From NCBI GenBank assembly GCA_965205505.1, contig CBDBHB010000007.1, forward strand, positions 1 through 64,000: a stretch of 64,000 bases of DNA. Direction: 5' to 3'. Below are positions 1 to 64,000 of this stretch, one piece after another. Under the pieces are notes generated by a model. That model did not search any database and was not told where the DNA came from. It saw only the letters and a list, made by a program, of their open reading frames with translations. How positions within the stretch are numbered: the first letter of the stretch is position 1; the number at the start of each line of letters is the position of its first letter. Position numbers and translations under genes: made by a program. The DNA comes from Acidobacteriota bacterium. GTDB lineage: Bacteria; Acidobacteriota; UBA890; WLXD01.

Positions 1-1214
1 GGTCGTCGCGCTGAAGGACGGTGCGCCCGGCTCTGGAGGGCGCTCGACGCGCCTGCGCGACGCTCTCGTCGTCGGCCAGGTGGCCGTGTGCCTGGTGCTG
101 CTGATTGCCGCCGGGATGGTGCTGCGAAGTCTGCAGCAAGTGCAGCGTCTTGATCTGGGCTTCAACCCGGAGGGCCTGGTTCACGCCAGCGTCGACCCGG
201 CGCTGCAGGGTTACCCGGTGAAGGAGCTCAGCACCTTCTTCGACGAGCTGCGCGCCGACCTGCTGGTACAGCCCGGAATCGAAGCGGTGGGCTATTCGCA
301 GTCGACGCCGCTGTCGCTGATGTCGCGAACGCGCGGCGTGCTGCCCGAGGGATACGAGATTCCGGAAGGGCAGGACTGGCCCAGGCTCGACTACAACGAG
401 GTCGATCACGGCTACTTCGTCGCTATGGGAATCCCGATCTTGCGCGGGCGGTCATTCGCCGCGGACGACGGCCTCGATGCGGCGCCCGTGGCGATCATCA
501 ACCAGGCGTTCGCCGACCGCTTCTGGCCCGGCGACACCGCGGTCGGCAAGCGGATCCGTAGTGGCGGCGAGGAGCGGCAGATTATCGGCGTCGTGCCGAC
601 CGGCAAGTACTTCAGCCGCGGCGAGGATCCAAAGCCTTACTTCTATGGCGCTCGAGCCCAGCAGTACCGTGGCGGGCTGACCTTTGTCCACGTGCGCACC
701 GCTGGCGACCCCGCTGCCGCCCTCGAAACCGTACGCCGAACCATCCAACGCCGGGATCCGACGATGCCGGTATCCGATCTGAACACCGGGCACGGCAGCC
801 TGGGGCTGGCGTTCTTGCCAGCGCGGCTCGCCGCCGGCGTAGTTGCGGCGTTCGCCGGCCTGGCGTTGCTGCTGGCGGCGGTCGGGCTCTACGGTGTGAT
901 CTCCTTTGCGGTGGCACAGGGTTTCCGCGAGATCGGAATCCCGCATGGCGGTCGGAGCCCGGGCCGTTGACGTGACTCGAGCAGTGATGATCCACGGCGC
1001 TCGGTTGACGCTCGTCGGTCTCGTGCTTGGCGTGGCCGGCGGACTCCTGTTGTCGCGCGCCGCAACCACGGTGCTGTATGGCGTCAGCGCCACCGATTTC
1101 GCTGCCTACGGCATCGCGGTGCTGGTCTTGGGGGCGACCGCCGCGGCGGCGAGCTTCGTCCCGGCGCTGAGGGCAACGCGCATCGATCCCCTGGTGGCGT
1201 TGCGTACCGATTAG
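1..1214 (+). CDS. ABC transporter permease (MacB/FtsX, ADOP-like), 5'-truncated by the window edge; single-base frameshift near 940
   Basis: ORF 80..970 has typical motifs (LVVGQVA, DLGFNPEG, AAVGLYGVI). Frame 906..1214 continues RMAVGA...ATRIDPLVALRTD. The expected EIGIRMA is broken by an extra C in atcccgcatg. Confidence 0.85.
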
Positions 1215-1234
1215 GTCGTTGGCCAGCTAGGCGA

Positions 1235-2659
1235 TCACTGGTTTGTCTCGACCGCACGAGCCGCGATCGTCTCGAGCTCCTCCTGAATCTCTTCTTCGCT
1301 GATCCACCGGCCGTTGACCACTACCCCGGACCGATTGGCGAAGTTGCTCACGTCGTCGGCCGGATCGGCGTTCAGCAACACCAGGTCGGCACGGCGGCCG
1401 ACCGCCACTGAGCCGTAGTCGTCAGTATCGCCATAGAATTGCGCTACCGCCTGCGTACCCGCAAACAGCACGTCGTAGGGCGTCAACCCAGATTCCACCA
1501 TCAGCGCCATCTCGTGGTGGATCGAGAACCCGGGCACGCTGAAGATCTGCGGTGAATCGGTACCCAGCAGCACCGGTACGCCCGCATCGTGGAGCGCCTT
1601 CAACACCCGGCGGCGTAGCGCCAGGATGTTCGATACGGCCTCGCGATCTGCGCCCAGCTGCTCGACACGCTGATTGGTTCCCTGGATCCAACTGTCGACC
1701 ATCTGGGGCGGCATGTAACGAGTCTCGGGGCGCATCTCCAACCACTCCTCGCCGCGGCGAGCACCGAAGAGCACCTCCCAGAGCGCCATGGTGGGCACCA
1801 CACCCGCGCCGGCCTCGGCCGTCGCCGTCACAGCGTCAGCTATCTTGGTGTCGTCGATGCGGCCAGCCAGCTGCCCGAGATCGAAGAGACCCAGATCAGC
1901 CACCGCTTGCTGGTCGTCGACGAGCGCTTCGAGGTAGTTGTCGAGGTGGTCGATCGTCAGTTGACCCTTCGCGAGGGCGTGATACAGACCCACGTGGTTG
2001 GTCACGTGCCCCGAGAAGGTGATACCGATTTCGTTGGCGGTGTCCGCAATGGCGTCGTAGACCTCGCGGCTGAGATCCTCGTGCACCTTGAGATGGTCGA
2101 ATCCGGCGGCACTGGCACGTCGCACCAGCTCAATCGCCTGGTCGGGCTCGGTCACGTTCTGGCCGTGCAACATCGGCGCGCTGACGAGGATTCGGGGGCC
2201 GACGAGCTCGCCGCGGGCCAATGACTCCCGTAGCGGCAAGTGCTGCGGACCGCCCTGCATGCCGCGGACCAACGTGACGCCGTTGGCAACGTAGAGAAAC
2301 AGGATGTCGCGCGTGAACTGTCCCTCGGCGTCCTGTGGATAGTGCCCGTGCATCTCGACCATGCCGGGCATCAGGTACTTGCCCGCTGCATCGACCACGG
2401 TTGTGTCCGGAGCGAGCCCTACCGTTCCAGTCGCCTCCACGGCAACGATGCGCTCCCCAGCGACCACCACCGTCTGGTCGACGAGCCGTTCGGTGCCGTC
2501 CATGGGCAGGACGGTGACGTGCGTAATCGCCAGGTCGCCTACGGTGATCGGAAGCGTGGCTCCGCCGGTACAGGCGCCGATCGCGATACCAACGAGCAGT
2601 ACGGTACATCGGCCAGCAACTGCGGAAGCAGCAGCCTCAGGTCGGCGGTTCGAGGTCAA
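1235..2659 (-). CDS. Amidohydrolase family protein, probably exported or lipoprotein
   Basis: YLMPGMVEMHGH, LGTDSP and GRRADLVLL motifs; lipobox-like AIGAC. A GGAGG-ATG at 2673 is out of frame, so the start is uncertain. Confidence 0.85.
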   Translation of the reverse strand: MTSNRRPEAAASAVAGRCTVLLVGIAIGACTGGATLPITVGDLAITHVTVLPMDGTERLVDQTVVVAGERIVAVEATGTVGLAPDTTVVDAAGKYLMPGMVEMHGHYPQDAEGQFTRDILFLYVANGVTLVRGMQGGPQHLPLRESLARGELVGPRILVSAPMLHGQNVTEPDQAIELVRRASAAGFDHLKVHEDLSREVYDAIADTANEIGITFSGHVTNHVGLYHALAKGQLTIDHLDNYLEALVDDQQAVADLGLFDLGQLAGRIDDTKIADAVTATAEAGAGVVPTMALWEVLFGARRGEEWLEMRPETRYMPPQMVDSWIQGTNQRVEQLGADREAVSNILALRRRVLKALHDAGVPVLLGTDSPQIFSVPGFSIHHEMALMVESGLTPYDVLFAGTQAVAQFYGDTDDYGSVAVGRRADLVLLNADPADDVSNFANRSGVVVNGRWISEEEIQEELETIAARAVETNQ

Positions 2660-2721
2660 GAGAACAGCCTCATGGCCTAACCTCCCGTTGCTAGACCGCC
2701 GTCTCTCGGGGCTTGCCGACT

Positions 2722-3582
2722 CTACTGCTCCCCCTGGACGACCGGTTCCGGCTCGGCTTCCTCGTCTGCTGCCTCTGCCTCGACCGCTGCGGGCGCGGGC
2801 ATGACTGCGGCAACTTGTTCAGCCATCCAGGCATCGAAATCCGCCTGCTCGTAGATGGTGTAAAAGCCGCGCATGCGGAAGTGGCCGAGGCCGCAAAGCT
2901 GTGCGCAGGTGATCTCCCAGCACGTCTTGTCGCCGGCGCAGGCCGGATACGCCGACTCCTCCGGCGTCACCATGATCGGGGTGAAATGCACCGGGATCAT
3001 GAGACCGGGGATGATGTCCTGCTTCACACGCATCTGCTGCAGGGCGAAGCTGTGGATCACGTCCTTCGAGGACAGCAGCAGCGTGATCGGTCGATCTACC
3101 GGCAGATGCAGCTGGTTGGTCGAGATAACGTCGTCGACCGCATAGGGGTCCGAGCGGTCGATCCCGATGGTGTTGGTCGGCGTAATGAACTCGAGCCCGG
3201 TACGACCGAAGACACCGTCGGGTCCGCTGTACTGAACGTTCCACAGAAACTGCTCGGCGACCACGCGGATCTCGAGTGCCTCGCCGTCGGCCGGCGGGTC
3301 GACCCAGCTCGCCCACGCCGGAATGGCGAAGAAAACCAGCAACACCACCTCGATGACGCCGACGCTGACCTCGACGTACTGTGAGAAGTGGCTGGTGGCG
3401 CCCTTGTAGCTGGCGCGCGGATTGGCGCCGGCGCGGAAACGAAACAGGACGTAAGCGAAGTAGAGCCCCCAGCCGACGAACAAGATCAGCATCACCCAAT
3501 GCACTAGCGCCGACATCTCGTCCAGCGCCTGTCCGTGGGCCGCACCATTTACCGGCATCCACTGCTGCATGAGCGAGAGCAT
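2722..3582 (-). CDS. coxB: Cytochrome c oxidase subunit II (CuA)
   Basis: DVIHSF and CAQLCGLGHFRM CuA motif; two N-terminal TM helices. Confidence 0.92.
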   Translation of the reverse strand: MLSLMQQWMPVNGAAHGQALDEMSALVHWVMLILFVGWGLYFAYVLFRFRAGANPRASYKGATSHFSQYVEVSVGVIEVVLLVFFAIPAWASWVDPPADGEALEIRVVAEQFLWNVQYSGPDGVFGRTGLEFITPTNTIGIDRSDPYAVDDVISTNQLHLPVDRPITLLLSSKDVIHSFALQQMRVKQDIIPGLMIPVHFTPIMVTPEESAYPACAGDKTCWEITCAQLCGLGHFRMRGFYTIYEQADFDAWMAEQVAAVMPAPAAVEAEAADEEAEPEPVVQGEQ

Positions 3583-3846
3583 TTATCGCACGCCTCCGTC
3601 AATCACCTTGAAGCTCTCCTTACGCTCGCGCAGCAGCTTGCCGCGGCGCCACATGCCCACGAACAGCATTACGAAGCCGATCTGAACGACGCCGACCACG
3701 GCCAGCATCGACAGGATTCCGTTGTTGATGCCGCGCGCCGCCGGACCGCCGATATCGCCATAACAGACCGGGCACGCCTCGGCGACGGCCGGAACGAGCG
3801 CCGCCGAGGCGGTCAGTATCACGATCGAAGCCACCCGGCTAAGCAT
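3583..3846 (-). CDS. Small membrane protein with signal peptide and CPVC motif, oxidase-cluster associated
   Basis: MLSRVAS...AEA-CPVCYGD followed by one TM helix; abuts both neighbouring genes. Confidence 0.7.
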   Translation of the reverse strand: MLSRVASIVILTASAALVPAVAEACPVCYGDIGGPAARGINNGILSMLAVVGVVQIGFVMLFVGMWRRGKLLRERKESFKVIDGGVR

Positions 3847-4049
3847 CAGATTCCCAGCTCCCGGATCTTGCGTACGAACCGTAGGCCGTAGGCCACCAGG
3901 GCTACGCCGCTCGCGTAGAACACCACCGCCAACCACAGGTGCCCGGTCTCGTCGGAGAGTCGATACTGCTGGAGTGCCCAGGCGCCGACCATGAAGCAGA
4001 GGACGATCGAAGCACAGATGAACACCACGTGAAACGACTTCAACGACAT
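3846..4049 (-). CDS. Small two-TM membrane protein in cox cluster
   Basis: MSLKSFHVVFI..., 67 aa, two hydrophobic segments, coupled to neighbours. Confidence 0.7.
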   Translation of the reverse strand: MSLKSFHVVFICASIVLCFMVGAWALQQYRLSDETGHLWLAVVFYASGVALVAYGLRFVRKIRELGI

Positions 4050-4050
4050 C

Positions 4051-4392
4051 TCAATGCTCCGCCGGGGACGTCGGTGCGGCTGCGTGGATCGGTTCGCCCG
4101 TCGTGTCGGCTATGGTCCCCGCCGGCAGGCCCATCAGCACGATGAAGAACATGAGGGTCAACAACAGGATGCTGTATATGAGCTTCTTCTCGTCGAGCAG
4201 GTGCATGAAGTAACCGGCAACCAGCGACCCCTTGACGGTGGCGATAATCATCGCCAGGGTTACCGCCAAACCGGACGTCAGGTCGAGGTAGCTGACCGCG
4301 ACGGTCACCGCCGTCAGCACTGCCAGGGCGCCGAAGACCATGAAGTACTTACGCACTTCCTGCTGGATCTCTTCCGGGCTGTGGCCGCTCAT
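4051..4392 (-). CDS. Cytochrome c oxidase subunit IV family protein
   Basis: ATVKGSLVAGYFMHL motif; three TM helices. Confidence 0.88.
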   Translation of the reverse strand: MSGHSPEEIQQEVRKYFMVFGALAVLTAVTVAVSYLDLTSGLAVTLAMIIATVKGSLVAGYFMHLLDEKKLIYSILLLTLMFFIVLMGLPAGTIADTTGEPIHAAAPTSPAEH

Positions 4393-4401
4393 CGGGGCTC
4401 C

Positions 4402-4986
4402 CTAAAGCAGGTACAGGGCGGGAAACAGGAAGATCCACACCAGATCGACGAAGTGCCAGTACAGGCCGAAGGTCTCGACGCGATTCGTGAACCGCTCGGG
4501 CGCCGTGTTCCACATCTTGGCGCCAGGACCTAGGAGGTAGGCGATCACGATCATGCCGCCGAGCACGTGCAGCCCGTGCAGGCCGGTCATGGTGAAGTAC
4601 ACCGCCATGAAATTGTTGGTGGCGGGATACAGACCGTGGGTGAACTCCTCGTTGTACTCGAAGGCCTTGACCACCATGAACGCCGAAGCGAGCAGGAAGG
4701 TAGCGATTCCCCACAACTTGAACTTGGCGAAGTCGTTGAGGCGCAGTGACGCCCACGACAGCACCACGGTCACCGACGAGGTGATCAGAAACATGGTGTT
4801 CAACGTGGCCATCGGGACGTTGAGGTCGGCGTGGTACCAGTTGGGGTCGCTGGTCCTGAGCAGGATGTACGACGAGAACAGTGCCCCGAACAGCATCACC
4901 TCGGACGCCAGAAACAACCAGATTCCGAGCTTGGCGTTGTAAAGGCCGGTGTCGGGCCGCGCTTCGACAGTGTAGGGAATGTCCAT
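4402..4986 (-). CDS. coxC: Cytochrome c oxidase subunit III
   Basis: LGIWLFLASEVMLFG, TGLHGLHV and GLYWHFVDLVWIFLF motifs. Confidence 0.93.
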   Translation of the reverse strand: MDIPYTVEARPDTGLYNAKLGIWLFLASEVMLFGALFSSYILLRTSDPNWYHADLNVPMATLNTMFLITSSVTVVLSWASLRLNDFAKFKLWGIATFLLASAFMVVKAFEYNEEFTHGLYPATNNFMAVYFTMTGLHGLHVLGGMIVIAYLLGPGAKMWNTAPERFTNRVETFGLYWHFVDLVWIFLFPALYLL

Positions 4987-4989
4987 CGC

Positions 4990-6774
4990 CTATCCCCCCT
5001 GCGGCGCGGGCGCCGCATCCTGAGCGATGAAGCTGTCCTCTGCACCGGGCGCACTGTACTCGTAGGGACCCCGGTACACCTTCGGCAGGGTCTCGAAGTT
5101 GCCGTGTCCGAGCGGCGGCGAGGTGGTAGCCGTCCACTCGATCGTGGTGGCCTCCCACGGGTTGGCGGTCGCGCGCTTGCCGCGGAAGATGCTCCACAGG
5201 AAGTTGACGATGAAGAGGATCTGCGCCGCCGCCAGTAGGAACGCCGAGTACGAGATGAAGGTGTTCCAGTGCAGCACGGGCTGGGCGTGCGAGTACTGGG
5301 CGCCACCGTCGTACAGCCTCCGTGATACGCCGGCCAACCCCTGCAGGAACATCGGTGCGAAGATGCAGTTAATGAAGACCAGCGACCCCCAGAAGTGCAG
5401 CTTGCCAAGCACTTCGTTCATCATCCGGCCGGTAATCTTCGGGAACCAGTAGTAGATGCCGGCGAAGATGCCGAAGATGGTTCCGGGCGCCACGACATAA
5501 TGGAAATGCCCGATCACGTAGTACGTGTCGTGGAGGTGGATGTCCGCTGGCGCCAGACCGAGCGGCAGCCCTGTCAGCCCGCCGATGCCGAACATGGGCA
5601 GGAAAGCCAGCGCGAACAACATCGGCGTGTTGAAGCGGATCGAGGCGCCCCACAGAGAGATCAGCAAGGCCGTCAAGATCACCACCGACGGGATCGAGAT
5701 GATCATCGTGGTGGTCTGGAAAAAGGCGCTGATCACCGTGCCCATGCCGGTCATGAACATGTGGTGCGCCCACACGACGAAGGACATGAAGCCGAGAAAC
5801 ACCGTCGAGTACACCAGCGCCTTGTAGCCCCAAAGCGGCTTGCGGGTGTTGTTGGCAATCACCTCGGCGACGATGCCCATCGCCGGCAGGACTAGCACGT
5901 AAACCTCTGGGTGCGCCAGGAACCAGAAGAGATGCTGCCACAGCAGCACCGAGCCGCCACCGGCATACTCGAGAATCTGCCCCGACACGTAGAGGCCGCT
6001 GGGCATGAAGAAGCTGGTGCCGGCGAGGCGATCCATGAGCTGCATCGCCCCCGCCGCTTCGAGCGGCGGGAACGCCAGCACGAGCAAGAACGAGGTGACC
6101 AGCTGCGCCCAGACGAAAAATGGCAGTCGCATCCAGGTAAGACCCGGCGCGCGCAGCTGGAAGATGGTCACGATGATGTTCATCGATCCGAGCAGCGACG
6201 AGTTGATCAGGCAGATCATGCCGATCAGCCACGCCGTCTGTCCCATCGTGGCGATAATCGAGAGCGGTGCGTATGAGGTCCAGCCCGAGTTCGCCGCACC
6301 GCCGGGAAGGAAGAAGCTCGCCAGCATGACCACGCCACCGACGAAGTAGAACCAGTAGCTCGCCATGTTGAGCTTCGGGAACGCCATGTCGGGGGCGCCG
6401 ATCTGCAGCGGCACGACGTAGTTGCCGAAGGCGCCGACGATCATCGGCACGATGGCGAGGAACACCATGATGGTGCCGTGCATGGCACCGAGCTGGTTGT
6501 AGAACTCCGGCAGCATGATGCCGCCCGGCGCGTTTGCCTGGCCCAGGAAGCCGCCGATGATGGGTATGGGCGCGCCAGGCGAGGCCAGCTGCCAGCGCAT
6601 CAGCAGCATCAGGCAGAAGCCGAACAACAGAAAGCACAGAGCCGTCAGGCCGTACTGGATCCCGATGGTCTTGTGATCGGTCGAGAAGACGTACTTCCAG
6701 ATGAAGCTCTCGCCGTGTGCGTGGGCATCATCGGGCCCAGCCTCGTCGACGAACTTCTCCTCGGGGACGCTCAT
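4990..6774 (-). CDS. coxA: Cytochrome c oxidase subunit I (A-family heme-copper oxidase)
   Basis: STDHK, HGTIM, PDMAFP, HPEVY, WAHHM, HFHYV and RR motifs. Confidence 0.95.
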   Translation of the reverse strand: MSVPEEKFVDEAGPDDAHAHGESFIWKYVFSTDHKTIGIQYGLTALCFLLFGFCLMLLMRWQLASPGAPIPIIGGFLGQANAPGGIMLPEFYNQLGAMHGTIMVFLAIVPMIVGAFGNYVVPLQIGAPDMAFPKLNMASYWFYFVGGVVMLASFFLPGGAANSGWTSYAPLSIIATMGQTAWLIGMICLINSSLLGSMNIIVTIFQLRAPGLTWMRLPFFVWAQLVTSFLLVLAFPPLEAAGAMQLMDRLAGTSFFMPSGLYVSGQILEYAGGGSVLLWQHLFWFLAHPEVYVLVLPAMGIVAEVIANNTRKPLWGYKALVYSTVFLGFMSFVVWAHHMFMTGMGTVISAFFQTTTMIISIPSVVILTALLISLWGASIRFNTPMLFALAFLPMFGIGGLTGLPLGLAPADIHLHDTYYVIGHFHYVVAPGTIFGIFAGIYYWFPKITGRMMNEVLGKLHFWGSLVFINCIFAPMFLQGLAGVSRRLYDGGAQYSHAQPVLHWNTFISYSAFLLAAAQILFIVNFLWSIFRGKRATANPWEATTIEWTATTSPPLGHGNFETLPKVYRGPYEYSAPGAEDSFIAQDAAPAPQGG

Positions 6775-6879
6775 GAACGCATCTTGCCTCGCGCGGTGGG
6801 ACTAGACCAAAACAGAGTCACGGGAGCTTACGACAGCCGCGTCAGAGGAGCAATTCGAGCCGGCTCTGCGACTCTGATG

Positions 6880-7446
6880 TCATCCGTCTGCGCTAGCATT
6901 TCTCAGCGCTCGCGCGTACCAGAGCAGCTCGTCGACGAAGCGGCCACCCCGGCCCTCGAAGGCCTCGTCGAGCGCCGCACCATCCACGTCGAGGGTGTGC
7001 TCGATGTTCGGCACGGTCATCGCGGCGGGAATCGGCACGGCCCCCAGGTTCATGAGGACAATGCGAAGTTGTTGCAGCACCACCATGCCACCGAACGCCC
7101 CCACCGAGTGGGCCACGATTCCGACGGGCTTGCGACGCCATTCCGAGCCCAATGCATCGATGGCGTTCTTGAGCGCCGCCGGGTAACCCTTGTTGTATTC
7201 CGGCGTGGCAATGACCACCGCGTCGGCGCGGTCGATGTGTTCGCTCAGCGCAGTCAGCCCAGGCGGCGGCTCGTCGAGAAAACGCAACCGTTCTTCGACC
7301 AGCGGAAGCTCCAGCCGGCGCAGGTCGATCAAGTCTGATTGCACATCGTCGCGCTCTCCGAGCTTGCGCAGAATGAAGCGTGCCAGCCGTGGCGTGTTGC
7401 GACCCTGGCGAATGCTGCCCAGCACGACGGGTATGCGCAGGGTCAC
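6880..7446 (-). CDS. NAD(P)H-dependent FMN reductase
   Basis: LGSIRQGR and ATPEYNKGYPAALKNAID motifs. Confidence 0.9.
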   Translation of the reverse strand: MTLRIPVVLGSIRQGRNTPRLARFILRKLGERDDVQSDLIDLRRLELPLVEERLRFLDEPPPGLTALSEHIDRADAVVIATPEYNKGYPAALKNAIDALGSEWRRKPVGIVAHSVGAFGGMVVLQQLRIVLMNLGAVPIPAAMTVPNIEHTLDVDGAALDEAFEGRGGRFVDELLWYARALRNASADG

Positions 7447-8588
7447 GAGAGTGGCGGCTCCAACAAAAGCAACACCAGCAGCGCCGTACGTTCGACCATC
7501 TGCTCGAGATCGACATATTCATGCGAGGCGTGCGCGCCGTCGCCGACGGCGCCGAGCCCGTCGAGCGTCGGCGTGTAGAGGTTGGTTATGTTGCCGTCCG
7601 ATCCGCCGCCGGCGCGTCCGTGCTCGAGCTCAAAGCCCAGGCTCTCGGCGTGACGCCGCGCGGCGTCCCAAAGCGACTTCCCGCCGGCGGTCTGCTCCAT
7701 GGGCGACCGTCCTTGCGCTTGAACCGCCTGCACGGTTGCGGCCGGGTGCGTGGTCGTCAGGCTGCGGATCGCGGCGTCGACCCGCGACGCGTCATCGAGC
7801 GTCGGAACGCGCACGTCGACATCTGCCACACACTCGGCAGCGATGACGTTCGAGCGCGTTCCGCCACCGATGATCCCGACGTTTACGCTGATACCGCGCT
7901 GGGCGTCGTTGAGCGCGAACAGCTCTTCCACCAGACGCGACATCTCCAAGATGGCGCTCACTCCCTCCTCAGGATTCAACCCGGCGTGAGCCGCCCGGCC
8001 AGTTACTTTGACTCGATACTGCCGCACCCCCTTGCGGGCCGTTTTCAGCCAGCCTGCCGACGTCAGCGACGGCTCCATGACGTAGGCTCGGTCGACACAG
8101 CCGGCGAGCCACCGAATGTACTTCTCGGAATCGTGGCTACCGATCTCTTCGTCGGAGTTGATGAACACCACCGGCTTGACCTCGGGCTCCAAGCCGAGGT
8201 CCCGCAACACGTGCAACGCATACACCGTCTGCGTTACACCGCATTTCATGTCATACACGCCGGGGCCCCGCATGCGCGATCCCTCTATCTCGACCGGCAT
8301 GGTCTCGAGTGTGCCGAGCGGCCAAACAGTGTCGCAGTGGCCGATCAGCAACTGCAGCGACGAACGCCGCTGGCGTGGCCAGCTAGCCAACAGCATGCCG
8401 CCGCTGGTGTAGCCCGAATGTCGCCGACACCGGAGACCGGCCGCCGCCAGCCCCTCGGTGAGCTGCTGGAGCGCCACGGTCTGTGTATGCGGCTCGAGCG
8501 TCGGGGTCTCGGCGAAAACGAGCTTCCGAAGAAATTCCACCGCCTCGGAATGTCTGGCGCGGACCGCGCCCAGGACCTTGCCAGCCAT
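7443..8588 (-). CDS. M20 family metallopeptidase (glutamate carboxypeptidase-like)
   Basis: GHCDTV, GPGVYDMK, SDEEIG, GGGSDGN and GAHA motifs. Start uncertain; the ORF is open to 8726. Confidence 0.9.
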   Translation of the reverse strand: MAGKVLGAVRARHSEAVEFLRKLVFAETPTLEPHTQTVALQQLTEGLAAAGLRCRRHSGYTSGGMLLASWPRQRRSSLQLLIGHCDTVWPLGTLETMPVEIEGSRMRGPGVYDMKCGVTQTVYALHVLRDLGLEPEVKPVVFINSDEEIGSHDSEKYIRWLAGCVDRAYVMEPSLTSAGWLKTARKGVRQYRVKVTGRAAHAGLNPEEGVSAILEMSRLVEELFALNDAQRGISVNVGIIGGGTRSNVIAAECVADVDVRVPTLDDASRVDAAIRSLTTTHPAATVQAVQAQGRSPMEQTAGGKSLWDAARRHAESLGFELEHGRAGGGSDGNITNLYTPTLDGLGAVGDGAHASHEYVDLEQMVERTALLVLLLLEPPLS

Positions 8589-8797
8589 TGACTGCGCCGC
8601 AGGCGCATTGCTGCGCACTGCTGGCCGCTGTTGGCCACGTCCTTGCCCTACCAGGCCACTTCGGGGTTCTGCTGTTTCGGCCATGCACAAATCATAGTGG
8701 CACACGCCGGGCCCAATCCGAATCATCAGCTAGCGCATGGCGATTCTTCGCGGTCAATAAACGTGTTCAACAAACTCTTGTTAGGTGAAACTAGCTA

Positions 8798-9637
8798 ATG
8801 ATAGCTTATAGCATCTTCAACAATTGTTGGCCTTGGTTTAACGTGTTTTCACGACTCAACAATATTTTGACGATTCAAAAGACAGTCTCATATCTTCTTG
8901 CTGCTCTTGTCGGGCTGGCACTGTCTGCAAGCGCGGCGGACGCGCAGAGCCTCCGTGGCAGCCGCAGCTCGATGGACCGCCAGAACCACCAGGCTAGCGT
9001 GCACGACTTCACGTTCATGCGCGACGGAACGCACGTTTCCCGGTTCGTAAGCGCCGGCTTGCTGGTGCAGCTGCGCGGCAATCGCGACTACACCCTCAAG
9101 GATCTCTCATACCCCTACGCGCGGCCGGAGGTAAAGCTCTTCACCGAGCGGTTGGCGGCGCAGTTTCGCGCCGCCTGCGGCGAGCAACTGGTGGTCACCA
9201 GCCTGACGCGCCCGCAAACCGGTCAGCCGCGCAACGCATCGCCCCGGTCGGTACACCCGACCGGGATGGCAATCGACCTGCGGCGGCACAACAAGCCGTC
9301 GTGTCGTAGCTGGCTCGAGAGAATCCTGCTGTCGCTCGAAGAGCGCGGCGTGCTCGAGGCCGCGGCCGAGAAACACCCGCCGCACTACCACGTGGCGCTG
9401 TTCCCACGCCAGTATGCCGAGTATGTGCGGCAACTTGTCGGCCGGTCGAGTCCGCGTTCCGGCACCGGATTCACCGATGTCGTGGCCTACAGAGTGAGTC
9501 GTAGTGACACGCTCTGGAGAATCGCGCAGAACCACGGCACAACGACCGACCGTATCCAGTCCAACAACGCGCTGCAGTCGACGCGCATCTACCCCGGCCA
9601 AGTTCTTCAGGTTCCAGTTCCGAGCCGACGGAAATAG
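8798..9637 (+). CDS. Secreted M15/LAS-like peptidase (DUF5715-like) with C-terminal LysM domain
   Basis: Signal peptide ending ADA-Q; SLTR...SVHPTGMAIDL...HYHV zinc motif; LysM YRVSRSDTLWRIA...IYPGQVL. Likely start is TTG at 8867. Confidence 0.8.
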   Translation: MIAYSIFNNCWPWFNVFSRLNNILTIQKTVSYLLAALVGLALSASAADAQSLRGSRSSMDRQNHQASVHDFTFMRDGTHVSRFVSAGLLVQLRGNRDYTLKDLSYPYARPEVKLFTERLAAQFRAACGEQLVVTSLTRPQTGQPRNASPRSVHPTGMAIDLRRHNKPSCRSWLERILLSLEERGVLEAAAEKHPPHYHVALFPRQYAEYVRQLVGRSSPRSGTGFTDVVAYRVSRSDTLWRIAQNHGTTTDRIQSNNALQSTRIYPGQVLQVPVPSRRK

Positions 9638-9641
9638 GCCA

Positions 9642-9917
9642 CTAGTGGTCTGTAACAGATGATCGTTGCGTATCGTGGTGGCGAAATGGGTCCGGATGCC
9701 AGGCGCGACGACGAGACGATGTTTGCCCATCTTGGAGGAGGAGCAACGCCGCAGACGGGCCGATTTCGCCGCCATCCTCCGGACAGATGGGCAGTTGCGG
9801 GCGATATCGGCGTTGCGCCTCGTCGACGATGCCCTCTGCATCGCCTTCCTCGCCGCGCCTTGATCTCACCCGCAAATCCCATCTGCGATAGGCAACGATC
9901 ATCTGCTACAGGCCACT
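9642..9917. repeat. 276-bp palindromic MITE-like repeat with 34-bp CTAG-ended terminal inverted repeats (copy 1); final AG displaced to 11324-11325 by the IS
   Basis: Left TIR CTAGTGGTCTGTAACAGATGATCGTTGCGTATCG (9642-9675) matches the reverse complement of 9886-9917+AG with 3 mismatches; second copy at 50320-50595. Confidence 0.85.
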
Positions 9918-9931
9918 TCTATGAGAAGGCC

Positions 9932-10177
9932 TAGTTCGGTCAAGGGCAATGTGGTGGCCAGCGAAGAATCGATCTGCACGCCATGCTCCTATTCGCACTC
10001 TGGTGGACGAGGATTCAGGTCGTCCGGTGCATTCTGGGGTCCGTCCCGATTCGAGGCGCTGCAATCTAGCTGCCGAGCTCGAAGCTCGTAGTGACCTTCG
10101 CAGTCGCCCGGACCGGGCGGTCAGATCGATAACCGTTGGGTCGCGTCGCCCTACCGACCTCCTGGTTGCGGGTTAGT
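9932..10177 (-). ncRNA. Putative bridge/seek RNA region of IS copy 1
   Basis: Non-coding region 3' of the transposase with stem, internal loop and hairpin (10055-10108); loop strands match the target halves; exact RNA ends unknown. Confidence 0.7.
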
Positions 10178-11224
10178 TCATGCTGCTGAAACCTCTACAG
10201 GTGCGCGCAACGGTTCGTACTCGTCTCCACTCAGCCACAGTCGGTGCAGCACAACGGCGAGCTTACGGGCGACAGCAACTGCTGCCTTTTTGTTGCCATG
10301 AGGACCACCGCGTCCGGCCAGCTTGAGCCCCCAGCGTCTGAGCTCAGTATCGGGCCCGAAGGGGCCCAGGATGTAATGCGCCGAGCCCACCAACAGGCGT
10401 CGGAGCATTTTGTCGCCCGCCTTGGTTATTCGTAGCGCAGGGTCCTTGTCCCCCGACTGCCGTTTCTTCGGTCTCAGTCCCAGGTACGGGCCCACGGCTC
10501 TGGAGGTATTGAACCGCTCCGGCTCCTCGAGCGTCAGCACATACGCCAGTGCGGTCAGAGCTCCGACCCCGGCCACTTGCTGGAGCTGCTGTGTCTCCGG
10601 GTATCGCCCCTGGCACAGCTGCACGATCTGACGCTCGTATTGCTGGATGTTGCCCGTCAGCATGGCGATCGTTTCAAGCACCGGCTCGAGCGCTCCCTTG
10701 AGCCGCTCCGGTATGTGCTCTGGCGCGGTGCGCGCGAACGCCGGCGTCGAGCACCTGGGAATACGACAACCGGCCGACTTGACCGCACCACGCACATGGC
10801 TCACCAACTGCGTGCGGCTCTTTACCAGAGCATCTCGGCTCCGAATCACGGCTAGATCCGCTCGCGCTTGTCTGCCTCGATGCTGCACCGTCTTAAGCAG
10901 CTTTGGGTCCATTCTGCCCACTCGTGCCAGGTGCTCGGCATCCAACCGGTCGGTCTTGTCGTGCTCGCCATAGATCAGCTTCAGCCGCCTCGGGTTAGCC
11001 ACCAGCACCTCATGACCCAGTTGCTTCAACTGCTCACTCATCCACGGCGAGTGCGTTCCAACCTCCAGCACTACTCGAGCGGGCTCCTCGCACCCGAACC
11101 GCCTCGCCAGCCCCTCCGGGCTCGTCCTCACCCGCCCTTCCTCCATCACCCTGCCCTTACTGTCGAGCACGCACATACGGCTGTACCGGTCGCTTACGTC
11201 CAGTCCAATCGTTACACTTGTCAT
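10178..11224 (-). CDS. IS110-family DEDD recombinase/transposase
   Basis: RuvC-like IGLDVS, VLEVG, KTDRLDA; C-terminal YLGLRP...RQSG with the catalytic Ser; AVAVARKLA. Confidence 0.96.
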   Translation of the reverse strand: MTSVTIGLDVSDRYSRMCVLDSKGRVMEEGRVRTSPEGLARRFGCEEPARVVLEVGTHSPWMSEQLKQLGHEVLVANPRRLKLIYGEHDKTDRLDAEHLARVGRMDPKLLKTVQHRGRQARADLAVIRSRDALVKSRTQLVSHVRGAVKSAGCRIPRCSTPAFARTAPEHIPERLKGALEPVLETIAMLTGNIQQYERQIVQLCQGRYPETQQLQQVAGVGALTALAYVLTLEEPERFNTSRAVGPYLGLRPKKRQSGDKDPALRITKAGDKMLRRLLVGSAHYILGPFGPDTELRRWGLKLAGRGGPHGNKKAAVAVARKLAVVLHRLWLSGDEYEPLRAPVEVSAA

Positions 11225-11321
11225 CGGCCAACCTCCTTGGGCTTCGAGCCCGTTACGTTTGAAGAAACGTTTGCAGAGCCGTCAGGCTACTGCGTTCAGG
11301 AGGTTGGCCTTCTCATCTCAT

Positions 11322-12485
11322 CTAGTTTCCGGGCGCAGCGACTCGACGAAACAACGCGTCGTAGGACGATGCCAGGTGATCCCAGCCGTGGCGCCGCGCT
11401 ACCTCGGCGGCCAGACCATCCGTTCCGGCTCGCCAACGCGCCGGATCCCGCAGCACACTCACGAGCTTGCGTTCCAGCTCGTCGCTGCCGACGTACAGGC
11501 ACAGCGAGTGCGTCCGCTCCGGTAGAACCTCCGGATAACTGAGTCGCCGCGGCACGAGGGGAATCGCCCCGGCGGCAACCGCCTCCAGCACGCTGATGCC
11601 GTAGAACTCGTGCCGGGTCGTCGATACCACTACCGTCGCCCTACGAAGCAGGGCAGCATATTCGCGACGTGGGAGGAAGCCGGAGTGGACCACCCGGTTG
11701 CCGAGCTCGCGCATGCCCGTCTCGAAGACGCTTGGCACGCCACCAGGACATTCCCCGCAGAGTGCCACCCGAAAGGGCACCTCCTGCGCCGCCACGTTGC
11801 GCAACGCAGCGAAGAACGCGTCGGGGTTCTTGTCGTACTCCCACCGGTGATTCCACAGCACCAGGGGCGGCTCATCGCACCCCTCTGCGTGACGCTCGGT
11901 GTGCCCGCCGGCGGCGGTGCGGAGATCATCGACTCGAATGCCGGGATATACCACCTCGCTCCGATCGCGCACTTGCTGCACACAGTCGAGCTCGCGCTCG
12001 TCGGGCATCGCCTCGAGGAACCGAGGAAGCCTCGCGAGTAGCTCATCACGATGGAACGCCGAGTTGAACACGACGCGGTCGGCAGCCAGCATCGATACGA
12101 GGTTCACAAAGCCGAAGTGCTCGTTCCCCGGTCCACGCTGGTGCTGTCGCCGTCGTTCGCGAACGTCGTCCGGGAGTGGGTAGGTGAGCTGGTTCTCGTG
12201 CATGTACAAGACGAGTGGCACCGGCGGCTTGTGCCAGCGAATCAATGCCAGAAACGTCGTCACGTCGAGCATGTCGGTGGCCAGAATCACGTCGACCGGC
12301 TGGAGATCCACATATTGCCGCGCCAGGGTGATCGCCGCCCCACGCATGCGCCACTTCCAAAAGCGGCCGGAAAGCGTGAGCAGCTCGAGGTCGAGCCCGC
12401 TGTGCTCGGCCAGCCCTTCGGCCCATGACGCATGGCTGCCTCCGTGGAATGGAGACAACAAGGCGACGCGGATCGAGGTATCCAA
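11322..12485 (-). CDS. Glycosyltransferase family 4 (DUF3524/GTDC1-like)
   Basis: PFHGGSH, FWKWRMRG, YMHENQLTYP, WNHRWEYDKNP and EFYGISVLEA motifs; stop codon overlaps the IS core/CTAG. Confidence 0.88.
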   Translation of the reverse strand: MDTSIRVALLSPFHGGSHASWAEGLAEHSGLDLELLTLSGRFWKWRMRGAAITLARQYVDLQPVDVILATDMLDVTTFLALIRWHKPPVPLVLYMHENQLTYPLPDDVRERRRQHQRGPGNEHFGFVNLVSMLAADRVVFNSAFHRDELLARLPRFLEAMPDERELDCVQQVRDRSEVVYPGIRVDDLRTAAGGHTERHAEGCDEPPLVLWNHRWEYDKNPDAFFAALRNVAAQEVPFRVALCGECPGGVPSVFETGMRELGNRVVHSGFLPRREYAALLRRATVVVSTTRHEFYGISVLEAVAAGAIPLVPRRLSYPEVLPERTHSLCLYVGSDELERKLVSVLRDPARWRAGTDGLAAEVARRHGWDHLASSYDALFRRVAAPGN

Positions 12486-12649
12486 TCTTGAGTTTCCCTT
12501 TGTTCAAGCCGTCAATGCATTGACTCGCCCCGAGACACAACGGCGCCTTGGGAAGCTATCGCCTACTTCGGTAGAGCGGGTTCCACTCGGCTCGCATAGC
12601 GGCGCACAACCACTGAGCTTGCCCCCGGCAATCGGTGCTAGCAGAGCGT

Positions 12650-13774
12650 CTAGCTGCCGGCGGCCTCGACGCTGGCCAGGCCGCGCGCGCCTTGCAGTTT
12701 GCTGCCAGAGAGAATCTCGCTCGTCGTACAGGCGATGTCGATACCGTACAGCCAGCGGCGCTTCGTCCTGACGTCGGCCCCGTCGAGCACGAATGCGGTA
12801 CCGTTCTTGTCAGCCACCAGGCCAGTAACGAAGACAAACGGCAACGGGAAGGGACAAGGCAGCCTCAATTCGCCGCCAACGACGAGGACCAACTCCGCCA
12901 GGTTGGCAAGCCAGTAGCGTCCGGCGGCGTCGATATCGAAGGCAGTCGCCTGAATTCCTGCCTGCTTCCACACCAGCTTCGCCTTGGTGAGGTTCTTGCC
13001 AGTGATGCGCCAGATGCCGTCCCAGCGATCCGTGAACAGCGTGCTGATCAGCGGACCGGCTTCGCCGTCGACGAAGTACACGTTGCCGGAGGAGTCCCGT
13101 GCAAGCAGTTTCGGGTTGAACAGCTCCTTGCGCGGCGCAAGCTGTGAGAACTCGCCGCTTTCGAGGTCATACCGCCAGACACGTCCGTCGGCCAACGTCT
13201 GGCCGCCGACTACAGCGCCTTGATCCGCAATGATCAAGCTTCCTCGCCCATCGAACAGCACATCGTTGACAAAGCCGAAGGACTCGGCCAATTGGCCGGG
13301 AGCGGTTAGCTCGATGAGGTTGTTGCGCGTCTTGGACACCTCGAAGAGCAATACGCGCGACACTGCCGCGATCGCCAGCAGACCAGAGGTTGAATCGAAC
13401 GCGACTCCGCGCGCGACGAAGGTTGTCTTCAGCTTCTTGGCCGTGACGCCGACGGGGGTTTCAATGTCGAACTCGAGGGCTCGAAATCGCTTCTCGGTAA
13501 CCGACAGCAGCTCCCCCGGCTCGGGGCTGAGCCGCCGCAGATCAGCGACGGCGATGACGCGGCCGGCATCGAGCCGGCGGTCTTCACGCTGCGCGGCGTG
13601 CTCGTCGGCCCGTAGAAGGCGGCGGCGTTCGAGCGCCACAGCGACCGTCGCCTCACCGGCCGATCCCATCTGCACGCCTGGCGTCGTCGCCGCTGGCGCG
13701 GCTGCGGGACTGGCCGATAGAAACGCACCGAGCAGAAGCCGGAGCGCAAACGGGCGCGAGAGTTTCCGTGGCAT
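12650..13774 (-). CDS. Hypothetical secreted protein, possible beta-propeller (NHL/SMP-30-like)
   Basis: Signal peptide; repeated blade-like motifs (GVAFDS, DVLFDG, GNVYFVD, GLVADKNG). Confidence 0.65.
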   Translation of the reverse strand: MPRKLSRPFALRLLLGAFLSASPAAAPAATTPGVQMGSAGEATVAVALERRRLLRADEHAAQREDRRLDAGRVIAVADLRRLSPEPGELLSVTEKRFRALEFDIETPVGVTAKKLKTTFVARGVAFDSTSGLLAIAAVSRVLLFEVSKTRNNLIELTAPGQLAESFGFVNDVLFDGRGSLIIADQGAVVGGQTLADGRVWRYDLESGEFSQLAPRKELFNPKLLARDSSGNVYFVDGEAGPLISTLFTDRWDGIWRITGKNLTKAKLVWKQAGIQATAFDIDAAGRYWLANLAELVLVVGGELRLPCPFPLPFVFVTGLVADKNGTAFVLDGADVRTKRRWLYGIDIACTTSEILSGSKLQGARGLASVEAAGS

Positions 13775-13866
13775 GGATGAAACGAGAGTTGCGGCGCGGA
13801 CGCGGAGCGCGCAGAGCACCGTATCGGGATGCGAATGCTCGCGATTATAGCGTGCGAGAGACTCGA

Positions 13867-13895
13867 TTGACGCGTCCTGAGCCCGAGCGTACGAT
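13867..13895 (+). promoter_or_regulatory. Sigma70-type promoter of the tRNA cluster
   Basis: TTGACG, 17 bp spacer, TACGAT, upstream of tRNA-His. Confidence 0.7.
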
Positions 13896-13955
13896 GACGG
13901 GTTCAGTGTCCTGGGTTCGAGGTTTGATGAACAATCGGCTCAGGAAATACTGGGT

Positions 13956-14032
13956 GGTGAGCGTAGCTCAACGGGCAGAGCACTCGGCTGTGGCCCGAGA
14001 GGTTGGGGGTTCAAGTCCCCTCGCTCACCCCA
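13956..14032 (+). tRNA. tRNA-His(GTG)
   Basis: Cloverleaf with G-1, anticodon arm CTCGG-CTGTGGC-CCGAG, T loop GGTTCAAGTCC, encoded CCA. Confidence 0.95.
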
Positions 14033-14035
14033 TGC

Positions 14036-14110
14036 GCGCCCGTAGCTCAGCACGGATAGAGCGTCAGATTCCGGATCTGAAAGTCGCAGGTTCAAATCCT
14101 GCCGGGCGCA
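14036..14110 (+). tRNA. tRNA-Arg(CCG)
   Basis: Acceptor GCGCCCG/CGGGCGC; anticodon arm TCAGA-TTCCGGA-TCTGA; GGTTCAAATCC. Confidence 0.93.
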
Positions 14111-14149
14111 TCTGTTTTGCTCATTTTGGTAATCTGAGCCTGGTTTCTT

Positions 14150-14187
14150 GGGCCGCTAGCTCAACTGGCAGAGCAACGGCCTCTTAA
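14150..14187 (+). repeat. Left att site: 5' half of tRNA-Lys(CTT), 38-bp direct repeat of 20731-20768
   Basis: GGGCCGCTAGCTCAACTGGCAGAGCAACGG(C)CTCTTAA, 37 of 38 identical; no T arm follows. Confidence 0.92.
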
Positions 14188-14308
14188 ACCGTTTCGAACG
14201 CTTTTTCGAGACGCCGCCAATCCGGCGTATTCCGCCGCTCTCCTCGGAAATAAACGACTTACGGACGTTACGATGATTACGAGGATTCCGAGCAGACAGC
14301 TCGGTTCA

Positions 14309-14336
14309 GGGACAGAAAAGGGACAATTTGGGGACA
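14309..14336 (+). repeat. Three GGGACA repeats at 11-bp period; putative integrase arm-type sites
   Basis: GGGACA at 14309, 14320 and 14331; same motif at 20624 and 20635. Confidence 0.7.
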
Positions 14337-14418
14337 GCACGCGCGTACCAGATCGATCGAATGGAGCCGGGCGAGAGTGCCGATAGGGAGCAGCCGAATC
14401 CACCACTGCTGGACGGCG

Positions 14419-15165
14419 CTACCCGGCCCTGAACGCACGCTTCACGTAGGCGTCGAGCAGGTTGCCAACCGCGTCGAGAACGCGGCGCAGCTCTCTCCTC
14501 GTGTTCGCGTCTAGGCCAGTCCCTTTCTCGCCGCTCAGGATCTGCATTGCTTTCTGTACTGCTGCGTCAGCGTAATAGAAGCGAGTCGCCCCCAAGGTGC
14601 TCCCCAGGGAGGCGTAGGCAAAGCGGTTGTCCTCCGAGCTCGGTAGCTCGTAGAAATGCCGTCGGAATCCGGCGACCAGTTGTTTGGACTGGCCGTAGTG
14701 GAACGCCAGGTTGTTCCGGATCTTGATCAAGACTTTGATGAACCTGTTTCCGCTGTCGTCGCCGCGCCCTCGCGAGACGGCCACTAGTTGAGTCCAGCGC
14801 CTCTTGGCGCTGGCTGGTTTCTTCTTGAACAGGCGCATCAGCTCGCGATCGTCTGTGAGGTGATCATGTTTCTTCATCAAGTCGAATAGCTCTCTAAGCG
14901 CTCCGTACATCAGCTTCTGCAGCTGAATCACTAGACCTCTCCACTCTCCGCTTGCTGGCGATACGCCCTCGTCGGGAGGTGCCTGTTCGAGCATTTCCTG
15001 AAGCAACAACAGGCCTTTCAAGTCACTAAAGAACACGGCCAAGGCGAGCATGAAACTCGCCAGTTCGTCGTCCCCGGTGCGCGGCACAAGAGCCTCGGGT
15101 GTGATCTCAGTGAGCGCTGCGAGCTCGGCTCCAAGAACGGCTGGTCGCTTCTCAGGTTTGCTCAT
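14419..15165 (-). CDS. Hypothetical helical protein with HEPN-like R-x5-H motif (candidate RNase toxin or defence cargo)
   Basis: Starts MSKPEKRP at 15165; contains KIRNNLAFH; the 407-aa ORF in the track is probably an artefactual extension. Confidence 0.6.
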   Translation of the reverse strand: MSKPEKRPAVLGAELAALTEITPEALVPRTGDDELASFMLALAVFFSDLKGLLLLQEMLEQAPPDEGVSPASGEWRGLVIQLQKLMYGALRELFDLMKKHDHLTDDRELMRLFKKKPASAKRRWTQLVAVSRGRGDDSGNRFIKVLIKIRNNLAFHYGQSKQLVAGFRRHFYELPSSEDNRFAYASLGSTLGATRFYYADAAVQKAMQILSGEKGTGLDANTRRELRRVLDAVGNLLDAYVKRAFRAG

Positions 15166-15642
15166 TGGAATCCACTGCGTCCTTCGCTGCTTGGTCAACT
15201 TCCCAAATTCCCTCGTCGCCTGTTGCCAAATCGCACGAGTACACGAGATGAGGCGGAGCGAGACGGACCGAGATATGACGAAGCCACAAATACAAGCACA
15301 GAAGGCCGAACTCCGCGTGCCCGAGTAGCTTCTCAACCCCGAGAATTTCTTCGGTATGCGCACGGCCCAGGAACGAGCCACCTTCGAAGGCTTCGCCCGG
15401 CTTTTGCAGCTTCCACAACTCTTCCACCGCCGCGAGGTATTCCCCGGGCAGATCGCCCCCAGCTCCGCCACCAGATCAACGGCTTGTAGGAACTCGCGGC
15501 AACTTCCCTCGAGCCCCAGGCGTAGCGCGAGTTCTTCATCGACTGCCAACGGTTGACGGCGCGCAGGGTCTATTGGAGTTACCGCGCTTATAGCGCTTTC
15601 CGCGCTACCGCTCATGGCTTTAGCCAACTGCAGGAACGACAT
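15152..15642 (-). CDS. Hypothetical protein, apparently frameshifted in a G5 run at about 15456-15460
   Basis: MSFLQLAKAM...VAELG continues in another frame as DLPGEYLAAVEELWKLQK...SNEQT. Confidence 0.5.
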
Positions 15643-15706
15643 ATCTCTCCCTTTGGAAAAGGAAAAGTGAAGACAACGCCAGGCGAAGCATGTGGCTCGC
15701 TACGAT

Positions 15707-18016
15707 TTACTGTCTGGTGTTGCGCGTTTGCGCCATATGCGCGGTAAGCGCCATATGCGCTGTAATTGATCGGACTAGCCTCCAGCACTCTGCCGGGCGG
15801 CCATTGGTGTTGACCTTCGACTTCACGACGAGCCCCTTCGCCGACAGCAACTTCAGTGCTGCGCCGATCTGAGCCGAAGACTTGTGGCGGTCGAAGTGAT
15901 TCCGGAGCCCAGTCCGCGTCATGCCATCAGGACAGCCATGAAGAGCGCTCAGGATCTGATCTGCGAGCGGGTTCCCCAGGTCCTCACCGAAGATGCATTT
16001 TGCTGACGCCAACGCGTAATCCCAGACAGCGAGCGCGGCATACAGGTGCTCCGGCATAATTCTGCTGCTACGGTCCAGTGACGCGTATAAGGTCGCGAGT
16101 CGCACGGTCTGCGCTTCCGCTCGCGACGTGACAGCTCCGAGCAGCCCAGGCCGCCCTTCACTCAAGGACGGATAAACGCTGGCCCATATCGGGCGCGTCT
16201 CATCTGCCCAAGTGAGCACAGTCGTGCTCGATGCCCACTCGATCGCCGCCCGCAGCTGCTTTGTCACGTTCTCCAATCCCGCCGGGTCCAAGTCGCCGCC
16301 GAAGGGAAGGGCTTTCGATCGGCGAACGCAGATCCAGAGAAATCGGTTAGCGAACCCGTTGCCGGCCTCGGTCGCCGTCAGGTAGTGGCGCAACTCCTCG
16401 GCCGTGATGTGACCGATGATCGATACGTGCGCCCCTGTCGCTCGAGTGGGACTTCCTTTCGTCAGTGTTTGGAGGTCACCGAAGTCCCAGGCGTTACGCA
16501 ACGTCGGTGAAAGAGTGTTGCCCTCGCGCCGCAGGATGCGCAGTGTTGAGGCGAACTCGGCCTCGACCACCATGAGGCGTTTGTCGATCACGCCTGGGTC
16601 ATTGACCTTAAGTTTGTCTCTCTCGCCCCCGATTACGGGATCGCGGACTGCGTGGATCAGCCCCTCACCGCTCGATAGCCCGGACTGCACCCGCTGACCC
16701 CAGGCCTCGTCTGCCAGTACGACAGCGTTGCTGGTACGGCCCTGCGCTGTCCCCTTACGACCTCCGGCAGTCTCTCCGACCCATACGACGAAGAGGCGCC
16801 CCGGGTGCTCATCCGCCTCCACACGGAGATGAGGTCCACAGCCGATCGCGTTACCCGCCATCGCGAGAAAGCCCGTCAGCAGGGCGGCCGGATCAGCCTC
16901 ACTGTGCGGCTCGACAGTCCTTACGAATTCACCGGCAAGTCCGTAAAGTGCTTCTGGTTCCAGCGGCTCCGGCCACTCGGGCACGCGGTCCTTTTTCGGC
17001 TGGCTGGTGATGGGCGCGACGGCGCTCTCCGGGGACACGGCGGCCTCGATGTCTGCCACTACCGCCTCTAGCCCACGTAGATTGGCCAGGTCGTTGAAGT
17101 CCGAGCCGGTTTCACCCGCAGCGAACGTGGGGACAGCCAAGAGCCCTTTGATTGTTCGCGCCGCACCGGTGGCAGAGGCGACTCCGGGATTGCCTTGTGT
17201 ATCCTGGTCATCGTCCGCCGCGATGATGATCTGTATCTCGCCACCGAGCTTCCGCTGAAGCGCCTGCGCCACGGGCTTGAGGTTCCAGCAATTGAATGCG
17301 ACGGCTACGGCGTGCCTCGTAGCCTCATGGATGGTGGCTCCTGTGGCGTATCCTTCGCAGATGATCAACGTGCCGCTAGGTTCACCGATCGGGTAGTAGC
17401 CTCGCTTCACCTCTGTTCCGGTCTGGAACAACTTGTCACCGTCTTCGCTGATGTACTGAAGTCCACGTCGGATCCCGTCGGTGCCGTATACGGGGATCAA
17501 GAGTTGGCCACGATCCTGCCAGATGCCGTGGGCCTGGATCGATTTTGCTTGTAGGTAGGGGTGCTCTGATGCGGCCGGGGACGCGTTTCCCCACACGTAC
17601 GCCGCTCGCTCTCGAGCCTCGGTGTGTCGTTGCTCTTCCTGCTTCCGCAGCAGGCGCTTGCTCCTCTCAGCTTTCCGACGGAACTGCTCGTGCTCGGCCG
17701 CGCTCATGGCGCCTCCTGCCTGGAGACACCACGTCTGCGAGACACCGGTGCGCCAGCTTCCGCAGGCCCCTGCCGGTGGGTCGTCGGCGTGCAAGACGTA
17801 CCAGCCGTTTCGGCTTCGGGGCTTATCGCCCTCCACGTGAAACCGCCGGAGTTGGCCGTCTGCGCAGATATCGTCCGACGGGGCGACACCCGCTTCCCGC
17901 ATCGCGCTGCGGAACTCGGAGAGGACATCCGAGAGCGTGGGAGTCTTCGCGGTCATGCTATGGGGCCGTTCCGCGACGACGCCGTCAATCTTCGGGCCGC
18001 CGTCCCGCTCGCTCAT
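15707..18016 (-). CDS. Toprim primase fused to a DUF3987-like helicase/ATPase (element replication protein)
   Basis: HPYL, GLQYI, ICEGYATG, IAADDD and GSDFNDL Toprim motifs; GETAGGRKGT, SSGEGL, LRNAWD and NGFANRFL; ATG at 18016 overlaps the xis stop (ATGA). Confidence 0.88.
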   Translation of the reverse strand: MSERDGGPKIDGVVAERPHSMTAKTPTLSDVLSEFRSAMREAGVAPSDDICADGQLRRFHVEGDKPRSRNGWYVLHADDPPAGACGSWRTGVSQTWCLQAGGAMSAAEHEQFRRKAERSKRLLRKQEEQRHTEARERAAYVWGNASPAASEHPYLQAKSIQAHGIWQDRGQLLIPVYGTDGIRRGLQYISEDGDKLFQTGTEVKRGYYPIGEPSGTLIICEGYATGATIHEATRHAVAVAFNCWNLKPVAQALQRKLGGEIQIIIAADDDQDTQGNPGVASATGAARTIKGLLAVPTFAAGETGSDFNDLANLRGLEAVVADIEAAVSPESAVAPITSQPKKDRVPEWPEPLEPEALYGLAGEFVRTVEPHSEADPAALLTGFLAMAGNAIGCGPHLRVEADEHPGRLFVVWVGETAGGRKGTAQGRTSNAVVLADEAWGQRVQSGLSSGEGLIHAVRDPVIGGERDKLKVNDPGVIDKRLMVVEAEFASTLRILRREGNTLSPTLRNAWDFGDLQTLTKGSPTRATGAHVSIIGHITAEELRHYLTATEAGNGFANRFLWICVRRSKALPFGGDLDPAGLENVTKQLRAAIEWASSTTVLTWADETRPIWASVYPSLSEGRPGLLGAVTSRAEAQTVRLATLYASLDRSSRIMPEHLYAALAVWDYALASAKCIFGEDLGNPLADQILSALHGCPDGMTRTGLRNHFDRHKSSAQIGAALKLLSAKGLVVKSKVNTNGRPAECWRLVRSITAHMALTAHMAQTRNTRQ

Positions 18017-18210
18017 GTCGCGCGCTCCCGGCGCGCCTCGATCCAACGCACAAGGTCATCCTCGTGGATCCTGATTGCCCGGTCTGTCACCCGAACGACG
18101 GGGAGCTCACCACGCGCCACCAACGTGTAGAGAGTGCTGCGCGGAATCGTCGTCAGCTCGGCGGCGGCCCGCAGTGACAAGAGCCTCGGAATCTGGCGCG
18201 GCTTGCTCAC
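18013..18210 (-). CDS. Excisionase-like helix-turn-helix protein
   Basis: LLSLRAAAELTTIPRSTLYTLVARGELPVVRV...IRI. Confidence 0.85.
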   Translation of the reverse strand: MSKPRQIPRLLSLRAAAELTTIPRSTLYTLVARGELPVVRVTDRAIRIHEDDLVRWIEARRERAT

Positions 18211-18488
18211 GGCGCCGCTCCATTGGCACGACGTAGGAGCTCGAAGTACTTCGCCGCGAGGCGGCCCCGAGGGACACGTTTGCCGGTCTCCCAGCGTGAT
18301 ACGGAGGCCACGGATACCCGGAGAGCATCCGCGACTTCGCGCTGAGTCAGCCCCGACCGCTCCCGAAGCGCCCGCGCCACAGCTGGGGACGCCTGCAGTC
18401 GTTGACGCGCCGCGGCGCAGGCGATTACGGCTGCGGCTCTTTCGTCGAACGTCTTCTTATGGAGAACGACTTGCATACGAGACACCAA
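18207..18488 (-). CDS. Small XRE/Cro-like HTH regulator
   Basis: LRERSGLTQREVADALRVSVASVSRWETGKRVP. Confidence 0.88.
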   Translation of the reverse strand: MVSRMQVVLHKKTFDERAAAVIACAAARQRLQASPAVARALRERSGLTQREVADALRVSVASVSRWETGKRVPRGRLAAKYFELLRRANGAAP

Positions 18489-18512
18489 ATCGTTAGCGTG
18501 GGACGGTGCAAC

Positions 18513-18550
18513 AAGGTAACGGTTCTGCGCCTATATGTGCAAGCATATAG
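18513..18550 (-). promoter_or_regulatory. Putative leftward promoter and operator between the divergent XRE genes
   Basis: Minus-strand TTGCAC, 18 bp, TACCTT, overlapping the inverted repeat CTATATG-N6-CATATAG (18531-18550). Confidence 0.5.
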
Positions 18551-18583
18551 ATCGTTCTAAATTCAGATACAGGTGTCGCGAGA

Positions 18584-19594
18584 ATGGAACAAATGCCTAC
18601 GAAGAGGCTCCAGGCTATCGCCGCAGCGCTAAGGGAGGCCCGCGAACGGCGCGGCTGGTCCATGCGGCAAACGGCGAAAGCCGCGCAGGTTTCTGTGAGC
18701 ACAGTCGCGCGGCTTGAGAACCCGGGCGAAGGCGGCTCACCGAGCGTGCAGACTCTGGAGGCGATCGCCGATGTTTTGGGCTGTCCTTTCTCGGAGCTGC
18801 TAGGCGAGCCGGCACAGATCGAGTACCGAGCGCTGGCCGAGTGGCCCGAGGCCCTCCAGGAGGTGATAGCCGACCGAGGGGGCTTCGTTCGCCCGGCCGA
18901 ACAGGCGTTCCTTGCCGAACGGCTACGGACGCTCTCGCCCGGTGAGGAGCCCGGCAGGGCGAGGGCGGGACTTCCGCAGGCGAAAGACGATCCCAAGTAC
19001 TGGCGGGATCAGTTGCGGGCTTTCAGAGACTCCCGGCTGTGGCGAGTGATCGACGCTTTGGTCACGAGCGGATGGCGGCTTAATCAATCCGGCGTGGTGG
19101 GGTTGGATTTGATCGTTCAAGAGATGATTGGGCCGGCGCCAGATCTGGAGAGGGTCGCCGAGAACAGTACGGAGCAGTTGCCCGGCGAGGACCCCGACGG
19201 ACCGGGCGACGACGCGGAGCAGGAGGCCGCCAGTCGGCTTGGCGTGTCCCGCTACGACGTTGCCGTAATGGCTCGTGGCCTCTGGGAACGCTCGTTCACG
19301 GAGGAGAGGGACGCCCGAGTCGCGCAAAAGGCTGGCCCCGAAGCTTCGGCCCCCACCGTGCGAACGTACCGCGGCCACGTGCGCCGGGAGCTGCTGGGCG
19401 AGCTGCGCGCCGAGATCGAGCGAGTGAAGGCGGAGTGGGATCGGGTTGCCCTGCGCCTCTGGGATCGATCCTGGGACGACGAGCTCGAGCGCCGCGTCGA
19501 GGAGCGTGGAGACCCGGGCGACAGGGAGCGGGCCGCCATCTGGCGGGAACTGGCGAAAGAGCTCAAGGCAGCGATGGACGAGGAGGAAGACTGA
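18584..19594 (+). CDS. XRE-family repressor with long uncharacterised C-terminal region
   Basis: LREARERRGWSMRQTAKAAQVSVSTVARLEN...PSVQTLEAIADVLG; TGA overlaps the integrase ATG. Confidence 0.82.
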   Translation: MEQMPTKRLQAIAAALREARERRGWSMRQTAKAAQVSVSTVARLENPGEGGSPSVQTLEAIADVLGCPFSELLGEPAQIEYRALAEWPEALQEVIADRGGFVRPAEQAFLAERLRTLSPGEEPGRARAGLPQAKDDPKYWRDQLRAFRDSRLWRVIDALVTSGWRLNQSGVVGLDLIVQEMIGPAPDLERVAENSTEQLPGEDPDGPGDDAEQEAASRLGVSRYDVAVMARGLWERSFTEERDARVAQKAGPEASAPTVRTYRGHVRRELLGELRAEIERVKAEWDRVALRLWDRSWDDELERRVEERGDPGDRERAAIWRELAKELKAAMDEEED

Positions 19595-20655
19595 TGGGGC
19601 AGCTACGCAAACGCGGCAACATTTGGTGGCTGCGCTACTACCGCGCCGGGCGGCGATACGAGGAGAGCTCGGGCAGCACCCGGAAGAGCGACGCCGAGCG
19701 ACTACTACGAATCCGGGAGGGCGACATAGCTCGAGGGATTCCGGTCACTTCGAAGGTCGGCCGACTCCGCTTCGATGAGGCCGCGGCCGACGTGGTCACC
19801 GACTACCGGGTCAACGGCAAGCGATCGCTGCGGGACGTCGAGCACCGCGTCCGGCTACACCTCGAACCATTCTTCGGCGGTCGCCGGATGGCAACGATCA
19901 CGACGGCCGACGTTCGCGCGTACACTTCGCACCGCCAAGGTGAGGGCGCGGCCAACGCCACAGTCAATCGTGAGCTCGCGATCGTGAAGCGCGCGTTCCG
20001 GCTGGCGGTCCAGGCGCGCAAGCTCCTGCACAGTCCCCACATCCCCATGTTGAATGAGGACAACATCCGTCAGGGATTCTTCGCGCGCGATCAGTTCGAG
20101 ACGCTCCGCGCCGCCCTCCCTGCCGAGATTCGGGGCGTCGTGACGTTTGCGTACCTCACCGGCTGGCGCACCCGCTCGGAGATTCTCCCGCTTCAATGGC
20201 CGCAGGTGGACCGCAAGGCTCGCACAATTCGCCTTGAACCTGGCACGACGAAGAACGCCGAGGGCCGCACCCTGCCCTACGATCTGCTGCCGGAGCTGGT
20301 AGAGGTCATCGAACGGCAGTGGCGGGAGCGCGAGCGCCTGGCCGCCGAAGGCGTGATCAGCCCCTACGTGTTTCATCGAGACGGGAGTCTGATCAAGGAC
20401 TTCCGTAGGGCGTGGGTGTCGGCTTGCAAAGCTGCCGGTTGTCTGGGAAAACTCCCCCATGACTTTCGCCGGACGGCGGTTCGTAACCTGGTCCGCGCCG
20501 GCGTCCCCGAGAAGACCGCGATGATGATCACCGGCCACAAGACCCGGTCGGTGTTCGATCGATACGATATCGTCGACGAGGCTGATCTAAGGAACGCACT
20601 TGGGAGGCTCGGGCGACGTGACGGGGACAAAAAAGGGACAACTTGGCGGTTCTAG
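19594..20655 (+). CDS. int: Tyrosine recombinase/integrase
   Basis: Start MGQLRKRGNIWW; catalytic TGWR, TKN, HDFRR, TGH and RY residues; adjacent to the att repeat. Confidence 0.95.
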   Translation: MGQLRKRGNIWWLRYYRAGRRYEESSGSTRKSDAERLLRIREGDIARGIPVTSKVGRLRFDEAAADVVTDYRVNGKRSLRDVEHRVRLHLEPFFGGRRMATITTADVRAYTSHRQGEGAANATVNRELAIVKRAFRLAVQARKLLHSPHIPMLNEDNIRQGFFARDQFETLRAALPAEIRGVVTFAYLTGWRTRSEILPLQWPQVDRKARTIRLEPGTTKNAEGRTLPYDLLPELVEVIERQWRERERLAAEGVISPYVFHRDGSLIKDFRRAWVSACKAAGCLGKLPHDFRRTAVRNLVRAGVPEKTAMMITGHKTRSVFDRYDIVDEADLRNALGRLGRRDGDKKGTTWRF

Positions 20656-20730
20656 CCGAATAGCCCGACTCAGGAGCTCCTCATGAATCACCTGTAAGTC
20701 ACTGAACTATAAGGTGTTGTCTAGTTTGTC

Positions 20731-20803
20731 GGGCCGCTAGCTCAACTGGCAGAGCAACGGACTCTTAATCCGTAGGTTCTAGGTTCGATTCCTAGGCGGC
20801 TCA
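20731..20803 (+). tRNA. tRNA-Lys(CTT), intact copy at the right att site
   Basis: Acceptor GGGCCGC/GCGGCTC; ACGGA-CTCTTAA-TCCGT; GGTTCGATTCC. Confidence 0.95.
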
Positions 20804-20900
20804 CCTCTCTCGACAGGTTCATGAAGGGCTTGTCGATCGCCTGCCGGTTTCCGTCACTCGCCCGTGCGGCACGTGACGGCCGGCGGCGGGTAAACGCCGC

Positions 20901-20984
20901 GCGAAAGTGGCGGAATTGGCAGACGCGCTGGCCTTAGGAGCCAGTGGGCTAACGCCCGTGGGGGTTCGAGTCCCCCCTTTCGCA
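20901..20984 (+). tRNA. tRNA-Leu(TAG)
   Basis: GCGAAAG/CTTTCGC; CTGGC-CTTAGGA-GCCAG; long variable arm. Confidence 0.95.
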
Positions 20985-21082
20985 TGTTCTCCGGCAACAT
21001 CGCTGTTCGCCTGGTAGGTAACACGACCGCGCGATACGTCCTTCCCCCATGCACACTCGACACTGCCGCGGAAGTAATAAGA

Positions 21083-22414
21083 ATGACTGCACCGATCGAT
21101 CATGAAGCCGAATACTCCCATGATGGCGTCCAACATACTCTCCGGCTTGTGGTTCCGGCCGAGATAATGCGCCAGCGGCTAGATGCCGCGACGCAGGGCT
21201 TTCGCGAGCACGCGCGAATCGCGGGATTTCGCCGGGGCAAGGCTCCGTTGTCCATGGTTGCCCAGCAGTTCGGAGACCAGATTAGGCAGCGCGTGCTGGA
21301 CGACGCCATTCCCGAATTCGTTCGCGCCGAGTTGGAAGCACGCGATCTCCTGCCGCTCGATTCGCCGGCACTCGACGAGGTCGAATTCCGTGCCGGCGAG
21401 GCGCTGACCTTTACGGTGCACTTCGATACGGCGCCGGAAGTAATCATCGCCGACACCGAACTGAGTGCCACCCGGCCGCGACCGGAGCTCACCGACGAGA
21501 TGATCGACGAGGCTCTGGCGAAGCTGCGCGAGCGTGCTGCCAGCCTCGCACCTGCCAGCGATGGCGAGGGCATCTCCGCCGAGAACTACGCTCGGTGCGA
21601 CATCGCGCTGTTCGCCAAGGACGGCAAAGGGCGGAAACTTCTGGAGGAGAACCGCTACGTCCACGTCGGACACGAGCAGGCGATCCCCGGGCTCAACGCC
21701 CAGCTCGACGGCTTGACCGTCGGCGAGGAGCGAACGTTCGTAACCGAGCTGGCTGACACTTATCCGAATTCACTGCTCGCCGGCAAGGAAGTCCGATGTC
21801 GCGTACAGGTTACCGAGATCAAGTGCCGGCAGCTGCCGACGATCGACGACGACTTCGCCAAGGATCTCGGCTTTGACGACCTCTCGGCGCTGCGCGTCAA
21901 GGTTGGGGAGGACTTGAAGCAGTCACTCGAGGTAAAGGCGAAGCGCAAGGTCGAACAACAGTTGCTCGACCAACTGCGCACGAAGAACCCGGTGGTGGTG
22001 CCTCGATCTCTCATCGAGCGCCGCCTTGACGAAATGTCACAGCGGTTTGCCTCCGAGCTGGCGCAGCAAGGTGTCGATCCTCGCGAGGCGGTCAACTGGG
22101 CCGAGTTTCGAGCCGAGAACCAGACGCGCGCCAGCGATGGAATCGCCGAGGAGTTGTTGCTCGACCGGATTGCGGACGACGAGCAGGTGGTGGTGGATGA
22201 CACGCTGGTTACGGCCGAAATCCGCTCCCAACTCGCCCAGAGCGAGGGAGGAAACAAGCGGCCTCTTCCGTCCGTGGTCCAGCAGATGCGGAAAGAGGGG
22301 GCCTTCGAAGGATTGCGCACGACCATGCGCCGACGTTTGGCTTTGGATCACCTTCATGACCGTGCTACGATCATCGACGATGGTGGCGAAAATGCCAGTG
22401 GTACCGGGGCTTAG
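21083..22414 (+). CDS. tig: Trigger factor
   Basis: [10 protein letters not shown] motif, FKBP-like middle domain, [10 protein letters not shown]; position between tRNA-Leu and clpP. Confidence 0.92.
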
Positions 22415-22515
22415 TGAGTCGTCGGTACCAGTTGACGCCGCTGCTTGTTTTCGCTGAGAGTGACGATTCGACGCGGCATAATACTGCTCGCCGCCAGCCC
22501 AGCTCGGAGCCCGCG

Positions 22516-23106
22516 ATGACGCTCGTCCCCATGGTCGTAGAACAGACTGCTCGGGGCGAGCGCGCATACGACATTTACTCGCGGCTGCTCAAAGATCACA
22601 TCATCTTTATCGGTTCTCCGATCGACGACGTGATCGCCAACCTGGTGATCGCCCAGTTGCTGTACCTCGAGGCGGAAGGTCCGGAGCGTGACATATCGCT
22701 CTACATCAACAGCCCCGGCGGATCGGTCACCGACGGACTCGCGGTGCTCGATACCATGCAGTTCATTCGGCCGGACGTGTCGACGATCTGTATCGGTCAG
22801 GCGATGAGTATGGGCGCGATTCTGCTGGCAGCCGGCGCTCCCGGGAAGCGCTTCGCGCTTCCGAACGCGCGCATCATGATCCATCAACCCTCGGGCGGCA
22901 TGCAGGGAACCGCCGCCGATATTCAGATCCAAGCGCGCGAGATCGTGCGGCTGCGCGAGCAGCTCAACCATATGCTTTCGAAATGGACCGGTCAGTCTGT
23001 AGAGAAGATCGCATCGGACGCTGACCGGGACTTTGTTCTGACAGCGTCCGAATCCGTCGAGTATGGTTTGCTAGACAAGGTCATTGCCTCGCGCGACGCG
23101 AGCTAG
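22516..23106 (+). CDS. clpP: ATP-dependent Clp protease proteolytic subunit
   Basis: [30 protein letters not shown] and IMIHQP motifs. Confidence 0.97.
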
Positions 23107-23166
23107 CCCGCCTACCCACGTGCGCTCGATGGGGCGAGCACACCTCCGGTTTCCAGGAAATCGAAC

Positions 23167-24408
23167 ATGAGCCGATCTAGCTCGGGAAACTCATCGCTGC
23201 GCTGCTCGTTCTGTAGCAAGAGCCAGAGCGAAGTACGCAAGCTGATTGCCGGCCCCAACGTGTACATCTGCGATGAGTGCATCGAGATCTGCACGGACAT
23301 CATCGCCGAGGAGCGCGACCTCGAGGAGCGCAGTGAGCTCGTCGAGCTGCCCAAGCCGACAGAGATCAAGGAGTTCCTCGACCAATACGTTGTCGGACAG
23401 GGCGCGGCCAAGAAGAAGCTCGCCGTCGCTGTGTACAACCACTATCGGCGCAACGACCTGCTCGAGCGGCAGACCAACGACGATGTCGAGCTCTCGAAGA
23501 GCAACATCCTGCTGATGGGACCCACTGGAACCGGCAAGACCCTGCTCGCGCAGACGCTCGCTCGCGTGCTCCAGGTACCTTTCACGATCGCCGACGCCAC
23601 TACGCTCACCGAAGCGGGATACGTCGGCGAAGACGTCGAGAACATCGTCCTCAAGCTTTTCCAGGCGTCAGGCTACGACAAGGAGAAGACCGAACGGGGC
23701 ATCATCTACATCGATGAGATCGACAAGATAGCTCGTAAGGACGAGAACCCCTCGATCACACGCGATGTCTCGGGCGAGGGCGTACAGCAGGCGTTGCTGA
23801 AGATCCTCGAGGGCGTGCAGGCGAACGTGCCCCCGCAGGGTGGGCGCAAGCACCCACACCAGGAGTTCTTCCAGATCGATACCACCAACGTACTGTTCAT
23901 CGTAGGTGGCGCATTCGTCGGCCTCGACCGCATCATCGGGCGGCGCCTCGGGCAGCAGGGACTGGGCTTCACCGCCGACGTGCAGCAATACGTGGCCACA
24001 GAAGAGAACCTCTTCGCCCAGGTGCAGCCAACCGACCTGATTCGCTATGGGTTAATCCCCGAGTTTGTCGGCCGCCTGCCGGTGGTAGGCCACCTGAACC
24101 CGCTGAACTGCGAAGATCTCGTAACCATCCTGACCGAGCCGAAGAACGCGCTTCTGAAGCAATACCAGAAGCTCTTCGATTGTGAGGGCGTGAACCTGAC
24201 GTTCACCGACGATTCGTTGGTGGCGATTGCCGAAGCGGCGATCGAGCGCGGTATCGGCGCGCGCGGCCTGCGCGCCATCATGGAAGATTTCATGCTCGAG
24301 ATCATGTACAAGCTGCCAAGCGAGATCGGTGTCGAGGAGTGCGTGATCTCACGCGAGGTCGTGGAGAACAAGATCGACCCGCTAGCGGTGATAAAGAAAG
24401 CCGGCTGA
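23167..24408 (+). CDS. clpX: ATP-dependent Clp protease ATP-binding subunit
   Basis: CSFC zinc finger, [22 protein letters not shown]. Confidence 0.97.
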
Positions 24409-24694
24409 GGTTCTTCTCGGCAAGCACCGACTGACATAACCGCCGCCGCGACGCTGCGTCCCAAAGTGCGACCTACGTTCGCCTCGACAGCCGCTGACGC
24501 TGGTCAGGCCCACTTGCGATTTGCGGCCGTCTCTCGCCACCGTGTAACCTCTACGCTGTAGGGGGAAACAGCGCAGCCACTCGCTGCGGCGGCGCCGATT
24601 GGAACTTTCTACCGTAGCTCGGCCCTCGGCCACGGTTTCGCAGGCGCATGAGCTCGACATCCTGTCGAGCACCACCAGAAACCTCCCACATCCT

Positions 24695-27442
24695 ATGGCA
24701 AAACAACCGACCAGCGACTACCAGACCTTGCCCCTCTTACCGCTGAGGGATGTCGTCATCTTTCCCGGAATGATGATGCCGTTCGTTGTCGGCCGCTCGC
24801 GCTCAGTGAACGCGCTCGAGCGCGCCATGGAAACCGGCAAGCGCCTGTTTCTATCGGCGCAGAAGGACGCCGAGGCAGAGGATCCCGGCACCGGCGACAT
24901 CTACAGTCTGGGCACAGTCTCGACCATCGTGCAGAGTCTGAAGCGACCCGATGGCACGGTAAAAGTTCTGGTCGAAGGGGTGCGGAGGGCGCGCGTGATC
25001 GAGCCCACCGACGAGACCAGCTTCCTCGAGGTTGTGGTCAAGCCTATCGAAGACACCGACGACGACGAGCTGCTGTCGCGCAAGACACGACGCCTGGTCC
25101 GGCTGTTCGAGAAGTACGTGAAGCTGTCGTCCAATCTACCGAACGAAGCCGTGCTGGCGGCGGTAAAGAAAGACCATCCCGGTCGTCTCGCCGATACCAT
25201 CGCCGCCCATTTGCCGCTCGACGTCCCGGCCAAGCAAGAGATTCTCGAGATCGTCGACGTCGAGGCGCGCCTGGATAGGCTTACCCAGTACATCAGCACC
25301 GAGATGGAAAAGGTGAAGATGGACCGGGAGATTCAAGGCCGCGTCAAGAAGCAAATGGAGCAGGCGCAGCGCGAGTACTACCTCAACGAGAAGATCAAGG
25401 CGATCCAGAAGGAGCTCGGCCGCGGCGACCGCGAGTCTGATCTCGATCAGCTCCGCCGACGCATCATCGAGGCTCGCCTGCCTGCCGAGGTCGGCGAAAA
25501 GGTGGACCAAGAGCTCGATCGTCTCGAGGCCATGCCGCCCATGTCGGCCGAAGCCACGGTCTCACGCAACTACGTCGATTGGTTGGTCTCGGTGCCGTGG
25601 TTCCGGCGCAATCTGGAGAACCGTGACCTGGAGCGCGCCGGCCAGGTGCTGGAACAAGATCACTACGGCCTTGACGACATCAAGGAACGCATTCTCGAGT
25701 TCCTCGCCGTCCGCCAACTGGTTGACAACCCGCGCGGCTCGATCCTGTGCTTCGTCGGACCGCCAGGCACCGGCAAGTCATCGCTCGCCAAGTCGATCGC
25801 CCGGGCCACGGCGCGAGACTTCGTGCGTCAGTCGCTCGGTGGTGTTCGCGACGAGGCCGAGATACGCGGCCATCGGCGCACCTATATCGGCGCGTTTCCA
25901 GGGCAGATCATGCAGCGTATGAAACAGGCGGGGGTGCTCAACCCGGTGTTTCTGCTCGACGAGATCGACAAGATGAGCATGGACTTTCGAGGCGACCCGT
26001 CGGCGGCGTTGATGGAGGTGCTGGACCCGGAGCAGAACCACACGTTCGTCGACCACTACCTCGACGCGGAGTACGACCTGTCGGGAGTGATGTTCATCTG
26101 CACGGCCAACGTTCTGCACACCGTACCCGCCCCACTGCAGGACCGCATGGAGGTCATCCACCTGTCCGGCTATACACAGCAGGAGAAACTGCAGATAGCC
26201 CGGCGACACCTGCTCAGCAAGCAAATCGCATTTCACGGCTTGCTACCGGATCAACTCGAGCTAACCGACGCGGCGCTCGACAAGCTCATCGACGAGTACA
26301 CGCGCGAGGCGGGAGTCCGCCGGCTCGAGCGAGAGCTCGCCAAAGTGTGCCGCAAGGGCGCGCATGACCTGGTGAAAGAACACCATACCGAGATCGCGTT
26401 AGCCGCCGAGGAAGACGCACGGCGCCTGCTCGAGGTGAAGCCGCCGGCACTAGAGGACGCGACGGAGGATCCGACCGGCGTACCGCCGGGCGAGGATGCT
26501 GCCGACGAACCGATCGCTGCCAGCGGCGACGCCGATGGCTCGGCGGATGGCGCCGCCGTGGCAGATCCGGAGACAACCCAGGCGGAGGACGCAAGCTCTT
26601 CCGACACCCTGGACCCCAACGATTTGCCCGAGCTCACGGCCGACGACATCTTCGTCGAAGCTCGCGACCCGCTCACCCAATCGCTCCCGGTTCGTAGCCG
26701 GATGGCAGAGGCGATCCCCGACGACGCTACGATCCTCGTCGACGAGGAACGCCTCGAGGAGTATCTCGGCGTACCGCGCTACAAGCGCAAGCGGCGCGAG
26801 AAGCAAGCCGCCATCGGACTCGCCTTCGGGCTCGCGTGGACAGAGCACGGCGGCGAGAAGCTCGACATCGAAGTCTCGCTCATGCCTGGCAAGGGAAAGC
26901 TCGCGCTCACCGGCCAACTCGGCGACGTGATGCAGGAGTCCGGCCAGACGGCACTGTCCTATATTCGCTCGCGCACCGGCCACCTGGGCATGGCACGCGA
27001 CTTCTATGCGAAGCTTGACGTCCACGTGCATGTGCCCGAGGGAGCCATTCCCAAGGATGGCCCCTCCGCCGGCATCGCGCTGGCGACGGCGATGGTTTCA
27101 GCGCTCACCGGGATACCGATCCGGCACGACCTTGCCATGACCGGTGAGATCACTTTGCGTGGCAACGTGTTGCCGATCGGTGGTGTGAAGGAAAAGGTGC
27201 TCGGCGCGCATCGCGTCGACATCACCACGGTGCTACTGCCGGCAGAAAACGAGAAAGATCTCAAAGACGTTCCGGATGAGATTCGCGAGCAGCTCACGAT
27301 CCACCTCGTTTCGACGATGGACGAAGTCCTGAAGCACGCGCTGGTCTCGCCGCTGACACCGCTGCCGGACGAGGAGCAGGATGGCGGACTAGCCGCAGAT
27401 CCACGTCCAAGCGGTGCTCTGGAACCGCCGCTGACCCACTAG
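24695..27442 (+). CDS. lon: Lon protease (endopeptidase La) with acidic insertion
   Basis: [24 protein letters not shown] and IGGVKEK motifs. Confidence 0.96.
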
Positions 27443-27502
27443 CAGGCCGTGGTCTGGTTACGGAGCTCGCCGCGTTGAGCGGCGTCACGAGGACACCACG
27501 TC

Positions 27503-28108
27503 GTGAAGATCCAGGACGTACGGCCGGAGTTCACGACATCGCGTCCGGGCGACTATCCGCCTGATTCGCTGCCGGAGATCGCATTTCTCGGTCGATCCAA
27601 CGTCGGCAAGTCGAGCCTTATCAATTCGCTGCTCAGGCGGAAGCGACTGGCGCGCACGAGCAAAGCACCCGGCCGCACGCGCGCCATCCACTGGTATCGC
27701 GTGGAGGGCGGCGGGCTGCGGTGTCGGTTCGTCGATCTGCCTGGATACGGCTACGCACGAGTACCGCGACAGGTGCGCGAGCACGAGTGGGCGGCACTGA
27801 TCGAAACCTACCTGCGGTCGAAGCAGCCGATGGCGGTGGCGATACAGTTGCTCGATATCCGGCGCGAAGGCCCGACGAGACTCGATGAGCAGATGATCGA
27901 GTGGTTGCAGGCCAACGAGCGGCCCACCACCTACGTGCTCACGAAGGCCGACAAGCTGTCGCGCTCACGCCGCGCTCGCGCCGCCCAGCTATTCGCCCGC
28001 GAGCTTCAGCTACCGGATGGGGTACGACCCATTCCTTATTCGGCGGTAACCGGCGAGGGGCGCACCGAACTATGGTCGGTACTCGACACCCACATCACAA
28101 AGAGCTGA
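27503..28108 (+). CDS. engB: Ribosome biogenesis GTPase EngB/YsxC
   Basis: GRSNVGKSS, DLPGYGY and TKADK motifs. Confidence 0.95.
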   Translation: MKIQDVRPEFTTSRPGDYPPDSLPEIAFLGRSNVGKSSLINSLLRRKRLARTSKAPGRTRAIHWYRVEGGGLRCRFVDLPGYGYARVPRQVREHEWAALIETYLRSKQPMAVAIQLLDIRREGPTRLDEQMIEWLQANERPTTYVLTKADKLSRSRRARAAQLFARELQLPDGVRPIPYSAVTGEGRTELWSVLDTHITKS

Positions 28109-28293
28109 CGGCTGTCGGCGGCCCTTTCGCTACGGGACGGTGCCCTTTCGCAATGGCTGTCGGCGGGTAGCCGAGACGATGAGGCTCGCCGTTGAATGGT
28201 ATTCTTGTTGATCTGCTCCGTACTGGCGACACTCGCACTCGAAGCACTCGCTGACGGCATTGCTGTGGATAGCGAGAACAGGATAACGCTCCC

Positions 28294-28800
28294 ATGAAAG
28301 AAGGACTCCACCCGGAGTACCACCCGGTCGTTTTCGTGGACGGCGCCGCTGATTTCGAGCTGGTTACGCGATCGACGAAGACGAGCACCGAAACGCGCGA
28401 GATCGACGGCGTCGATCATTACGTGCTTCGTGTCGAGATCTCCTCGGCGTCGCACCCCTTCTTCACCGGCGAACAACGCTTCATCGACACGGCCGGCCGC
28501 GTGGAGAAGTTCCAGCGCAAGTACAAGCAGTTCTACCAGGCGCAGGACGACGCTAGGGAAACGGTGGTCAAGAAGGCGGACGAAGTTGCCACCGCTGCCC
28601 CTGCCGCGAGCGACGAAGCCATGCCTGAGGGTGCGCCGGCGGCACCAGAAGCGGACGCGGTCGCAGAGGCGGACGACGCCGCCCTGGAGACCGGCGCCGA
28701 TGCAGAGGCGGAGCCCAGCAAGGCCGAGACGGTCTCCGAGGATAGCGCTGTCGACGCCGGCGACACGGAAGTCGCTGACGATCCCGAAGCCGAGAGCTAA
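28294..28800 (+). CDS. rpmE: 50S ribosomal protein L31 (type B, no Zn cysteines) with acidic C-terminal tail
   Basis: [16 protein letters not shown]...[11 protein letters not shown]...GRVEKF. Confidence 0.93.
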
Positions 28801-28845
28801 GGAGCGACGCGCTAAGGCCATGTCCGTGGCGGGCGCGTTCCGACC

Positions 28846-29934
28846 GTGCAAGAACAGGTCCTGACGCGACTTCAGGAGCTGGAGAATCGCTTCGAGGCGC
28901 TCAACGAAGAAATCGTGCGCCCCGAGGTCACCCAGGACACGGCGCGTTACACCGAGCTCATCAAACAACATGCTGAGCTCGATCAGATCGTCACTGCCTT
29001 CCGTCGACTGCAAGACCTCTCGAACGGTATTCGCGACAGCGAAGAGTTGCTCGACGAGGCCGACCCCGAGATGCGCGAGCTCGCCCAGGAAGAGATCGCT
29101 CGGCTCGGCGGCGAGCACGACGAGCTCGAGCAGGCTCTCTACCGCATGCTCCTTCCAAAAGACCCCAACGATACCAAGAACGTCGTGCTCGAGGTCCGCG
29201 CCGGTACCGGCGGCGAGGAGGCGGCGCTGTTCGCCGCAGAGATCTTCCGCATGTACGTGCGCTACGCCGAGGCCAAGCGCTGGAAAGTGGACGTGATGAG
29301 CGAGAGCGGCACCGGTACGGGCGGGCTGAAGGAAGTGATCGCGGTCATCGAGGGGCAAGGCGCCTACAGTCGCTTGAAGTACGAGAGCGGCGTTCATCGC
29401 GTGCAGCGTGTACCCGCGACTGAGTCATCGGGTCGCATCCATACATCGGCTGTCACAGTGGCGGTCATGCCCGAGGCCAAAGACGTAGAGGTGCACATCG
29501 AGGACAAGGACCTGCGTGTCGACCGCTTCTGCTCGTCGGGCCCTGGCGGTCAGAGCGTCAATACGACCTACTCGGCAATCCGCGTGACGCACTTGCCCAG
29601 CGGCCTGGTGGTCTCTTGTCAAGACGAGAAATCGCAGCACAAGAACCTGGCCAAGGCGATGCGTGTGCTGCGATCACGTCTCCATGACAAGAAGATGCAG
29701 GAACAGCAGGACGAGCGCGCTGCCGAGCGTCGTGACATGGTGGGCAGCGGCGACCGGAGCGAGAAGATTCGCACGTACAACTTTCCGCAGAACCGAGTAA
29801 CGGATCATCGGATACACCTCACGGTGCACAGGCTTACCGAGATACTCGGCGGCGACCTGGAAGCGGTGCTCGACGCTGTGATCACCGCCTTCGAGGCGGA
29901 GCGTCTGAAGGCCGAGTTCCAAGCAGCCAGCTAG
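28846..29934 (+). CDS. prfA: Peptide chain release factor 1
   Basis: PAT specificity motif and GGQ; RTYNFPQNR. Confidence 0.97.
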
Positions 29935-29961
29935 CATGTTCGGCATGGGCTCGGGGCCGAG

Positions 29962-30834
29962 GTGACTGTCTTGTCCGGGCGTCGAACCATCGATGCCACC
30001 CTGCGCGACGCTGCGAGACGGCTCGAAGCGGCCGGCGTGGACGCGCCGAGAATCCAGGCCACCGCCCTGTTGGGGCACGCGCTGCAGATCGACCGCGCAC
30101 CGTTGCTAGCGAGCCTCTCGGACATGGTCGATGCTGAAACGGCTAACGCGTTCGATGCGCTGATCGAGCTTCGCTGCGCTCGTTGTCCTCTTCAGTACCT
30201 GATCGGCCGTGCCAGCTTCCTCGATTTCGAGGTTCGCGTCAGGCCCGGCGTCTTCATCCCGCGACCGGAGACCGAGCAACTCGCCGAGAAGGCGCTGCGG
30301 CTCTGGGCCCCGGCACACCCATGGGTGATCGATGTCGGCACGGGCAGCGGCGTGATCGCGATCGCGCTGGCGCGTGCGGATCGACGTTGCCGCGTGCTGG
30401 CGCTCGATCTCTCACCGACGGCGCTGGCCGCCGCCGCCGCCAATGCTATCGACAACGGCGTCGAGCACCAGATCACGTTCGTCCGCTCGGATCTCCTCTC
30501 GGCAATTCGATTGCGCCCGTCCTGCGTCGACATCGGATTGCTGGTTAGCAACCCACCCTACGTGCGACCTGACGATGTGGTGCAACCAGAGGTACGCGAT
30601 CATGAGCCCGTTGCCGCCTGGGCGGCGGGACCACTGGGGACCGAGATCTACGCACGGCTGATTCCTCAAGCAGCAGAGCGACTGGACTCGCGTTGCCCCA
30701 TGCTGCTCGAGCTCGGCTGCGGCCAGGCGGAGGCAATATCGGACTTGCTGCAAAGCGATGGTCGTTGGCTGGGCTCCCAGGTGGATCCAGACTTCCAAAG
30801 CATCCCACGCGTCCTTTGCGTGCGGCGGCGCTGA
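29962..30834 (+). CDS. prmC: Release factor glutamine methyltransferase
   Basis: FIPRPETE, DVGTGSG and SNPPY motifs; follows prfA. Confidence 0.94.
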   Translation: MTVLSGRRTIDATLRDAARRLEAAGVDAPRIQATALLGHALQIDRAPLLASLSDMVDAETANAFDALIELRCARCPLQYLIGRASFLDFEVRVRPGVFIPRPETEQLAEKALRLWAPAHPWVIDVGTGSGVIAIALARADRRCRVLALDLSPTALAAAAANAIDNGVEHQITFVRSDLLSAIRLRPSCVDIGLLVSNPPYVRPDDVVQPEVRDHEPVAAWAAGPLGTEIYARLIPQAAERLDSRCPMLLELGCGQAEAISDLLQSDGRWLGSQVDPDFQSIPRVLCVRRR

Positions 30835-30907
30835 CTCCGGGCTCTCGGCCAACCGCGGCTCCGAACCTCGCTACTTGTCGGTCGGCCCAGAACACTACAA
30901 TCCCCAC

Positions 30908-32161
30908 ATGGAAAAACTCCGCATCCGCGGCGGTCGACGCTTGAGCGGCCGTGTGCCGATCGATGGCGCCAAGAACGCCGCGCTGCCGGCGCTGGCCGCG
31001 ACCCTGCTCAGCGACGACGAGACACGCCTGGAGAACATCCCCGAGGTGCGCGACGTCGATACGACCTGTCGCCTGCTTCGTCAGCTCGGTAGTGACGTGG
31101 CCCGCCCGGAGCCCGGCGTCGTCGTGACCCGCAGCGCTCGCACGCCGGAGTCTGAAGCACCCTATGACTTGGTGAAGACAATGCGGGCGAGCTTCCTGGT
31201 GCTGGGGCCGTTGCTGGCGCGCACCGGACGCGCCCGAGTCTCGCTGCCCGGTGGTTGCGCCATCGGCGCTCGTCCGGTCGATCGCCACCTTGCGGGGCTC
31301 GCCCGGCTCGGTGCCCAGCTAAAGCTCGACCAAGGCTATGTCGAGGCGCGCTGCGAACGCCTGCAAGGGGCGGAGGTCGTGTTCGACGTGACTACGGTGG
31401 GCGGCACGGAGAACTGTATGATGGCGGCGACGCTGGCAGCCGGGATAACCACACTACGTAACGCTGCCGCCGAGCCCGAAATCACCGACCTGGCGAATCT
31501 CCTGATCGCCATGGGCGCAAACATCAGCGGCGCTGGCACCGACACCATCGAGATCGAGGGTGTGGCATCGCTGCATGGTGCACATCACTCGGTTATCCCA
31601 GATCGGATTGAAACCGGTACATATCTGGTGGCGGGAACCCTCGCCGGCGAGGGACTTGAGATCGTCGGATGCCGACCGGAGCATCTCGGGGCGATTCTCG
31701 ACAAGGTGGTCGCCGCCGGCGCCGATATTCGCGTCGACGACGACCGCATCGTGGTGTCGCGTGGCGACCTTCGCCCGGTCGACCTGCATACTCAGCCCTA
31801 CCCGGGCTTTCCGACCGACATGCAGGCTCAGTTCATGGTGCTGATGACCCAGGCCAGCGGACGTTCGGTGATCCGCGAAAACATCTTCGAGAACCGATTC
31901 ATGCACGTATCGGAACTGTCACGCATGGGAGCCGACATTCGAATCGATGGCCGCAACGCCATCGTCAGCGGCCCCACCCCGTTGGCCGGAGCCACGGTGA
32001 TGGCCACCGACCTGCGGGCCTCGGCGTCGTTGGTGCTCGCCGGGCTGCTCGCCGTGGGCGAGACCGTGATCGATCGCCTGTACCATCTCGACCGCGGTTA
32101 CGGGAACCTCGTGACCAAGCTGGCGGCCGCCGGGGCGGACGTCGAGCGTTTCCGCGAATAG
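30908..32161 (+). CDS. murA: UDP-N-acetylglucosamine 1-carboxyvinyltransferase
   Basis: [30 protein letters not shown] and DLRAS motifs. Confidence 0.97.
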
Positions 32162-32172
32162 CCGGAGGAGTA

Positions 32173-32520
32173 ATGCCCGACGACTGCCTGTTTTGCCAGA
32201 TTGCAGCCGGCGATCTCCCGGCCACGCTCGTTTTGCAGAACGAGCTCGCCGTAGCCTTCGAAGACGTCAACCCACAGGCGCCGATGCACGTATTGATCGT
32301 GCCGCGCAAGCATATTCCGACGCTCAATGATCTCCAAGCCGAAGACCAAGCCTTGGCCGCCGGACTGCTGACAATGGCACGCGACATCGCCCGCGAGCGC
32401 GGCTTTGCAGCTTCCGGCTATCGGACGGTCTTCAATTGCAACGCCGACGCAGGGCAGACGGTATTTCACCTCCATCTGCACGTGCTCGGCGGCCGCAAGC
32501 TATCCTGGCCCCCCGGCTAG
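32173..32520 (+). CDS. Histidine triad (HIT) nucleotide-binding protein
   Basis: GGAGG SD, MPDDCLFCQI, HLHLHVLGGR. Confidence 0.93.
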   Translation: MPDDCLFCQIAAGDLPATLVLQNELAVAFEDVNPQAPMHVLIVPRKHIPTLNDLQAEDQALAAGLLTMARDIARERGFAASGYRTVFNCNADAGQTVFHLHLHVLGGRKLSWPPG

Positions 32521-32562
32521 CCCTGCCGTGTCCAGGGCATCTGACGCAGCAACGAGGAGTCG

Positions 32563-33300
32563 ATGATCCGAGACGAGGAACACAACGGCGTGCGCTTGCT
32601 GCGCATGGAGCTCGGGAGCGGCAATGCGCTTGGACCCCGGGCCGTCGAGGCGATCAGCGCAGCGTTGGACGCCGAGCAACGTCCGACCGTGCTCACGGGC
32701 GAGGGCGACATCTTCTCGGCTGGCCTTGACCTGGTTGAGCTGGCCGCGTTCTCGCGTGACGAGCTGGCGGCGTTCGTCGAGAAGTTTTCGATACTCATGA
32801 CCCGTACGTTGACCACACGGTACCCGCTTGTCGCCGCGGTCAATGGTCATGCCGTTGCCGGTGGCTGTGTGCTCGCCATGGCGTGCGATCGACGCATCGG
32901 AACACGCGGTGACTTCAAGATCGGAATGAACGAGATGGCCATCGGACTCACCCTGCCGGCGGTTGTTACCGAGATTCTGCGCGACAAGCTCGCCTCCGAC
33001 CAAGCGCGAACCGTGATCCTGGGGGGAGCTCTCTACGCCCCGCAAGAAGCGCAGCGGGCGGGCCTGCTCGACACTGTCGCCGACAGCGCCGACCAGGCCG
33101 TCGATAGAGCCTGTGAGATAGCCCGCGACCTCGGCAAGTCGCTGGCTGAGTTCGCTACCATGAAGGGCAGCCTCACCGCTCCGATCATGGAGCGTTTTCA
33201 GCAAACGCGCACCGCGCTCGACCGGCGTTTCATCGACTCGTGGTTTGCTCCACCGGCCACGGAGCTACGCGAGAAGATGCTCGAGCGATTGCAGCACTAG
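32563..33300 (+). CDS. Enoyl-CoA hydratase/isomerase family protein
   Basis: FSAGLDL and AAVNGHAVAGG motifs. Confidence 0.9.
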   Translation: MIRDEEHNGVRLLRMELGSGNALGPRAVEAISAALDAEQRPTVLTGEGDIFSAGLDLVELAAFSRDELAAFVEKFSILMTRTLTTRYPLVAAVNGHAVAGGCVLAMACDRRIGTRGDFKIGMNEMAIGLTLPAVVTEILRDKLASDQARTVILGGALYAPQEAQRAGLLDTVADSADQAVDRACEIARDLGKSLAEFATMKGSLTAPIMERFQQTRTALDRRFIDSWFAPPATELREKMLERLQH

Positions 33301-33336
33301 CGTCCATCGCTATGTCGCAACCGGTTGCCTTCGAGC

Positions 33337-34014
33337 TCATTCTGCCCTCGGTGAGACCGGCGTCACAGCGGCGGCGCAAGCCCACACCCGACGCGCACCG
33401 GCCGCGCGCAAGCAACGCACCGCGGCGCGCATCGTCGCCCCGGTCGTAATAACGTCATGCACGAGCACCACATGCCGTGGGCACCCGCGCTGCCGATAAC
33501 GGCGAGCAACGCCGAAGGAATCACGCGTGTTGTGTTCGCGGGCCACCGCTCCACGGCCAACCTGCGGCGCCGTCGGACGAGTGCGGCGTAGTAGCGTACG
33601 CAGCCGCGCCCTCGGCCACGCGTGCGCGAGCCCGCCAGCGATGGCCTGGGCCTGGTTGTGTCCACGAGCCCACTGACGCCGCCAGTGCAGAGGCATTGGA
33701 ACCACAGTGACCGTGCCCGCAGGAAACGACTCGAGCAAGGGGGTCATGGCGCGCCCGAATCGTCGTCCGATGGAAACATACCCGTGGAACTTCAAGGCCC
33801 GAACGAGCGACCGGCACGGCCCTGCGTACACCAGCAGCCCGCGGGCCGGATGTCCCCCGCCCAGATCGAGATGCTGATGACAGCGACGCAAAGCCGCTGC
33901 GCAACGCGAGCACAGAAAAGGCGCCCACGGGTTCCGCGAGGCCGGCGCGTCGCAATGGTGGCAACGCGGCGGCAGAAGGCCGTCGACAAGCGCTCCGAAC
34001 ACCCCGCCCAACAT
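33337..34014 (-). CDS. comF: ComF/amidophosphoribosyltransferase-like protein
   Basis: N-terminal CxxC...CxxC, PMPLH...RGHNQA, LVHDVITTGAT. Confidence 0.85.
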   Translation of the reverse strand: MLGGVFGALVDGLLPPRCHHCDAPASRNPWAPFLCSRCAAALRRCHQHLDLGGGHPARGLLVYAGPCRSLVRALKFHGYVSIGRRFGRAMTPLLESFPAGTVTVVPMPLHWRRQWARGHNQAQAIAGGLAHAWPRARLRTLLRRTRPTAPQVGRGAVAREHNTRDSFGVARRYRQRGCPRHVVLVHDVITTGATMRAAVRCLRAAGARRVWACAAAVTPVSPRAE

Positions 34015-34080
34015 AGTTGGGTGAGATGGTCACCAGGATGATGGATCGCAGGAAGTGCGGACCGAGCTCCACCGCATCGC

Positions 34081-34437
34081 TCAGCGGGTCGCCGCTTCTT
34101 TGCGCTCCTGACATTCGATACAGAGGGCGGCCCAGGGAATTGCCTTCAGGCGGGTCTCGGTAATTTTCTCGCCACACTCCTCGCAATCGCCGTAGTCGCC
34201 GTTGTCTATACGCTCCAAGGCAGCATCGATCAGCAACAGCCGGGCGCGATCGTTCTCCGAGAGACTGTAGTTGAACTCCTGCGCATACAGTTCGGTAGCG
34301 GTATCGGCGAGGTCCAACGGGCCATCCTCGCTGCTATTGCGGCGCTGCGTCTCCGTCGATCGCTTGAACGCCGTCGCCAGCTCACGCCGACGCTCATCGA
34401 GCAGGGCGCGGAGCCTTTTCTTCAGAACAGCTCTCAT
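34081..34437 (-). CDS. TraR/DksA C4 zinc-finger protein
   Basis: DLAD motif, GDYGDCEECG...LCIECQ. Confidence 0.9.
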   Translation of the reverse strand: MRAVLKKRLRALLDERRRELATAFKRSTETQRRNSSEDGPLDLADTATELYAQEFNYSLSENDRARLLLIDAALERIDNGDYGDCEECGEKITETRLKAIPWAALCIECQERKEAATR

Positions 34438-34452
34438 GACTGCTTAACTCTG

Positions 34453-34932
34453 CTAGCGGTCGTAGGGATGGCCGTGAATGATCGTCATGGCGCGATAGAC
34501 CTGCTCCGCCAATAAAAGCCGGGCCATGTCGTGCGGGACGGTCATCGGCGACAAGCTGACTAACCAGTCTGCCCGTTCGCGGACCGTAGAGAATAGTCCA
34601 TCGGGCCCACCGACGACAAACACCACCGATCGCGCGTCTTCGAAGCACTGGCGGCGGATCAATTCGGCGAACTCGCGCGATGTCATCAGTTTTCCGCCCG
34701 CATCTAGGGCGGCCACCCACGCGGGCTCGAGCTGCCGAATGTGCGACAAGACACGACGGCCTTCGCGCTCCAACCGGTGTCGTTTGGAGTAGCGGCCATC
34801 CTGACGCTCTTCGGCAACGGCAACGATCCGACAGTCGCGATAGCGTTCGATGCGGCCGACGTAGTCAGCAACGCCCGCGACAGCATAGGCGGCCTTGGTC
34901 TTGCCGACCCAACAGAACGAGAGCGTCCTCAC
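34453..34932 (-). CDS. rlmH: 23S rRNA pseudouridine-1915 N3-methyltransferase
   Basis: FVVGGPDG, SLSPMTVPH, EQVYRA and HPY motifs; follows rsfS. Confidence 0.93.
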   Translation of the reverse strand: MRTLSFCWVGKTKAAYAVAGVADYVGRIERYRDCRIVAVAEERQDGRYSKRHRLEREGRRVLSHIRQLEPAWVAALDAGGKLMTSREFAELIRRQCFEDARSVVFVVGGPDGLFSTVRERADWLVSLSPMTVPHDMARLLLAEQVYRAMTIIHGHPYDR

Positions 34933-35330
34933 GCCTCGCCGGACGGCTCAGCGGGGACCCACTCCAGCAGGGGCGCGTCGCGCCAGAGTCGCTCGAGCTG
35001 ATAAAAGTCCCGCGACGCCGGCACGAAGATGTTCACGATCAAATCGATGTAGTCGAGCAGCACCCAGCTCGCTTCCGACCGACCTTCGATGTGGTTCGGC
35101 TTGGCGCCCTGACCACGAAGACGCTCGCCTACTGCATCGCAGAGCGCCTGTACATGTGGGGCGCTACGACCGCTGGTGATGATCATGTAGTCAGTGAAGC
35201 TCGATGTCTCCCGCATATCCAGCACGACGCTTCGTTCGGCCTTGTGTTCGTCGAGCACTGCCAATGCCTCGGCGATGATCGGCGGCAAAGCCTTGTCGAA
35301 CCGCCCATTCTGCAGTTCCGACTCGGGCAT
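34929..35330 (-). CDS. rsfS: Ribosome silencing factor
   Basis: WVLLDY...RDFYQLERLW. Confidence 0.93.
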   Translation of the reverse strand: MPESELQNGRFDKALPPIIAEALAVLDEHKAERSVVLDMRETSSFTDYMIITSGRSAPHVQALCDAVGERLRGQGAKPNHIEGRSEASWVLLDYIDLIVNIFVPASRDFYQLERLWRDAPLLEWVPAEPSGEA

Positions 35331-36016
35331 CAGGTCACTGCTGCGGTGGCCACGGCGCTGGCCGCGTAAAGTTCATGCGTGTGGATGTAACGCTCGACCT
35401 CGCTCGTGACGCGATAGCGGACGCTCTCACCTGCCCGCGCCCGACGGCGAATCTCGGTCGACGACAGGTCGAAGTGAACCGCATCCGATAGATATATACG
35501 CAGATCGTTCGGATCGACGTCGGCCGCAGCGTCCCCGCGTGTGTCGGTCAACCGAGTATGGACCGACTCCGGGAGTACCTCGCGCACGCGATCGAAGCTG
35601 TTGTTGGGCCTCGATACAACGATGAAGCTGCAAGCTTCCAGCAGCGCTGCGCTCTCCTTCCAGGTCTCGATTTGCAGGAAGGAGTCCAATCCCGCAACGA
35701 AGAACAAGCGCGTGTCCGCGCCGAGCTCATCGCTGAGCGCCCGCACCGTGTCGATGCTGTAACTCTTGCCGGGCCGATTGACCTCGAGAGCCGATGGCGA
35801 GAAAGCCGGATTCTGGAGCGTGGCGGCTACCACCATCGCGTAGCGATGCGTCGCCGCGGCCAGATCGGGCCGCTCTTTGTGCGGTGGTTCGTTGCAAGGT
35901 ACGAACAACACCTCGCCGAGCGCGAACTGTTCGCGAATCGTCTCGGCAAGGAGCAGATGCCCGAGATGCGGCGGATCAAACGTACCACCGAAGACGCCGA
36001 CGCGCCGTTGTGTCAA
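35330..36016 (-). CDS. nadD: Nicotinate-nucleotide adenylyltransferase
   Basis: GGTFDPPHLGH and LSSTEIR motifs. Confidence 0.95.
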   Translation of the reverse strand: MTQRRVGVFGGTFDPPHLGHLLLAETIREQFALGEVLFVPCNEPPHKERPDLAAATHRYAMVVAATLQNPAFSPSALEVNRPGKSYSIDTVRALSDELGADTRLFFVAGLDSFLQIETWKESAALLEACSFIVVSRPNNSFDRVREVLPESVHTRLTDTRGDAAADVDPNDLRIYLSDAVHFDLSSTEIRRRARAGESVRYRVTSEVERYIHTHELYAASAVATAAVT

Positions 36017-37068
36017 TCCTCTTCCCTCCTGTCATCGGCGGTTTCCGCAGCAGCACAGACGCCATTTTCCGCCGCGTCGCGCTCGGTCTGTGCGCGGATC
36101 CAGTCAACGAGCGCTTCGAGGCCCATCTTCTCGGCAGCCGAGATCTCACAGTAGGCGATCTGCTCGTCTTCGGCGAGCTGTCGAAGCCGCGTAACGCCCT
36201 CCAGGGGTGGCTCGAGGTCGATTTTGTTGGCAACCAGAATGCGCGGGCGATCGAGCAGATCCTCTCGGTACAACCGGAGCTCGTCGCACAACTCACGATA
36301 ATGGTCCGATGGTGCACCCTCCGAGCTCGCCGCATCAACCAGGATGACCAACGCTCGCGTCCGCTCGATATGGCGCAGAAACGTCAACCCTAGGCCCTCG
36401 CCGCGATGGGCGCCGCCGATCAAGCCGGGAACGTCGGCAATCACGACGCGATTCCAATCTCCGGTATCCAAGACACCGAGGTTGGGCTCGAGCGTGGTGA
36501 ACGGATACGCGCCAACCTTGCCCCGCGAGTCGGTCAATGAGCGTAGCAATGTCGTCTTGCCGGCATTCGGGCGGCCGACCAGCCCGATCGCTGCGATGAG
36601 CTTGAGCTCGAGACGCAGCGCGCGGCGCTCTCCGGGCGATCCGGGGTGGGCGAATCGCGGTGCCTGCCGCGTCGCGGTGGCGAAGCGCGCGTTGCCACGG
36701 CCGCCGCGACCGCCGCAGGCGACGCGAAATCGTTGCTGAAGCCGGTCGAGGTCAACTAGCAGCTCGCCGCTAACGTCGTCATATACCTCCGTACCTGGTG
36801 GCAGGGGAATCTCGACGTCGCTGCCACCGCGCCCATGCTTGTCGCTCCCTCGGCCGTGCGCCCCGCGCGACGACTTGAACAGCTGGCCTCGCCGCAGGTG
36901 GCCGAGATGGTTGTATCCATCGTCGCAGACGAGCCACACGTCACCGCCGTCACCGCCGTCGCCGCCGTTCGGACCCCCGTACGGCACGTACTTCTCACGC
37001 CGAAAGGAAACGCACCCCCGACCGCCGTCACCAGACTGGACGTTAATGCGGACGAGGTCACGAAGCAT
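36013..37068 (-). CDS. obgE: GTPase ObgE/CgtA
   Basis: Gly-rich Obg fold, GRPNAGKT, YPFTT, DVPG and NKID motifs. Confidence 0.95.
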   Translation of the reverse strand: MLRDLVRINVQSGDGGRGCVSFRREKYVPYGGPNGGDGGDGGDVWLVCDDGYNHLGHLRRGQLFKSSRGAHGRGSDKHGRGGSDVEIPLPPGTEVYDDVSGELLVDLDRLQQRFRVACGGRGGRGNARFATATRQAPRFAHPGSPGERRALRLELKLIAAIGLVGRPNAGKTTLLRSLTDSRGKVGAYPFTTLEPNLGVLDTGDWNRVVIADVPGLIGGAHRGEGLGLTFLRHIERTRALVILVDAASSEGAPSDHYRELCDELRLYREDLLDRPRILVANKIDLEPPLEGVTRLRQLAEDEQIAYCEISAAEKMGLEALVDWIRAQTERDAAENGVCAAAETADDRREED

Positions 37069-37130
37069 CGGGTTACCATCGGCTTCCCGGAACAGAACAC
37101 TCGAACCGCCAACCAGAGCGTACGCCCGGC

Positions 37131-37388
37131 TCAGGCCTCGGGGAGGACGGAAACGAACTTCCCGCGGTGGCCTTTGTTCTGGAACTTGACGTACCCATCG
37201 GCGGTCGCGAAGAGAGTGTCATCGCGACCCCGGCCGACGTTTGTCCCGGGCTTGTAAGGCGTCCCGCGCTGTCGAATCAGAATCGACCCGCCGGTAACGA
37301 ACTGCCCACCGAATCGCTTCACGCCCAGCCGCTGAGCGTTGCTGTCGCGACCGTTTCGACTGCTGCCCTGCCCCTTCTTATGTGCCAT
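37131..37388 (-). CDS. rpmA: 50S ribosomal protein L27
   Basis: [16 protein letters not shown]. Confidence 0.98.
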
Positions 37389-37392
37389 TTTT

Positions 37393-38118
37393 CTATCCCT
37401 CTCGTCCGCCGGCGAGTCGATCCCGGAGCTCCTTGAGGTCGTCCCAGCGTTCCTCGGCCGCCAGGGCTGCCTGCTCCGGCCAGGTCGTCGGATCGTGAGA
37501 ACGGAGGCGGCCGCCAGCTGCCTCGAGAATCGCCCGAAGCGCCGTTTCGTCGGAGCCAGCGAGGTCGACGAACGTAGCGACTCCGGCGTCCTTCAACACG
37601 CTCTCGATCTTCGGTCCGATGCCTTCGATTCGCTTCAGGTTATCGTCGCCGGGCGACGCGTGCTCGGCAGCAGGCTTCTTGGCAGCGGCCTTCTTCGCCG
37701 GCTTTGCTTCGGCAGCGGGCTTCTTGGCAACCGTCTGTTTCGCCGGCTCCTCTTTGGCGGCGGGCTTCTTGGCGGCCGCTTTCTTGGCCGCCGACTTCTC
37801 GCCGCGGGGCAGCACGATGTCATCGATCTGCAGGGCCGTATACGCCTGCCGGTGCCCGATCTTGCGCCGGTAGCCTTTACGACGCTTCTTCTTGAACGCC
37901 AGCAGCTTCTGCCCGCGACCGACCTCCACCACTGTCGCTTCGACGCTGGCACCGTCGACTACCGGGGTACCAATGTGCACCTGATCATCCGCTGTCACCA
38001 GGCTGACGGCATCGATCGACACTTTGGCGCCGACCTCGTCGCCGAGAAGCTCGACGCGCACGACATCACCCTTGGCTACTCGATACTGTTTTCCACCGGT
38101 GTTGATGACGGCGTACAT
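37393..38118 (-). CDS. rplU: 50S ribosomal protein L21 with Lys/Ala linker and C-terminal HhH-type domain
   Basis: [14 protein letters not shown]...GHRQ, then AKKPAA repeats and [12 protein letters not shown]...WPEQA. Confidence 0.95.
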
Positions 38119-38274
38119 CTGACCAAATCCGATCTTGGGCCGGGAGGAAGCCTGGCTGGGAAGACTCGATAGGCGGCCGGAAAGCGCTTGCGGGGGCGCA
38201 AGCCGATCCCGCCAGGAGAGCTAATCCGCCCCGGCGCGACTGCGGGCGCGCAGGGTACTGAGCCGCAAGCGCTC

Positions 38275-38304
38275 ATTGTAGGGCGAGTCGCGGCCGGCGG
38301 GCAA
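38275..38304 (-). promoter_or_regulatory. Sigma70-type promoter of the rplU operon
   Basis: Minus-strand TTGCCC, 18 bp, TACAAT, about 155 nt upstream of the rplU ATG. Confidence 0.55.
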
Positions 38305-38375
38305 GCCGCCCGGCGGCCGCGCAGTGTCCGGACCGGGCCGTCAGCAGGCGGGCACGTACAACCACGAGCGACCCG

Positions 38376-39158
38376 CTACTTTTCGTCGCCCCCCATGGCG
38401 AGGCGCTCCAGCGTGCGCTCACGCGCCTCGAGCTTCTCGAAATGACGGTTCAGCTCGCTGATCTGGTCCTGAAGAGAGTCCATGCCGAGGCGTGCATACG
38501 AGAGTTCGTAGACCAGGTTGTGGAGCAGGTGCAGCTGCGTCTCATGACGTCCCTCGAGCTGACCGGTCATCTCCGACAGGTGCCCGCCGACCCAGTCGCC
38601 TGTGCGATCGATCCGCTGGTCCAGGGAGTCTCGGACTGCGGCGACTCGCCGCAACTCGTTCGACTGCTCGTTCAACTGCTGGGTCAGCCATTGGTCCTGT
38701 CGACGCATCTCGTCGAGCACCCGCACGAGCACATGCTCGAGGTTACTCGACGTCCGGAGAACTGGGCGGAGCAGGCGCCGCAGCAGGCCCACTAGGCGAC
38801 CCTTCGAACCTGCGCTTCCAGACGTATAGAGGTCGTGGGCCGGGTTGATGTCTGCCGACGGGGCAGGCTCCAGGTCGGCGTGGGTCACCGATGGCGCAGC
38901 GTCGTCAGGCGGGCGCACCGGCACCGAGCCAGGCGGCGGCTTCACCGACGGCAACCTGACGCGCACCTGCGGCATCTCTTCGAGCACGCCGTGCGGCAAA
39001 TGATGGCGTTCTAAACGCGGGCGCAGCGCGGCGCGGCGTAGCAGTTCCAGTTCGCCCTCGGTGTAGCGCGTGCCCGTTTTCTCTGCGATCCGCGCTTCGA
39101 CCTGGGCTTCGAGCGCCTCTACGTCGATCTCCGGATCATCGATCCTGAAGCGACCCAA
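38376..39158 (-). CDS. Hypothetical coiled-coil protein
   Basis: 260-aa ORF with GGAGG SD, directly downstream of the Omp85 gene; heptad-rich C-terminus. Confidence 0.65.
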   Translation of the reverse strand: MGRFRIDDPEIDVEALEAQVEARIAEKTGTRYTEGELELLRRAALRPRLERHHLPHGVLEEMPQVRVRLPSVKPPPGSVPVRPPDDAAPSVTHADLEPAPSADINPAHDLYTSGSAGSKGRLVGLLRRLLRPVLRTSSNLEHVLVRVLDEMRRQDQWLTQQLNEQSNELRRVAAVRDSLDQRIDRTGDWVGGHLSEMTGQLEGRHETQLHLLHNLVYELSYARLGMDSLQDQISELNRHFEKLEARERTLERLAMGGDEK

Positions 39159-39174
39159 GCTTGTCCTCCGCCGG

Positions 39175-42153
39175 TCAGAACAACGGACCGAGGTAAAACT
39201 GGAAGTCCGGGCCGCCGAAGAAATCCTTGCCGTTCGTGCGCTGGGCCCAGAAGAACCACAACGGCAGGCCCATCAGGTTGATGTTGAGCCCGACCCCGAC
39301 TGAGCCCCGAGCATCCGCCAGACGGCCGTTCTCAAACAGCTGGAAGTCGTCATCCTTGAACCAAGCCCCACCGACGTCGGCAAAAATCAGGCCGCGAACG
39401 TTGCGCAGAGCCATCTGACCGCCACGCGCCTCGTAAATCAGCGGGAAGCGGTACTCGAGGTTCACCAGGAAAGCGCGGTTGCCGGAGAAGCGCAGGTAAT
39501 CGTAGCCGCGTAACTGATTCAGACCACCCACGAAGAAAACGGTCGGATGTTCCCCGAAGCTACCCGAACCCCAGAGCCGCACCGCGAACTGGCTGTCCTT
39601 GGTTACCTGGAAGTACTGCCGGATGTCGATCTCGGCGTTGTAGAACCTCAAGCTTCCGACCGCCGGCGATGTCTCGAATCCAAAGCTGACCCGGCGTCCG
39701 GCATATGGCCCGTACTCCTTGAATCGTGCCTTGTCGCCGATCAATTTGATGCCGATCGGCATGTAGGTGCCGCTGTGGAAATTGTCGGCGAACGTCGACA
39801 GGCTTCCACCGGTGCCCTCGAGCAGGAAGGTCGACGGTATGTAGTCGCGGTCGTAGTACCCGACCGAGAACTCGGTGCGCCAGTCGCGGCTGAACGGGTA
39901 ATCGGCGAATAGCTCGCCGCCATCCAGTCCGAAGATCGAGTTGCGATCCAGAGTGCCGTTCGCCGGGTCGAACGTGAAGAAAAACGATCGCTGGCTGGTT
40001 GCCAGTGCACCCCAGTTCCAGCGTTTCGACTGGTTTCGATAGACACCCGTGTAGTTGCGATGACTCTGTATCGAGCCGAGAATCGCCGTAATGCTGTGGT
40101 TGCCGAGCAGATCTTGGAGCTCGATGTACGTATTGGCGAGCACCGTGCCGCCAGCAATACCGCTGGAGTAGCCGCCAGCGACCTGGATGCGGGAAATGTG
40201 CCAGCCGCCGCCGGTCGACTGCGTGCGATTCTGATCGCTAAGCTCGACGTCGGCGATCGCGGCGGCCTCCATCTCCAGCCGGTCGATCTCTTCGTCCGGC
40301 AGTGCCTCGTCTATGGCGACGAACTGCTCTACCGCCTCGGGTAGCTCCATAGTGTAGAGCTCGTACGTTCCATCTCCGTAGTTGCTGAACAGGAGGCTGT
40401 TGGTGTCTGGCAGCTCTTGGGGGAAGAACGTGCCGTGGAGAATATTCGTATATCGGAAAACGGTCTCGGACGCGAGCTCGATCGAGTACAGGTTGTGCTC
40501 GCCGGTTCGATCGGAGACGAAGTACACCCGTGAGCCATCTCTCGAGAAGCTCGGCTGCGTGTCGTTGTAGCGGCCGAACGTCAGCTGCACACGCTCCTGC
40601 GGCCGCGCCAGGTCGATCCGGAAGAGTTTCTTGGCGCCTAGTACGTGTGAGGCGAACACGATGCTCCGACCGTCCGGCGACCAGACCGGCGCGTAGTCGT
40701 AGAACTCATCCTGCGTCAGGTTGTCCAGCGTGTCGTTCGACGGGTCATACAGATAGATGTCGCGTACGCCGTTGCGGTGGGCACCGAAGACGACGCGGCC
40801 ATCCGGCGCGATGCTCGGTGAAAGTGCCTGGTCAAGCTCGGTTTTGAACTTCTTGCGCACCTTGCCGTTCTCGGCATCGATCAAGAAAAGCGTGCGTGTC
40901 GGGGGGGTGCGGGCGAAGAACGCGATGGTGCTGCCGTCCGGCGACCATGACAGATCGTTGCCTGCCTGGAAACCAACCGTCACGCCCTGACCGACTACGT
41001 ACTCGAACTCTCCCTGACGGCCCCCGGTCAGGTTGCGTATCGGTCGACCCGTGGCCAGGTCGAAGGTAAAGGCCTCGATCTGCAGCGTTTTCTTGTTGAG
41101 GGTGATCGCCGCGAAACTGTCACCATCGGGCGACACCACCGGGCTGAACGCCAACTGCCGGTCTTGGAAGGGCACGTCGCCCATCACGTTGCGTGCGAAA
41201 TCGGGCGCCTCCTGGCGGTCGAGCACGTTCGGCAAATAGCGCTCGCGCAACCAGGCACGAAACTCGTTGTTGAACTCCTGCGGCGTGATGTTGAAGGCAC
41301 GCTCGAGATCGCGCTCTATATCCTGCCCGAGATCGCGCCGCACCTCGGCCAGGAAGATCCGCATTCCTTCGTCGCCGTACTCCTCCTCGATGTAGTGCCA
41401 AACGACCTCGCCGAGCACGTAGTCGGTGAAGAAACTGCGATTGTGGGTCATCTGGACAAGCGTCGGAATGTCGTCGGAGAGCACGACATCGCGCAGCATC
41501 ATCTCGTCGAGCGATGTCAGGTCGTCCGATACGTACTCGGCAAAACCCTCCATCACCCAGCCCGGAGGCGACGCGCGCATCGCGGCACCGAGGCGATTAC
41601 CGAAGAAGTAGTCGAACTCGAACAGGTGAGTCACTTCATGGACGATGAGCTTGTGCAATGCGTCGGGTGGATCATCCACCGGAAGCACCAACCGATTCTC
41701 GGTGGGCTCAGCAAACGCCGCCACGCCTTCCGGCAGGAAGAACGGCAGGATGTGCGTCTGCTGAAAGTCCTGGTGGGTCTGGTAGAAAATGATCGGCATC
41801 CGCACCGACATCTGATGGTTCATCTTGCGAGCGACGCGCTGGTAAGCATCCTCGGCGAACGCCACCACGTCGTCGAGATGCTGCTCTTCTTCGGGGTAGT
41901 AGTAGACGTCGAAGTGAGGCGCCGTGTACTTCCAGAAGTCGAACGTCTCGTAGGTGACCTTGTTTCTGCCGAAGTAGCTGCTGTAGGGAGTGTTGATCAT
42001 CTGTCCCGCGGCTTGCGGGGCCAGAGTGACCAACAGGCCCAAGGCGAGCACCGCGGTGACCATGGCGCGCGCCAGGGGCCGCGACGTAGCGCTCGAGAGA
42101 AACTGGCTGTGGGCCTTCGGAGTAGGCATGGCGAAGAGCCTCCCTGTGGTCAA
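39175..42153 (-). CDS. Peptidase MA-like + PD40/TolB propeller + BamA/Omp85 barrel outer-membrane protein
   Basis: VHEVTH (HEXXH), repeated P-x-[WF]SPDG, LRGY, NLEYRFP, C-terminal Phe. Confidence 0.88.
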   Translation of the reverse strand: MTTGRLFAMPTPKAHSQFLSSATSRPLARAMVTAVLALGLLVTLAPQAAGQMINTPYSSYFGRNKVTYETFDFWKYTAPHFDVYYYPEEEQHLDDVVAFAEDAYQRVARKMNHQMSVRMPIIFYQTHQDFQQTHILPFFLPEGVAAFAEPTENRLVLPVDDPPDALHKLIVHEVTHLFEFDYFFGNRLGAAMRASPPGWVMEGFAEYVSDDLTSLDEMMLRDVVLSDDIPTLVQMTHNRSFFTDYVLGEVVWHYIEEEYGDEGMRIFLAEVRRDLGQDIERDLERAFNITPQEFNNEFRAWLRERYLPNVLDRQEAPDFARNVMGDVPFQDRQLAFSPVVSPDGDSFAAITLNKKTLQIEAFTFDLATGRPIRNLTGGRQGEFEYVVGQGVTVGFQAGNDLSWSPDGSTIAFFARTPPTRTLFLIDAENGKVRKKFKTELDQALSPSIAPDGRVVFGAHRNGVRDIYLYDPSNDTLDNLTQDEFYDYAPVWSPDGRSIVFASHVLGAKKLFRIDLARPQERVQLTFGRYNDTQPSFSRDGSRVYFVSDRTGEHNLYSIELASETVFRYTNILHGTFFPQELPDTNSLLFSNYGDGTYELYTMELPEAVEQFVAIDEALPDEEIDRLEMEAAAIADVELSDQNRTQSTGGGWHISRIQVAGGYSSGIAGGTVLANTYIELQDLLGNHSITAILGSIQSHRNYTGVYRNQSKRWNWGALATSQRSFFFTFDPANGTLDRNSIFGLDGGELFADYPFSRDWRTEFSVGYYDRDYIPSTFLLEGTGGSLSTFADNFHSGTYMPIGIKLIGDKARFKEYGPYAGRRVSFGFETSPAVGSLRFYNAEIDIRQYFQVTKDSQFAVRLWGSGSFGEHPTVFFVGGLNQLRGYDYLRFSGNRAFLVNLEYRFPLIYEARGGQMALRNVRGLIFADVGGAWFKDDDFQLFENGRLADARGSVGVGLNINLMGLPLWFFWAQRTNGKDFFGGPDFQFYLGPLF

Positions 42154-43262
42154 TAGATCAAGTAGCGATTCTGCTCCGAGCGTCGGGGCGTGATGGCATC
42201 GAGGAGCTGAGGCAGCAGTTGCTCGAAGGTCTCGAAGACAGCGTCCGCATTCGAGACGGACTCGTCGGCGGGAAATGATGTCTCGGCTTCGAGCGTGCCA
42301 TCGAGGAGTCTGGAGCCGTCCTCGCCGCGGAGCACGAGATAGTCGTAGGTGAGCTTGTAGACAACGTTGTCCTGGAACCGAGCGACTTCGCGTATCTCGC
42401 CGTCAGGGGAGCGGATGCGCTCGCGCACCATCTCGGACCTCGGCTCGGTATTGAGGCCGAGCGAGCCGGTGAGGATCAGATCTGCTCCGGCCTCCTCGGC
42501 ACGCTCTACCCAGAAAGCAGCATCATCCAAGATGGCCTTGCTGCGGCGCACTGGATCAAACTGCTGCTCCAGCTGGTCCTGTGTCTCGAAGAACGTGCGC
42601 TGCGTGATGCGGCGGCGCAAGTATCGTACGGCGACGTCGTTGAGGTTGGACTCCGAATCGTCGCGCGGCACGAAGTTGCCGATGAGGATGCGACTGTAGC
42701 CAGCCAGATTGGGACCCTGATCCGGGACCGAGATCATGATCTCCAGAAACCCGAGCGTCGTCGGAGCTCCTGGATACTCCTGACTAACGATCCCTGTGGG
42801 CTCCGCCGCCGACGGGTTCTCGTCGACCGCCTCCGCGTCGTCGGTCATCTTATCGGCATCTATCCGTTCCCAGATCGGGAAGAACTGCCCGTGGTTGCGC
42901 AGCACGTAGAAGCGCTCGTCGGGCTCGGCCAGACTCAGAGCTCTGTCGTAATGCTCCTTGGCTGTATCGAACTCGCCCTCGCGCTCGAAACGAACCGCCA
43001 GATTGTTGAGGGCGCGCGTGTTCACGCTGGCGACGGCGAGTGCCTTTTGCCAGCGGAACTCAGCTTCTTCCCAGTACCCTTGATCGGCGGCCGCCGCCCC
43101 CGCACGCGTCTGGTTGCCTGGCCTCTCCACCGGCGTCATGGCGCAGGACACGCCGATGCTCAAGGAGAGAACTGTCGCAGCTACAGCGACCGCCCGTGCG
43201 CCCGCGCCACGACGCATTACGGTTGGACGCCGCTTCCTACTGGTCTCGCGATAAGGAGACAT
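42150..43262 (-). CDS. TPR-containing lipoprotein
   Basis: Lipobox-like GVSC; WEEAEFRWQKA...ALNNLAV...YDRALSL. Confidence 0.78.
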   Translation of the reverse strand: MSPYRETSRKRRPTVMRRGAGARAVAVAATVLSLSIGVSCAMTPVERPGNQTRAGAAAADQGYWEEAEFRWQKALAVASVNTRALNNLAVRFEREGEFDTAKEHYDRALSLAEPDERFYVLRNHGQFFPIWERIDADKMTDDAEAVDENPSAAEPTGIVSQEYPGAPTTLGFLEIMISVPDQGPNLAGYSRILIGNFVPRDDSESNLNDVAVRYLRRRITQRTFFETQDQLEQQFDPVRRSKAILDDAAFWVERAEEAGADLILTGSLGLNTEPRSEMVRERIRSPDGEIREVARFQDNVVYKLTYDYLVLRGEDGSRLLDGTLEAETSFPADESVSNADAVFETFEQLLPQLLDAITPRRSEQNRYLIY

Positions 43263-43366
43263 AGGCCTCCAGCCTGTCGGACGAAGAGGGCGCAGGCAAG
43301 GCTGCCTACCATGCGGCGAGACAGCCTACCAAGGGGACCCGGAACATACTGGCGTGCTCGTAAGGA

Positions 43367-44389
43367 TTGAGTCTACTGATCTGTGGCTCGCGCTCGCAAG
43401 CGATACCCGTGCCCGGCGGCACACCGAGTACCTCGCGCGCCGCTGGTCGATGGCCGTCCCCTGGTGTTGTGAGCAGCACACTACGGCACTGTGAAGCATC
43501 GCGGGCGGAGAACCCGGAGTGGCCGAATGCGACGACCGTCCACCGAGGTAGCGATTCTTATCCCGAGCTTCTCAGCGCCATCCCTGATTCGCCCGGACTG
43601 CTACACGTGCAGGGGCGACTCGCCAGTCGCCCCTGTATCGCGGTGGTTGGTTCCCGCGCCTGTTCCGCCTACGGTCGCAGCGTAGCCACACGCCTCGCGG
43701 CAGATCTGGCTCGAGCCGGCCTGGTCGTGGTCTCTGGGCTGGCGCGCGGCATCGACGTCGCCGCGCACCGCGGGTGCATGGATGCGGGGGGCATGACGAT
43801 CGCCGTGCTCCCCGGCGGACTGTTTCCAGTTTACCCACGGCAGCATGTCGCGCTGGCACGCCGAATCGCCGCTTCCGGAGCGCTGGTCGCTGAGCACGAG
43901 CCCGGAACCGAGGTTGCTCGCTGGCACTTTCCCAAGCGCAACCGGATCATCGCCGCGTTGTCGTGGGCAACGGTGGTAGTCGAGGCGGCGGCCCGCAGCG
44001 GGGCACGCATCACGGCCAATCTGGCGCTCGAGTACGGCCGCGAAGTGCTGGTCGTGCCGGGTCCGATCACCTCTGCGACTTCCGCGGGGTGCCACGCGTT
44101 GCTCGCCGATGGCGCCCACCCATGCACGGGCATGGCCGATATCCTCGACCATCTACCAGCAGCCGTGACCGCCGATCTGCAACCTCCGCCGCCGCCTTCG
44201 CCGCCCGTTGAGCTCGACACACCGGCACGCGCGTTGCTCGAGCTACTGCGCCGCCGGGGCGAGCTCGGCACATCGAGAGTCGCCGAGTTGCTCGGGTGGT
44301 CGTTGGTCGATACGTTGGCAACTGTAACCAGCTTAGAGTTGCGTGGGATGGTCCGCATACGGCCAGGCAACAGAATCGAGTCCTGCTAG
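43367..44389 (+). CDS. dprA: DNA-processing protein DprA
   Basis: AVVGSR, VSGLARGID, FPKRNRIIA and VVEAAARSGA motifs; real start probably later (about 43469). Confidence 0.92.
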   Translation: MSLLICGSRSQAIPVPGGTPSTSRAAGRWPSPGVVSSTLRHCEASRAENPEWPNATTVHRGSDSYPELLSAIPDSPGLLHVQGRLASRPCIAVVGSRACSAYGRSVATRLAADLARAGLVVVSGLARGIDVAAHRGCMDAGGMTIAVLPGGLFPVYPRQHVALARRIAASGALVAEHEPGTEVARWHFPKRNRIIAALSWATVVVEAAARSGARITANLALEYGREVLVVPGPITSATSAGCHALLADGAHPCTGMADILDHLPAAVTADLQPPPPPSPPVELDTPARALLELLRRRGELGTSRVAELLGWSLVDTLATVTSLELRGMVRIRPGNRIESC

Positions 44390-44451
44390 ACTCAGCCGCC
44401 GCACGCATGCTCGTGCCCACTTCCTTCGTTGGGCTAGTATCAGAAACCATC

Positions 44452-47106
44452 ATGACCAAGCGCCTCGTTATCGTCGAATCACCGACCAAGGCGAAGACCC
44501 TGTCGAAGTTTCTCGGCTCGGAGTTCATCGTCGAGTCGAGTGTCGGCCATATCCGCGACTTGCCCGCCAACGCCGCGGAGATCCCCAAGCGGTACAAGGG
44601 AGAGTCCTGGGCGCGCCTCGGCGTCCAGGTCGACGAGGCGTTCAAGCCACTTTACGTCGTCCAGCCGGCGAAGAAGGCGACCATTGCCGAGCTCAAGCGC
44701 GCCCTCAAGCAAGCCGACGAGCTGCTGCTCGCTACCGATGAGGACCGCGAGGGCGAGGCGATCAGCTGGCACTTGATCGAGGTCCTCAAGCCTAAGGTCC
44801 CGGTGCGCCGCATGGTGTTCCACGAGATCACGCGCCGTGCCGTACAGGCGGCGCTCGAGCAAACTCGTGAGATCGATCACAACCTTGTTGAAGCGCAGGA
44901 AGCGCGCCGCATCATCGACCGCCTCTACGGCTACTTGGTGTCGCCGGTGCTGTGGCGCAAGGTCGCTCCGCGCCTCTCCGCCGGACGCGTCCAGAGCGTG
45001 GCGATCCGCATGCTCGTAGAGCGCGAGCGCGCCCGGATGCGATTCCGCGCCGCCGAATACTGGGACCTTACCGCCGAGTTCACAACCGGTGCCGGCGATA
45101 AGTTTGACGGTCGACTGCAGACCCTCGAGGGCGCGCAGCTCGCTCGGAGTGCCAACTTCGATCCCGATACCGGCAAGCTGAAAGACGACAACATCCGCAT
45201 GCTGGATGCGGAGACAGCTGCGACGCTGGCCACGGAGCTCAAGAGCGCTAGCTTCAGCATCGACGCGATGCACGAGCAGCCATTCAAACGCTCCCCGGCG
45301 CCGCCGTTTACCACCTCGACGCTGCAGCAGGAAGCCAACCGCAAGCTGCGCTTCCACGCACGCCGCACGATGCGCGCCGCGCAGCGCCTCTACGAGAACG
45401 GCTTCATTACCTACATGCGGACAGACTCGGTGACGCTATCTAGCGAAGCTCTCGAGCAAACGCGCGCCAGCATCGCCACTACGTACGGTCCCGAGTTTCT
45501 GCCCGACGCGCCGCGCAGGTATCGGAACAAGGTGAAGAACGCCCAGGAGGCCCACGAGGCCATACGTCCCGCCGGCAGCCGCATGGTACCGGTCAATGAA
45601 GTGCGGTCGGCGCTGAGCGAGGACGAAGCGCGCCTCTACGATCTGATTTGGAAGCGGACGATGGCATCGCAGATGCCCGACGCCAAGGGACGCCGCATGA
45701 CCGTCCACGTAACCGCAAGCGGCCCGCGAGACGCACGCTTCGTATCGCACGGCAGCGTTATCGACTTTCCCGGATTTCTGCGCGCCTATGTCGAAGGTCG
45801 GGCAGACCGCGCGGAGGCGCTCGCCGATCTCGACCGCCTCCTGCCACCGATGAATGTCGGCGAAGATGTGCTCGCCGCGCTCAGCACCGAGGACCATCAC
45901 ACAACACCACCCCGCCGTCTCACCGAAGCGGGGCTAGTCAAGGCGCTCGAGGAGTCCGGCATCGGGCGGCCGAGTACCTATGCCTCGATCATCGATACGA
46001 TCGAGCGGCGCGAGTACACCTTCCGCAAGGGCAACGCGTTGGTGCCAACATTCACCGCGTTCGCCGTGGTCAAGTTGATGCAGGAGCATCTCGAGCATCT
46101 CATCGACATCGACTTCACGGCCCGCATGGAGGATCGGCTCGACGGTATTTCACGCGGCGAGCACGAGCCGTTGCCGTATCTGAGGGAGTTTTATTTCGGC
46201 AATGGCATGCCCGGCCTGAAGTCGTTGATCGAGAACAAGGTCGAGGAAATCGATCCTCGCCAGGTGTGCTCGATCCCGTTGGGCACTGACGATGCAGGCT
46301 GGGACATCGTGGTTCGCGTAGGACGCTACGGGCCTTTCTTACAGCGCGGCGATCTGACCGCCAACATCCCCGACAAGACCTGCCCGGACGAGCTCGTCGT
46401 GGAACGCGCCACCGAGCTTATCGACGAGGCCCAAAAGGGGGACGAGCCCATCGGGTCCCACCCCGAGTCTGGGCTCCCCGTATACGTGAAACTTGGACGC
46501 TACGGCCCATACGTGCAGCTTGGCGACCCGGACCCCGACAGCAAGACCAAGCCCAAGATGGTGTCGCTACTCAAGGGAATGTCGCCGGCCGAGGTCTCAA
46601 TCGACGTCGCCCTCGAGCTCCTGAAGTTGCCCAGGGTGGTCGGGCAGGACGCCGATGGTGAGGACATCGTCGTCCACCTCGGCCGCTACGGCCCCTACAT
46701 CAAACGCGGCACCGATACCCGCAGCCTGACCGACGACGATAGCGTGCTGAAGCTACCTCTCCAGCGAGCGCTCGAGTTGTTGGCGCAGGAGAAGAGGCGG
46801 GGCCGGGCCGCCGCTAGCCAGATCAAGATCTTCGAGAATGTCGAGCAGCTCGGAGGTGCCAGCATAAAGCTACTCGCTGGTCGCTATGGACCCTACGTCA
46901 CCGACGGCGAGATCAATGCATCCCTACCCAGGGACATGACCGAGCCGACCGAGCTGTCGCTCGAGCAAGCGCTCGATCTACTAGCGCAACGTCGCGAGAG
47001 CGGACCGGTGCGTCGTAAGAAGAAGACCAGGACAAGAGCGAAGAAAAAAACCAAGCGGAAGGCGAAGAAGAAGACCAGCAAGAAGAAGGCGGCTAAGAAA
47101 GCTTGA
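44452..47106 (+). CDS. topA: DNA topoisomerase I (type IA, Topo C-terminal repeats, Lys-rich tail)
   Basis: IVESPTK, ATDEDREGE, SAGRVQS, ITYMRTDS and repeated GRYGPY. Confidence 0.97.
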   Translation: MTKRLVIVESPTKAKTLSKFLGSEFIVESSVGHIRDLPANAAEIPKRYKGESWARLGVQVDEAFKPLYVVQPAKKATIAELKRALKQADELLLATDEDREGEAISWHLIEVLKPKVPVRRMVFHEITRRAVQAALEQTREIDHNLVEAQEARRIIDRLYGYLVSPVLWRKVAPRLSAGRVQSVAIRMLVERERARMRFRAAEYWDLTAEFTTGAGDKFDGRLQTLEGAQLARSANFDPDTGKLKDDNIRMLDAETAATLATELKSASFSIDAMHEQPFKRSPAPPFTTSTLQQEANRKLRFHARRTMRAAQRLYENGFITYMRTDSVTLSSEALEQTRASIATTYGPEFLPDAPRRYRNKVKNAQEAHEAIRPAGSRMVPVNEVRSALSEDEARLYDLIWKRTMASQMPDAKGRRMTVHVTASGPRDARFVSHGSVIDFPGFLRAYVEGRADRAEALADLDRLLPPMNVGEDVLAALSTEDHHTTPPRRLTEAGLVKALEESGIGRPSTYASIIDTIERREYTFRKGNALVPTFTAFAVVKLMQEHLEHLIDIDFTARMEDRLDGISRGEHEPLPYLREFYFGNGMPGLKSLIENKVEEIDPRQVCSIPLGTDDAGWDIVVRVGRYGPFLQRGDLTANIPDKTCPDELVVERATELIDEAQKGDEPIGSHPESGLPVYVKLGRYGPYVQLGDPDPDSKTKPKMVSLLKGMSPAEVSIDVALELLKLPRVVGQDADGEDIVVHLGRYGPYIKRGTDTRSLTDDDSVLKLPLQRALELLAQEKRRGRAAASQIKIFENVEQLGGASIKLLAGRYGPYVTDGEINASLPRDMTEPTELSLEQALDLLAQRRESGPVRRKKKTRTRAKKKTKRKAKKKTSKKKAAKKA

Positions 47107-47160
47107 GCCCAGGCGCTACGATACGCCGCTCCCGAACTCCCCGGTCATAGTTTCGCGCCG

Positions 47161-48525
47161 ATGAGCACCTATCCTGTGGTCACCGTCGTCGGCGGCGGCA
47201 TGGCCGGGTGCGAGGCCGCCTGGCAGCTCGCTCAACGCGGCATTAGCGTCCGCTTGTACGAGATGCGGCCCGGACGGCCGACGCCAGTACACAAGAGTGC
47301 GTATCTCGCGGAAATGGTGTGCAGCAATTCCCTGCGGTCCGACGGGCTCGACAACGCCGTCGGTCTATTGCACGAGGAAATGCGCCGCCTGGGGTCGCTG
47401 TTCATGGCGGCCGGCGACCGCAACCGGGTCCCCGCCGGGAAGGCGTTGGCGGTCGATCGCTGGAAATTCGCGCAGGACATGACCGCCACCATGGAAGCAG
47501 CGAGCTCAGTAGAGATTATTCGCGAGGAGGTGCGCGAGATTCCCGCGGGACCGACGATCGTAGCCACCGGCCCTCTGACATCGGAGGCACTCAGCAAGTC
47601 GATAGAACGCTTCGCGGGCAGCGAGGATCTCTACTTCTACGACGCGGTATCGCCCATCGTACGCGCCGATTCTGTAGACACCGAACGGACGTTTCTTGCC
47701 AGCCGCTACGACAAGGGTGGAGCCGACTACCTCAACTGCCCAATGACCGAAGAGGAGTTCGATCGCTTCTACGAGGCTCTGATGGACGCCGAGCTCGCCG
47801 AGTTACAGGAATTCGAGAAGGGACTCTTCTTCGAAGGCTGCCTACCGATCGAGGAACAGGGGCGTCGCGGCCGCAAGACGCTTCTGTTCGGCCCGATGAA
47901 ACCGGTGGGTCTCATCGACCCGCGTACCGGGCATCGTCCGTTCACTGTTGTCCAGCTTCGACAGGATGACCTTGCCGCCCAGCATTACTCCCTGGTCGGC
48001 TTCCAGACGCGCATGAAATGGGGCGAACAGGACCGGGTGCTACGGCTTATTCCGGCGCTCGAGAAGGCCGAGTTCGTACGCTTCGGTGTGGTGCACCGCA
48101 ACACGTACATCAACGCGCCCCGAACGCTGGCCGAGACCCTGCAAACGCGCGCCCGTGGTGACCTCTTCTTCGCCGGGCAGGTGGCAGGGACCGAGGGTTA
48201 CGTCGAATCCGCGGCCGGTGGCCTGCTGGCGGGAATCTATTGCAGCATGCTGTTGCTCGACGGCGAGATCGAGCCCGTACCCCGGACCACAGCCTTGGGG
48301 TCTTTAGCGTTCTATGTGAGCCACGCCAGCGCGGTAAACTATCAGCCGACGAATATAACCTTCGGCATCATGCCGGAGCTCGAAGAGACGACGCGTGGGC
48401 GCAGAAACCGTAAGCAGCGCCGTGAGGCACGCTCGCGCCGAGCACTTGACGAGCTCGACAAGTGGATCGAACGTGTCAGCGGCCGTTTGCGCCTGTCGGC
48501 GACCGCGCGGCAAGCTATCCGCTGA
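47161..48525 (+). CDS. trmFO: tRNA (uracil-54)-methyltransferase TrmFO/Gid
   Basis: VGGGMAGCEAAW, LYEMRP, VCSNS, FEGCLP and EGYVES motifs. Confidence 0.95.
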   Translation: MSTYPVVTVVGGGMAGCEAAWQLAQRGISVRLYEMRPGRPTPVHKSAYLAEMVCSNSLRSDGLDNAVGLLHEEMRRLGSLFMAAGDRNRVPAGKALAVDRWKFAQDMTATMEAASSVEIIREEVREIPAGPTIVATGPLTSEALSKSIERFAGSEDLYFYDAVSPIVRADSVDTERTFLASRYDKGGADYLNCPMTEEEFDRFYEALMDAELAELQEFEKGLFFEGCLPIEEQGRRGRKTLLFGPMKPVGLIDPRTGHRPFTVVQLRQDDLAAQHYSLVGFQTRMKWGEQDRVLRLIPALEKAEFVRFGVVHRNTYINAPRTLAETLQTRARGDLFFAGQVAGTEGYVESAAGGLLAGIYCSMLLLDGEIEPVPRTTALGSLAFYVSHASAVNYQPTNITFGIMPELEETTRGRRNRKQRREARSRRALDELDKWIERVSGRLRLSATARQAIR

Positions 48526-48530
48526 CGAGG

Positions 48531-49205
48531 ATGACGATGTCTACGACCGTCCGCCCAGCCGTGCTCATCTTCGCGGTGGCAGCCTTAGCGTTCTCTTTGG
48601 GCTATGTGGCCTTCCCGCACTCCGAGGACGAGCATTATCCGGGCCTAGGCCTCGCGAGCGACCTCTCCGGCCTGTCACTGGACCCAGGCACTACCGCACC
48701 GGCGTTCGTCGTCAATCATCTTGATGGCTCTCCGCTGGCGTCGACCGACCTCGAGGGTAAGATCGTCGTGGTCGATTTCTGGGCGACCTGGTGCGCCCCC
48801 TGTCTGACCGAGATACCGCACTACAACAGCCTGCACGAGGAGTACGCGGATAGAGGCGTGGAAATGCTGGGCATCACCCTGCAATCCGGAAGCCAGGAGC
48901 AGGTGAGCGAGTGGATCTCCCGCCCGGTTCGCGTCGGCACGCAGGAGTTCTCGCTCGACTACCCCGTGGTGATGGGCAACGCCGACGTCGAGGCCTCGTG
49001 GGGTCCGATTTACGGGTTCCCGATGACCTATCTGGTCGACTATGAGTGGAAGATCCGCAAGAAGTGGCTGGGAGCGGTAGCCAACAAGAGCGAGCAGCTC
49101 CGGTACCTGATCGACGAGCTCATCGCTGAGCGCGCCGACGCCGGCGGCGAGGCATCGCGTGCCGGAGCAGGGGCGGATGGTGCAGTCGACCGCGACGGCG
49201 GCTGA
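48531..49205 (+). CDS. TlpA-family thiol-disulfide reductase
   Basis: DFWATWCAPC; N-terminal membrane anchor. Confidence 0.9.
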   Translation: MTMSTTVRPAVLIFAVAALAFSLGYVAFPHSEDEHYPGLGLASDLSGLSLDPGTTAPAFVVNHLDGSPLASTDLEGKIVVVDFWATWCAPCLTEIPHYNSLHEEYADRGVEMLGITLQSGSQEQVSEWISRPVRVGTQEFSLDYPVVMGNADVEASWGPIYGFPMTYLVDYEWKIRKKWLGAVANKSEQLRYLIDELIAERADAGGEASRAGAGADGAVDRDGG

Positions 49206-49229
49206 ACTGCCTCCGCTGCAGGACGCCAC

Positions 49230-50264
49230 GTGACCAGCGCGCGTTTGCTTGGCCGCGATGGGTTCCTTCAGGCGTTACACCTGGAAGACGCGGCCTCCGA
49301 ACACACGCTGCGAGCCTATCGAACCGACCTCGACCAGTTCGCCACTTTCCTATGGGCGTGGGAATCGGGAAAGGAAGCCGACTACCGTGGCAACGCGACC
49401 GGCCGGCAGACGAGCGACGGCCGCCGCGTGTCCGCAGCGGCGATCACCGCTGCTTCGGTACGCGCCTGGGCAGCCCGCATGCACGCGGCGCGACTGTCGC
49501 CGGTTACGGTCGGACGGAAGCTGGCCGCAGTCCGCTCCTTCGCCAGCTACCTGTGTCGCGAGGGAGTTCTGACCATGAATCCGGCCCGCCAGGTGCACAA
49601 CCCCAAAGTGGCTCAACGATCGCCGGCCTTCCTCACCGAGGGCGAAGTCACCAAATTGCTCGAGTTCGATGACGATTCAGCGCTCGGTGCACGCGATCGC
49701 GCCGTCCTGGAGTTGCTCTACGCGACCGGCCTGCGAGTGAGCGAGCTGGCCGGGCTCGCGGTCGAGAATGTGGACGTGGCGGGACGCTCTCTGCGCGTCG
49801 TCGGCAAGGGCGACAAGGAGCGCATCGTTCCGTTCGGCAAGCCGGCGTCAGCCGCTCTGCGCGCCTGGCTACCGATTCGCCAGCAGTGGCTCGACAACCC
49901 GCCGAAGACGGCGCGAGGATCGGCCGAAGTGCGCACCGACGCCATGGGAGCTTTGTTCTTGAGTCAACATGGACGGCGCATCGACCCTGCCGCGTTGCGG
50001 CGGGTGTTAGCGCGCCGACTCGAGGAAGCCGCCCTCACGAAACGCGTTGCCCCACACGCCTTGCGACACTCGTTTGCGACCCATTTGCTCAATGCCGGTG
50101 CCGACCTGCGGGCCATCCAAGAGCTTCTGGGCCACGCGTCGCTCGCCTCTACACAGCGGTACACGCATTTGTCGACTCGTCAGCTGCAAGACGTCCATAG
50201 GCGCTCGCACCCGCGCGCTCGGCGACGCGACCCTAACGCCCGACAGACCCGCACGGGACGCTAG
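49230..50264 (+). CDS. xerC: Tyrosine recombinase XerC
   Basis: LYATGLRVSE, GKGDKER, HALRHSFATH, LGH and YTH motifs; conserved topA-gid-xerC-hslVU context. Confidence 0.92.
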   Translation: MTSARLLGRDGFLQALHLEDAASEHTLRAYRTDLDQFATFLWAWESGKEADYRGNATGRQTSDGRRVSAAAITAASVRAWAARMHAARLSPVTVGRKLAAVRSFASYLCREGVLTMNPARQVHNPKVAQRSPAFLTEGEVTKLLEFDDDSALGARDRAVLELLYATGLRVSELAGLAVENVDVAGRSLRVVGKGDKERIVPFGKPASAALRAWLPIRQQWLDNPPKTARGSAEVRTDAMGALFLSQHGRRIDPAALRRVLARRLEEAALTKRVAPHALRHSFATHLLNAGADLRAIQELLGHASLASTQRYTHLSTRQLQDVHRRSHPRARRRDPNARQTRTGR

Positions 50265-50319
50265 TGCTCCTCTAGCAGGGTGCTGAAGAACTCTGCTAAC
50301 AGAGGTTTGTTGCGGGCCA

Positions 50320-50595
50320 CTAGTGGCCTGTAACAGATGATCGTTGCGTATCGTGGTGGCGAAATGGGTCCGGATGCCAGGCGCGACGACGAGACGATGT
50401 TTGCCCATCTTCGAGGAGGAGCAACGCCGCAGACGGGCCGATTTCGCCGCCATCCTCCGGACAGATGGGCAGTTGCGGGCGATATCGGCGTTGCGCCTCG
50501 TCGACGATACCCACTGCATCGCCTTCCTCTCCGCGCCTTGAGCTTGCCCCCATCTCGTCCCAGCAATATGCAACGAACCTCTGACTCAGGCCACT
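50320..50595. repeat. 276-bp MITE-like palindromic repeat, copy 2, interrupted at its right end by IS copy 2
   Basis: Same length as 9642-9917; about 5 mismatches in the first 221 bp, more divergent in the last 55 bp. Confidence 0.85.
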
Positions 50596-50609
50596 TCTAT
50601 GAGAAGGCC

Positions 50610-50855
50610 TAGTTCGGTCAAGGGCAATGTGGTGGCCAGCGAAGAATCGATCTGCACGCCATGCTCCTATTCGCACTCTGGTGGACGAGGATTCAGGTCG
50701 TCCGGTGCATTCTGGGGTCCGTCCCGATTCGAGGCGCTGCAATCTAGCTGCCGAGCTCGAAGCTCGTAGTGACCTTCGCAGTCGCCCGGACCGGGCGGTC
50801 AGATCGATAACCGTTGGGTCGCGTCGCCCTACCGACCTCCTGGTTGCGGGTTAGT
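50610..50855 (-). ncRNA. Putative bridge/seek RNA region of IS copy 2
   Basis: Identical to 9932-10177 by eye; target-binding loop at 50733-50786. Confidence 0.7.
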
Positions 50856-51898
50856 TCATGCTGCTGAAACCTCTACAGGTGCGCGCAACGGTTCGTACTC
50901 GTCTCCACTCAGCCACAGTCGGTGCAGCACAACGGCGAGCTTACGGGCGACAGCAACTGCTGCCTTTTTGTTGCCATGAGGACCACCGCGTCCGGCCAGC
51001 TTGAGCCCCCAGCGTCTGAGCTCAGTATCGGGCCCGAAGGGGCCCAGGATGTAATGCGCCGAGCCCACCAACAGGCGTCGGAGCATTTTGTCGCCCGCCT
51101 TGGTTATTCGTAGCGCAGGGTCCTTGTCCCCCGACTGCCGTTTCTTCGGTCTCAGTCCCAGGTACGGGCCCACGGCTCTGGAGGTATTGAACCGCTCCGG
51201 CTCCTCGAGCGTCAGCACATACGCCAGTGCGGTCAGAGCTCCGACCCCGGCCACTTGCTGGAGCTGCTGTGTCTCCGGGTATCGCCCCTGGCACAGCTGC
51301 ACGATCTGACGCTCGTATTGCTGGATGTTGCCCGTCAGCATGGCGATCGTTTCAAGCACCGGCTCGAGCGCTCCCTTGAGCCGCTCCGGTATGTGCTCTG
51401 GCGCGGTGCGCGCGAACGCCGGCGTCGAGCACCTGGGAATACGACAACCGGCCGACTTGACCGCACCACGCACATGGCTCACCAACTGCGTGCAGCTCTT
51501 TACCAGAGCATCTCGGCTCCGAATCACGGCTAGATCCGCTCGCGCTTGTCTGCCTCGATGCTGCACCGTCTTAAGCAGCTTTGGGTCCATTCTGCCCACT
51601 CGTGCCAGGTGCTCGGCATCCAACCGGTCGGTCCGTGCTCGCCATAGATCAGCTTCAGCCGCCTCGGGTTAGCCACCAGCACCTCATGACCCAGTTGCTT
51701 CAACTGCTCACTCATCCACGGCGAGTGCGTTCCAACCTCCAGCACTACTCGAGCGGGCTCCTCGCACCCGAACCGCCTCGCCAGCCCCTCCGGGCTCGTC
51801 CTCACCCGCCCTTCCTCCATCACCCTGCCCTTACTGTCGAGCACGCACATACGGCTGTACCGGTCGCTTACGTCCAGTCCAATCGTTACACTTGTCAT
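50856..51898 (-). pseudogene. IS110-family transposase, frameshifted
   Basis: TTGT deleted between 51633 and 51634 relative to copy 1, splitting the gene at KTDRLD into 122-aa and 255-aa ORFs. Confidence 0.9.
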
Positions 51899-52085
51899 CG
51901 GCCAACCTCCTTGGGCTTCGAGCCCGTTACGTTTGAAGAAACGTTTGCAGAGCCGTCAGGCTACTGCGTTCAGGAGGTTGGCCTTCTCATCTCATCTAGC
52001 AGTCACGGGGTCCACCGCGGCGACGCCGGCGGCGAGACACTGGAGCGGACCCGCAGCCGCAGACGCGCCTTGCTACAATCGACGC

Positions 52086-52631
52086 ATGACGAGTCGGTTC
52101 CACAGCACCACGATCTGCTGCGTGCGGCGCGGCGCTCAGGTCGCCATGGGCGGTGATGGTCAAGTGACGCTCGAGCACACGATCATGAAGGCCGGCGCCC
52201 GCAAGGTTCGCCGCATGTACAACAACATGGTATTGGCAGGCTTCGCCGGCTCGGCCGCCGACGGCCTGGCGCTGTTCACCCGCTTCGAGGGGAAGCTCGA
52301 GAGCTTCAATGGGAACCTGCGACGCGCCGCCGTAGAGCTGAGCAGCGACTGGAGAACCGAAAAGAGTCTTCGGCATCTTCAGGCACTGCTCGTCGTCGCC
52401 GACGCCGAGACATCGATCCTCTTGTCCGGTACCGGCGACGTCATCGAGCCAGATGACGGAATCCTGGTAATCGGCTCAGGTGGCTCGGTGGCCCTCGCCG
52501 CCGCCCGCGCGCTCATCGCCCACACCGAGCTCGACTCCGAGTCTGTCGTACGAGAGGCGTTGTTGATCGCGGCGAGCATCGACATCTACACGAACGAGAA
52601 AATTCGGGTCGAAGTGCTGGAGGCACGATGA
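52086..52631 (+). CDS. hslV: ATP-dependent protease subunit HslV
   Basis: FHSTTI, GDGQVT, GFAG and DIYTN motifs. Confidence 0.96.
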
Positions 52632-52689
52632 GGACGCAGAACCGTCGCAGCGTTAAGTCAGCCGGGCCGCCGGCGAGCAGCTGGTAGAT

Positions 52690-54081
52690 ATGGCGATTTC
52701 ACTTCCCGAGAAGCTCGAACCCAACGCCGGCGAAGTCGGCGAGCTCACGCCGAGACAGATCGTGGAGCTACTCGACAGGTATGTCATCGGACAGCGAGCC
52801 GCCAAACGGGCGGTTGCCATCGCCATCCGCAATCGCTTCCGTCGATTGCGGCTGCCAGCCGATCTGGCCGACGAAGTGGCGCCCAAGAACATACTCATGA
52901 TCGGCCCGACCGGCGTCGGCAAGACCGAGATATCCAGGCGGTTGTCGCGGTTGACCGGCTCGCCATTTCTCAAAGTCGAGGCGACCAAGTTCACCGAAGT
53001 CGGTTATGTCGGTCGTGACGTCGAATCGATGGTACGAGATCTGCTCGATATAGCCATCGAGATGGGGCGACAGGAGCATGCGGTGGAGGTCGAAGCCCGG
53101 GGGCGACGGCAAGCCGAGGACCGCTTGCTCGACGTGCTGCTGCCGCCGGTACCAATCGCTCGGACGGCGGGCAAAGACACCGACGCGACGCGACGCGCCA
53201 CGCGGGAGAAAATCCGTGCCCAACTACTCGCCGGCGCCCTCGACGACCGCATGGTGGAAGTGGACGTTCCCGACAACCGCTCACCGTCGTTCCAGGTATT
53301 CACCGGCCAGGGTAGCGACACGATGGACGTTAGCCTGAAAGACATGTTGCCGGGCGTGTTCGGTGGCGGGCGTGGCGCCACGAAGCAGCGTCGCATGTCG
53401 GTACCGGAGGCGCTGGAACACCTCACTCGAGAGGCCTCCGACGCGCTCATCGACGAAGACGAAGTAATTCGCGAGGCGCTCCAGAGGGCCGAGTCGTCGG
53501 GCATCATCTTTCTAGACGAGATCGACAAGATCGCCGGGCGGGAGGGATCGCGAGGCCCGGAGGTGTCGCGCGAGGGAGTACAGCGCGACATCCTGCCGAT
53601 CGTCGAGGGCACGGTGGTGAAGACCCGCAACGGCATGATTCGCACCGATCACATACTTTTCCTTGCCGCCGGCGCGTTTCACGTCTCCAAGCCGAGCGAT
53701 CTCATCCCCGAGCTGCAGGGCCGTTTCCCACTGCGGGTGGAGCTCGACGCGCTTGGCCGCGACGATCTGGTACGCATTCTCACCGAGCCGGAGAACTCGC
53801 TGGTGCGGCAGTACTGTGCGTTGCTCGAAACCGAGGGTGTGCACGTCGAGTTCACCGATGACGCGATCGAGGCCATCGCCGAGTTAGCGGAGACGGTCAA
53901 CGAGCGCACAGAGAACATCGGCGCGCGACGACTACACACGATGATGGAGCGTGTGGTGGAGGAGTTGTCGTTCGAAGCACCCGAGCGAAGCGGCGAATCG
54001 ATAACGATCGACGCTGCCTACGTGCACGACGCGCTTGCCGATATCGTCAAGGACGAAGACTTGTCGAAGTACATCCTGTGA
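52690..54081 (+). CDS. hslU: ATP-dependent protease ATPase subunit HslU
   Basis: [23 protein letters not shown] and DLSKYIL motifs. Confidence 0.97.
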
Positions 54082-56294
54082 AGAGTCGCGGCACCTTGGT
54101 CGGCGCACTCGCCATTTTGGCGGCGGGCTGCGGCGCGCGAGGGGCACCCATGGCACCACTACGGATAGTGCCGCCGTCGCTACCCGGCGCCGAAATCTCG
54201 CAGCTGGGAACACGCGCCCTGGTGCGATTCCTGCCCATCGCCGAAATCATCTACATGGGCGACGAAAACGAGATAACGATCGAGCGCGCCGAGATCCTCA
54301 TGCTCACCGAGCGTTACCCGGCTCTCACCGCACCGATTCTGGCACAGGGGCTCGATCGCGAGCGTACCGCGCGTCTTGAGCTCACACGTCGTGCCGTCGC
54401 ACTAGCAGCCGAGAGCGCCGAAGCGCGTCGCCAGGCGGAAGAACGACTCGCCGCTGAGGCAGCAGCAGCAGCAGCCGGCATCGAGCTCCCGCCTGAAGAA
54501 GTAAGCGCGCCCGAGGACGAACTAGCCGAGGATGAAGAGCTCATCACCGAGGAACAGCGATTGCTCAACCTACTGCCGGGCGGCACGTTGCGCGAATGGC
54601 GGGAGGCCGGCCTCGAGGGCGATATCCTCGTGGAGGCGGCGCGGTGGTTCGACGAAGCGGTCGATGAGCTCTGGGACCTGCTCGGCATGCCGACCGCAAT
54701 CGTCGATACGCGCCGGCCGCCGCAGCTACCGCTACCATCGTTGATCATTGAGAAGGCTGCCCAGCTGACACGTACGCACCCGTACGAAGGGAGCGTCGAG
54801 GTTGCCAATTTCTTGGCCCGCGCTGCAGTCGTTGCAACGATTCCGTTCGAAGACATCAACGACTACATGGTCAACGGAAGGGTGCGGATCGACTACAACA
54901 TCGGGACATCGTCTAGCGGGCCAGTACGCACGCGTTACTACTTCGCCGCCCGCGCTGTCGACACCAAGGGTAACGAGGGGAGCATCGACACGATCATGGC
55001 CCTCGCCCCGGGGGGTGTACCGCTGGCGCCGACCGATCTGGAGGTCGAGGTCACGCCCGGAGGAACTCGGCTCAACTGGACGGCGCCCGCCGGTGATGTC
55101 TGGGGCAACCTCCTCGACTCCGATGAGATCAGCTACAACATCTACCGTCGCATCGTCGACTCGGAACTCGTCTCCGTGAAACCGATCAACTTTGGACCGA
55201 TTGTCGGCACCGAATACCTCGACAGCACCATGTCGTGGGGCGACCGCTACCTCTATGAGGTGCGTCCAGTAGCCACGCCGCCGACCAGCGACTACACGTC
55301 GCTGCTGGTCGAACCCGACCCGGCCCAGCAGGTGACGGTTGCTCCGGCCATCCCGTTGCCGGCGCCGCCGATCAACCCGGCGTTGCTGGGGGCGACCGGG
55401 CGCACGGGCCCGATCAAGGAGGGCAGCGGCGCGCTGACGCCGCCCGTGTACGTGGTCGACGACTTCAAGCCCGACACGCCACTGGCCCTACGGGCCGTTC
55501 GAGCCGCAACGCGAATCACGTTACGCTGGACCGCTTCCTATGCGACCGACCTGGTTGGTTATCGAGTATACCGTCGCCAGCTGATCGACGATCCGTGTGA
55601 CCCAAGGTACATGCCGGACGATGCTGAGGCCGCCGCCGTCGCCGCCGCCACCGACGACGAAACCACCGACGACGCCCCTGACGAAACCACCGACGAGGGT
55701 GGCAACGAATCCGGCTGCCTGGATGCCGTCTTTGCGGCAGCTGATGATGAAGAGGCCGCTGAAGACGACATCGTCCGCGTCGAAGGCGCACCTGACGACA
55801 GCAGTGCGAGCGACGAGCCGCACGAAGAAGAGGACGTTGCAGAAGACGACATCGCAGCAGGGGCCGACGACGCGGACGAGGCCACCCCCAACACGACCGA
55901 TGCCGCCGACGAGGGTGGCGATCCGATTGACGAAGCGGAGGGTGACCGACCGAGCAACGACGCCGAGGATGACGACAACGCTGAGGACAACAACGCAGGC
56001 GACAACGGCGCAGAGAGCGACGAGCCGGCCGACGAGAATGCCGAGACCGAGACCCAGACCGAGACCGACGATGGTGACGAGCCCGTCGGCCGGCGTCGAC
56101 GCGGCAACGAGCTCGTAGCCGGCGGCTGGGAGATGCTGACCGCCGTGGTGATAAGCGAGGTACGCTACACGGATCCCACCGGATCTAACGACACGGCTTG
56201 GGAATTCGTTGTCGAGGCGGTCGATGACTCAGGCAATGTCAGCATGCCGGGCCTCGTCAAGGTCCGTCTCGAGAACGAAGTCGAAGAGCAGTGA
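54078..56294 (+). CDS. Lipoprotein with fibronectin type III-like domains and long acidic insertion
   Basis: LAAGCG lipobox, LNWTAP...[20 protein letters not shown]. Confidence 0.75.
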
Positions 56295-57346
56295 GCGCGG
56301 CGCGCCGTCAGCCGCTCGAGTTCAGTCACTACTCCGGCGCGGGCAACGATTTCATCGTGCTCGACGAGCGTCACGGAGCATCGTCGGCACACGCGTCAAC
56401 GCAGGCCAGGGCACTGTGTCGACGCGGGGTTTCGGTGGGTGCCGACGGGCTGATCCTGATCGGCGTGAACGGCCTGGACGCTGGAGTCTCCGGACGCATG
56501 CAACTATGGAATGCGGACGGAACATCGGCGGAGTTCTCGGGCAACGCGGCGCGCTGTGCGGTGCGCTATCTCGTCGACGAAGGACTCGCAGCCGGGCAGG
56601 TGCGCCTGCAAACCGGGATCGGTGTGGTCAACGGCCATGTCGATGGCACCAACGTACGCGTCGACGTACCAGTTACGGCAGCGGTCTGGCCTCAGCGTCG
56701 CATCCGTGTCGAAGGTCGGGATCTCGTCGGAACATACGTCCAGGTCGGTGTTCCGTTCTTCGTGCTGATGCATGAGGACCCGGACGACCTTCCGGTGCGC
56801 TACCTCGGTCGCGCCATCCGCAATCATCCAGACCTGAAGCCCGCCGGTGCCAACGTCGATTTCGCCCGCGTCGACGATGAGCAAAACCTCTACTTTCGCG
56901 TCTACGAGCGCGGCGTCGAGGCCGAGACGTTGAGCTCCGGCACCGGCAGCATCGCCGCGGCGCTGGCTGCAGCCGCTGCGCATCGCGCCGCTTCGCCGAT
57001 CGCCTGCCACGCACGCGGCGGCACGCTCACGGTACGGTTTCGTGCCGCTACAGCAGCTGCTGCCGAGGCGGCCTCGCCCGTGGTTGACGCTGATACCGGC
57101 GCCGCATCCGACACAACAACGGCGACCAGCCACGCGGCGCCAGGTGACCAACAGACCGGCGCCGCGGAGAACGATGAGACGCCGTCGATAGCGGAACCGG
57201 CGTCGACAACAGAACGGCTCGACGCTCCCGGGCTGCCTCGCGTGGCCGTAGGGACACCGTTGCGGTTCGCCCACATCCAGGTTGAGGGCGACACCCGCCA
57301 GGTCATGCGCGGGACTGCCTTTGTCGACGCAATGCGGCTGGAATAG
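56291..57346 (+). CDS. dapF: Diaminopimelate epimerase homologue (Cys-to-Ser variant)
   Basis: GAGNDF, GADG, NADG, GANVDF and YERGVE motifs; FSGN and SSGTG at the catalytic positions. Confidence 0.85.
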   Translation: MSAARRQPLEFSHYSGAGNDFIVLDERHGASSAHASTQARALCRRGVSVGADGLILIGVNGLDAGVSGRMQLWNADGTSAEFSGNAARCAVRYLVDEGLAAGQVRLQTGIGVVNGHVDGTNVRVDVPVTAAVWPQRRIRVEGRDLVGTYVQVGVPFFVLMHEDPDDLPVRYLGRAIRNHPDLKPAGANVDFARVDDEQNLYFRVYERGVEAETLSSGTGSIAAALAAAAAHRAASPIACHARGGTLTVRFRAATAAAAEAASPVVDADTGAASDTTTATSHAAPGDQQTGAAENDETPSIAEPASTTERLDAPGLPRVAVGTPLRFAHIQVEGDTRQVMRGTAFVDAMRLE

Positions 57347-57443
57347 GGCTCAGCGGCTGGTCCGTCAGCGCGGTGCCAAGCGCCGCGTTACCCCGGCGCT
57401 CCATGAACGCATCGACCCGGAGCCCGAGTCCGCATACCTGGTC

Positions 57444-59300
57444 TCAGGGCAACACCGGCACAGCCCTTTCATTCGTGGGCAGCAGGCATCGCGGCACCGG
57501 GAGATCCGCGTCCTCGGCCTGCTCCGTCCAGGCAATCAGCCGACCGGACCGATCGAACGTCGCCGATCGGTTGTCCCAGTCCCAGCGCCGGACGACGTTA
57601 TCGTGGCGCGCCGTGGGCTCCCCCCAGGCAGCCAGGACGTGGCGGTATTCCATCTCGAAGTCGAGCTCCGCTGCCAGGATCATGCGACGCAGCTCCTCTT
57701 CCAACCGCTGGCCGGCGAACGTCCGCCACACCCTCGACAGTTCAGATGGGGGCTTGGTGCTGATTGCCAGCGACGTGCGCGTATAGCGTGTGGTCGGCGC
57801 ATACAGATCGACGCGTACCCTTCGCAACAAGACCGGCGCCGGCGCCAGAACCTTCGGCCAGTCCGTCGGGGCCAGCGTCACCCGCTCGAATATTGCGCTG
57901 CCGACCTCCCCCACTGCAATGCTTCGATCTGCTGGCAAGAGGCGTACGGTGATCTCTTCGGCGTCGTCGGGGATGGTCACCACGAGGCTCGCCGTTCCGG
58001 GTAGGGCGCCCACTGTCCCGCTCCCGGCCTCACGCAGGTCGCCGGCCTCGATCTCGAAACCGACGGTGACCGTCGAGGTAGTGCCGTCGAGCGTGGGGCC
58101 GGCCCTGGCCACAACGTCGAGCCTGAGCTCACGGCCGCGCAGCCGCCGGCTCATGGCCACCGGCAACTTCTGTTCGAGGTAGACGGCCTGGCGCCGATTG
58201 TTGTCCTGGAGGAGCACTCCCGTCGGAAGCGCTGACGGCACCACGCGCCGCGGTAGGGCGCTATCGTCGGTCGCCGCCGGCCAGAGGCGTGGGGTGAGAT
58301 CGAACGAGCCGAGGAACCGGTCTTCCTCACGCCGAACACCGGGAGCCAAGCACGCGGGAGCGCTCGGGGGCGCATTGAGAGCGCCGGCCGCCAACCCGTG
58401 AGGATCCAGGGCGCCGGCCAGGCGCCAACAGGGTAGAACAAACCCGGTTATCTCGGCAGGCAGGTTCGGATCCAGCTGTAGCTGGCTGTTACCGAGTAGT
58501 CCGAGCACCGGCAACTTCGAGCGCAGTCGGCCGAGCGATTCCCACTCATGCTCACCACGGCGAAACACGAACGGCAAGATCGATGTCACGTGCAGCGTCC
58601 CGAAGCTCGCCTCCTGAGGCCACGGGCCCAACGCTTCGCGACCGCCGAGCAAGCTGACCGCTTCGTCGACCACCCGCGAAGGCACGGACCAAGCCGGAAC
58701 CGCCAAAGTCTCACCGACGTCGCGTACTTCGCTGGCGTCCAACTCCAAGGTGTTCGTCCACCATTCGAGCTCGACTGTGAGCGGCCGGCGCAACGACGCC
58801 AGGTACAGATCGAACGACGACAGCGGAGGATCCGGTGGCGGGAGGCCAGTAATCAAAGCGGCGATGACCGCCGACTGGAACGCCGCGCTCGCCGATTCCA
58901 GATCCTCGCCGCTGGGGCGTTCAGTGGGAACTGCAGGCGCCGCGACGTCGCGCAGCAAGGAGATTGGGCCAACCCGGTCCTGCAGCTCCTCGACGGTGGC
59001 CGCGACCACGTACCATTGCTGCCGCCGCGACCAGCTCTCGGGGTCGCCAACCATCTCCCACTCGCGCCCGAAAGTATCGGTGGCCTCGCCCAGGTACAGG
59101 AAGACCTCCCCGGCGTCGAAAGCAAACAGCTCGTCGTCGGTCACCTCGGCGGTGGCGCGCAAAGCGCCCGCCTCGAGCGCGATCGCGTACATCGGCTCTT
59201 CGATCGGCTCGCGTGTCCCGGGGGGCGGTGTCTGTGCGTAGCTCTCGGCCGCGATGAACGCGAGGACGAGCGCGGTGCGCACGAACCGAAACCGTTTCAT
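57444..59300 (-). CDS. Hypothetical secreted protein
   Basis: 618-aa ORF with signal peptide ending SYA-Q; ATGA overlap with the upstream gene. Confidence 0.7.
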   Translation of the reverse strand: MKRFRFVRTALVLAFIAAESYAQTPPPGTREPIEEPMYAIALEAGALRATAEVTDDELFAFDAGEVFLYLGEATDTFGREWEMVGDPESWSRRQQWYVVAATVEELQDRVGPISLLRDVAAPAVPTERPSGEDLESASAAFQSAVIAALITGLPPPDPPLSSFDLYLASLRRPLTVELEWWTNTLELDASEVRDVGETLAVPAWSVPSRVVDEAVSLLGGREALGPWPQEASFGTLHVTSILPFVFRRGEHEWESLGRLRSKLPVLGLLGNSQLQLDPNLPAEITGFVLPCWRLAGALDPHGLAAGALNAPPSAPACLAPGVRREEDRFLGSFDLTPRLWPAATDDSALPRRVVPSALPTGVLLQDNNRRQAVYLEQKLPVAMSRRLRGRELRLDVVARAGPTLDGTTSTVTVGFEIEAGDLREAGSGTVGALPGTASLVVTIPDDAEEITVRLLPADRSIAVGEVGSAIFERVTLAPTDWPKVLAPAPVLLRRVRVDLYAPTTRYTRTSLAISTKPPSELSRVWRTFAGQRLEEELRRMILAAELDFEMEYRHVLAAWGEPTARHDNVVRRWDWDNRSATFDRSGRLIAWTEQAEDADLPVPRCLLPTNERAVPVLP

Positions 59301-60001
59301 GCGATGCTCTCGCCGGGCTCGATCGCCAGCACCTCGACATCGAGACCACGCTTCTCACACTCTTGGCGAAGCTCTTGAGGCGTCCCCGCCAGCACCGGCC
59401 AGGTACCGTAGTGCATCGGTACGACGCGCCGAACGCGGAGCAGCTCGCATGCCTTGGCGGCAGACCGCGGGCCCATCGTGTAGTTGTCGCCGATGGGCAG
59501 CAGGGCGATGTCGGGGGCATACAGCTCGGCGATGAGAGCCATGTCGCCGGCATGATAGATGCTCGTCCCATCGTCGAAGCTGAGCACCAGCCCTGCGGGC
59601 ACGCCGCCGTACAGCATTCGATCGCCGTCCTGGATCCCGGCGGTATGCGTCGCGTGCACCATCGTGATCGACACACCGTCCAGTTGCACGGTACCGCCGA
59701 TGTTCATCTCCACGACCACGTCGGCAGCAATCCCTTGACCGCGCAGCCAGGTGGCCAACTCGACGATCGCCACGACGGCGCTCGGGCCGTTCTCGGCGCA
59801 CACCTGGAGAACGTCGCCAACGTGATCGACGTGACCGTGAGTGATGGCAACGATGTCGAGGCGCTCGAATGACTTCAGCGCATCGGGACACCGAGGGTTG
59901 CTCATCACGAACGGATCAATGAGCACAGTGCTGCCGGTGGGCCCGGTCAGCAGGAATGTCGAGTGACCCAGCCAGGTAATGGTGACCCCAGGCGATGACA
60001 T
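59297..60001 (-). CDS. Metallo-beta-lactamase-fold metal-dependent hydrolase (UPF0173-like)
   Basis: WLGHS, THGHVDH, HAGD, PIGD and PMHYGTWP motifs. Confidence 0.92.
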   Translation of the reverse strand: MSSPGVTITWLGHSTFLLTGPTGSTVLIDPFVMSNPRCPDALKSFERLDIVAITHGHVDHVGDVLQVCAENGPSAVVAIVELATWLRGQGIAADVVVEMNIGGTVQLDGVSITMVHATHTAGIQDGDRMLYGGVPAGLVLSFDDGTSIYHAGDMALIAELYAPDIALLPIGDNYTMGPRSAAKACELLRVRRVVPMHYGTWPVLAGTPQELRQECEKRGLDVEVLAIEPGESIA

Positions 60002-60056
60002 TGCCGATCTCCAACCTCGAACGACGCGGCGCACGAATCGATTCTATGCCTTCTGC

Positions 60057-61115
60057 CTAGCAGGCCGTGGTGACTCGACTATCAACGTGAAATGGCAACG
60101 GAGTGACCTGCGCTATGGAGCCGTCGTCGACCTGCACTTCAGCGCCCGGATCGGCGAGCTCCCGGCGCACGTAACCGAGTCCGATAGGTCCGTGGAGATC
60201 GGAGATCGCGGTGCTCGTCACGTTGCCGGCGTCTCGTCCGCCGCTGGACAACGTCGCGCCCGGCACGATGCCCGCCGTGAGACGAAGGCCGCATAGCAGT
60301 CGATTGACGTGGCCACGGTAGTGAATTCGCGAAACCGTCTCCTGTCCCAGGTAACATCCCTTCTCGAAGTCAATCGCGCCCTCCAGTCGTGCCTCCTGCG
60401 GCAGCTCGTTACCGGTTAGCTCGGCACCGTGCTCGGGCACTCCCGCTTCCACGCGCAGCACCTCGGAGACATCGCGACCGACGGGGCGTGCGCCCTCGTC
60501 GCCGAGCTCGCGCACAGCAAGCCACAGCGCGCTGGCTTCCGACTCGGGCAAGGCGATCTCAAAGCCGCCTGGCAGTCGCCCGGTTCGTAGCGACCGCAGG
60601 CCGCTGCCACAGGCCCGACGGATGGGCGTTGTTGGAGGCACCACCCCGAGCACATCGGCAACGGATTGGTGGTCCGGGCCGATCAAGGCGAATGACACCA
60701 GCGGGACGACGTCAATGTGCACCGCGGAGCGCAACACGTAGCGTTGCAGCCCGTCTGCCACGCCCGCGATCACGCCCGCGTCGGATCCGACGAGCACGGC
60801 TGCATCCTCTACCCACAGGTCCAAGCTCGCCTGCACCCTGCCGCGGTTGTCTAGCAGCAGGCCGGGAGCGCCGTCGCCCGGTTGGAGGGCTTGGACATTG
60901 GCGGTCAAGAGTCGATGAAGAAACGTTAGTCGCTCATCGCCCGTTACTCGCAGATAGGCGCGCCACGGTTGCCACAGCAGCGCGGCTCCGTCGCGGGCTG
61001 CACGCAGTTCGCCCTCCGGATCGCCGTACGACGTCGCGTAGAACAAGCCATTGGCCTCGCGGAGCTCTGCCCCGGCAGACCGCTGCATGTCTGCAAAGGC
61101 GGTGGCCAAACTCAC
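60057..61115 (-). CDS. YgfZ/GcvT-family folate-binding protein
   Basis: KGCYLGQE motif. Confidence 0.9.
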   Translation of the reverse strand: MSLATAFADMQRSAGAELREANGLFYATSYGDPEGELRAARDGAALLWQPWRAYLRVTGDERLTFLHRLLTANVQALQPGDGAPGLLLDNRGRVQASLDLWVEDAAVLVGSDAGVIAGVADGLQRYVLRSAVHIDVVPLVSFALIGPDHQSVADVLGVVPPTTPIRRACGSGLRSLRTGRLPGGFEIALPESEASALWLAVRELGDEGARPVGRDVSEVLRVEAGVPEHGAELTGNELPQEARLEGAIDFEKGCYLGQETVSRIHYRGHVNRLLCGLRLTAGIVPGATLSSGGRDAGNVTSTAISDLHGPIGLGYVRRELADPGAEVQVDDGSIAQVTPLPFHVDSRVTTAC

Positions 61116-61621
61116 TCGGGCCGCGGCGCAGCCGGACGCAAGACAATGCTGACGGTGGCGCCGACCTGGACGGGGCCCGCTCGGCCCTCTAGGTCACCCT
61201 CCTGGCGACTGAATGCGTCGCCGTCCTGATCGAGCCGAGCGATGATATCGAGGTCGCCGACCAAGGGAGTCCCAGGGATCATCGAGTCGGCTTCGGTGAT
61301 GCTGAAGCTGACGGGCACCTCCGCCGGCATCGGCTTCACCGCCAGCGGCGGGCCGGCCTCGCGACCCGACACACGCACGATGATGTAGAGGACACCCTCC
61401 GGAACGGCTCCCACTGTCGGATCGACATTCACCGTCCCCTGGACCCCTGGCGGCGACGCTACCGACGGGCGCGCGCCGGGATCGGCGGGTGGCGGCGGCG
61501 GCGGAATCGTCGCGGCTTCCTCGCGATCGATGGTCTCGACGTTGCGTGACACACAGCCGGCGCAGAACACGGTAACGCTCAACAGCAGCGGCACGATGCA
61601 ACGACAGCGCAGATCGCTCAT
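61112..61621 (-). CDS. Lipoprotein with CcmI/CycH C-terminal-like Ig domain
   Basis: CAGC lipobox; LYIIVR...PPLAVK...ARLDQDGDA...GDLEG. Confidence 0.7.
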   Translation of the reverse strand: MSDLRCRCIVPLLLSVTVFCAGCVSRNVETIDREEAATIPPPPPPADPGARPSVASPPGVQGTVNVDPTVGAVPEGVLYIIVRVSGREAGPPLAVKPMPAEVPVSFSITEADSMIPGTPLVGDLDIIARLDQDGDAFSRQEGDLEGRAGPVQVGATVSIVLRPAAPRPE

Positions 61622-61698
61622 GAAGAGTGCCTTCGGGGGTCGCGAGGGGGTGGGCCCGAATGGATCCCACTGCGCCGATCTTATCCCAAAGTCGGACG

Positions 61699-61940
61699 TC
61701 AGCCGTGGCCCAACAACTCACTGTACAGCGCCAGAAACCGCTGTGTTGCTGCCTTCCAGCTGAACTCCTCGTCGAGCAGTCGACGCCCGGCGGCACCCAT
61801 TCTCGGTGCGTCCGATACCACCGCGCGCTGCAGCGTCGCGGCCAACGCAGCACCATCGCCAGGCGGCACTAGGTACCCGGTTCGCCCGTCCTCGACCTTG
61901 TCCGGGAGTCCGCCGGTGCGCGAGACGCCCGCCCCCACGG
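61699..61940 (-). pseudogene. C-terminal remnant of a GT4 glycosyltransferase
   Basis: SRTGGLPDKVEDGRTGYLVPPGD...FSWK...LY with no N-terminal domain. Confidence 0.75.
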
Positions 61941-61959
61941 TCACCATCCAGAAAGGTTT

Positions 61960-62270
61960 CTTCGGCGGACCTCTTCGCGATCCTGCTGTTAGCCTCAACG
62001 GTTCTGCTCTGGAGGAAGATCATCATCCCGGAGCTGTTGTGGGCGTACCGACGCTACCTGCCCGTCGTTCTACCAGCGACGCTGATGGCGGCGGCCGGCC
62101 TGCTGGGCGTTTGCGCCGAGCGTGCTTGGCTGCAGCTGCGCGGAAGGCATCGTCGCATGCCGGCGGTCGCGGCGGCGCTGGCAATCGCCCTGGTGGTGCC
62201 GGCCGCGAGTTGGATCACCTGGCGCTCCTGGACCTATGGCGCTCGCTATGCTGAGATCCGTGACCTTCGA
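61960..62270 (+). pseudogene. Internal remnant of a polytopic membrane protein (GT-C-like)
   Basis: LFAILLLAS...LLWAYRRYLPVVLP...TM segments; no credible start or stop. Confidence 0.5.
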
Positions 62271-62356
62271 CCCCCGACGCGCGAACAAACGCCAACCGAA
62301 GACAAACGCCCCGCCGAGGGCCACGACTACCCAGGCGGCCAGCCCGACGTCGGCTA

Positions 62357-63673
62357 TCATGGGTCGGCCGTCATCCCGACAGCGTGCGGCGCTACGTTCG
62401 CCAAGCAGCCGCGGATGAGGTGCCGCTCCGCATCGGTAGCATTCGACGGCACGCAGCGCTGGTGGAGCCGCCTGCGCAACAGCTTCCAGGTCGCCTCGGA
62501 GCGGCGGGCGGGAGTGGTACAAAGCTCGTGTGCACGCTCCAGCTCGGCCTCCACGGATGCGGCGATGGAGGTCGCATCGGCCCCGGCGACAATCAAGCAC
62601 CGTCCGGCCTGCCGCAGCGCTGCAACAAGCGCGTCGTCGTCGAGCAGGTTATCAACGGTGACAAAGAGCGCTTGCCCCATGGCACGCCCAGGGGCAAGCC
62701 TGGGCGCGACGTCTCGCGGCAAGAACTCGTAGTGTGGTGCGTCCGCCACCAGCGTCAGCGCGCCGGCGGCGAGCGCTCGGTACAGCACCGCGCGCTCGTA
62801 TGCCACCGGCTCGGGCGCCGCCGCAATCACGATGTCGGCACCGTCCGTTACCTGCCGGAGCTCGGCGGGCGAGGGTGACAGATGCCATTCGATGCGCCCA
62901 TCGAGCCCGGCCCGCGACGCCGCCGGACCAGCAATCGCCTGATGGATGATCTCCGGCGTCACATAGCGGATCGAGAGATCAGACCGCTTCTCTAGCAGCC
63001 GGGCTAAACCCGACATCAGCGGCTGCGGCCAGCGGGAGCTCGCGGACACAACCGTGACGATGCCTTGCGTGTCGGAGTGTTCCGACGGCGCTCCCAGAAC
63101 ACCTGCGTCGATGGGTAGCTCGACGTGCTCGACTGTAACGCCCTGCCGCCGCAGCTGCGCGGCGATCGGCGCTGTTGCGGCCAGCATCCGGTGGTGTTGC
63201 GACATGGCGCGCACCAGCGGATCGTAGCGCTCGTAAAGTGCGCGGCTACCCCAACCCCCGGCAACCGCAGCGCCGACTCGAGCACCGAGCTTCGGAACAG
63301 TGGCTTCGAGCGCCTCGATGTAGGCGTCCCAGCGCCCCAGAAGCGCCAAGCCACCGACTAGCATGTGATGCATAGCCGGATCGAGGATCCAAGCCACGCC
63401 GGCGCAACGGCCTGCCAGGAGGTAGCTCGGCTCGTACGGAAGAAAATCGCGCCCGAGCGGGTAGAGAGCCGTGTCGAACTCCCTGTGCCTGTGGCGCTCG
63501 TCGAAACGCAAGTAGTGGAACGCCGGCGCCGGTAAATCGCCCTCTCGCAGGCGAGTGGATTCGACGAAAACCTCGACGTCCACTCGCGCCGCCAACGCAC
63601 GCACGACGGCATCGAGCTGTCGCGCTACCAGGGCTCGCGGATCGATACTCGGCAGCGTGATCGCGACGCGCAC
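62357..63673 (-). CDS. Glycosyltransferase-like protein (GT-B, degenerate)
   Basis: GTG start VRVAITLP 2 nt after the upstream GT stop; LYRALAAG in the donor-binding region. Confidence 0.65.
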   Translation of the reverse strand: MRVAITLPSIDPRALVARQLDAVVRALAARVDVEVFVESTRLREGDLPAPAFHYLRFDERHRHREFDTALYPLGRDFLPYEPSYLLAGRCAGVAWILDPAMHHMLVGGLALLGRWDAYIEALEATVPKLGARVGAAVAGGWGSRALYERYDPLVRAMSQHHRMLAATAPIAAQLRRQGVTVEHVELPIDAGVLGAPSEHSDTQGIVTVVSASSRWPQPLMSGLARLLEKRSDLSIRYVTPEIIHQAIAGPAASRAGLDGRIEWHLSPSPAELRQVTDGADIVIAAAPEPVAYERAVLYRALAAGALTLVADAPHYEFLPRDVAPRLAPGRAMGQALFVTVDNLLDDDALVAALRQAGRCLIVAGADATSIAASVEAELERAHELCTTPARRSEATWKLLRRRLHQRCVPSNATDAERHLIRGCLANVAPHAVGMTADP

Positions 63674-63675
63674 AT

Positions 63676-64000
63676 CTACTCCAGGGTGGAGGTCAACGCC
63701 GCGATCGCCTTCGGCCAGCTGACCCGGTCGCGTACCATCTCCCGCCCCTCGTGCCCCAGGCGCTCGCACAGGGCCCGGTCCTCGTACAGCACGTCGATGC
63801 GGTCGGCGAGGGCACCAGGATCGGGCTCCACCACGAAGCCGGTCGCGCTGTCGCGCACGAACTCGAGCACGCCGCCCGAATCTGTCGTCGTCACGACCGG
63901 ACGCCCAGCGAAGAACGCCTCGAGGGTCGTGAAGCCATAGTCCTCATCAAGCGGCGTCAGCGTCATTGCAAAACAACCAGCCATCAACTCCAGCACGTCC
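63676..64000 (-). CDS. Glycosyltransferase family 4, C-terminal part (runs off the window)
   Basis: PLDEDYGFTTLEAF...DSGGVLEFV...TGFVV. Confidence 0.88.
   Translation of the reverse strand, partial: DVLELMAGCFAMTLTPLDEDYGFTTLEAFFAGRPVVTTTDSGGVLEFVRDSATGFVVEPDPGALADRIDVLYEDRALCERLGHEGREMVRDRVSWPKAIAALTSTLE

Follow-up and report, generated by a model that had tools for sequence, protein, structure and literature searches.

An insertion sequence (IS) of the IS1111 family was found to occupy the same 10-bp word, AGG[C/T]CACT^AG (the caret marks the cut), at all thirty-one of its right-end junctions in a 5.98-Mb genome, two of which lie in the 64,000-nucleotide stretch of DNA analysed here (the window). 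The transposase is very probably aimed at this word by a non-coding RNA encoded between its own stop codon and the right end of the element. This reading is built on the observed positions of the insertions, the pattern of their specificity, the fold of the RNA region and the joint change of loop sides and flanks across relatives. Three parts make up the word: the terminal 7 nt of a miniature element's (MITE's) inverted repeat, then the TA that the MITE duplicates, and finally the G from the CTAG at which the MITE inserts. The features in the window are listed in Table 1.

Table 1. Features of the two insertion sites in the window (sequences of stranded features are read on the strand given).
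Feature	Position	Strand	Remarks
Empty target word AGGCCACTAG	9636..9645	+	unique flank + TA + first G of MITE 1; flank part native according to the same-genus ortholog
Left TA of MITE target-site duplication	9643..9644	.	within CTAG; orthologous empty site in genome G004 has one CTAG
MITE copy 1	9645..9916	.	272 bp; terminal inverted repeats GTGGTCTGTAACAGATGATCGTTGC... and ...GCAACGATCATCTGCTACAGGCCAC
T of right TA duplication	9917..9917	.	partner A at 11324, IS between them
IS copy 1, IS1111-family insertion sequence	9918..11323	-	1406 bp; boundaries by comparison of occupied and empty sites
Right subterminal inverted repeat	9921..9931	.	11 bp; 3-nt extension outward, 9918-9920
TTGACC, outward-facing -35-like hexamer	9938..9943	-	close to right end; TTGAC in 21/21 aligned relatives
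AAUAGGAGC, candidate donor guide	9985..9993	-	for joined ends ...ATAGA^AG...; tracks IS ends in relatives
Predicted target-binding hairpin of seekRNA/bridge RNA	10041..10120	-	outer stems, internal loop, inner hairpin CGAGCU-UCG-AGCUCG
3' loop side GCAGCUAGAU	10064..10073	-	equals left-flank positions + CT^AG + first bases of IS left end
5' loop side AGGUCACUA	10089..10097	-	complementary to target strand TAGTGGCCT, U opposite G once
DEDD transposase gene	10178..11224	-	348 aa, intact in copy 1; contains GLRPKKRQSG
Left subterminal inverted repeat	11306..11316	.	11 bp; 7-nt extension outward, 11317-11323; conserved in relatives
AG of target word	11324..11325	.	with last two IS bases rebuilds CTAG and the TAG stop of gene 11322-12485 (-)
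Empty target word AGGCCACTAG	50320..50329	-	other end of MITE 2
MITE copy 2	50323..50594	.	272 bp; different subfamily near IS-proximal end
IS copy 2	50596..51997	-	1402 bp; 4-bp deletion splits transposase frame at about residue 90

The insertion sequence and its host repeat

Read in the orientation of the transposase, copy 1 starts with AGATGAG followed by ATGAGAAGGCC and ends with GGCCTTCTCAT followed by AGA. The two subterminal inverted repeats match in 11 of 11 positions and, with a left extension of 7 nt and a right extension of 3 nt, conform to the family trait of 11-13 bp subterminal repeats with extensions of these same lengths. The transposase matches PF01548 (DEDD_Tnp_IS110, 1.1e-17) and PF02371 (Transposase_20, 5.7e-17), scores 205.5 bits against the NCBIfam model NF033542 ‘IS110 family RNA-guided transposase’ (cut-off 140), and at 348 aa with a C-terminal PF02371 domain falls within the 330-350 aa of the family. 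The GL-P----S(T)G motif of the C-terminal domain, which the available text of PMC11187229 gives as a mark of the IS1111 family, is present in the translation as GLRPKKRQSG. Non-coding DNA extends for 263 nt downstream of the gene and 101 nt upstream, the longer side being downstream as in the IS1111 family. By its ends and its protein the element is a member of the IS1111 family (IS110 superfamily). By analogy with the literature the TTGACC hexamer may have a role in a junction promoter, and the conserved TTGAC is compatible with a circular intermediate of abutted ends.

Copies of the element across the genome are 98.6-100% identical to each other. Seventeen of the twenty-seven full-length copies have a broken transposase frame and an intact RNA region, and sixteen of these seventeen carry one of two common deletions although the copies are inserted at different sites. 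This suggests that copies without a transposase but with the RNA moved in trans, and they may add guide RNA to the pool.

The host repeat belongs to a family of small, non-coding elements with terminal inverted repeats, of which about 160 ends were found; 27 of the elements measure 270-279 bp. An earlier sequence-only reading of the window had put the repeat at 276 bp; the repeat proper is 272 bp (9645-9916) and is flanked by TA at both ends. Most of the 155 anchored repeat ends continue into TA, and in most of these a G comes next. At the one locus compared with an empty ortholog of the same genus, both the MITE and the IS are missing from the ortholog and a single CTAG stands in their place. 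IS630 elements have an insertion preference for CTAG. The genome also contains an IS630-family element (NF033545, 272.9 bits) with the terminus CTAGTGTCCTGAGTCAG, which has the terminal TAGTG[G/T]CCTG in common with the MITE but not the remainder of the repeat. No element of 0.7-3.5 kb with the full repeat was found, and a search at 1-3 kb for an autonomous element with all 26 nt of the repeat, at most 5 mismatches being allowed, gave none. Judged from its ends and flanks, the MITE is of the IS630/Tc1 type and inserts at the TA of CTAG.

The junctions of copy 1 read ...CTACAGGCCAC-T(9917)^TCTATGAGAAGGCC...CTCATCT(11323)^AG(11324-25) and those of copy 2 ...ACTCAGGCCAC-T(50595)^TCTATG...CATCT(51997)^AG(51998-99), which bears out the proposal that both copies sit at the same nucleotide and in the same orientation relative to the repeat. 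The IS had also been thought to split the end of the repeat and thereby possibly to immobilise it. The cut was instead found outside the inverted repeat, in the adjoining TA duplication, where it separates the T from the A, so that the repeat end is not split, and no support was found for immobilisation. The two host repeats are 92% identical overall and strongly different in the 45 nt adjoining the IS, the IS copies themselves differ by the deletion in copy 2, and the right flanks are unrelated; the two copies are therefore separate insertions, as had been argued from the host repeats.

Across the genome all 31 right-end junctions follow ...CAC-T, thirty of them as AGGCCACT and one as AGGTCACT, and 27 of the 29 left-end junctions read CT^AG. 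The same bond is used in a single orientation at these junctions, and comparison with empty sites reveals no duplication apart from the shared dinucleotide. The stretch C7:1-9917, which leads up to copy 1, matches C6:434410-424495 at 99.94% identity as far as the contig end, so that the left junctions of copy 1 and of C6:424495 represent one event.

This duplicated junction with its 9.9-kb flank at a contig end and some flank pairs that are shuffled between copies, both of which fit IS-IS recombination or assembly redundancy, could speak for a composite unit of repeat and IS moving or duplicating together, or for an assembly artefact of collapsed repeats. Such an explanation is hardly credible, as the IS was found at both kinds of MITE end, in more than one subfamily of the MITE and also away from repeats, 76 repeat-associated sites are empty, and same-genus genomes carry the MITE while the IS was not found there. 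Moreover, contigs of other public runs join the same IS ends to other flanks (20 rows, all contigs, contain the stretch or part of it, and four of the runs, X1, X4, X12 and X16, were compared). In these four no contig links 11323 directly to 9918 and none passes over the IS, although assembled contigs are unable to reveal rare forms such as circle junctions or excision products.

Target word and occupancy

Unoccupied sites of the same sequence had been noticed beside both MITE copies, and AGGCCACTAG was confirmed at the two positions. Genome-wide, 109 empty copies of AGGCCACTAG were counted against 13 expected from base composition. A tabulation of occupied and empty sites, which had been put forward as a check, gave 31 occupied and 111 empty AGG[C/T]CACTAG sites, and these 142 perfect-type sites with an occupancy of about 22% represent a natural data set on the pairing that an IS1111-type guide needs in a genome. 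The single-base variant AGGACACTAG, in which U would face T, is occupied at none of its 87 sites (p=1e-7), this being one base difference that does not wobble, and [C/G/T]GGCCACTAG at none of 36 (p=9e-4), while AGGTCACT, the sole variant with perfect Watson-Crick pairing, has one occupied and two empty sites. Beyond CTAG, the two further bases predicted by the guide (CT) occur at 5 of 28 occupied sites versus none of 111 empty ones (p=2e-4), so that each of the five sites with a 3' match longer by two bases carries an insertion, whereas TG is depleted at occupied sites (1/28 versus 43/111). This specificity fits the guide base by base.

The MITE supplies about 70% of the copies of the word in the genome. 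Occupancy is equal inside and outside the repeats (20 occupied and 76 empty repeat copies, 11 occupied and 35 empty non-repeat sites; Fisher p=0.67), and therefore the element reads a 10-bp word. Eleven of the thirty-one junctions, about a third, lie away from multi-copy repeat ends: six (five distinct flanks) are in unique DNA with only the 10-bp word in common, and five more are at short stubs resembling repeat ends. Copies at otherwise unrelated sites, which had been named as evidence against a targeted repeat, thus exist but share the word, and the repeat does occur without the IS, at the 76 empty repeat-associated sites. The claim that the guide is tuned to a dispersed repeat was upheld in so far as the loop is complementary to the terminal word of the repeat; it is the word that is recognised and not the repeat as such.

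An alternative in which the transposase or a host factor reads the hairpin or palindrome of the repeat end, the complementarity of the RNA being incidental, has been proposed in similar form for some REP-targeting elements and draws on the palindromic nature of both the repeat ends and the 21-bp mini-palindromes (AGTGKCCTGnnnCAGGMCACT), since 25 of the 31 junctions are at such ends or stubs. We consider it very unlikely. The six junctions in unique DNA have the word without a palindrome, occupancy is equal inside and outside repeats, the equally palindromic AGGACACTAG ends are unused (0/87), and in relatives a change of the loop sides is accompanied by one of the flanks.

Copies of the word are scattered and lie mostly between genes, so that landing on it should be harmless, as had been claimed, and the gene at 11322-12485 (-) beside copy 1 retains its TAG stop. 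The same neutrality of the repeat ends and the preserved stop codon would also be expected from loosely targeted insertion followed by purifying selection that leaves copies only at neutral repeat ends. This account, too, is very improbable, as selection is unable to produce a single phosphodiester bond and a single orientation at all 31 junctions, nor can it separate the AGGCCACTAG ends from the AGGACACTAG ends of sister repeats. Targeting by the RNA through the 10-bp word remains the preferred reading.

The predicted guide RNA and its relatives

The 5' side AGGUCACUA was located upstream of the 3' side GCAGCUAGAU in one internal loop of a hairpin predicted from sequence only, downstream of the transposase gene. 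The hairpin is identical across the 27 full-length copies with the exception of a single-base deletion (window 10051) in one of them, and both guide sides are invariant. In an alignment of 18 sequences 93.8% of cells are paired in this fold versus 26-48% with the partners slid, six pairs show compensatory changes, and none of 500 shuffles reached the covariation score. An Rfam scan of 9500-11500 with E up to 1 returned no matching family.

In the 5' guide a U stands where G would be needed for most targets, so that a G-U wobble in the RNA-DNA duplex is required, and four of the ten bases of the 3' side (GCAG) are unmatched at most sites. As an 8-of-9 guide match within 263 nt has an estimated chance expectation of about 0.2, the case for the guide rests on its position in the loop, the specificity pattern and the relatives. 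A first candidate, GGCCAC at about 9952-9957, was dropped: it is polymorphic among copies (9 with C and 18 with G at 9957), is not part of the conserved loop and is not conserved in the relative described next.

An element that is 69% identical, from a genome of the same order, has the same ends, loop sides CGGACUCUA and CCGAGUAGAU, and flanks ...CGGACTCT^ and ^ACTC.... In 13-14 relatives from other genomes the loop sides vary in step with the flanks (0/20000 permutations, a count that, like those below, overstates significance because related sequences are not independent). For the 5' side, cognate matches among 14 distinct guide sets average 7.2/9 versus 4.2 for non-cognate ones, with none of 20000 permutations as high, when a register shift of at most 4 nt is permitted, equally for cognate and non-cognate pairs; at fixed register the signal is weaker (3.69/8 versus 2.35, 13/20000 permutations). 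The 3' side gives 4.46/6 for cognate versus 1.54 for non-cognate pairs (0/20000). The relatives came from the genome search, a single-protein locus search having given one locus, and their flanks were taken from one or few copies each. Row L001, where the motif was misplaced, was scored 3/9 in the 5' count and was dropped, with L038, from the 3' count. Flank counts omit L023, L029, L030, L031, L033, L035 and L041, which have no clear subterminal repeat or motif, and L025 was omitted from guide and flank counts (genome unpublished). Among the aligned relatives the AAUAGGAGC motif varies in step with the right-end extension in 20 of 21 rows, and with the start of the left end in 21 of 21.

In the mechanism that we propose, the 5' side of the internal loop would pair with one target strand across the cut and the 3' side with the other, while a second, more conserved part of the RNA would match the joined IS ends (...CTCATCT^TCTATGAG...). 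By analogy with published work on relatives, the RNA would be produced, bound by the transposase and used in recombination of a circular intermediate. The word is produced in the genome mainly by the older, unrelated IS630/Tc1-type MITE; because its inverted repeat ends in ...AGGCCAC, each MITE insertion can create up to two landing pads. The IS integrates between T and A, always in one orientation and with no duplication; CTAG is rebuilt since the left end of the IS starts with AG, and no genes would be broken on landing since the guide matches a word at the tips of the repeats.

Distribution and comparison with known systems

The MITE is present in all four same-genus genomes searched, with 49-70 matches in three of them, and CAGGCCACTAG occurs in three same-genus genomes in 57-120 copies versus 7-12 for a reversed control. 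The IS was not found in the four same-genus genomes searched and was seen only in the present genome, where the MITE also stands without it at the 76 empty sites mentioned above. The genome bearing the nearest relative of the IS, whose guide differs, has no copies of the target word. The IS seems to have arrived recently and to have spread to about 31 copies in a genome where pads were already plentiful.

It is possible, and we hold this only tentatively, that the IS lives off the traces left by a different mobile element. Its guide would be set to the junction of repeat end, TA and the G of CTAG that a TA-duplicating family makes, and the spread of the MITE would keep making pads because each insertion yields such a junction. 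The word that the guide matches is abundant in the host genus only, as judged from three same-genus genomes and the genome of the nearest relative. Movement in trans of the RNA-intact copies with broken transposases would belong to the same tentative picture.

The closest parallel is IS1111 of Coxiella burnetii, which inserts in a REP inside the MITE QMITE2 with 20 of 21 copies located there, according to the available text of PMC5896051. As in the present case, almost all copies are in a pre-existing MITE that is older and conserved between strains; the site in QMITE2 differs in being an internal palindrome, and QMITE2 itself has 7-11-nt direct repeats, as far as that text describes it. Here the site is formed by the outermost 7 nt of the inverted repeat and the TA/CTAG flank of an IS630-type MITE, and a third of the junctions are outside multi-copy repeats.

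Use of a dispersed intergenic repeat as a safe pad, with AG/CT invariant at the crossover and no target duplication, is common to the REP-targeting ISPa11, ISPpu9, ISPpu10 and IS621 in the accessible parts of PMC1525189, PMC12288879 and PMC11187229. REPs, however, are not transposon ends made by TA-duplicating insertion, whereas the pad described here is the junction of a repeat end and its insertion site. The seekRNA of ISEc11, ISPa11 and ISKpn4 and the bridge RNA of IS621 are likewise encoded downstream of the transposase gene, and the portions consulted of PMC11187229 and PMC11208160 describe the same 70-100-nt hairpin with a top-strand match located 5' of a bottom-strand match and overlapping it at the cut, guides that have been reprogrammed naturally from one relative to the next, and another part of the RNA with a match to the ends of the element. 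The present match differs in being lopsided (9 nt versus 4 to 6 nt in practice) and in being known from the DNA sequence alone.

Another IS1111-family element targets the terminal inverted repeat of another transposon, again in a single orientation. That element uses a 38-bp repeat which belongs to large, plasmid-borne resistance transposons, and in the present case the target is a chromosomal MITE with the cut outside the repeat. A literature search found no example of an IS1111 element inserted at the ends of an IS630-type MITE. The element is a clear fresh example of behaviour already known in the IS1111 family, the picture of which is not changed, and a guide set to a word made by another transposon family bears on how such elements find safe sites and spread after arriving in a host.

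Two observations were made on the public runs. In the RNA-library run X16 a 1281-nt contig spans 9891-11141, although such a contig is no proof of transcription. Contig depth in X1, a value that is no copy number, was 174 over the IS versus 5 over the flanks.

The IS1111-family element and its junctions

Two nested mobile elements were found between a DUF5715/LysM gene (ending at 9637) and a glycosyltransferase gene, and a second pair of repeat and insertion sequence (IS) occurs further along the window (see table). The protein encoded by the inner element, the IS, has 348 aa with Pfam DEDD_Tnp_IS110 and Transposase_20 domains, and scores 205.5 bits against the NCBIfam model 'IS110 family RNA-guided transposase' (cut-off 140). 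In transposase orientation the IS reads AGATGAG|ATGAGAAGGCC ... GGCCTTCTCAT|AGA, with a perfect subterminal inverted repeat of 11 bp and extensions of 7 nt on the left and 3 nt on the right. The transposase gene, which encodes the motif GLRPKKRQSG, is preceded by 101 nt of non-coding DNA and followed by 263 nt. Such ends, extensions, non-coding regions and motif are among the IS1111-family features listed by Siddiquee et al. (PMC11187229).

Coordinates of the annotated features (window positions, the window being C7:1-64000, or contigs C7-C9 of the source genome G000)
Feature	Position	Strand	Details
Repeat copy 1 (outer element)	9645-9916		272 bp; terminal inverted repeats of about 26 nt
IS copy 1 (inner element)	9918-11323	minus	1406 bp
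Predicted long hairpin	10120-10041	minus	downstream non-coding region of the IS
Sites of frame-breaking deletions in other IS copies	10956-10959 and 10815		4-bp deletion present in IS copy 2 (50596-51997)
Glycosyltransferase gene	11322-12485	minus	QTMAN_N domain
Repeat, second pair	50323-50594
IS, second pair	50596-51997	minus
MITE variants, 548-555 bp	C8:899345-899892; C9:1325512-1326066; others
IS630-family elements	C9:264000-265200; C9:2198454-2199636		L048, L049
IS630-family element	C7:596800-598000		L050
21-bp palindromes (examples)	C9:129734-129760; C8:403800-403821		CTAG-flanked

A BLAST search of the genome (5.98 Mb, 9 contigs) with the IS as query gave 33 matches of 98.6-100% identity, 27 of them full-length copies and the others truncated. 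All 31 right-end junctions follow ...CAC-T, thirty as AGGCCACT and one as AGGTCACT. At the left end AG comes next in 27 of 29 junctions across the genome, so that CTAG is restored; of the other two, one reads CTAA and one has a 5-nt repeat of the IS end. No kinship between IS copies was observed in the flanks past the AG. The sequence-only reading had the IS landing at one fixed site, which the junctions bear out with two caveats, and both of the unoccupied sites that it named are present. The genome-wide tabulation that it proposed gave 31 occupied against 111 empty AGG[C/T]CACTAG words, and empty AGGCCACTAG occurs 109 times where base composition predicts 13.

The stretch C7:1-9917 matches C6:434410-424495 at 99.94%, reaching the contig end, and the genome count therefore includes the left junction of IS copy 1 two times. 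The C6 counterpart is joined via an IS copy to another right flank, which turns up again beside yet another IS copy, at C6:512431. This duplication and shared flank could stem either from rearrangement mediated by the IS or from redundancy in the assembly. Some flank pairs also look swapped between IS copies, the result to be expected if IS copies had recombined with each other or the assembly were redundant.

The MITE and the ten-base target word

About 160 ends of the repeat were found genome-wide (up to 5 mismatches in 26). Among the elements that they bound, 27 measure 270-279 bp and others are longer, at about 350, 450 and 550 bp; none with ends matched at this threshold spans 1-3 kb. Variants of about 548-555 bp carry an insert of about 278 bp near position 205 of the 272-bp element. 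Anchoring on the inner repeat gave 155 ends, nearly all with TA after ...AGG[C/A]CAC, and the base after that TA is usually, though not always, G. In G004, a genome of the same genus, the orthologous locus (flanks 90-91% identical) lacks both repeat and IS and has one CTAG at the insertion point, which argues that the repeat entered CTAG at its TA and duplicated the TA. This CTAG includes the TAG stop (11322-11324) of the glycosyltransferase gene and was taken first by the MITE, then by the IS; as both insertions rebuild the TAG, the frame stops at the same codon.

IS630 elements prefer CTAG. A resident 1190-bp element with an IS630-family transposase (NF033545, 272.9 bits; DDE_3 and HTH domains) terminates in CTAGTGTCCTGAGTCAG, the terminal motif of the MITE, and no other autonomous element in the genome has this motif at its ends. 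Given the TA-duplicating insertion at CTAG and this common motif, we read the repeat as a probable IS630/Tc1-type MITE. Two kinds of resident IS630-family element were observed, of 1190 bp (2 copies) and about 1145 bp (4 copies), both flanked by CTAG, the first being the one that has the terminal motif in common with the MITE. Palindromes of 21 bp (AGTGKCCTGnnnCAGGMCACT), also CTAG-flanked, occur genome-wide and resemble a joined pair of MITE tips. Another, distinct repeat, starting CTAGTGCTCCTGATCATAAGTACGGTGAC, often adjoins MITE ends.

The target word is composed of AGGCCAC (the final 7 nt of the MITE repeat), the TA duplication and a G. The IS cuts between the T and the A and so lies outside the repeat, which is not split at its end as had been supposed. 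Twenty of the 31 junction flanks are multi-copy repeat ends, from either MITE end and several subfamilies, and five are either short stubs resembling such ends or 21-bp palindromes; the remaining six (five distinct) are unique DNA with nothing but the word in common. Targeting of the repeat end describes the majority of insertions but not those in unique DNA. The same copy-number test divided the 111 empty sites into 76 repeat-associated, where the repeat exists without the IS as the sequence-only reading had held, and 35 low-copy. Since occupancy is equal inside and outside repeats (20/96 vs 11/46, Fisher p=0.67), the IS reads the 10-bp word, about 70% of whose copies come from the MITE family. 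Sister repeat ends AGGACACTAG are never occupied (87 empty, p=1e-7), nor are [C/G/T]GGCCACTAG (36 empty, p=9e-4) and AGACCACTAG (12 empty, not significant).

A predicted guide RNA

The long hairpin predicted downstream of the transposase gene has a folding energy of -44.2 kcal/mol (z -2.6 vs shuffles); the fold of the whole 263-nt region is not exceptional (z -1.55). Its internal loop, AGGUCACUA on the 5' side and GCAGCUAGA(U) on the 3' side, encloses the hairpin CGAGCU-UCG-AGCUCG. The 5' side is complementary to the target TAGTGGCCT. The base opposite its U is G in most of the sites and A in the one that reads AGGTCACT; in the AGGACACT sites, which are not used, it would be T. The 3' side is identical to ...CT|AG of the opposite strand with the initial bases of the IS left end after it, and the CT that it predicts after CTAG (window orientation) is found at 5/28 occupied and 0/111 empty sites (p=2e-4), as against TG at 1/28 and 43/111. 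The top-strand match lies 5' of the bottom-strand match and the two overlap at the cut, the same order as reported for IS1111-type seekRNAs (PMC11187229).

Matches to the IS (E up to 1e-60) were found in 20 of 401 sampled genomes of the phylum, the source genome among them. The nearest relative, from the same-order genome G011, has 69% DNA identity and the same ends, with loop sides CGGACUCUA and CCGAGUAGAU and flanks ...CGGACTCT| and |ACTC..., and its inner hairpin is preserved through compensatory changes. The transposase gene of this relative (L009 and L003, G011:C1:3908074-3912196) is interrupted by a 2.7-kb insert. In an alignment of 18 RNA regions, the consensus fold of 18 pairs has 93.8% of cells paired, against 26-48% with slid partners, and both-sided changes at 6 pairs; its covariation score of 0.267 compares with at most 0.09 in the slid controls and was reached by none of 500 shuffles. 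When 14 distinct guide sets were compared, agreement with the element's own flank averaged 7.2 of 9 positions for the 5' side (4.2 with others' flanks) and 4.46 of 6 for the 3' side (1.54), with 0/20000 permutations as high in either case, counts that overstate significance since the relatives are not independent.

A second conserved block, ...GUGCG-AU(A/G)GAA(G/A)C, tracks the right-end extension (AGA/GGA) in 20 of 21 aligned rows and the first two left-end bases (AG/AA) in all 21, a covariation which suggests that the block guides the RNA to the joined IS ends. The RNA would then have one target part and one donor part, in the fashion of bridge RNAs, which possess both (PMC11208160). TTGAC, close to the right end in 21/21 rows, may be part of a junction promoter of the kind known from this family (PMC11187229; PMC12288879).

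Precedents and history of the two elements

The observation stands and has a good explanation, and targeting of dispersed repeats and transposon inverted repeats is already established for the IS1111 family. Tn21-family repeats are reportedly targeted by IS1111-type elements. Established targets of IS1111-family/IS110 elements include REPs (PMC1525189), and those of IS1111-type elements attC sites and REPs (PMC11187229). The most direct precedent is IS1111 of Coxiella, likewise an IS1111-family element sited in a MITE, with 20 of 21 copies in QMITE2 (PMC5896051). Particular to the present case are the site, an IS630-type MITE end joined to TA/CTAG, for which no report of an IS1111 element was found in the papers searched, the sharp specificity seen across the genome, and a guide match that is lopsided.

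Seventeen of the 27 full-length IS copies are frame-broken and ten intact. A 4-bp deletion outside any homopolymer is common to 12 copies and a 1-bp deletion to 5, which together break 16 (one has both); the seventeenth (C9:1897444) has other indels. Broken copies occupy different sites, and the target-binding hairpin is identical in all 27 bar a single-base deletion in one, the guide sides being invariant. These broken frames with unchanged guides suggest non-autonomous copies that may have moved in trans, though gene conversion may instead account for them.

Three same-genus genomes contain 65, 70 and 49 MITE matches and a fragmented fourth contains 5, with diverged copies present in the family and order. 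The first three also have 120, 111 and 57 copies of CAGGCCACTAG, where the reversed control gives 7-12, and G011 has 0. None of the four same-genus genomes gave a match to the IS (E up to 1e-30), and its copies in the source genome are nearly identical. On the simplest reading, the IS would be a recent arrival that multiplied where the genome was already full of landing pads. Public-run contigs ending at the IS left end run into flanks that differ between runs, one of them not seen in the source genome; window 9300-11900, whole or in part, occurs in 20 listed public runs from 11 studies, two metatranscriptome runs included.

What the first reader, a model, noticed from the sequence alone, without database searches (positions are those of the whole stretch)
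9932..10177. Bridge/seek-RNA target-binding loop whose guides match the element's own insertion sites
Seen: read on the transposase strand, 10108-10055 folds as stem GGCGACUGC, loop GAAGGUCACUA, hairpin CGAGC-UUCGA-GCUCG, loop GCAGCUAGAUU, stem GCAGCGCC. Removing the IS restores the target CAGGCCA-CT-AG at both loci (followed by T in copy 1, C in copy 2). The left loop AGGUCACU matches AGGCCACT at 7 of 8 positions, the exception being a U-G wobble. The right loop GCUAG is the reverse complement of CTAG(C). Established: this is the left-guide/hairpin/right-guide layout around a CT core described for the IS621 bridge RNA, and IS1111-group elements carry the RNA downstream of the recombinase. Inference: a natural RNA-guided recombinase with a readable target specificity, supported by two insertions in this window. 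A donor loop is not clear; AUAGGAG further downstream resembles the junction ATAGAAG.
Basis: partly seen in the sequence, partly recalled or inferred. Interest (0 to 1): 0.88.

Follow-up and report, generated by a model that had tools for sequence, protein, structure and literature searches.

The report
Bridge RNA of an IS1111-type element
This is a mobile DNA element that carries its own small guide RNA, whose two short guide stretches match the DNA site where the element inserts; it is a sound but ordinary new example of a mechanism described in 2024.

Summary
Window 9916-11321 (minus strand) is a 1,406-bp IS110-family element of the IS1111 type. The host genome has 28 full copies.

- **5' guide:** AGGUCACU pairs with core AG plus right flank TGGCCT, with one G-U wobble.
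- **3' guide:** CUAG matches left flank CT plus core AG. The next two bases, AU, match the first two bases of the element.
- **Target logo:** 26 parsed sites give CT-AG-TGGCCT, which is exactly the guide-covered positions.

The match in this one element is weak evidence by itself (about 3% by chance). The decisive evidence is comparative. In 57 non-redundant homologues (45-60% protein identity), the 5' guide tracks the right flank in 41 (1% of non-cognate pairs). In 47, the 3' guide tracks the left flank at positions -1 to -4 in 37-45. No permutation of 20,000 reached either score. The stems show compensatory changes.

A left donor guide is not resolved. RNA expression is not shown.

Verdict: a genuine natural bridge/seekRNA, and a new member of a known kind. 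Interest is moderate to low.

The parts
9916..11321 (-). IS copy 1, 1,406 bp counting one copy of the core AG. The left junction reads flank-CT-AG|ATGAG...; the right junction reads ...CATAGA-AG|TGGCCT.
   Evidence: Alignment of the two window copies, 28 genome copies, coordinates.
10178..11224 (-). Transposase gene, 348 aa, DEDD/RuvC-like domain plus Transposase_20 domain. Motif GL-P----SG at G249/L250...P252...S257/G258.
11306..11316 (-). Left subterminal inverted repeat ATGAGAAGGCC, preceded by the 5-nt terminal extension ATGAG (11321-11317).
   Evidence: Read. It is the reverse complement of 9921-9931.
9921..9931 (-). Right subterminal inverted repeat GGCCTTCTCAT, followed by AGA and the core AG (9920-9916).
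10122..10130 (-). 5' strand (AUCGAUCUG) of a long-range stem that closes the whole RNA domain. Its partner is 9968-9976. The domain is about 163 nt.
   Evidence: MFE fold. Across 77 homologues the cognate helix averages 7.97 bp against 6.85 for non-cognate pairs, and 0 of 5,000 permutations reach the observed sum.
10055..10108 (-). Target-binding loop module: stem (with a bulged A), 5' guide loop, hairpin, 3' guide loop, stem.
   Evidence: The 54 nt are identical in 28/28 genome copies.
10090..10097 (-). 5' guide AGGUCACU. It is complementary to the transposase-strand sequence AG-TGGCCT (core plus right flank) with one G-U wobble.
   Evidence: Family covariation.
10064..10069 (-). 3' guide CUAG (left flank CT plus core AG; same sense as the transposase strand, so it pairs with the other strand). 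It is followed by AU, which matches the first two bases of the left end, in the position of the IS621 handshake guide.
   Evidence: IS621 handshake guide from PMC11208158. The handshake role here is inference.
10031..10042 (-). GGACCCCAGAAU, a candidate left donor guide. In homologues ACC(C/U)CA can pair with left-end bases +2 to +7. In this element only 4 of 6 pairs form.
   Evidence: partial covariation. Unresolved.
9995..10030 (-). Hairpin of the second module: GCAC-C ... G-A-GUGC closing a GC-rich stem-loop. The four closing pairs are invariant in 22 of 22 aligned sequences.
9986..9993 (-). Right donor-guide-like segment AAUAGGAG. It has the same sense as the right-end terminus CATAGA-AG, with one G-T wobble.
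   Evidence: The RNA heptamer equals the right-end heptamer in 53 of 55 parsed homologues, including AUAGAAA with ATAGAAA.
9938..9943 (-). TTGACC, a -35-like hexamer 22 nt from the right end. The homologue right ends printed carry TTGAC at a similar distance. A -10-like GAAGAT would form only across a right-end/left-end junction.
   Evidence: Read. No sigma-70-like promoter was found inside the linear copy. Junction promoter role is inference, after PMC11187229 section 8.
9910..9915 (-). Right target flank TGGCCT of copy 1.
11322..11325 (-). Left target flank CT plus the left junction copy of the core AG.
50594..51995 (-). IS copy 2. Its target-binding loop (50733-50786) is identical to copy 1. 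Its transposase gene is broken by a 4-nt deletion (the bases corresponding to 10956-10959 of copy 1).
9637..9915 (.). MITE-like repeat (about 280 nt) with terminal inverted repeats of about 30 nt. The outermost bases of the repeat carry the IS target. The second copy is at 50315-50593.

Best explanation
**What it is.** Window 9916-11321 (minus strand) is an IS110-family insertion sequence of the IS1111 type. Its 3' non-coding region encodes a bridge RNA (seekRNA) of about 163 nt (10130-9968).

**First module: target-binding loop (10108-10055).**
- The 5' guide AGGUCACU pairs with the transposase-strand sequence AG-TGGCCT.
- The 3' guide CUAG pairs with the opposite strand of CT-AG.
- Together the RNA reads both strands of a 10-bp site, CT-AG-TGGCCT, overlapping at the core AG (CT on the window plus strand).
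- The AU after the 3' guide matches the first bases of the left end. It could pair with donor DNA after strand exchange, as the IS621 handshake guide does.

**Second module: donor side (10042-9986).** It presents AAUAGGAG, which matches the right-end terminus plus core. This gives at least half of a donor-binding loop.

**Proposed cycle.**
1. The element excises as a circle.
2. The joined ends create a promoter that transcribes the transposase gene and the RNA.
3. The DEDD/serine recombinase, loaded with the RNA, exchanges strands at the core between the circle junction and the target.

**Where it lands.** The target lies at the tip of the terminal inverted repeat of a MITE-like repeat. That explains the 28 insertions and the 109 remaining free sites.

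**Shown here:** anatomy, target logo, structure covariation, and guide-flank covariation.

**Inferred from published relatives:** expression and processing of the RNA, binding to the recombinase, the circular intermediate, the junction promoter, and the handshake role.
For: **Family membership**
- Pfam DEDD_Tnp_IS110 (64.6 bits) and Transposase_20 (62.3 bits).
- NCBIfam NF033542 'IS110 family RNA-guided transposase', 205.5 bits against a cut-off of 140.
- D9, E54, D92, D95, S257 and G258 are invariant in 14 aligned homologues.
- An 11-bp subterminal inverted repeat. The non-coding region is 262 nt after the gene against 97 nt before it.

**Target**
- 26 parsed sites give CT-AG-TGGCCT.
- The one copy with right flank TGACCT is a perfect Watson-Crick match to the guide.

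**Structure**
- 22 homologous RNAs share the scaffold.
- 94.9% of cells form standard pairs against 86.4% in shuffles.
- 9 of 17 pairs show changes on both sides.
- 0 of 500 shuffles reach any of the five measures. Slid controls pair at 26-48%.

**Guide-flank covariation (non-redundant, unpublished L035 excluded)**
- 5' guide against reverse complement of core plus right flank: an exact run of 7 nt or more in 41/57 cognate pairs against 1.0% of non-cognate pairs. Means are 7.28 against 3.29. 0 of 20,000 permutations reach the observed sum.
- 3' guide against left flank: positions -1 to -4 match in 45, 37, 42 and 40 of 47. The mean over six positions is 4.34 against 1.62. 0 of 20,000 permutations reach the observed sum.

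**Natural retargeting**
- L043 and L044 have transposases 81.7% identical but different guides and correspondingly different flanks.
- L050 is one of the three closest relatives by protein identity (66.7% over residues 141-341; L051 and L053 score 69-70% over shorter stretches). It has a 5' guide matching its own, different, flank.

**Core covariation**
- Three elements with core AA (L043, L044, L127) have 5' guides ending UU and donor guides ending AA; the 3' guides of L044 and L127 read AAAU, and that of L043 reads AAAC.

**Other**
- Donor guide equals right-end heptamer in 53/55.
- The guide order matches IS1111 seekRNAs (PMC11187229 section 9).
- The long closing stem gives a size within the published 145-170 nt 'long seekRNA' range.
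- The 54-nt loop module is identical in 28/28 copies, although 18/28 transposase genes are broken.
Against: - **No direct RNA evidence.** Four metatranscriptome runs from a single study hold contigs covering the element, including the non-coding region. Contigs cannot show transcription, ends or strand, and DNA may be present in such libraries.
- **The match in this one element is weak.** It occurs by chance about 3% of the time. The 3' guide contributes only CUAG.
- **The fold is not unusually stable.** The region's energy z-score is -1.44, and 12 of 200 shuffles fold at least as well.
- **Some homologues fail the test.** 16 of 57 cognate pairs have fewer than 7 matching bases. Some failures come from my regex anchors or from a wobble; L049 has its match offset by 7 nt. 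17 of the 80 loci could not be parsed at all.
- **Context cannot be separated from recognition.** Target conservation beyond the guide-covered bases (+7 G in 22/26, and further) reflects the MITE context. A contribution of protein or DNA-structure recognition is therefore not excluded.
- **The donor module's role is uncertain.** The left donor guide is unresolved here (4 of 6 pairs). In ISEc11 the short 82-nt seekRNA sufficed for transposition (PMC11187229 section 10).
- **Homologues are related by descent.** Permutation tests therefore overstate independence.
Confidence: 0.9

Rival explanations
1. The RNA is a target-only seekRNA. Only the first module (about 54-80 nt) is functional. The second module is a precursor or processing scaffold, or a protein-binding site. 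End recognition would be done by the protein on the subterminal inverted repeats, not by RNA-donor pairing.
For: - In ISEc11 the short 82-nt seekRNA moved a mini-IS more efficiently than the long form (PMC11187229 section 10).
- The authors state that the IS1111 mechanism may differ from IS110 and that the role of the long RNA is not established (section 14).
- The left donor guide is unresolved here.
- The GCAC/GUGC pairs never vary, so they say nothing about structure.
Against: - The RNA heptamer AU(A/G)GAA(G/A) equals the right-end heptamer in 53/55 homologues, including the rare AA core. That is hard to explain without pairing.
- Durrant et al. report donor-complementary loops in IS1111 elements they inspected (PMC11208160, passage seen).
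- A covarying closing stem encloses both modules.
Confidence: 0.25
2. Target choice is mainly made by the protein, or by a DNA structure formed by the MITE terminal repeat (a palindrome or hairpin). The RNA matches would then be secondary or only fine-tune the choice.
For: - All or nearly all insertions lie in one repeat family, whose sequence is conserved beyond the guide-covered bases.
- IS110-family elements often sit in palindromic repeats.
- A 2026 preprint on ISPpu10 reports a 'sequence-structure dual-match' (10.64898/2026.03.19.712850; only the start of the abstract was seen, in the listing).
Against: - In homologues with entirely different targets, the guides change to match them.
- The left flank beyond CT is unrelated among the 26 sites, yet insertion is exact.
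Confidence: 0.07
3. The resemblance is chance, in a structured 3' untranslated region or terminator. There is no guide function.
For: - The single-element match has about a 3% chance.
- The fold z-score is only -1.44.
- No Rfam family matches.
Against: - Guide-flank covariation: 0 of 20,000 permutations reach the observed score for each guide.
- Compensatory stem changes.
- No terminator-like site on the transposase strand in this region.
Confidence: 0.02

Closest known systems
IS1111-family seekRNA elements ISEc11, ISPa11, ISKpn4 and ISPst6 (Siddiquee et al. 2024, PMC11187229; sections 6, 8, 9, 10, 13 and 14 read)
   Same: - DEDD transposase of 330-350 aa with the GL-P----S(t)G motif.
- Subterminal inverted repeats.
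- Long non-coding region after the gene.
- An RNA with a top-strand-complementary segment 5' of a bottom-strand-complementary segment, overlapping in the target.
- A long form of 145-170 nt.
- Insertion into repeated palindromic DNA, as for ISPa11 in REP sequences.
   Different: - No plasmid-borne IS110-family transposase in PLSDB exceeds 36.7% identity to this protein. Whether the named elements are among those hits was not checked.
- The target is a different 10-bp site, at the tip of a MITE-like terminal repeat.
- No experimental data exist for this element.
- Here a donor-side segment and a two-base 'AU' after the 3' guide are visible by comparison. The sections I read do not describe these for the IS1111 seekRNAs.
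IS621 bridge RNA, IS110 group (Durrant et al. 2024, PMC11208160, passages only; Hiraizumi et al. 2024, PMC11208158, passages only)
   Same: Read with the core as CT (window plus strand), the geometry is the same:
- The 5' loop strand has the sense of left target plus core, so it pairs with the bottom strand.
- The 3' loop strand pairs with core plus right target on the top strand.
- Two further bases then match the donor next to the core, the handshake position.
- The closing stem has a bulged A.
- Natural G-U/G-T wobbles occur in a target guide and a donor guide.
- There is a second, donor-directed module.
   Different: - The RNA lies after, not before, the recombinase gene.
- Both the gene and the RNA are encoded on the strand opposite to the CT-reading strand.
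- The subterminal repeats are long (11 bp).
- The right-target guide reads only 2 bases beyond the core in this element (4-5 in most homologues).
- The left donor guide is not resolved.
- No handshake-like covariation was seen after the donor guide (my reading).
ISPpu9 and ISPpu10 of Pseudomonas putida (PMC12288879; 10.64898/2026.03.19.712850; only titles and abstract starts seen, in the listings)
   Same: IS110-family elements in multiple copies, inserted in repeated extragenic palindromes. ISPpu9 has a small RNA gene after the transposase gene.
   Different: The sequences were not compared here. Copies of the RNA gene without a transposase gene were not searched for beyond three truncated IS copies.

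Membership tests
IS110 family (DEDD transposase) | N-terminal DEDD/RuvC-like domain plus C-terminal Transposase_20 domain | tested here: met
   PF01548 at 64.6 bits (cut-off 29) and PF02371 at 62.3 bits (cut-off 21.3). NF033542 at 205.5 bits (cut-off 140).
IS110 family (DEDD transposase) | Catalytic D-E-D-D and the SG serine motif | tested here: met
   D9, E54, D92, D95, S257 and G258 are invariant in 14 aligned homologues. That these are the catalytic residues rests on their position and on PMC11187229 section 6 and PMC11208158. It was not tested.
IS110 family (DEDD transposase) | Site-specific insertion with a shared core dinucleotide at both junctions and no conventional terminal inverted repeats | tested here: met
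   AG is present at both junctions in 26/26 parsed copies. An uninterrupted CAGGCCACTAG is present at the other end of the same MITE in copy 2. 109 free CTAGTGGCCT sites exist in the genome.
IS1111 group | Subterminal inverted repeats of 7-17 bp | tested here: met
   ATGAGAAGGCC (11316-11306) and GGCCTTCTCAT (9931-9921): 11 bp, set back 5 and 3 nt (plus core) from the ends. The 7-17 bp criterion is from PMC11208160.
IS1111 group | Longer non-coding region downstream of the transposase gene | tested here: met
   262 nt downstream (10177-9916) against 97 nt upstream (11321-11225). Criterion from PMC11187229 section 6.
IS1111 group | Transposase of 330-350 aa with the GL-P----S(t)G motif | tested here: met
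   348 aa. G249-L250-x-P252-xxxx-S257-G258.
Bridge RNA / seekRNA | Internal loop with two guide segments complementary to opposite strands of the target, overlapping at the core | tested here: met
   10097-10090 and 10069-10066 against CT-AG-TGGCCT. Strand assignment of the palindromic CUAG comes from the family.
Bridge RNA / seekRNA | Guides covary with target flanks among orthologues | tested here: met
   41/57 and positions -1 to -4 in 37-45/47. 0 of 20,000 permutations for each guide.
Bridge RNA / seekRNA | Conserved secondary structure supported by compensatory changes | tested here: met
   helix 1 has 6 of 9 pairs with double changes and helix 2 has 3 of 4. Helix 3 is invariant and therefore uninformative.
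Bridge RNA / seekRNA | Donor-binding loop with left and right donor guides | tested here: inconclusive
   The right donor-guide-like segment tracks the right end in 53/55. The left donor guide shows only partial covariation and forms 4 of 6 pairs in this element.
Bridge RNA / seekRNA | The RNA is expressed and bound by the recombinase | tested here: inconclusive
   Contigs of four metatranscriptome runs from one study cover 9919-11227. This shows presence in RNA libraries only. Binding cannot be tested with these tools.
Bridge RNA / seekRNA | Changing the guides changes the target (programmability) | not testable with these tools
   Only natural retargeting was seen: L043/L044 at 81.7% protein identity with different guides and flanks.
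Rfam RNA family | Match to a curated covariance model | tested here: not met
   No match at gathering score in the window apart from 4 tRNAs. No match at E up to 10 in 9880-10200.

The most novel reading that the evidence does not exclude
This clade (at least 57 distinct natural guide/target pairs across several phyla) would show that IS1111-type seekRNAs are complete two-module bridge RNAs. They would share the IS621 pairing geometry, including a two-base handshake position and a donor guide, all enclosed by one closing stem. The difference is that the recombinase and RNA genes lie on the strand opposite the CT core. That would explain the published 'reversed order' of matches as a simple flip, not a different mechanism.

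In this element the guide uses a G-U wobble on its abundant MITE target. Its perfect target is rare: 2 free sites and 1 occupied. That suggests a guide which tolerates, or recently drifted onto, a repeat-borne site.
Probability: 0.45. Interest if true: 0.5.

Novelty: new member of a known kind. Interest (0 to 1): 0.35.

Why it matters
**Practical value**
- It adds a well-documented natural RNA-guided recombinase with a short, readable 10-bp target.
- It has 28 natural insertions and 109 free sites in one genome.
- Dozens of relatives have guides and targets that can be read directly from sequence.
- This is useful raw material for mining bridge recombinases and for annotating these non-coding regions, which Rfam does not cover.

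**Biological points**
- RNA-guided insertion into the tip of a MITE lets an IS multiply without hitting genes.
- Copies with broken transposase genes keep an intact guide RNA.

It does not change what is known about the mechanism.

Tried and rejected

- Rfam: no family matched.
- DNA search of plasmids: only a 43-nt match.

**RNA expression.** I looked for public RNA runs and laid four metatranscriptome runs from one study.
- Contigs cover the element.
- In X2-X4 the contigs over about 9919-10632 have word depth 16.5-17.9, against 4.3-6.9 for contigs over the 5' part of the gene.
- Contig depth cannot rank parts of a gene, the runs are one study, and contigs break at repeat borders. I draw no conclusion on expression or RNA ends.
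- No joint across a right-end/left-end junction was reported.

**Left donor guide**
- Mutual information between fixed-offset columns on either side of the second hairpin gave no clear helix.
- Comparing ACC(C/U)CA with left-end variants gave only partial agreement. For the U/A position, 3 elements agree and 4 (including this one) do not. For the T/A position, 3 of 3 agree.

**Handshake after the donor guide.** By eye, the bases after GAAG are a near-constant C and do not follow the right flank. Rejected.

**Internal promoter for the RNA.** None was found.

**Orthologous empty site.** The closest congener, G118 (90% identical flank), lacks both the MITE and the IS at this locus. It shows an empty MITE site, not an empty IS site. 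Empty IS sites were therefore taken from paralogous MITE ends.

**Rows dropped**
- Seven distant loci (28.6-33.8% identity: L052, L054-L057, L059, L060) lack the scaffold motifs and were not analysed.
- 17 of 80 loci failed my regex anchors.
- L048 was excluded from the right-flank test because its right flank repeats IS-internal sequence.
- L035 comes from an unpublished genome (G152). It is included but excluded. No claim in this report rests on it.
- Duplicates were removed by guide sequence before the counts.

**Limits**
- Supplementary files of the papers were closed. The IS1111 bridge-RNA predictions in Durrant et al.'s supplementary tables, and the target logos of Siddiquee et al., may already include close relatives of this clade.
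- ISfinder could not be consulted.
Full report
**The element**

The finding lies in the non-coding region after a 348-aa gene on the minus strand (10178-11224).
- The protein has the two Pfam domains of IS110-family transposases.
- It scores 205.5 bits on NCBIfam NF033542, 'IS110 family RNA-guided transposase'.
- An alignment with 13 homologues keeps D9, E54, D92 and D95 invariant, together with the G-L-x-P-xxxx-S-G motif at 249-258. That motif is given for IS1111-type transposases in PMC11187229 section 6.

The window holds two copies. The host genome holds 28 full-length copies plus fragments.

On the transposase strand every copy reads: flank-CT-AG, then ATGAGATGAGAAGGCC..., GGCCTTCTCATAGA-AG, then TGGCCT.
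- The element therefore runs from 11321 to 9916.
- It has 11-bp subterminal inverted repeats.
- An AG dinucleotide is present at both junctions.
- The non-coding region is 262 nt after the gene and 97 nt before it.

These are the published marks of the IS1111 group.

**The observation**

They appear in the minimum-free-energy fold of the region, although the region as a whole is not unusually stable (z = -1.44).

The target logo from 26 parsed insertion sites (2 of 28 were skipped by my anchors) is as follows:

| Position (transposase strand) | Base | Count |
|---|---|---|
| Left flank -4 | C | 24/26 |
| Left flank -3 | T | 25/26 |
| Core | AG | 26/26 |
| Right flank +1 to +6 | TGGCCT | 25-26/26 each |
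| Left flank -5 | no preference | G 9/26 |

- The 5' loop segment AGGUCACU (10097-10090) is complementary to AG-TGGCCT with one G-U wobble.
- The one copy whose flank reads TGACCT is a perfect match.
- The 3' loop segment CUAG (10069-10066) equals CT-AG.
- The conserved positions of the target are exactly those covered by the two segments.

Taken alone, this is weak. An 8-mer with at most one wobble occurs somewhere in a shuffled 262-nt region in 3.1% of 100,000 shuffles, and CUAG is a palindrome.

**Comparative evidence**

I collected relatives of the transposase from two sources:
- 400 genomes of the same phylum (the best hit outside the host genome is 58% identical);
- one genome per species of the public collection (best 60%, from metagenome-assembled genomes labelled Acidobacteriota, Gemmatimonadota, Planctomycetota, Eremiobacterota, Rubrobacter and others).

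Relatives with 45% or more identity carry the same scaffold after the gene, in this order:
1. a stem GG(Y)G-A-CUGC with a bulged A;
2. a conserved G;
3. a variable segment of about 10 nt;
4. a hairpin;
5. a variable segment ending in AGAU;
6. the return strand GCAGC(R)CC;
7. a second module: GGACCCCA..., a hairpin closed by GCAC/GUGC, then G(N)AU(R)GAAGC;
8. a TTGAC motif at a similar distance from the right end (read from the right ends printed), then the right end.

Structure support on 22 sequences:
- 94.9% of cells form standard pairs, against 86.4% in shuffles and 26-48% when partners are slid.
- 9 of 17 pairs show changes on both sides. One pair, for example, is CG in 9 sequences, UA in 9 and UG in 3.
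- No shuffle of 500 reaches the observed values.

**Guides follow flanks**

In each homologue the first variable segment is the reverse complement of core plus right flank. The second equals the left flank followed by the core (tables).

On the non-redundant set, without the unpublished L035:
- The 5' guide shares an exact run of 7 nt or more with its own flank in 41 of 57 elements, against 1.0% of non-cognate pairs.
- The 3' guide matches its own left flank at positions -1 to -4 in 45, 37, 42 and 40 of 47 elements, and at -5 in 28 of 47.
- None of 20,000 permutations of partners reaches either observed sum.
- The smaller first set gave the same result (it includes L035).

Specific cases:
- Three elements whose core is AA instead of AG have 5' guides ending UU and donor segments ending AA; the 3' guides of L044 and L127 read AAAU, and that of L043 reads AAAC.
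- L043 and L044 have transposases 81.7% identical but different guides and correspondingly different flanks.
- L050, one of the three closest relatives by protein identity (66.7% over residues 141-341; L051 and L053 score 69-70% over shorter stretches), has a 5' guide that matches its own, different, flank.

Exceptions exist. 16 of 57 elements fall below 7 nt. Some are wobble cases (this element among them), some are anchor errors, and L049 has its match offset by 7 nt. 17 of 80 loci could not be parsed. Homologues are related by descent, so the permutation figures overstate independence. The number of distinct targets still makes the signal hard to doubt.

**Donor side and overall architecture**

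It equals the last seven bases of the right end in 53 of 55 parsed homologues (35 with G, 17 with A, 1 with the AA core). The 2 exceptions are mis-detected right ends. In this element it differs from ATAGAAG by one G-T wobble in 27 of 28 copies. It therefore behaves as a right donor guide.

*Left donor guide.* The segment before the second hairpin (GGACCCCA...) can pair with left-end bases +2 to +7 in most homologues, and follows some left-end variants. The agreement is partial, and in this element only 4 of 6 pairs form. I leave the left donor guide open.

*Closing stem.* A long-range stem (10130-10122 with 9976-9968) encloses both modules. Across 77 homologues the cognate helix is longer than non-cognate ones (7.97 against 6.85 bp; 0 of 5,000 permutations reach the observed sum). 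The resulting domain of about 163 nt is within the 145-170 nt reported for 'long' seekRNAs.

*Handshake position.* The two bases AU after the 3' guide are near-constant in the family and match the first two bases of the left end. In IS621 the two bases after the right target guide are the 'handshake guide', which pairs with the donor next to the core after strand exchange (PMC11208158). A handshake role here is my inference.

*Geometry.* If the site is read with the core as CT (window plus strand), the geometry is that of IS621. The 5' loop strand pairs with the bottom strand of the left target plus core. The 3' loop strand pairs with the top strand of core plus right target. The gene and RNA then lie on the opposite strand. 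This is the 'reversed order' noted by Siddiquee et al. (abstract and section 14).

**Target context**
- The 10-bp site sits at the tip of the inverted terminal repeat of a MITE-like element of about 280 nt (9637-9915 and 50315-50593 in the window).
- The genome has 25 matches of 250 nt or more to this repeat, and 202 matches in all.
- The genome has 109 uninterrupted CTAGTGGCCT sites, against 13.5 expected from base composition.
- The perfect-match site CTAGTGACCT occurs only twice uninterrupted.
- A congener (G118) has neither the MITE nor the IS at the orthologous locus.
- Insertion into repeated palindromic DNA is usual for this family. ISPa11 inserts into REP sequences, and IS4321/IS5075 into transposon terminal repeats (title seen in the reference list).

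**State of the copies**
- Only 10 of 28 copies keep the 348-aa reading frame.
- 12 share a 4-nt deletion and 5 share a 1-nt deletion.
- Window copy 2 is one of the broken ones.
- The 54-nt target-binding module is identical in all 28 copies.
- Broken copies could be moved in trans, and could still supply RNA. This is inference.

**What is not shown**
- Expression of the RNA is not shown. Metatranscriptome contigs from one study cover the element, but contigs cannot prove transcription.
- No promoter-like site lies inside the linear copy.
- A -35-like TTGACC sits 22 nt from the right end. Together with GAAG of the right end and AT of the left end it would give a -10-like GAAGAT only in a circle. 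This fits the junction promoter described for relatives but is untested.

**Comparison and verdict**

The element meets every sequence-level criterion of the IS1111 group and of a bridge/seekRNA that I could test. The donor loop is half-resolved, and expression and programmability are untested.

It is a new IS:
- no relative above 60% identity in the collections searched;
- at most 36.7% identity to anything in the plasmid collection;
- no Rfam model matches it.

But it is an ordinary member of a kind described in 2024. Durrant et al. predicted a bridge RNA in 93% of IS1111 elements. A specialist would not be surprised. The value lies in a clean, well-populated natural example and in a family-wide table of guide/target pairs.

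Noticed in passing
window 9637-9915 and 50315-50593; genome-wide: A MITE-like repeat of about 280 nt with terminal inverted repeats of about 30 nt. The window copies are 92% identical. The genome has 25 matches of 250 nt or more and 202 matches in all. The tips of its terminal repeats carry the IS target. At the orthologous locus the congener G118 lacks it, so it is itself an insertion. The parent transposon is unknown.
   Followed up: partly
window 50594-51995 and 17 other genome copies: 18 of 28 IS copies have a broken transposase frame. 12 share the same 4-nt deletion (bases corresponding to window 10956-10959) and 5 share a 1-nt deletion (10815). Defective copies have therefore multiplied or been homogenised, while the guide RNA module stays identical in all 28.
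   Followed up: partly
whole genome G000: The tetranucleotide CTAG is strongly under-represented: 5,853 occurrences against 19,712 expected from base composition. The IS target nevertheless contains it.
   Followed up: no
G000:C9:68594-69995: One IS copy sits in a site with right flank TGACCT. This is the perfect Watson-Crick match to the guide, and lies outside the usual MITE context.
   Followed up: no
L048 (G266:C38), right junction: The right end of this homologue is followed by sequence identical to the start of its own 3' non-coding region. This could be a tandem or nested copy or an assembly artefact. Its 5' guide does not match this flank.
   Followed up: no
L049 (G302:C17), right junction: The 5' guide matches the flank perfectly over 9 nt, but 7 nt further out than in the other elements. 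Either the right end is 7 nt longer or the junction has been altered.
   Followed up: no
L072-L091 and related loci: A sub-clade carries an extra GC-rich hairpin of about 45 nt inserted between the target module and the donor module (output).
   Followed up: no
G000:C8:891213-892364, C8:147560-148316, C9:311919-313136: Internally deleted or truncated IS copies that retain the 3' RNA region.
   Followed up: no
window 13957-14110 and 20731-20984: Four tRNA genes (Rfam RF00005, 59-70 bits).
   Followed up: no
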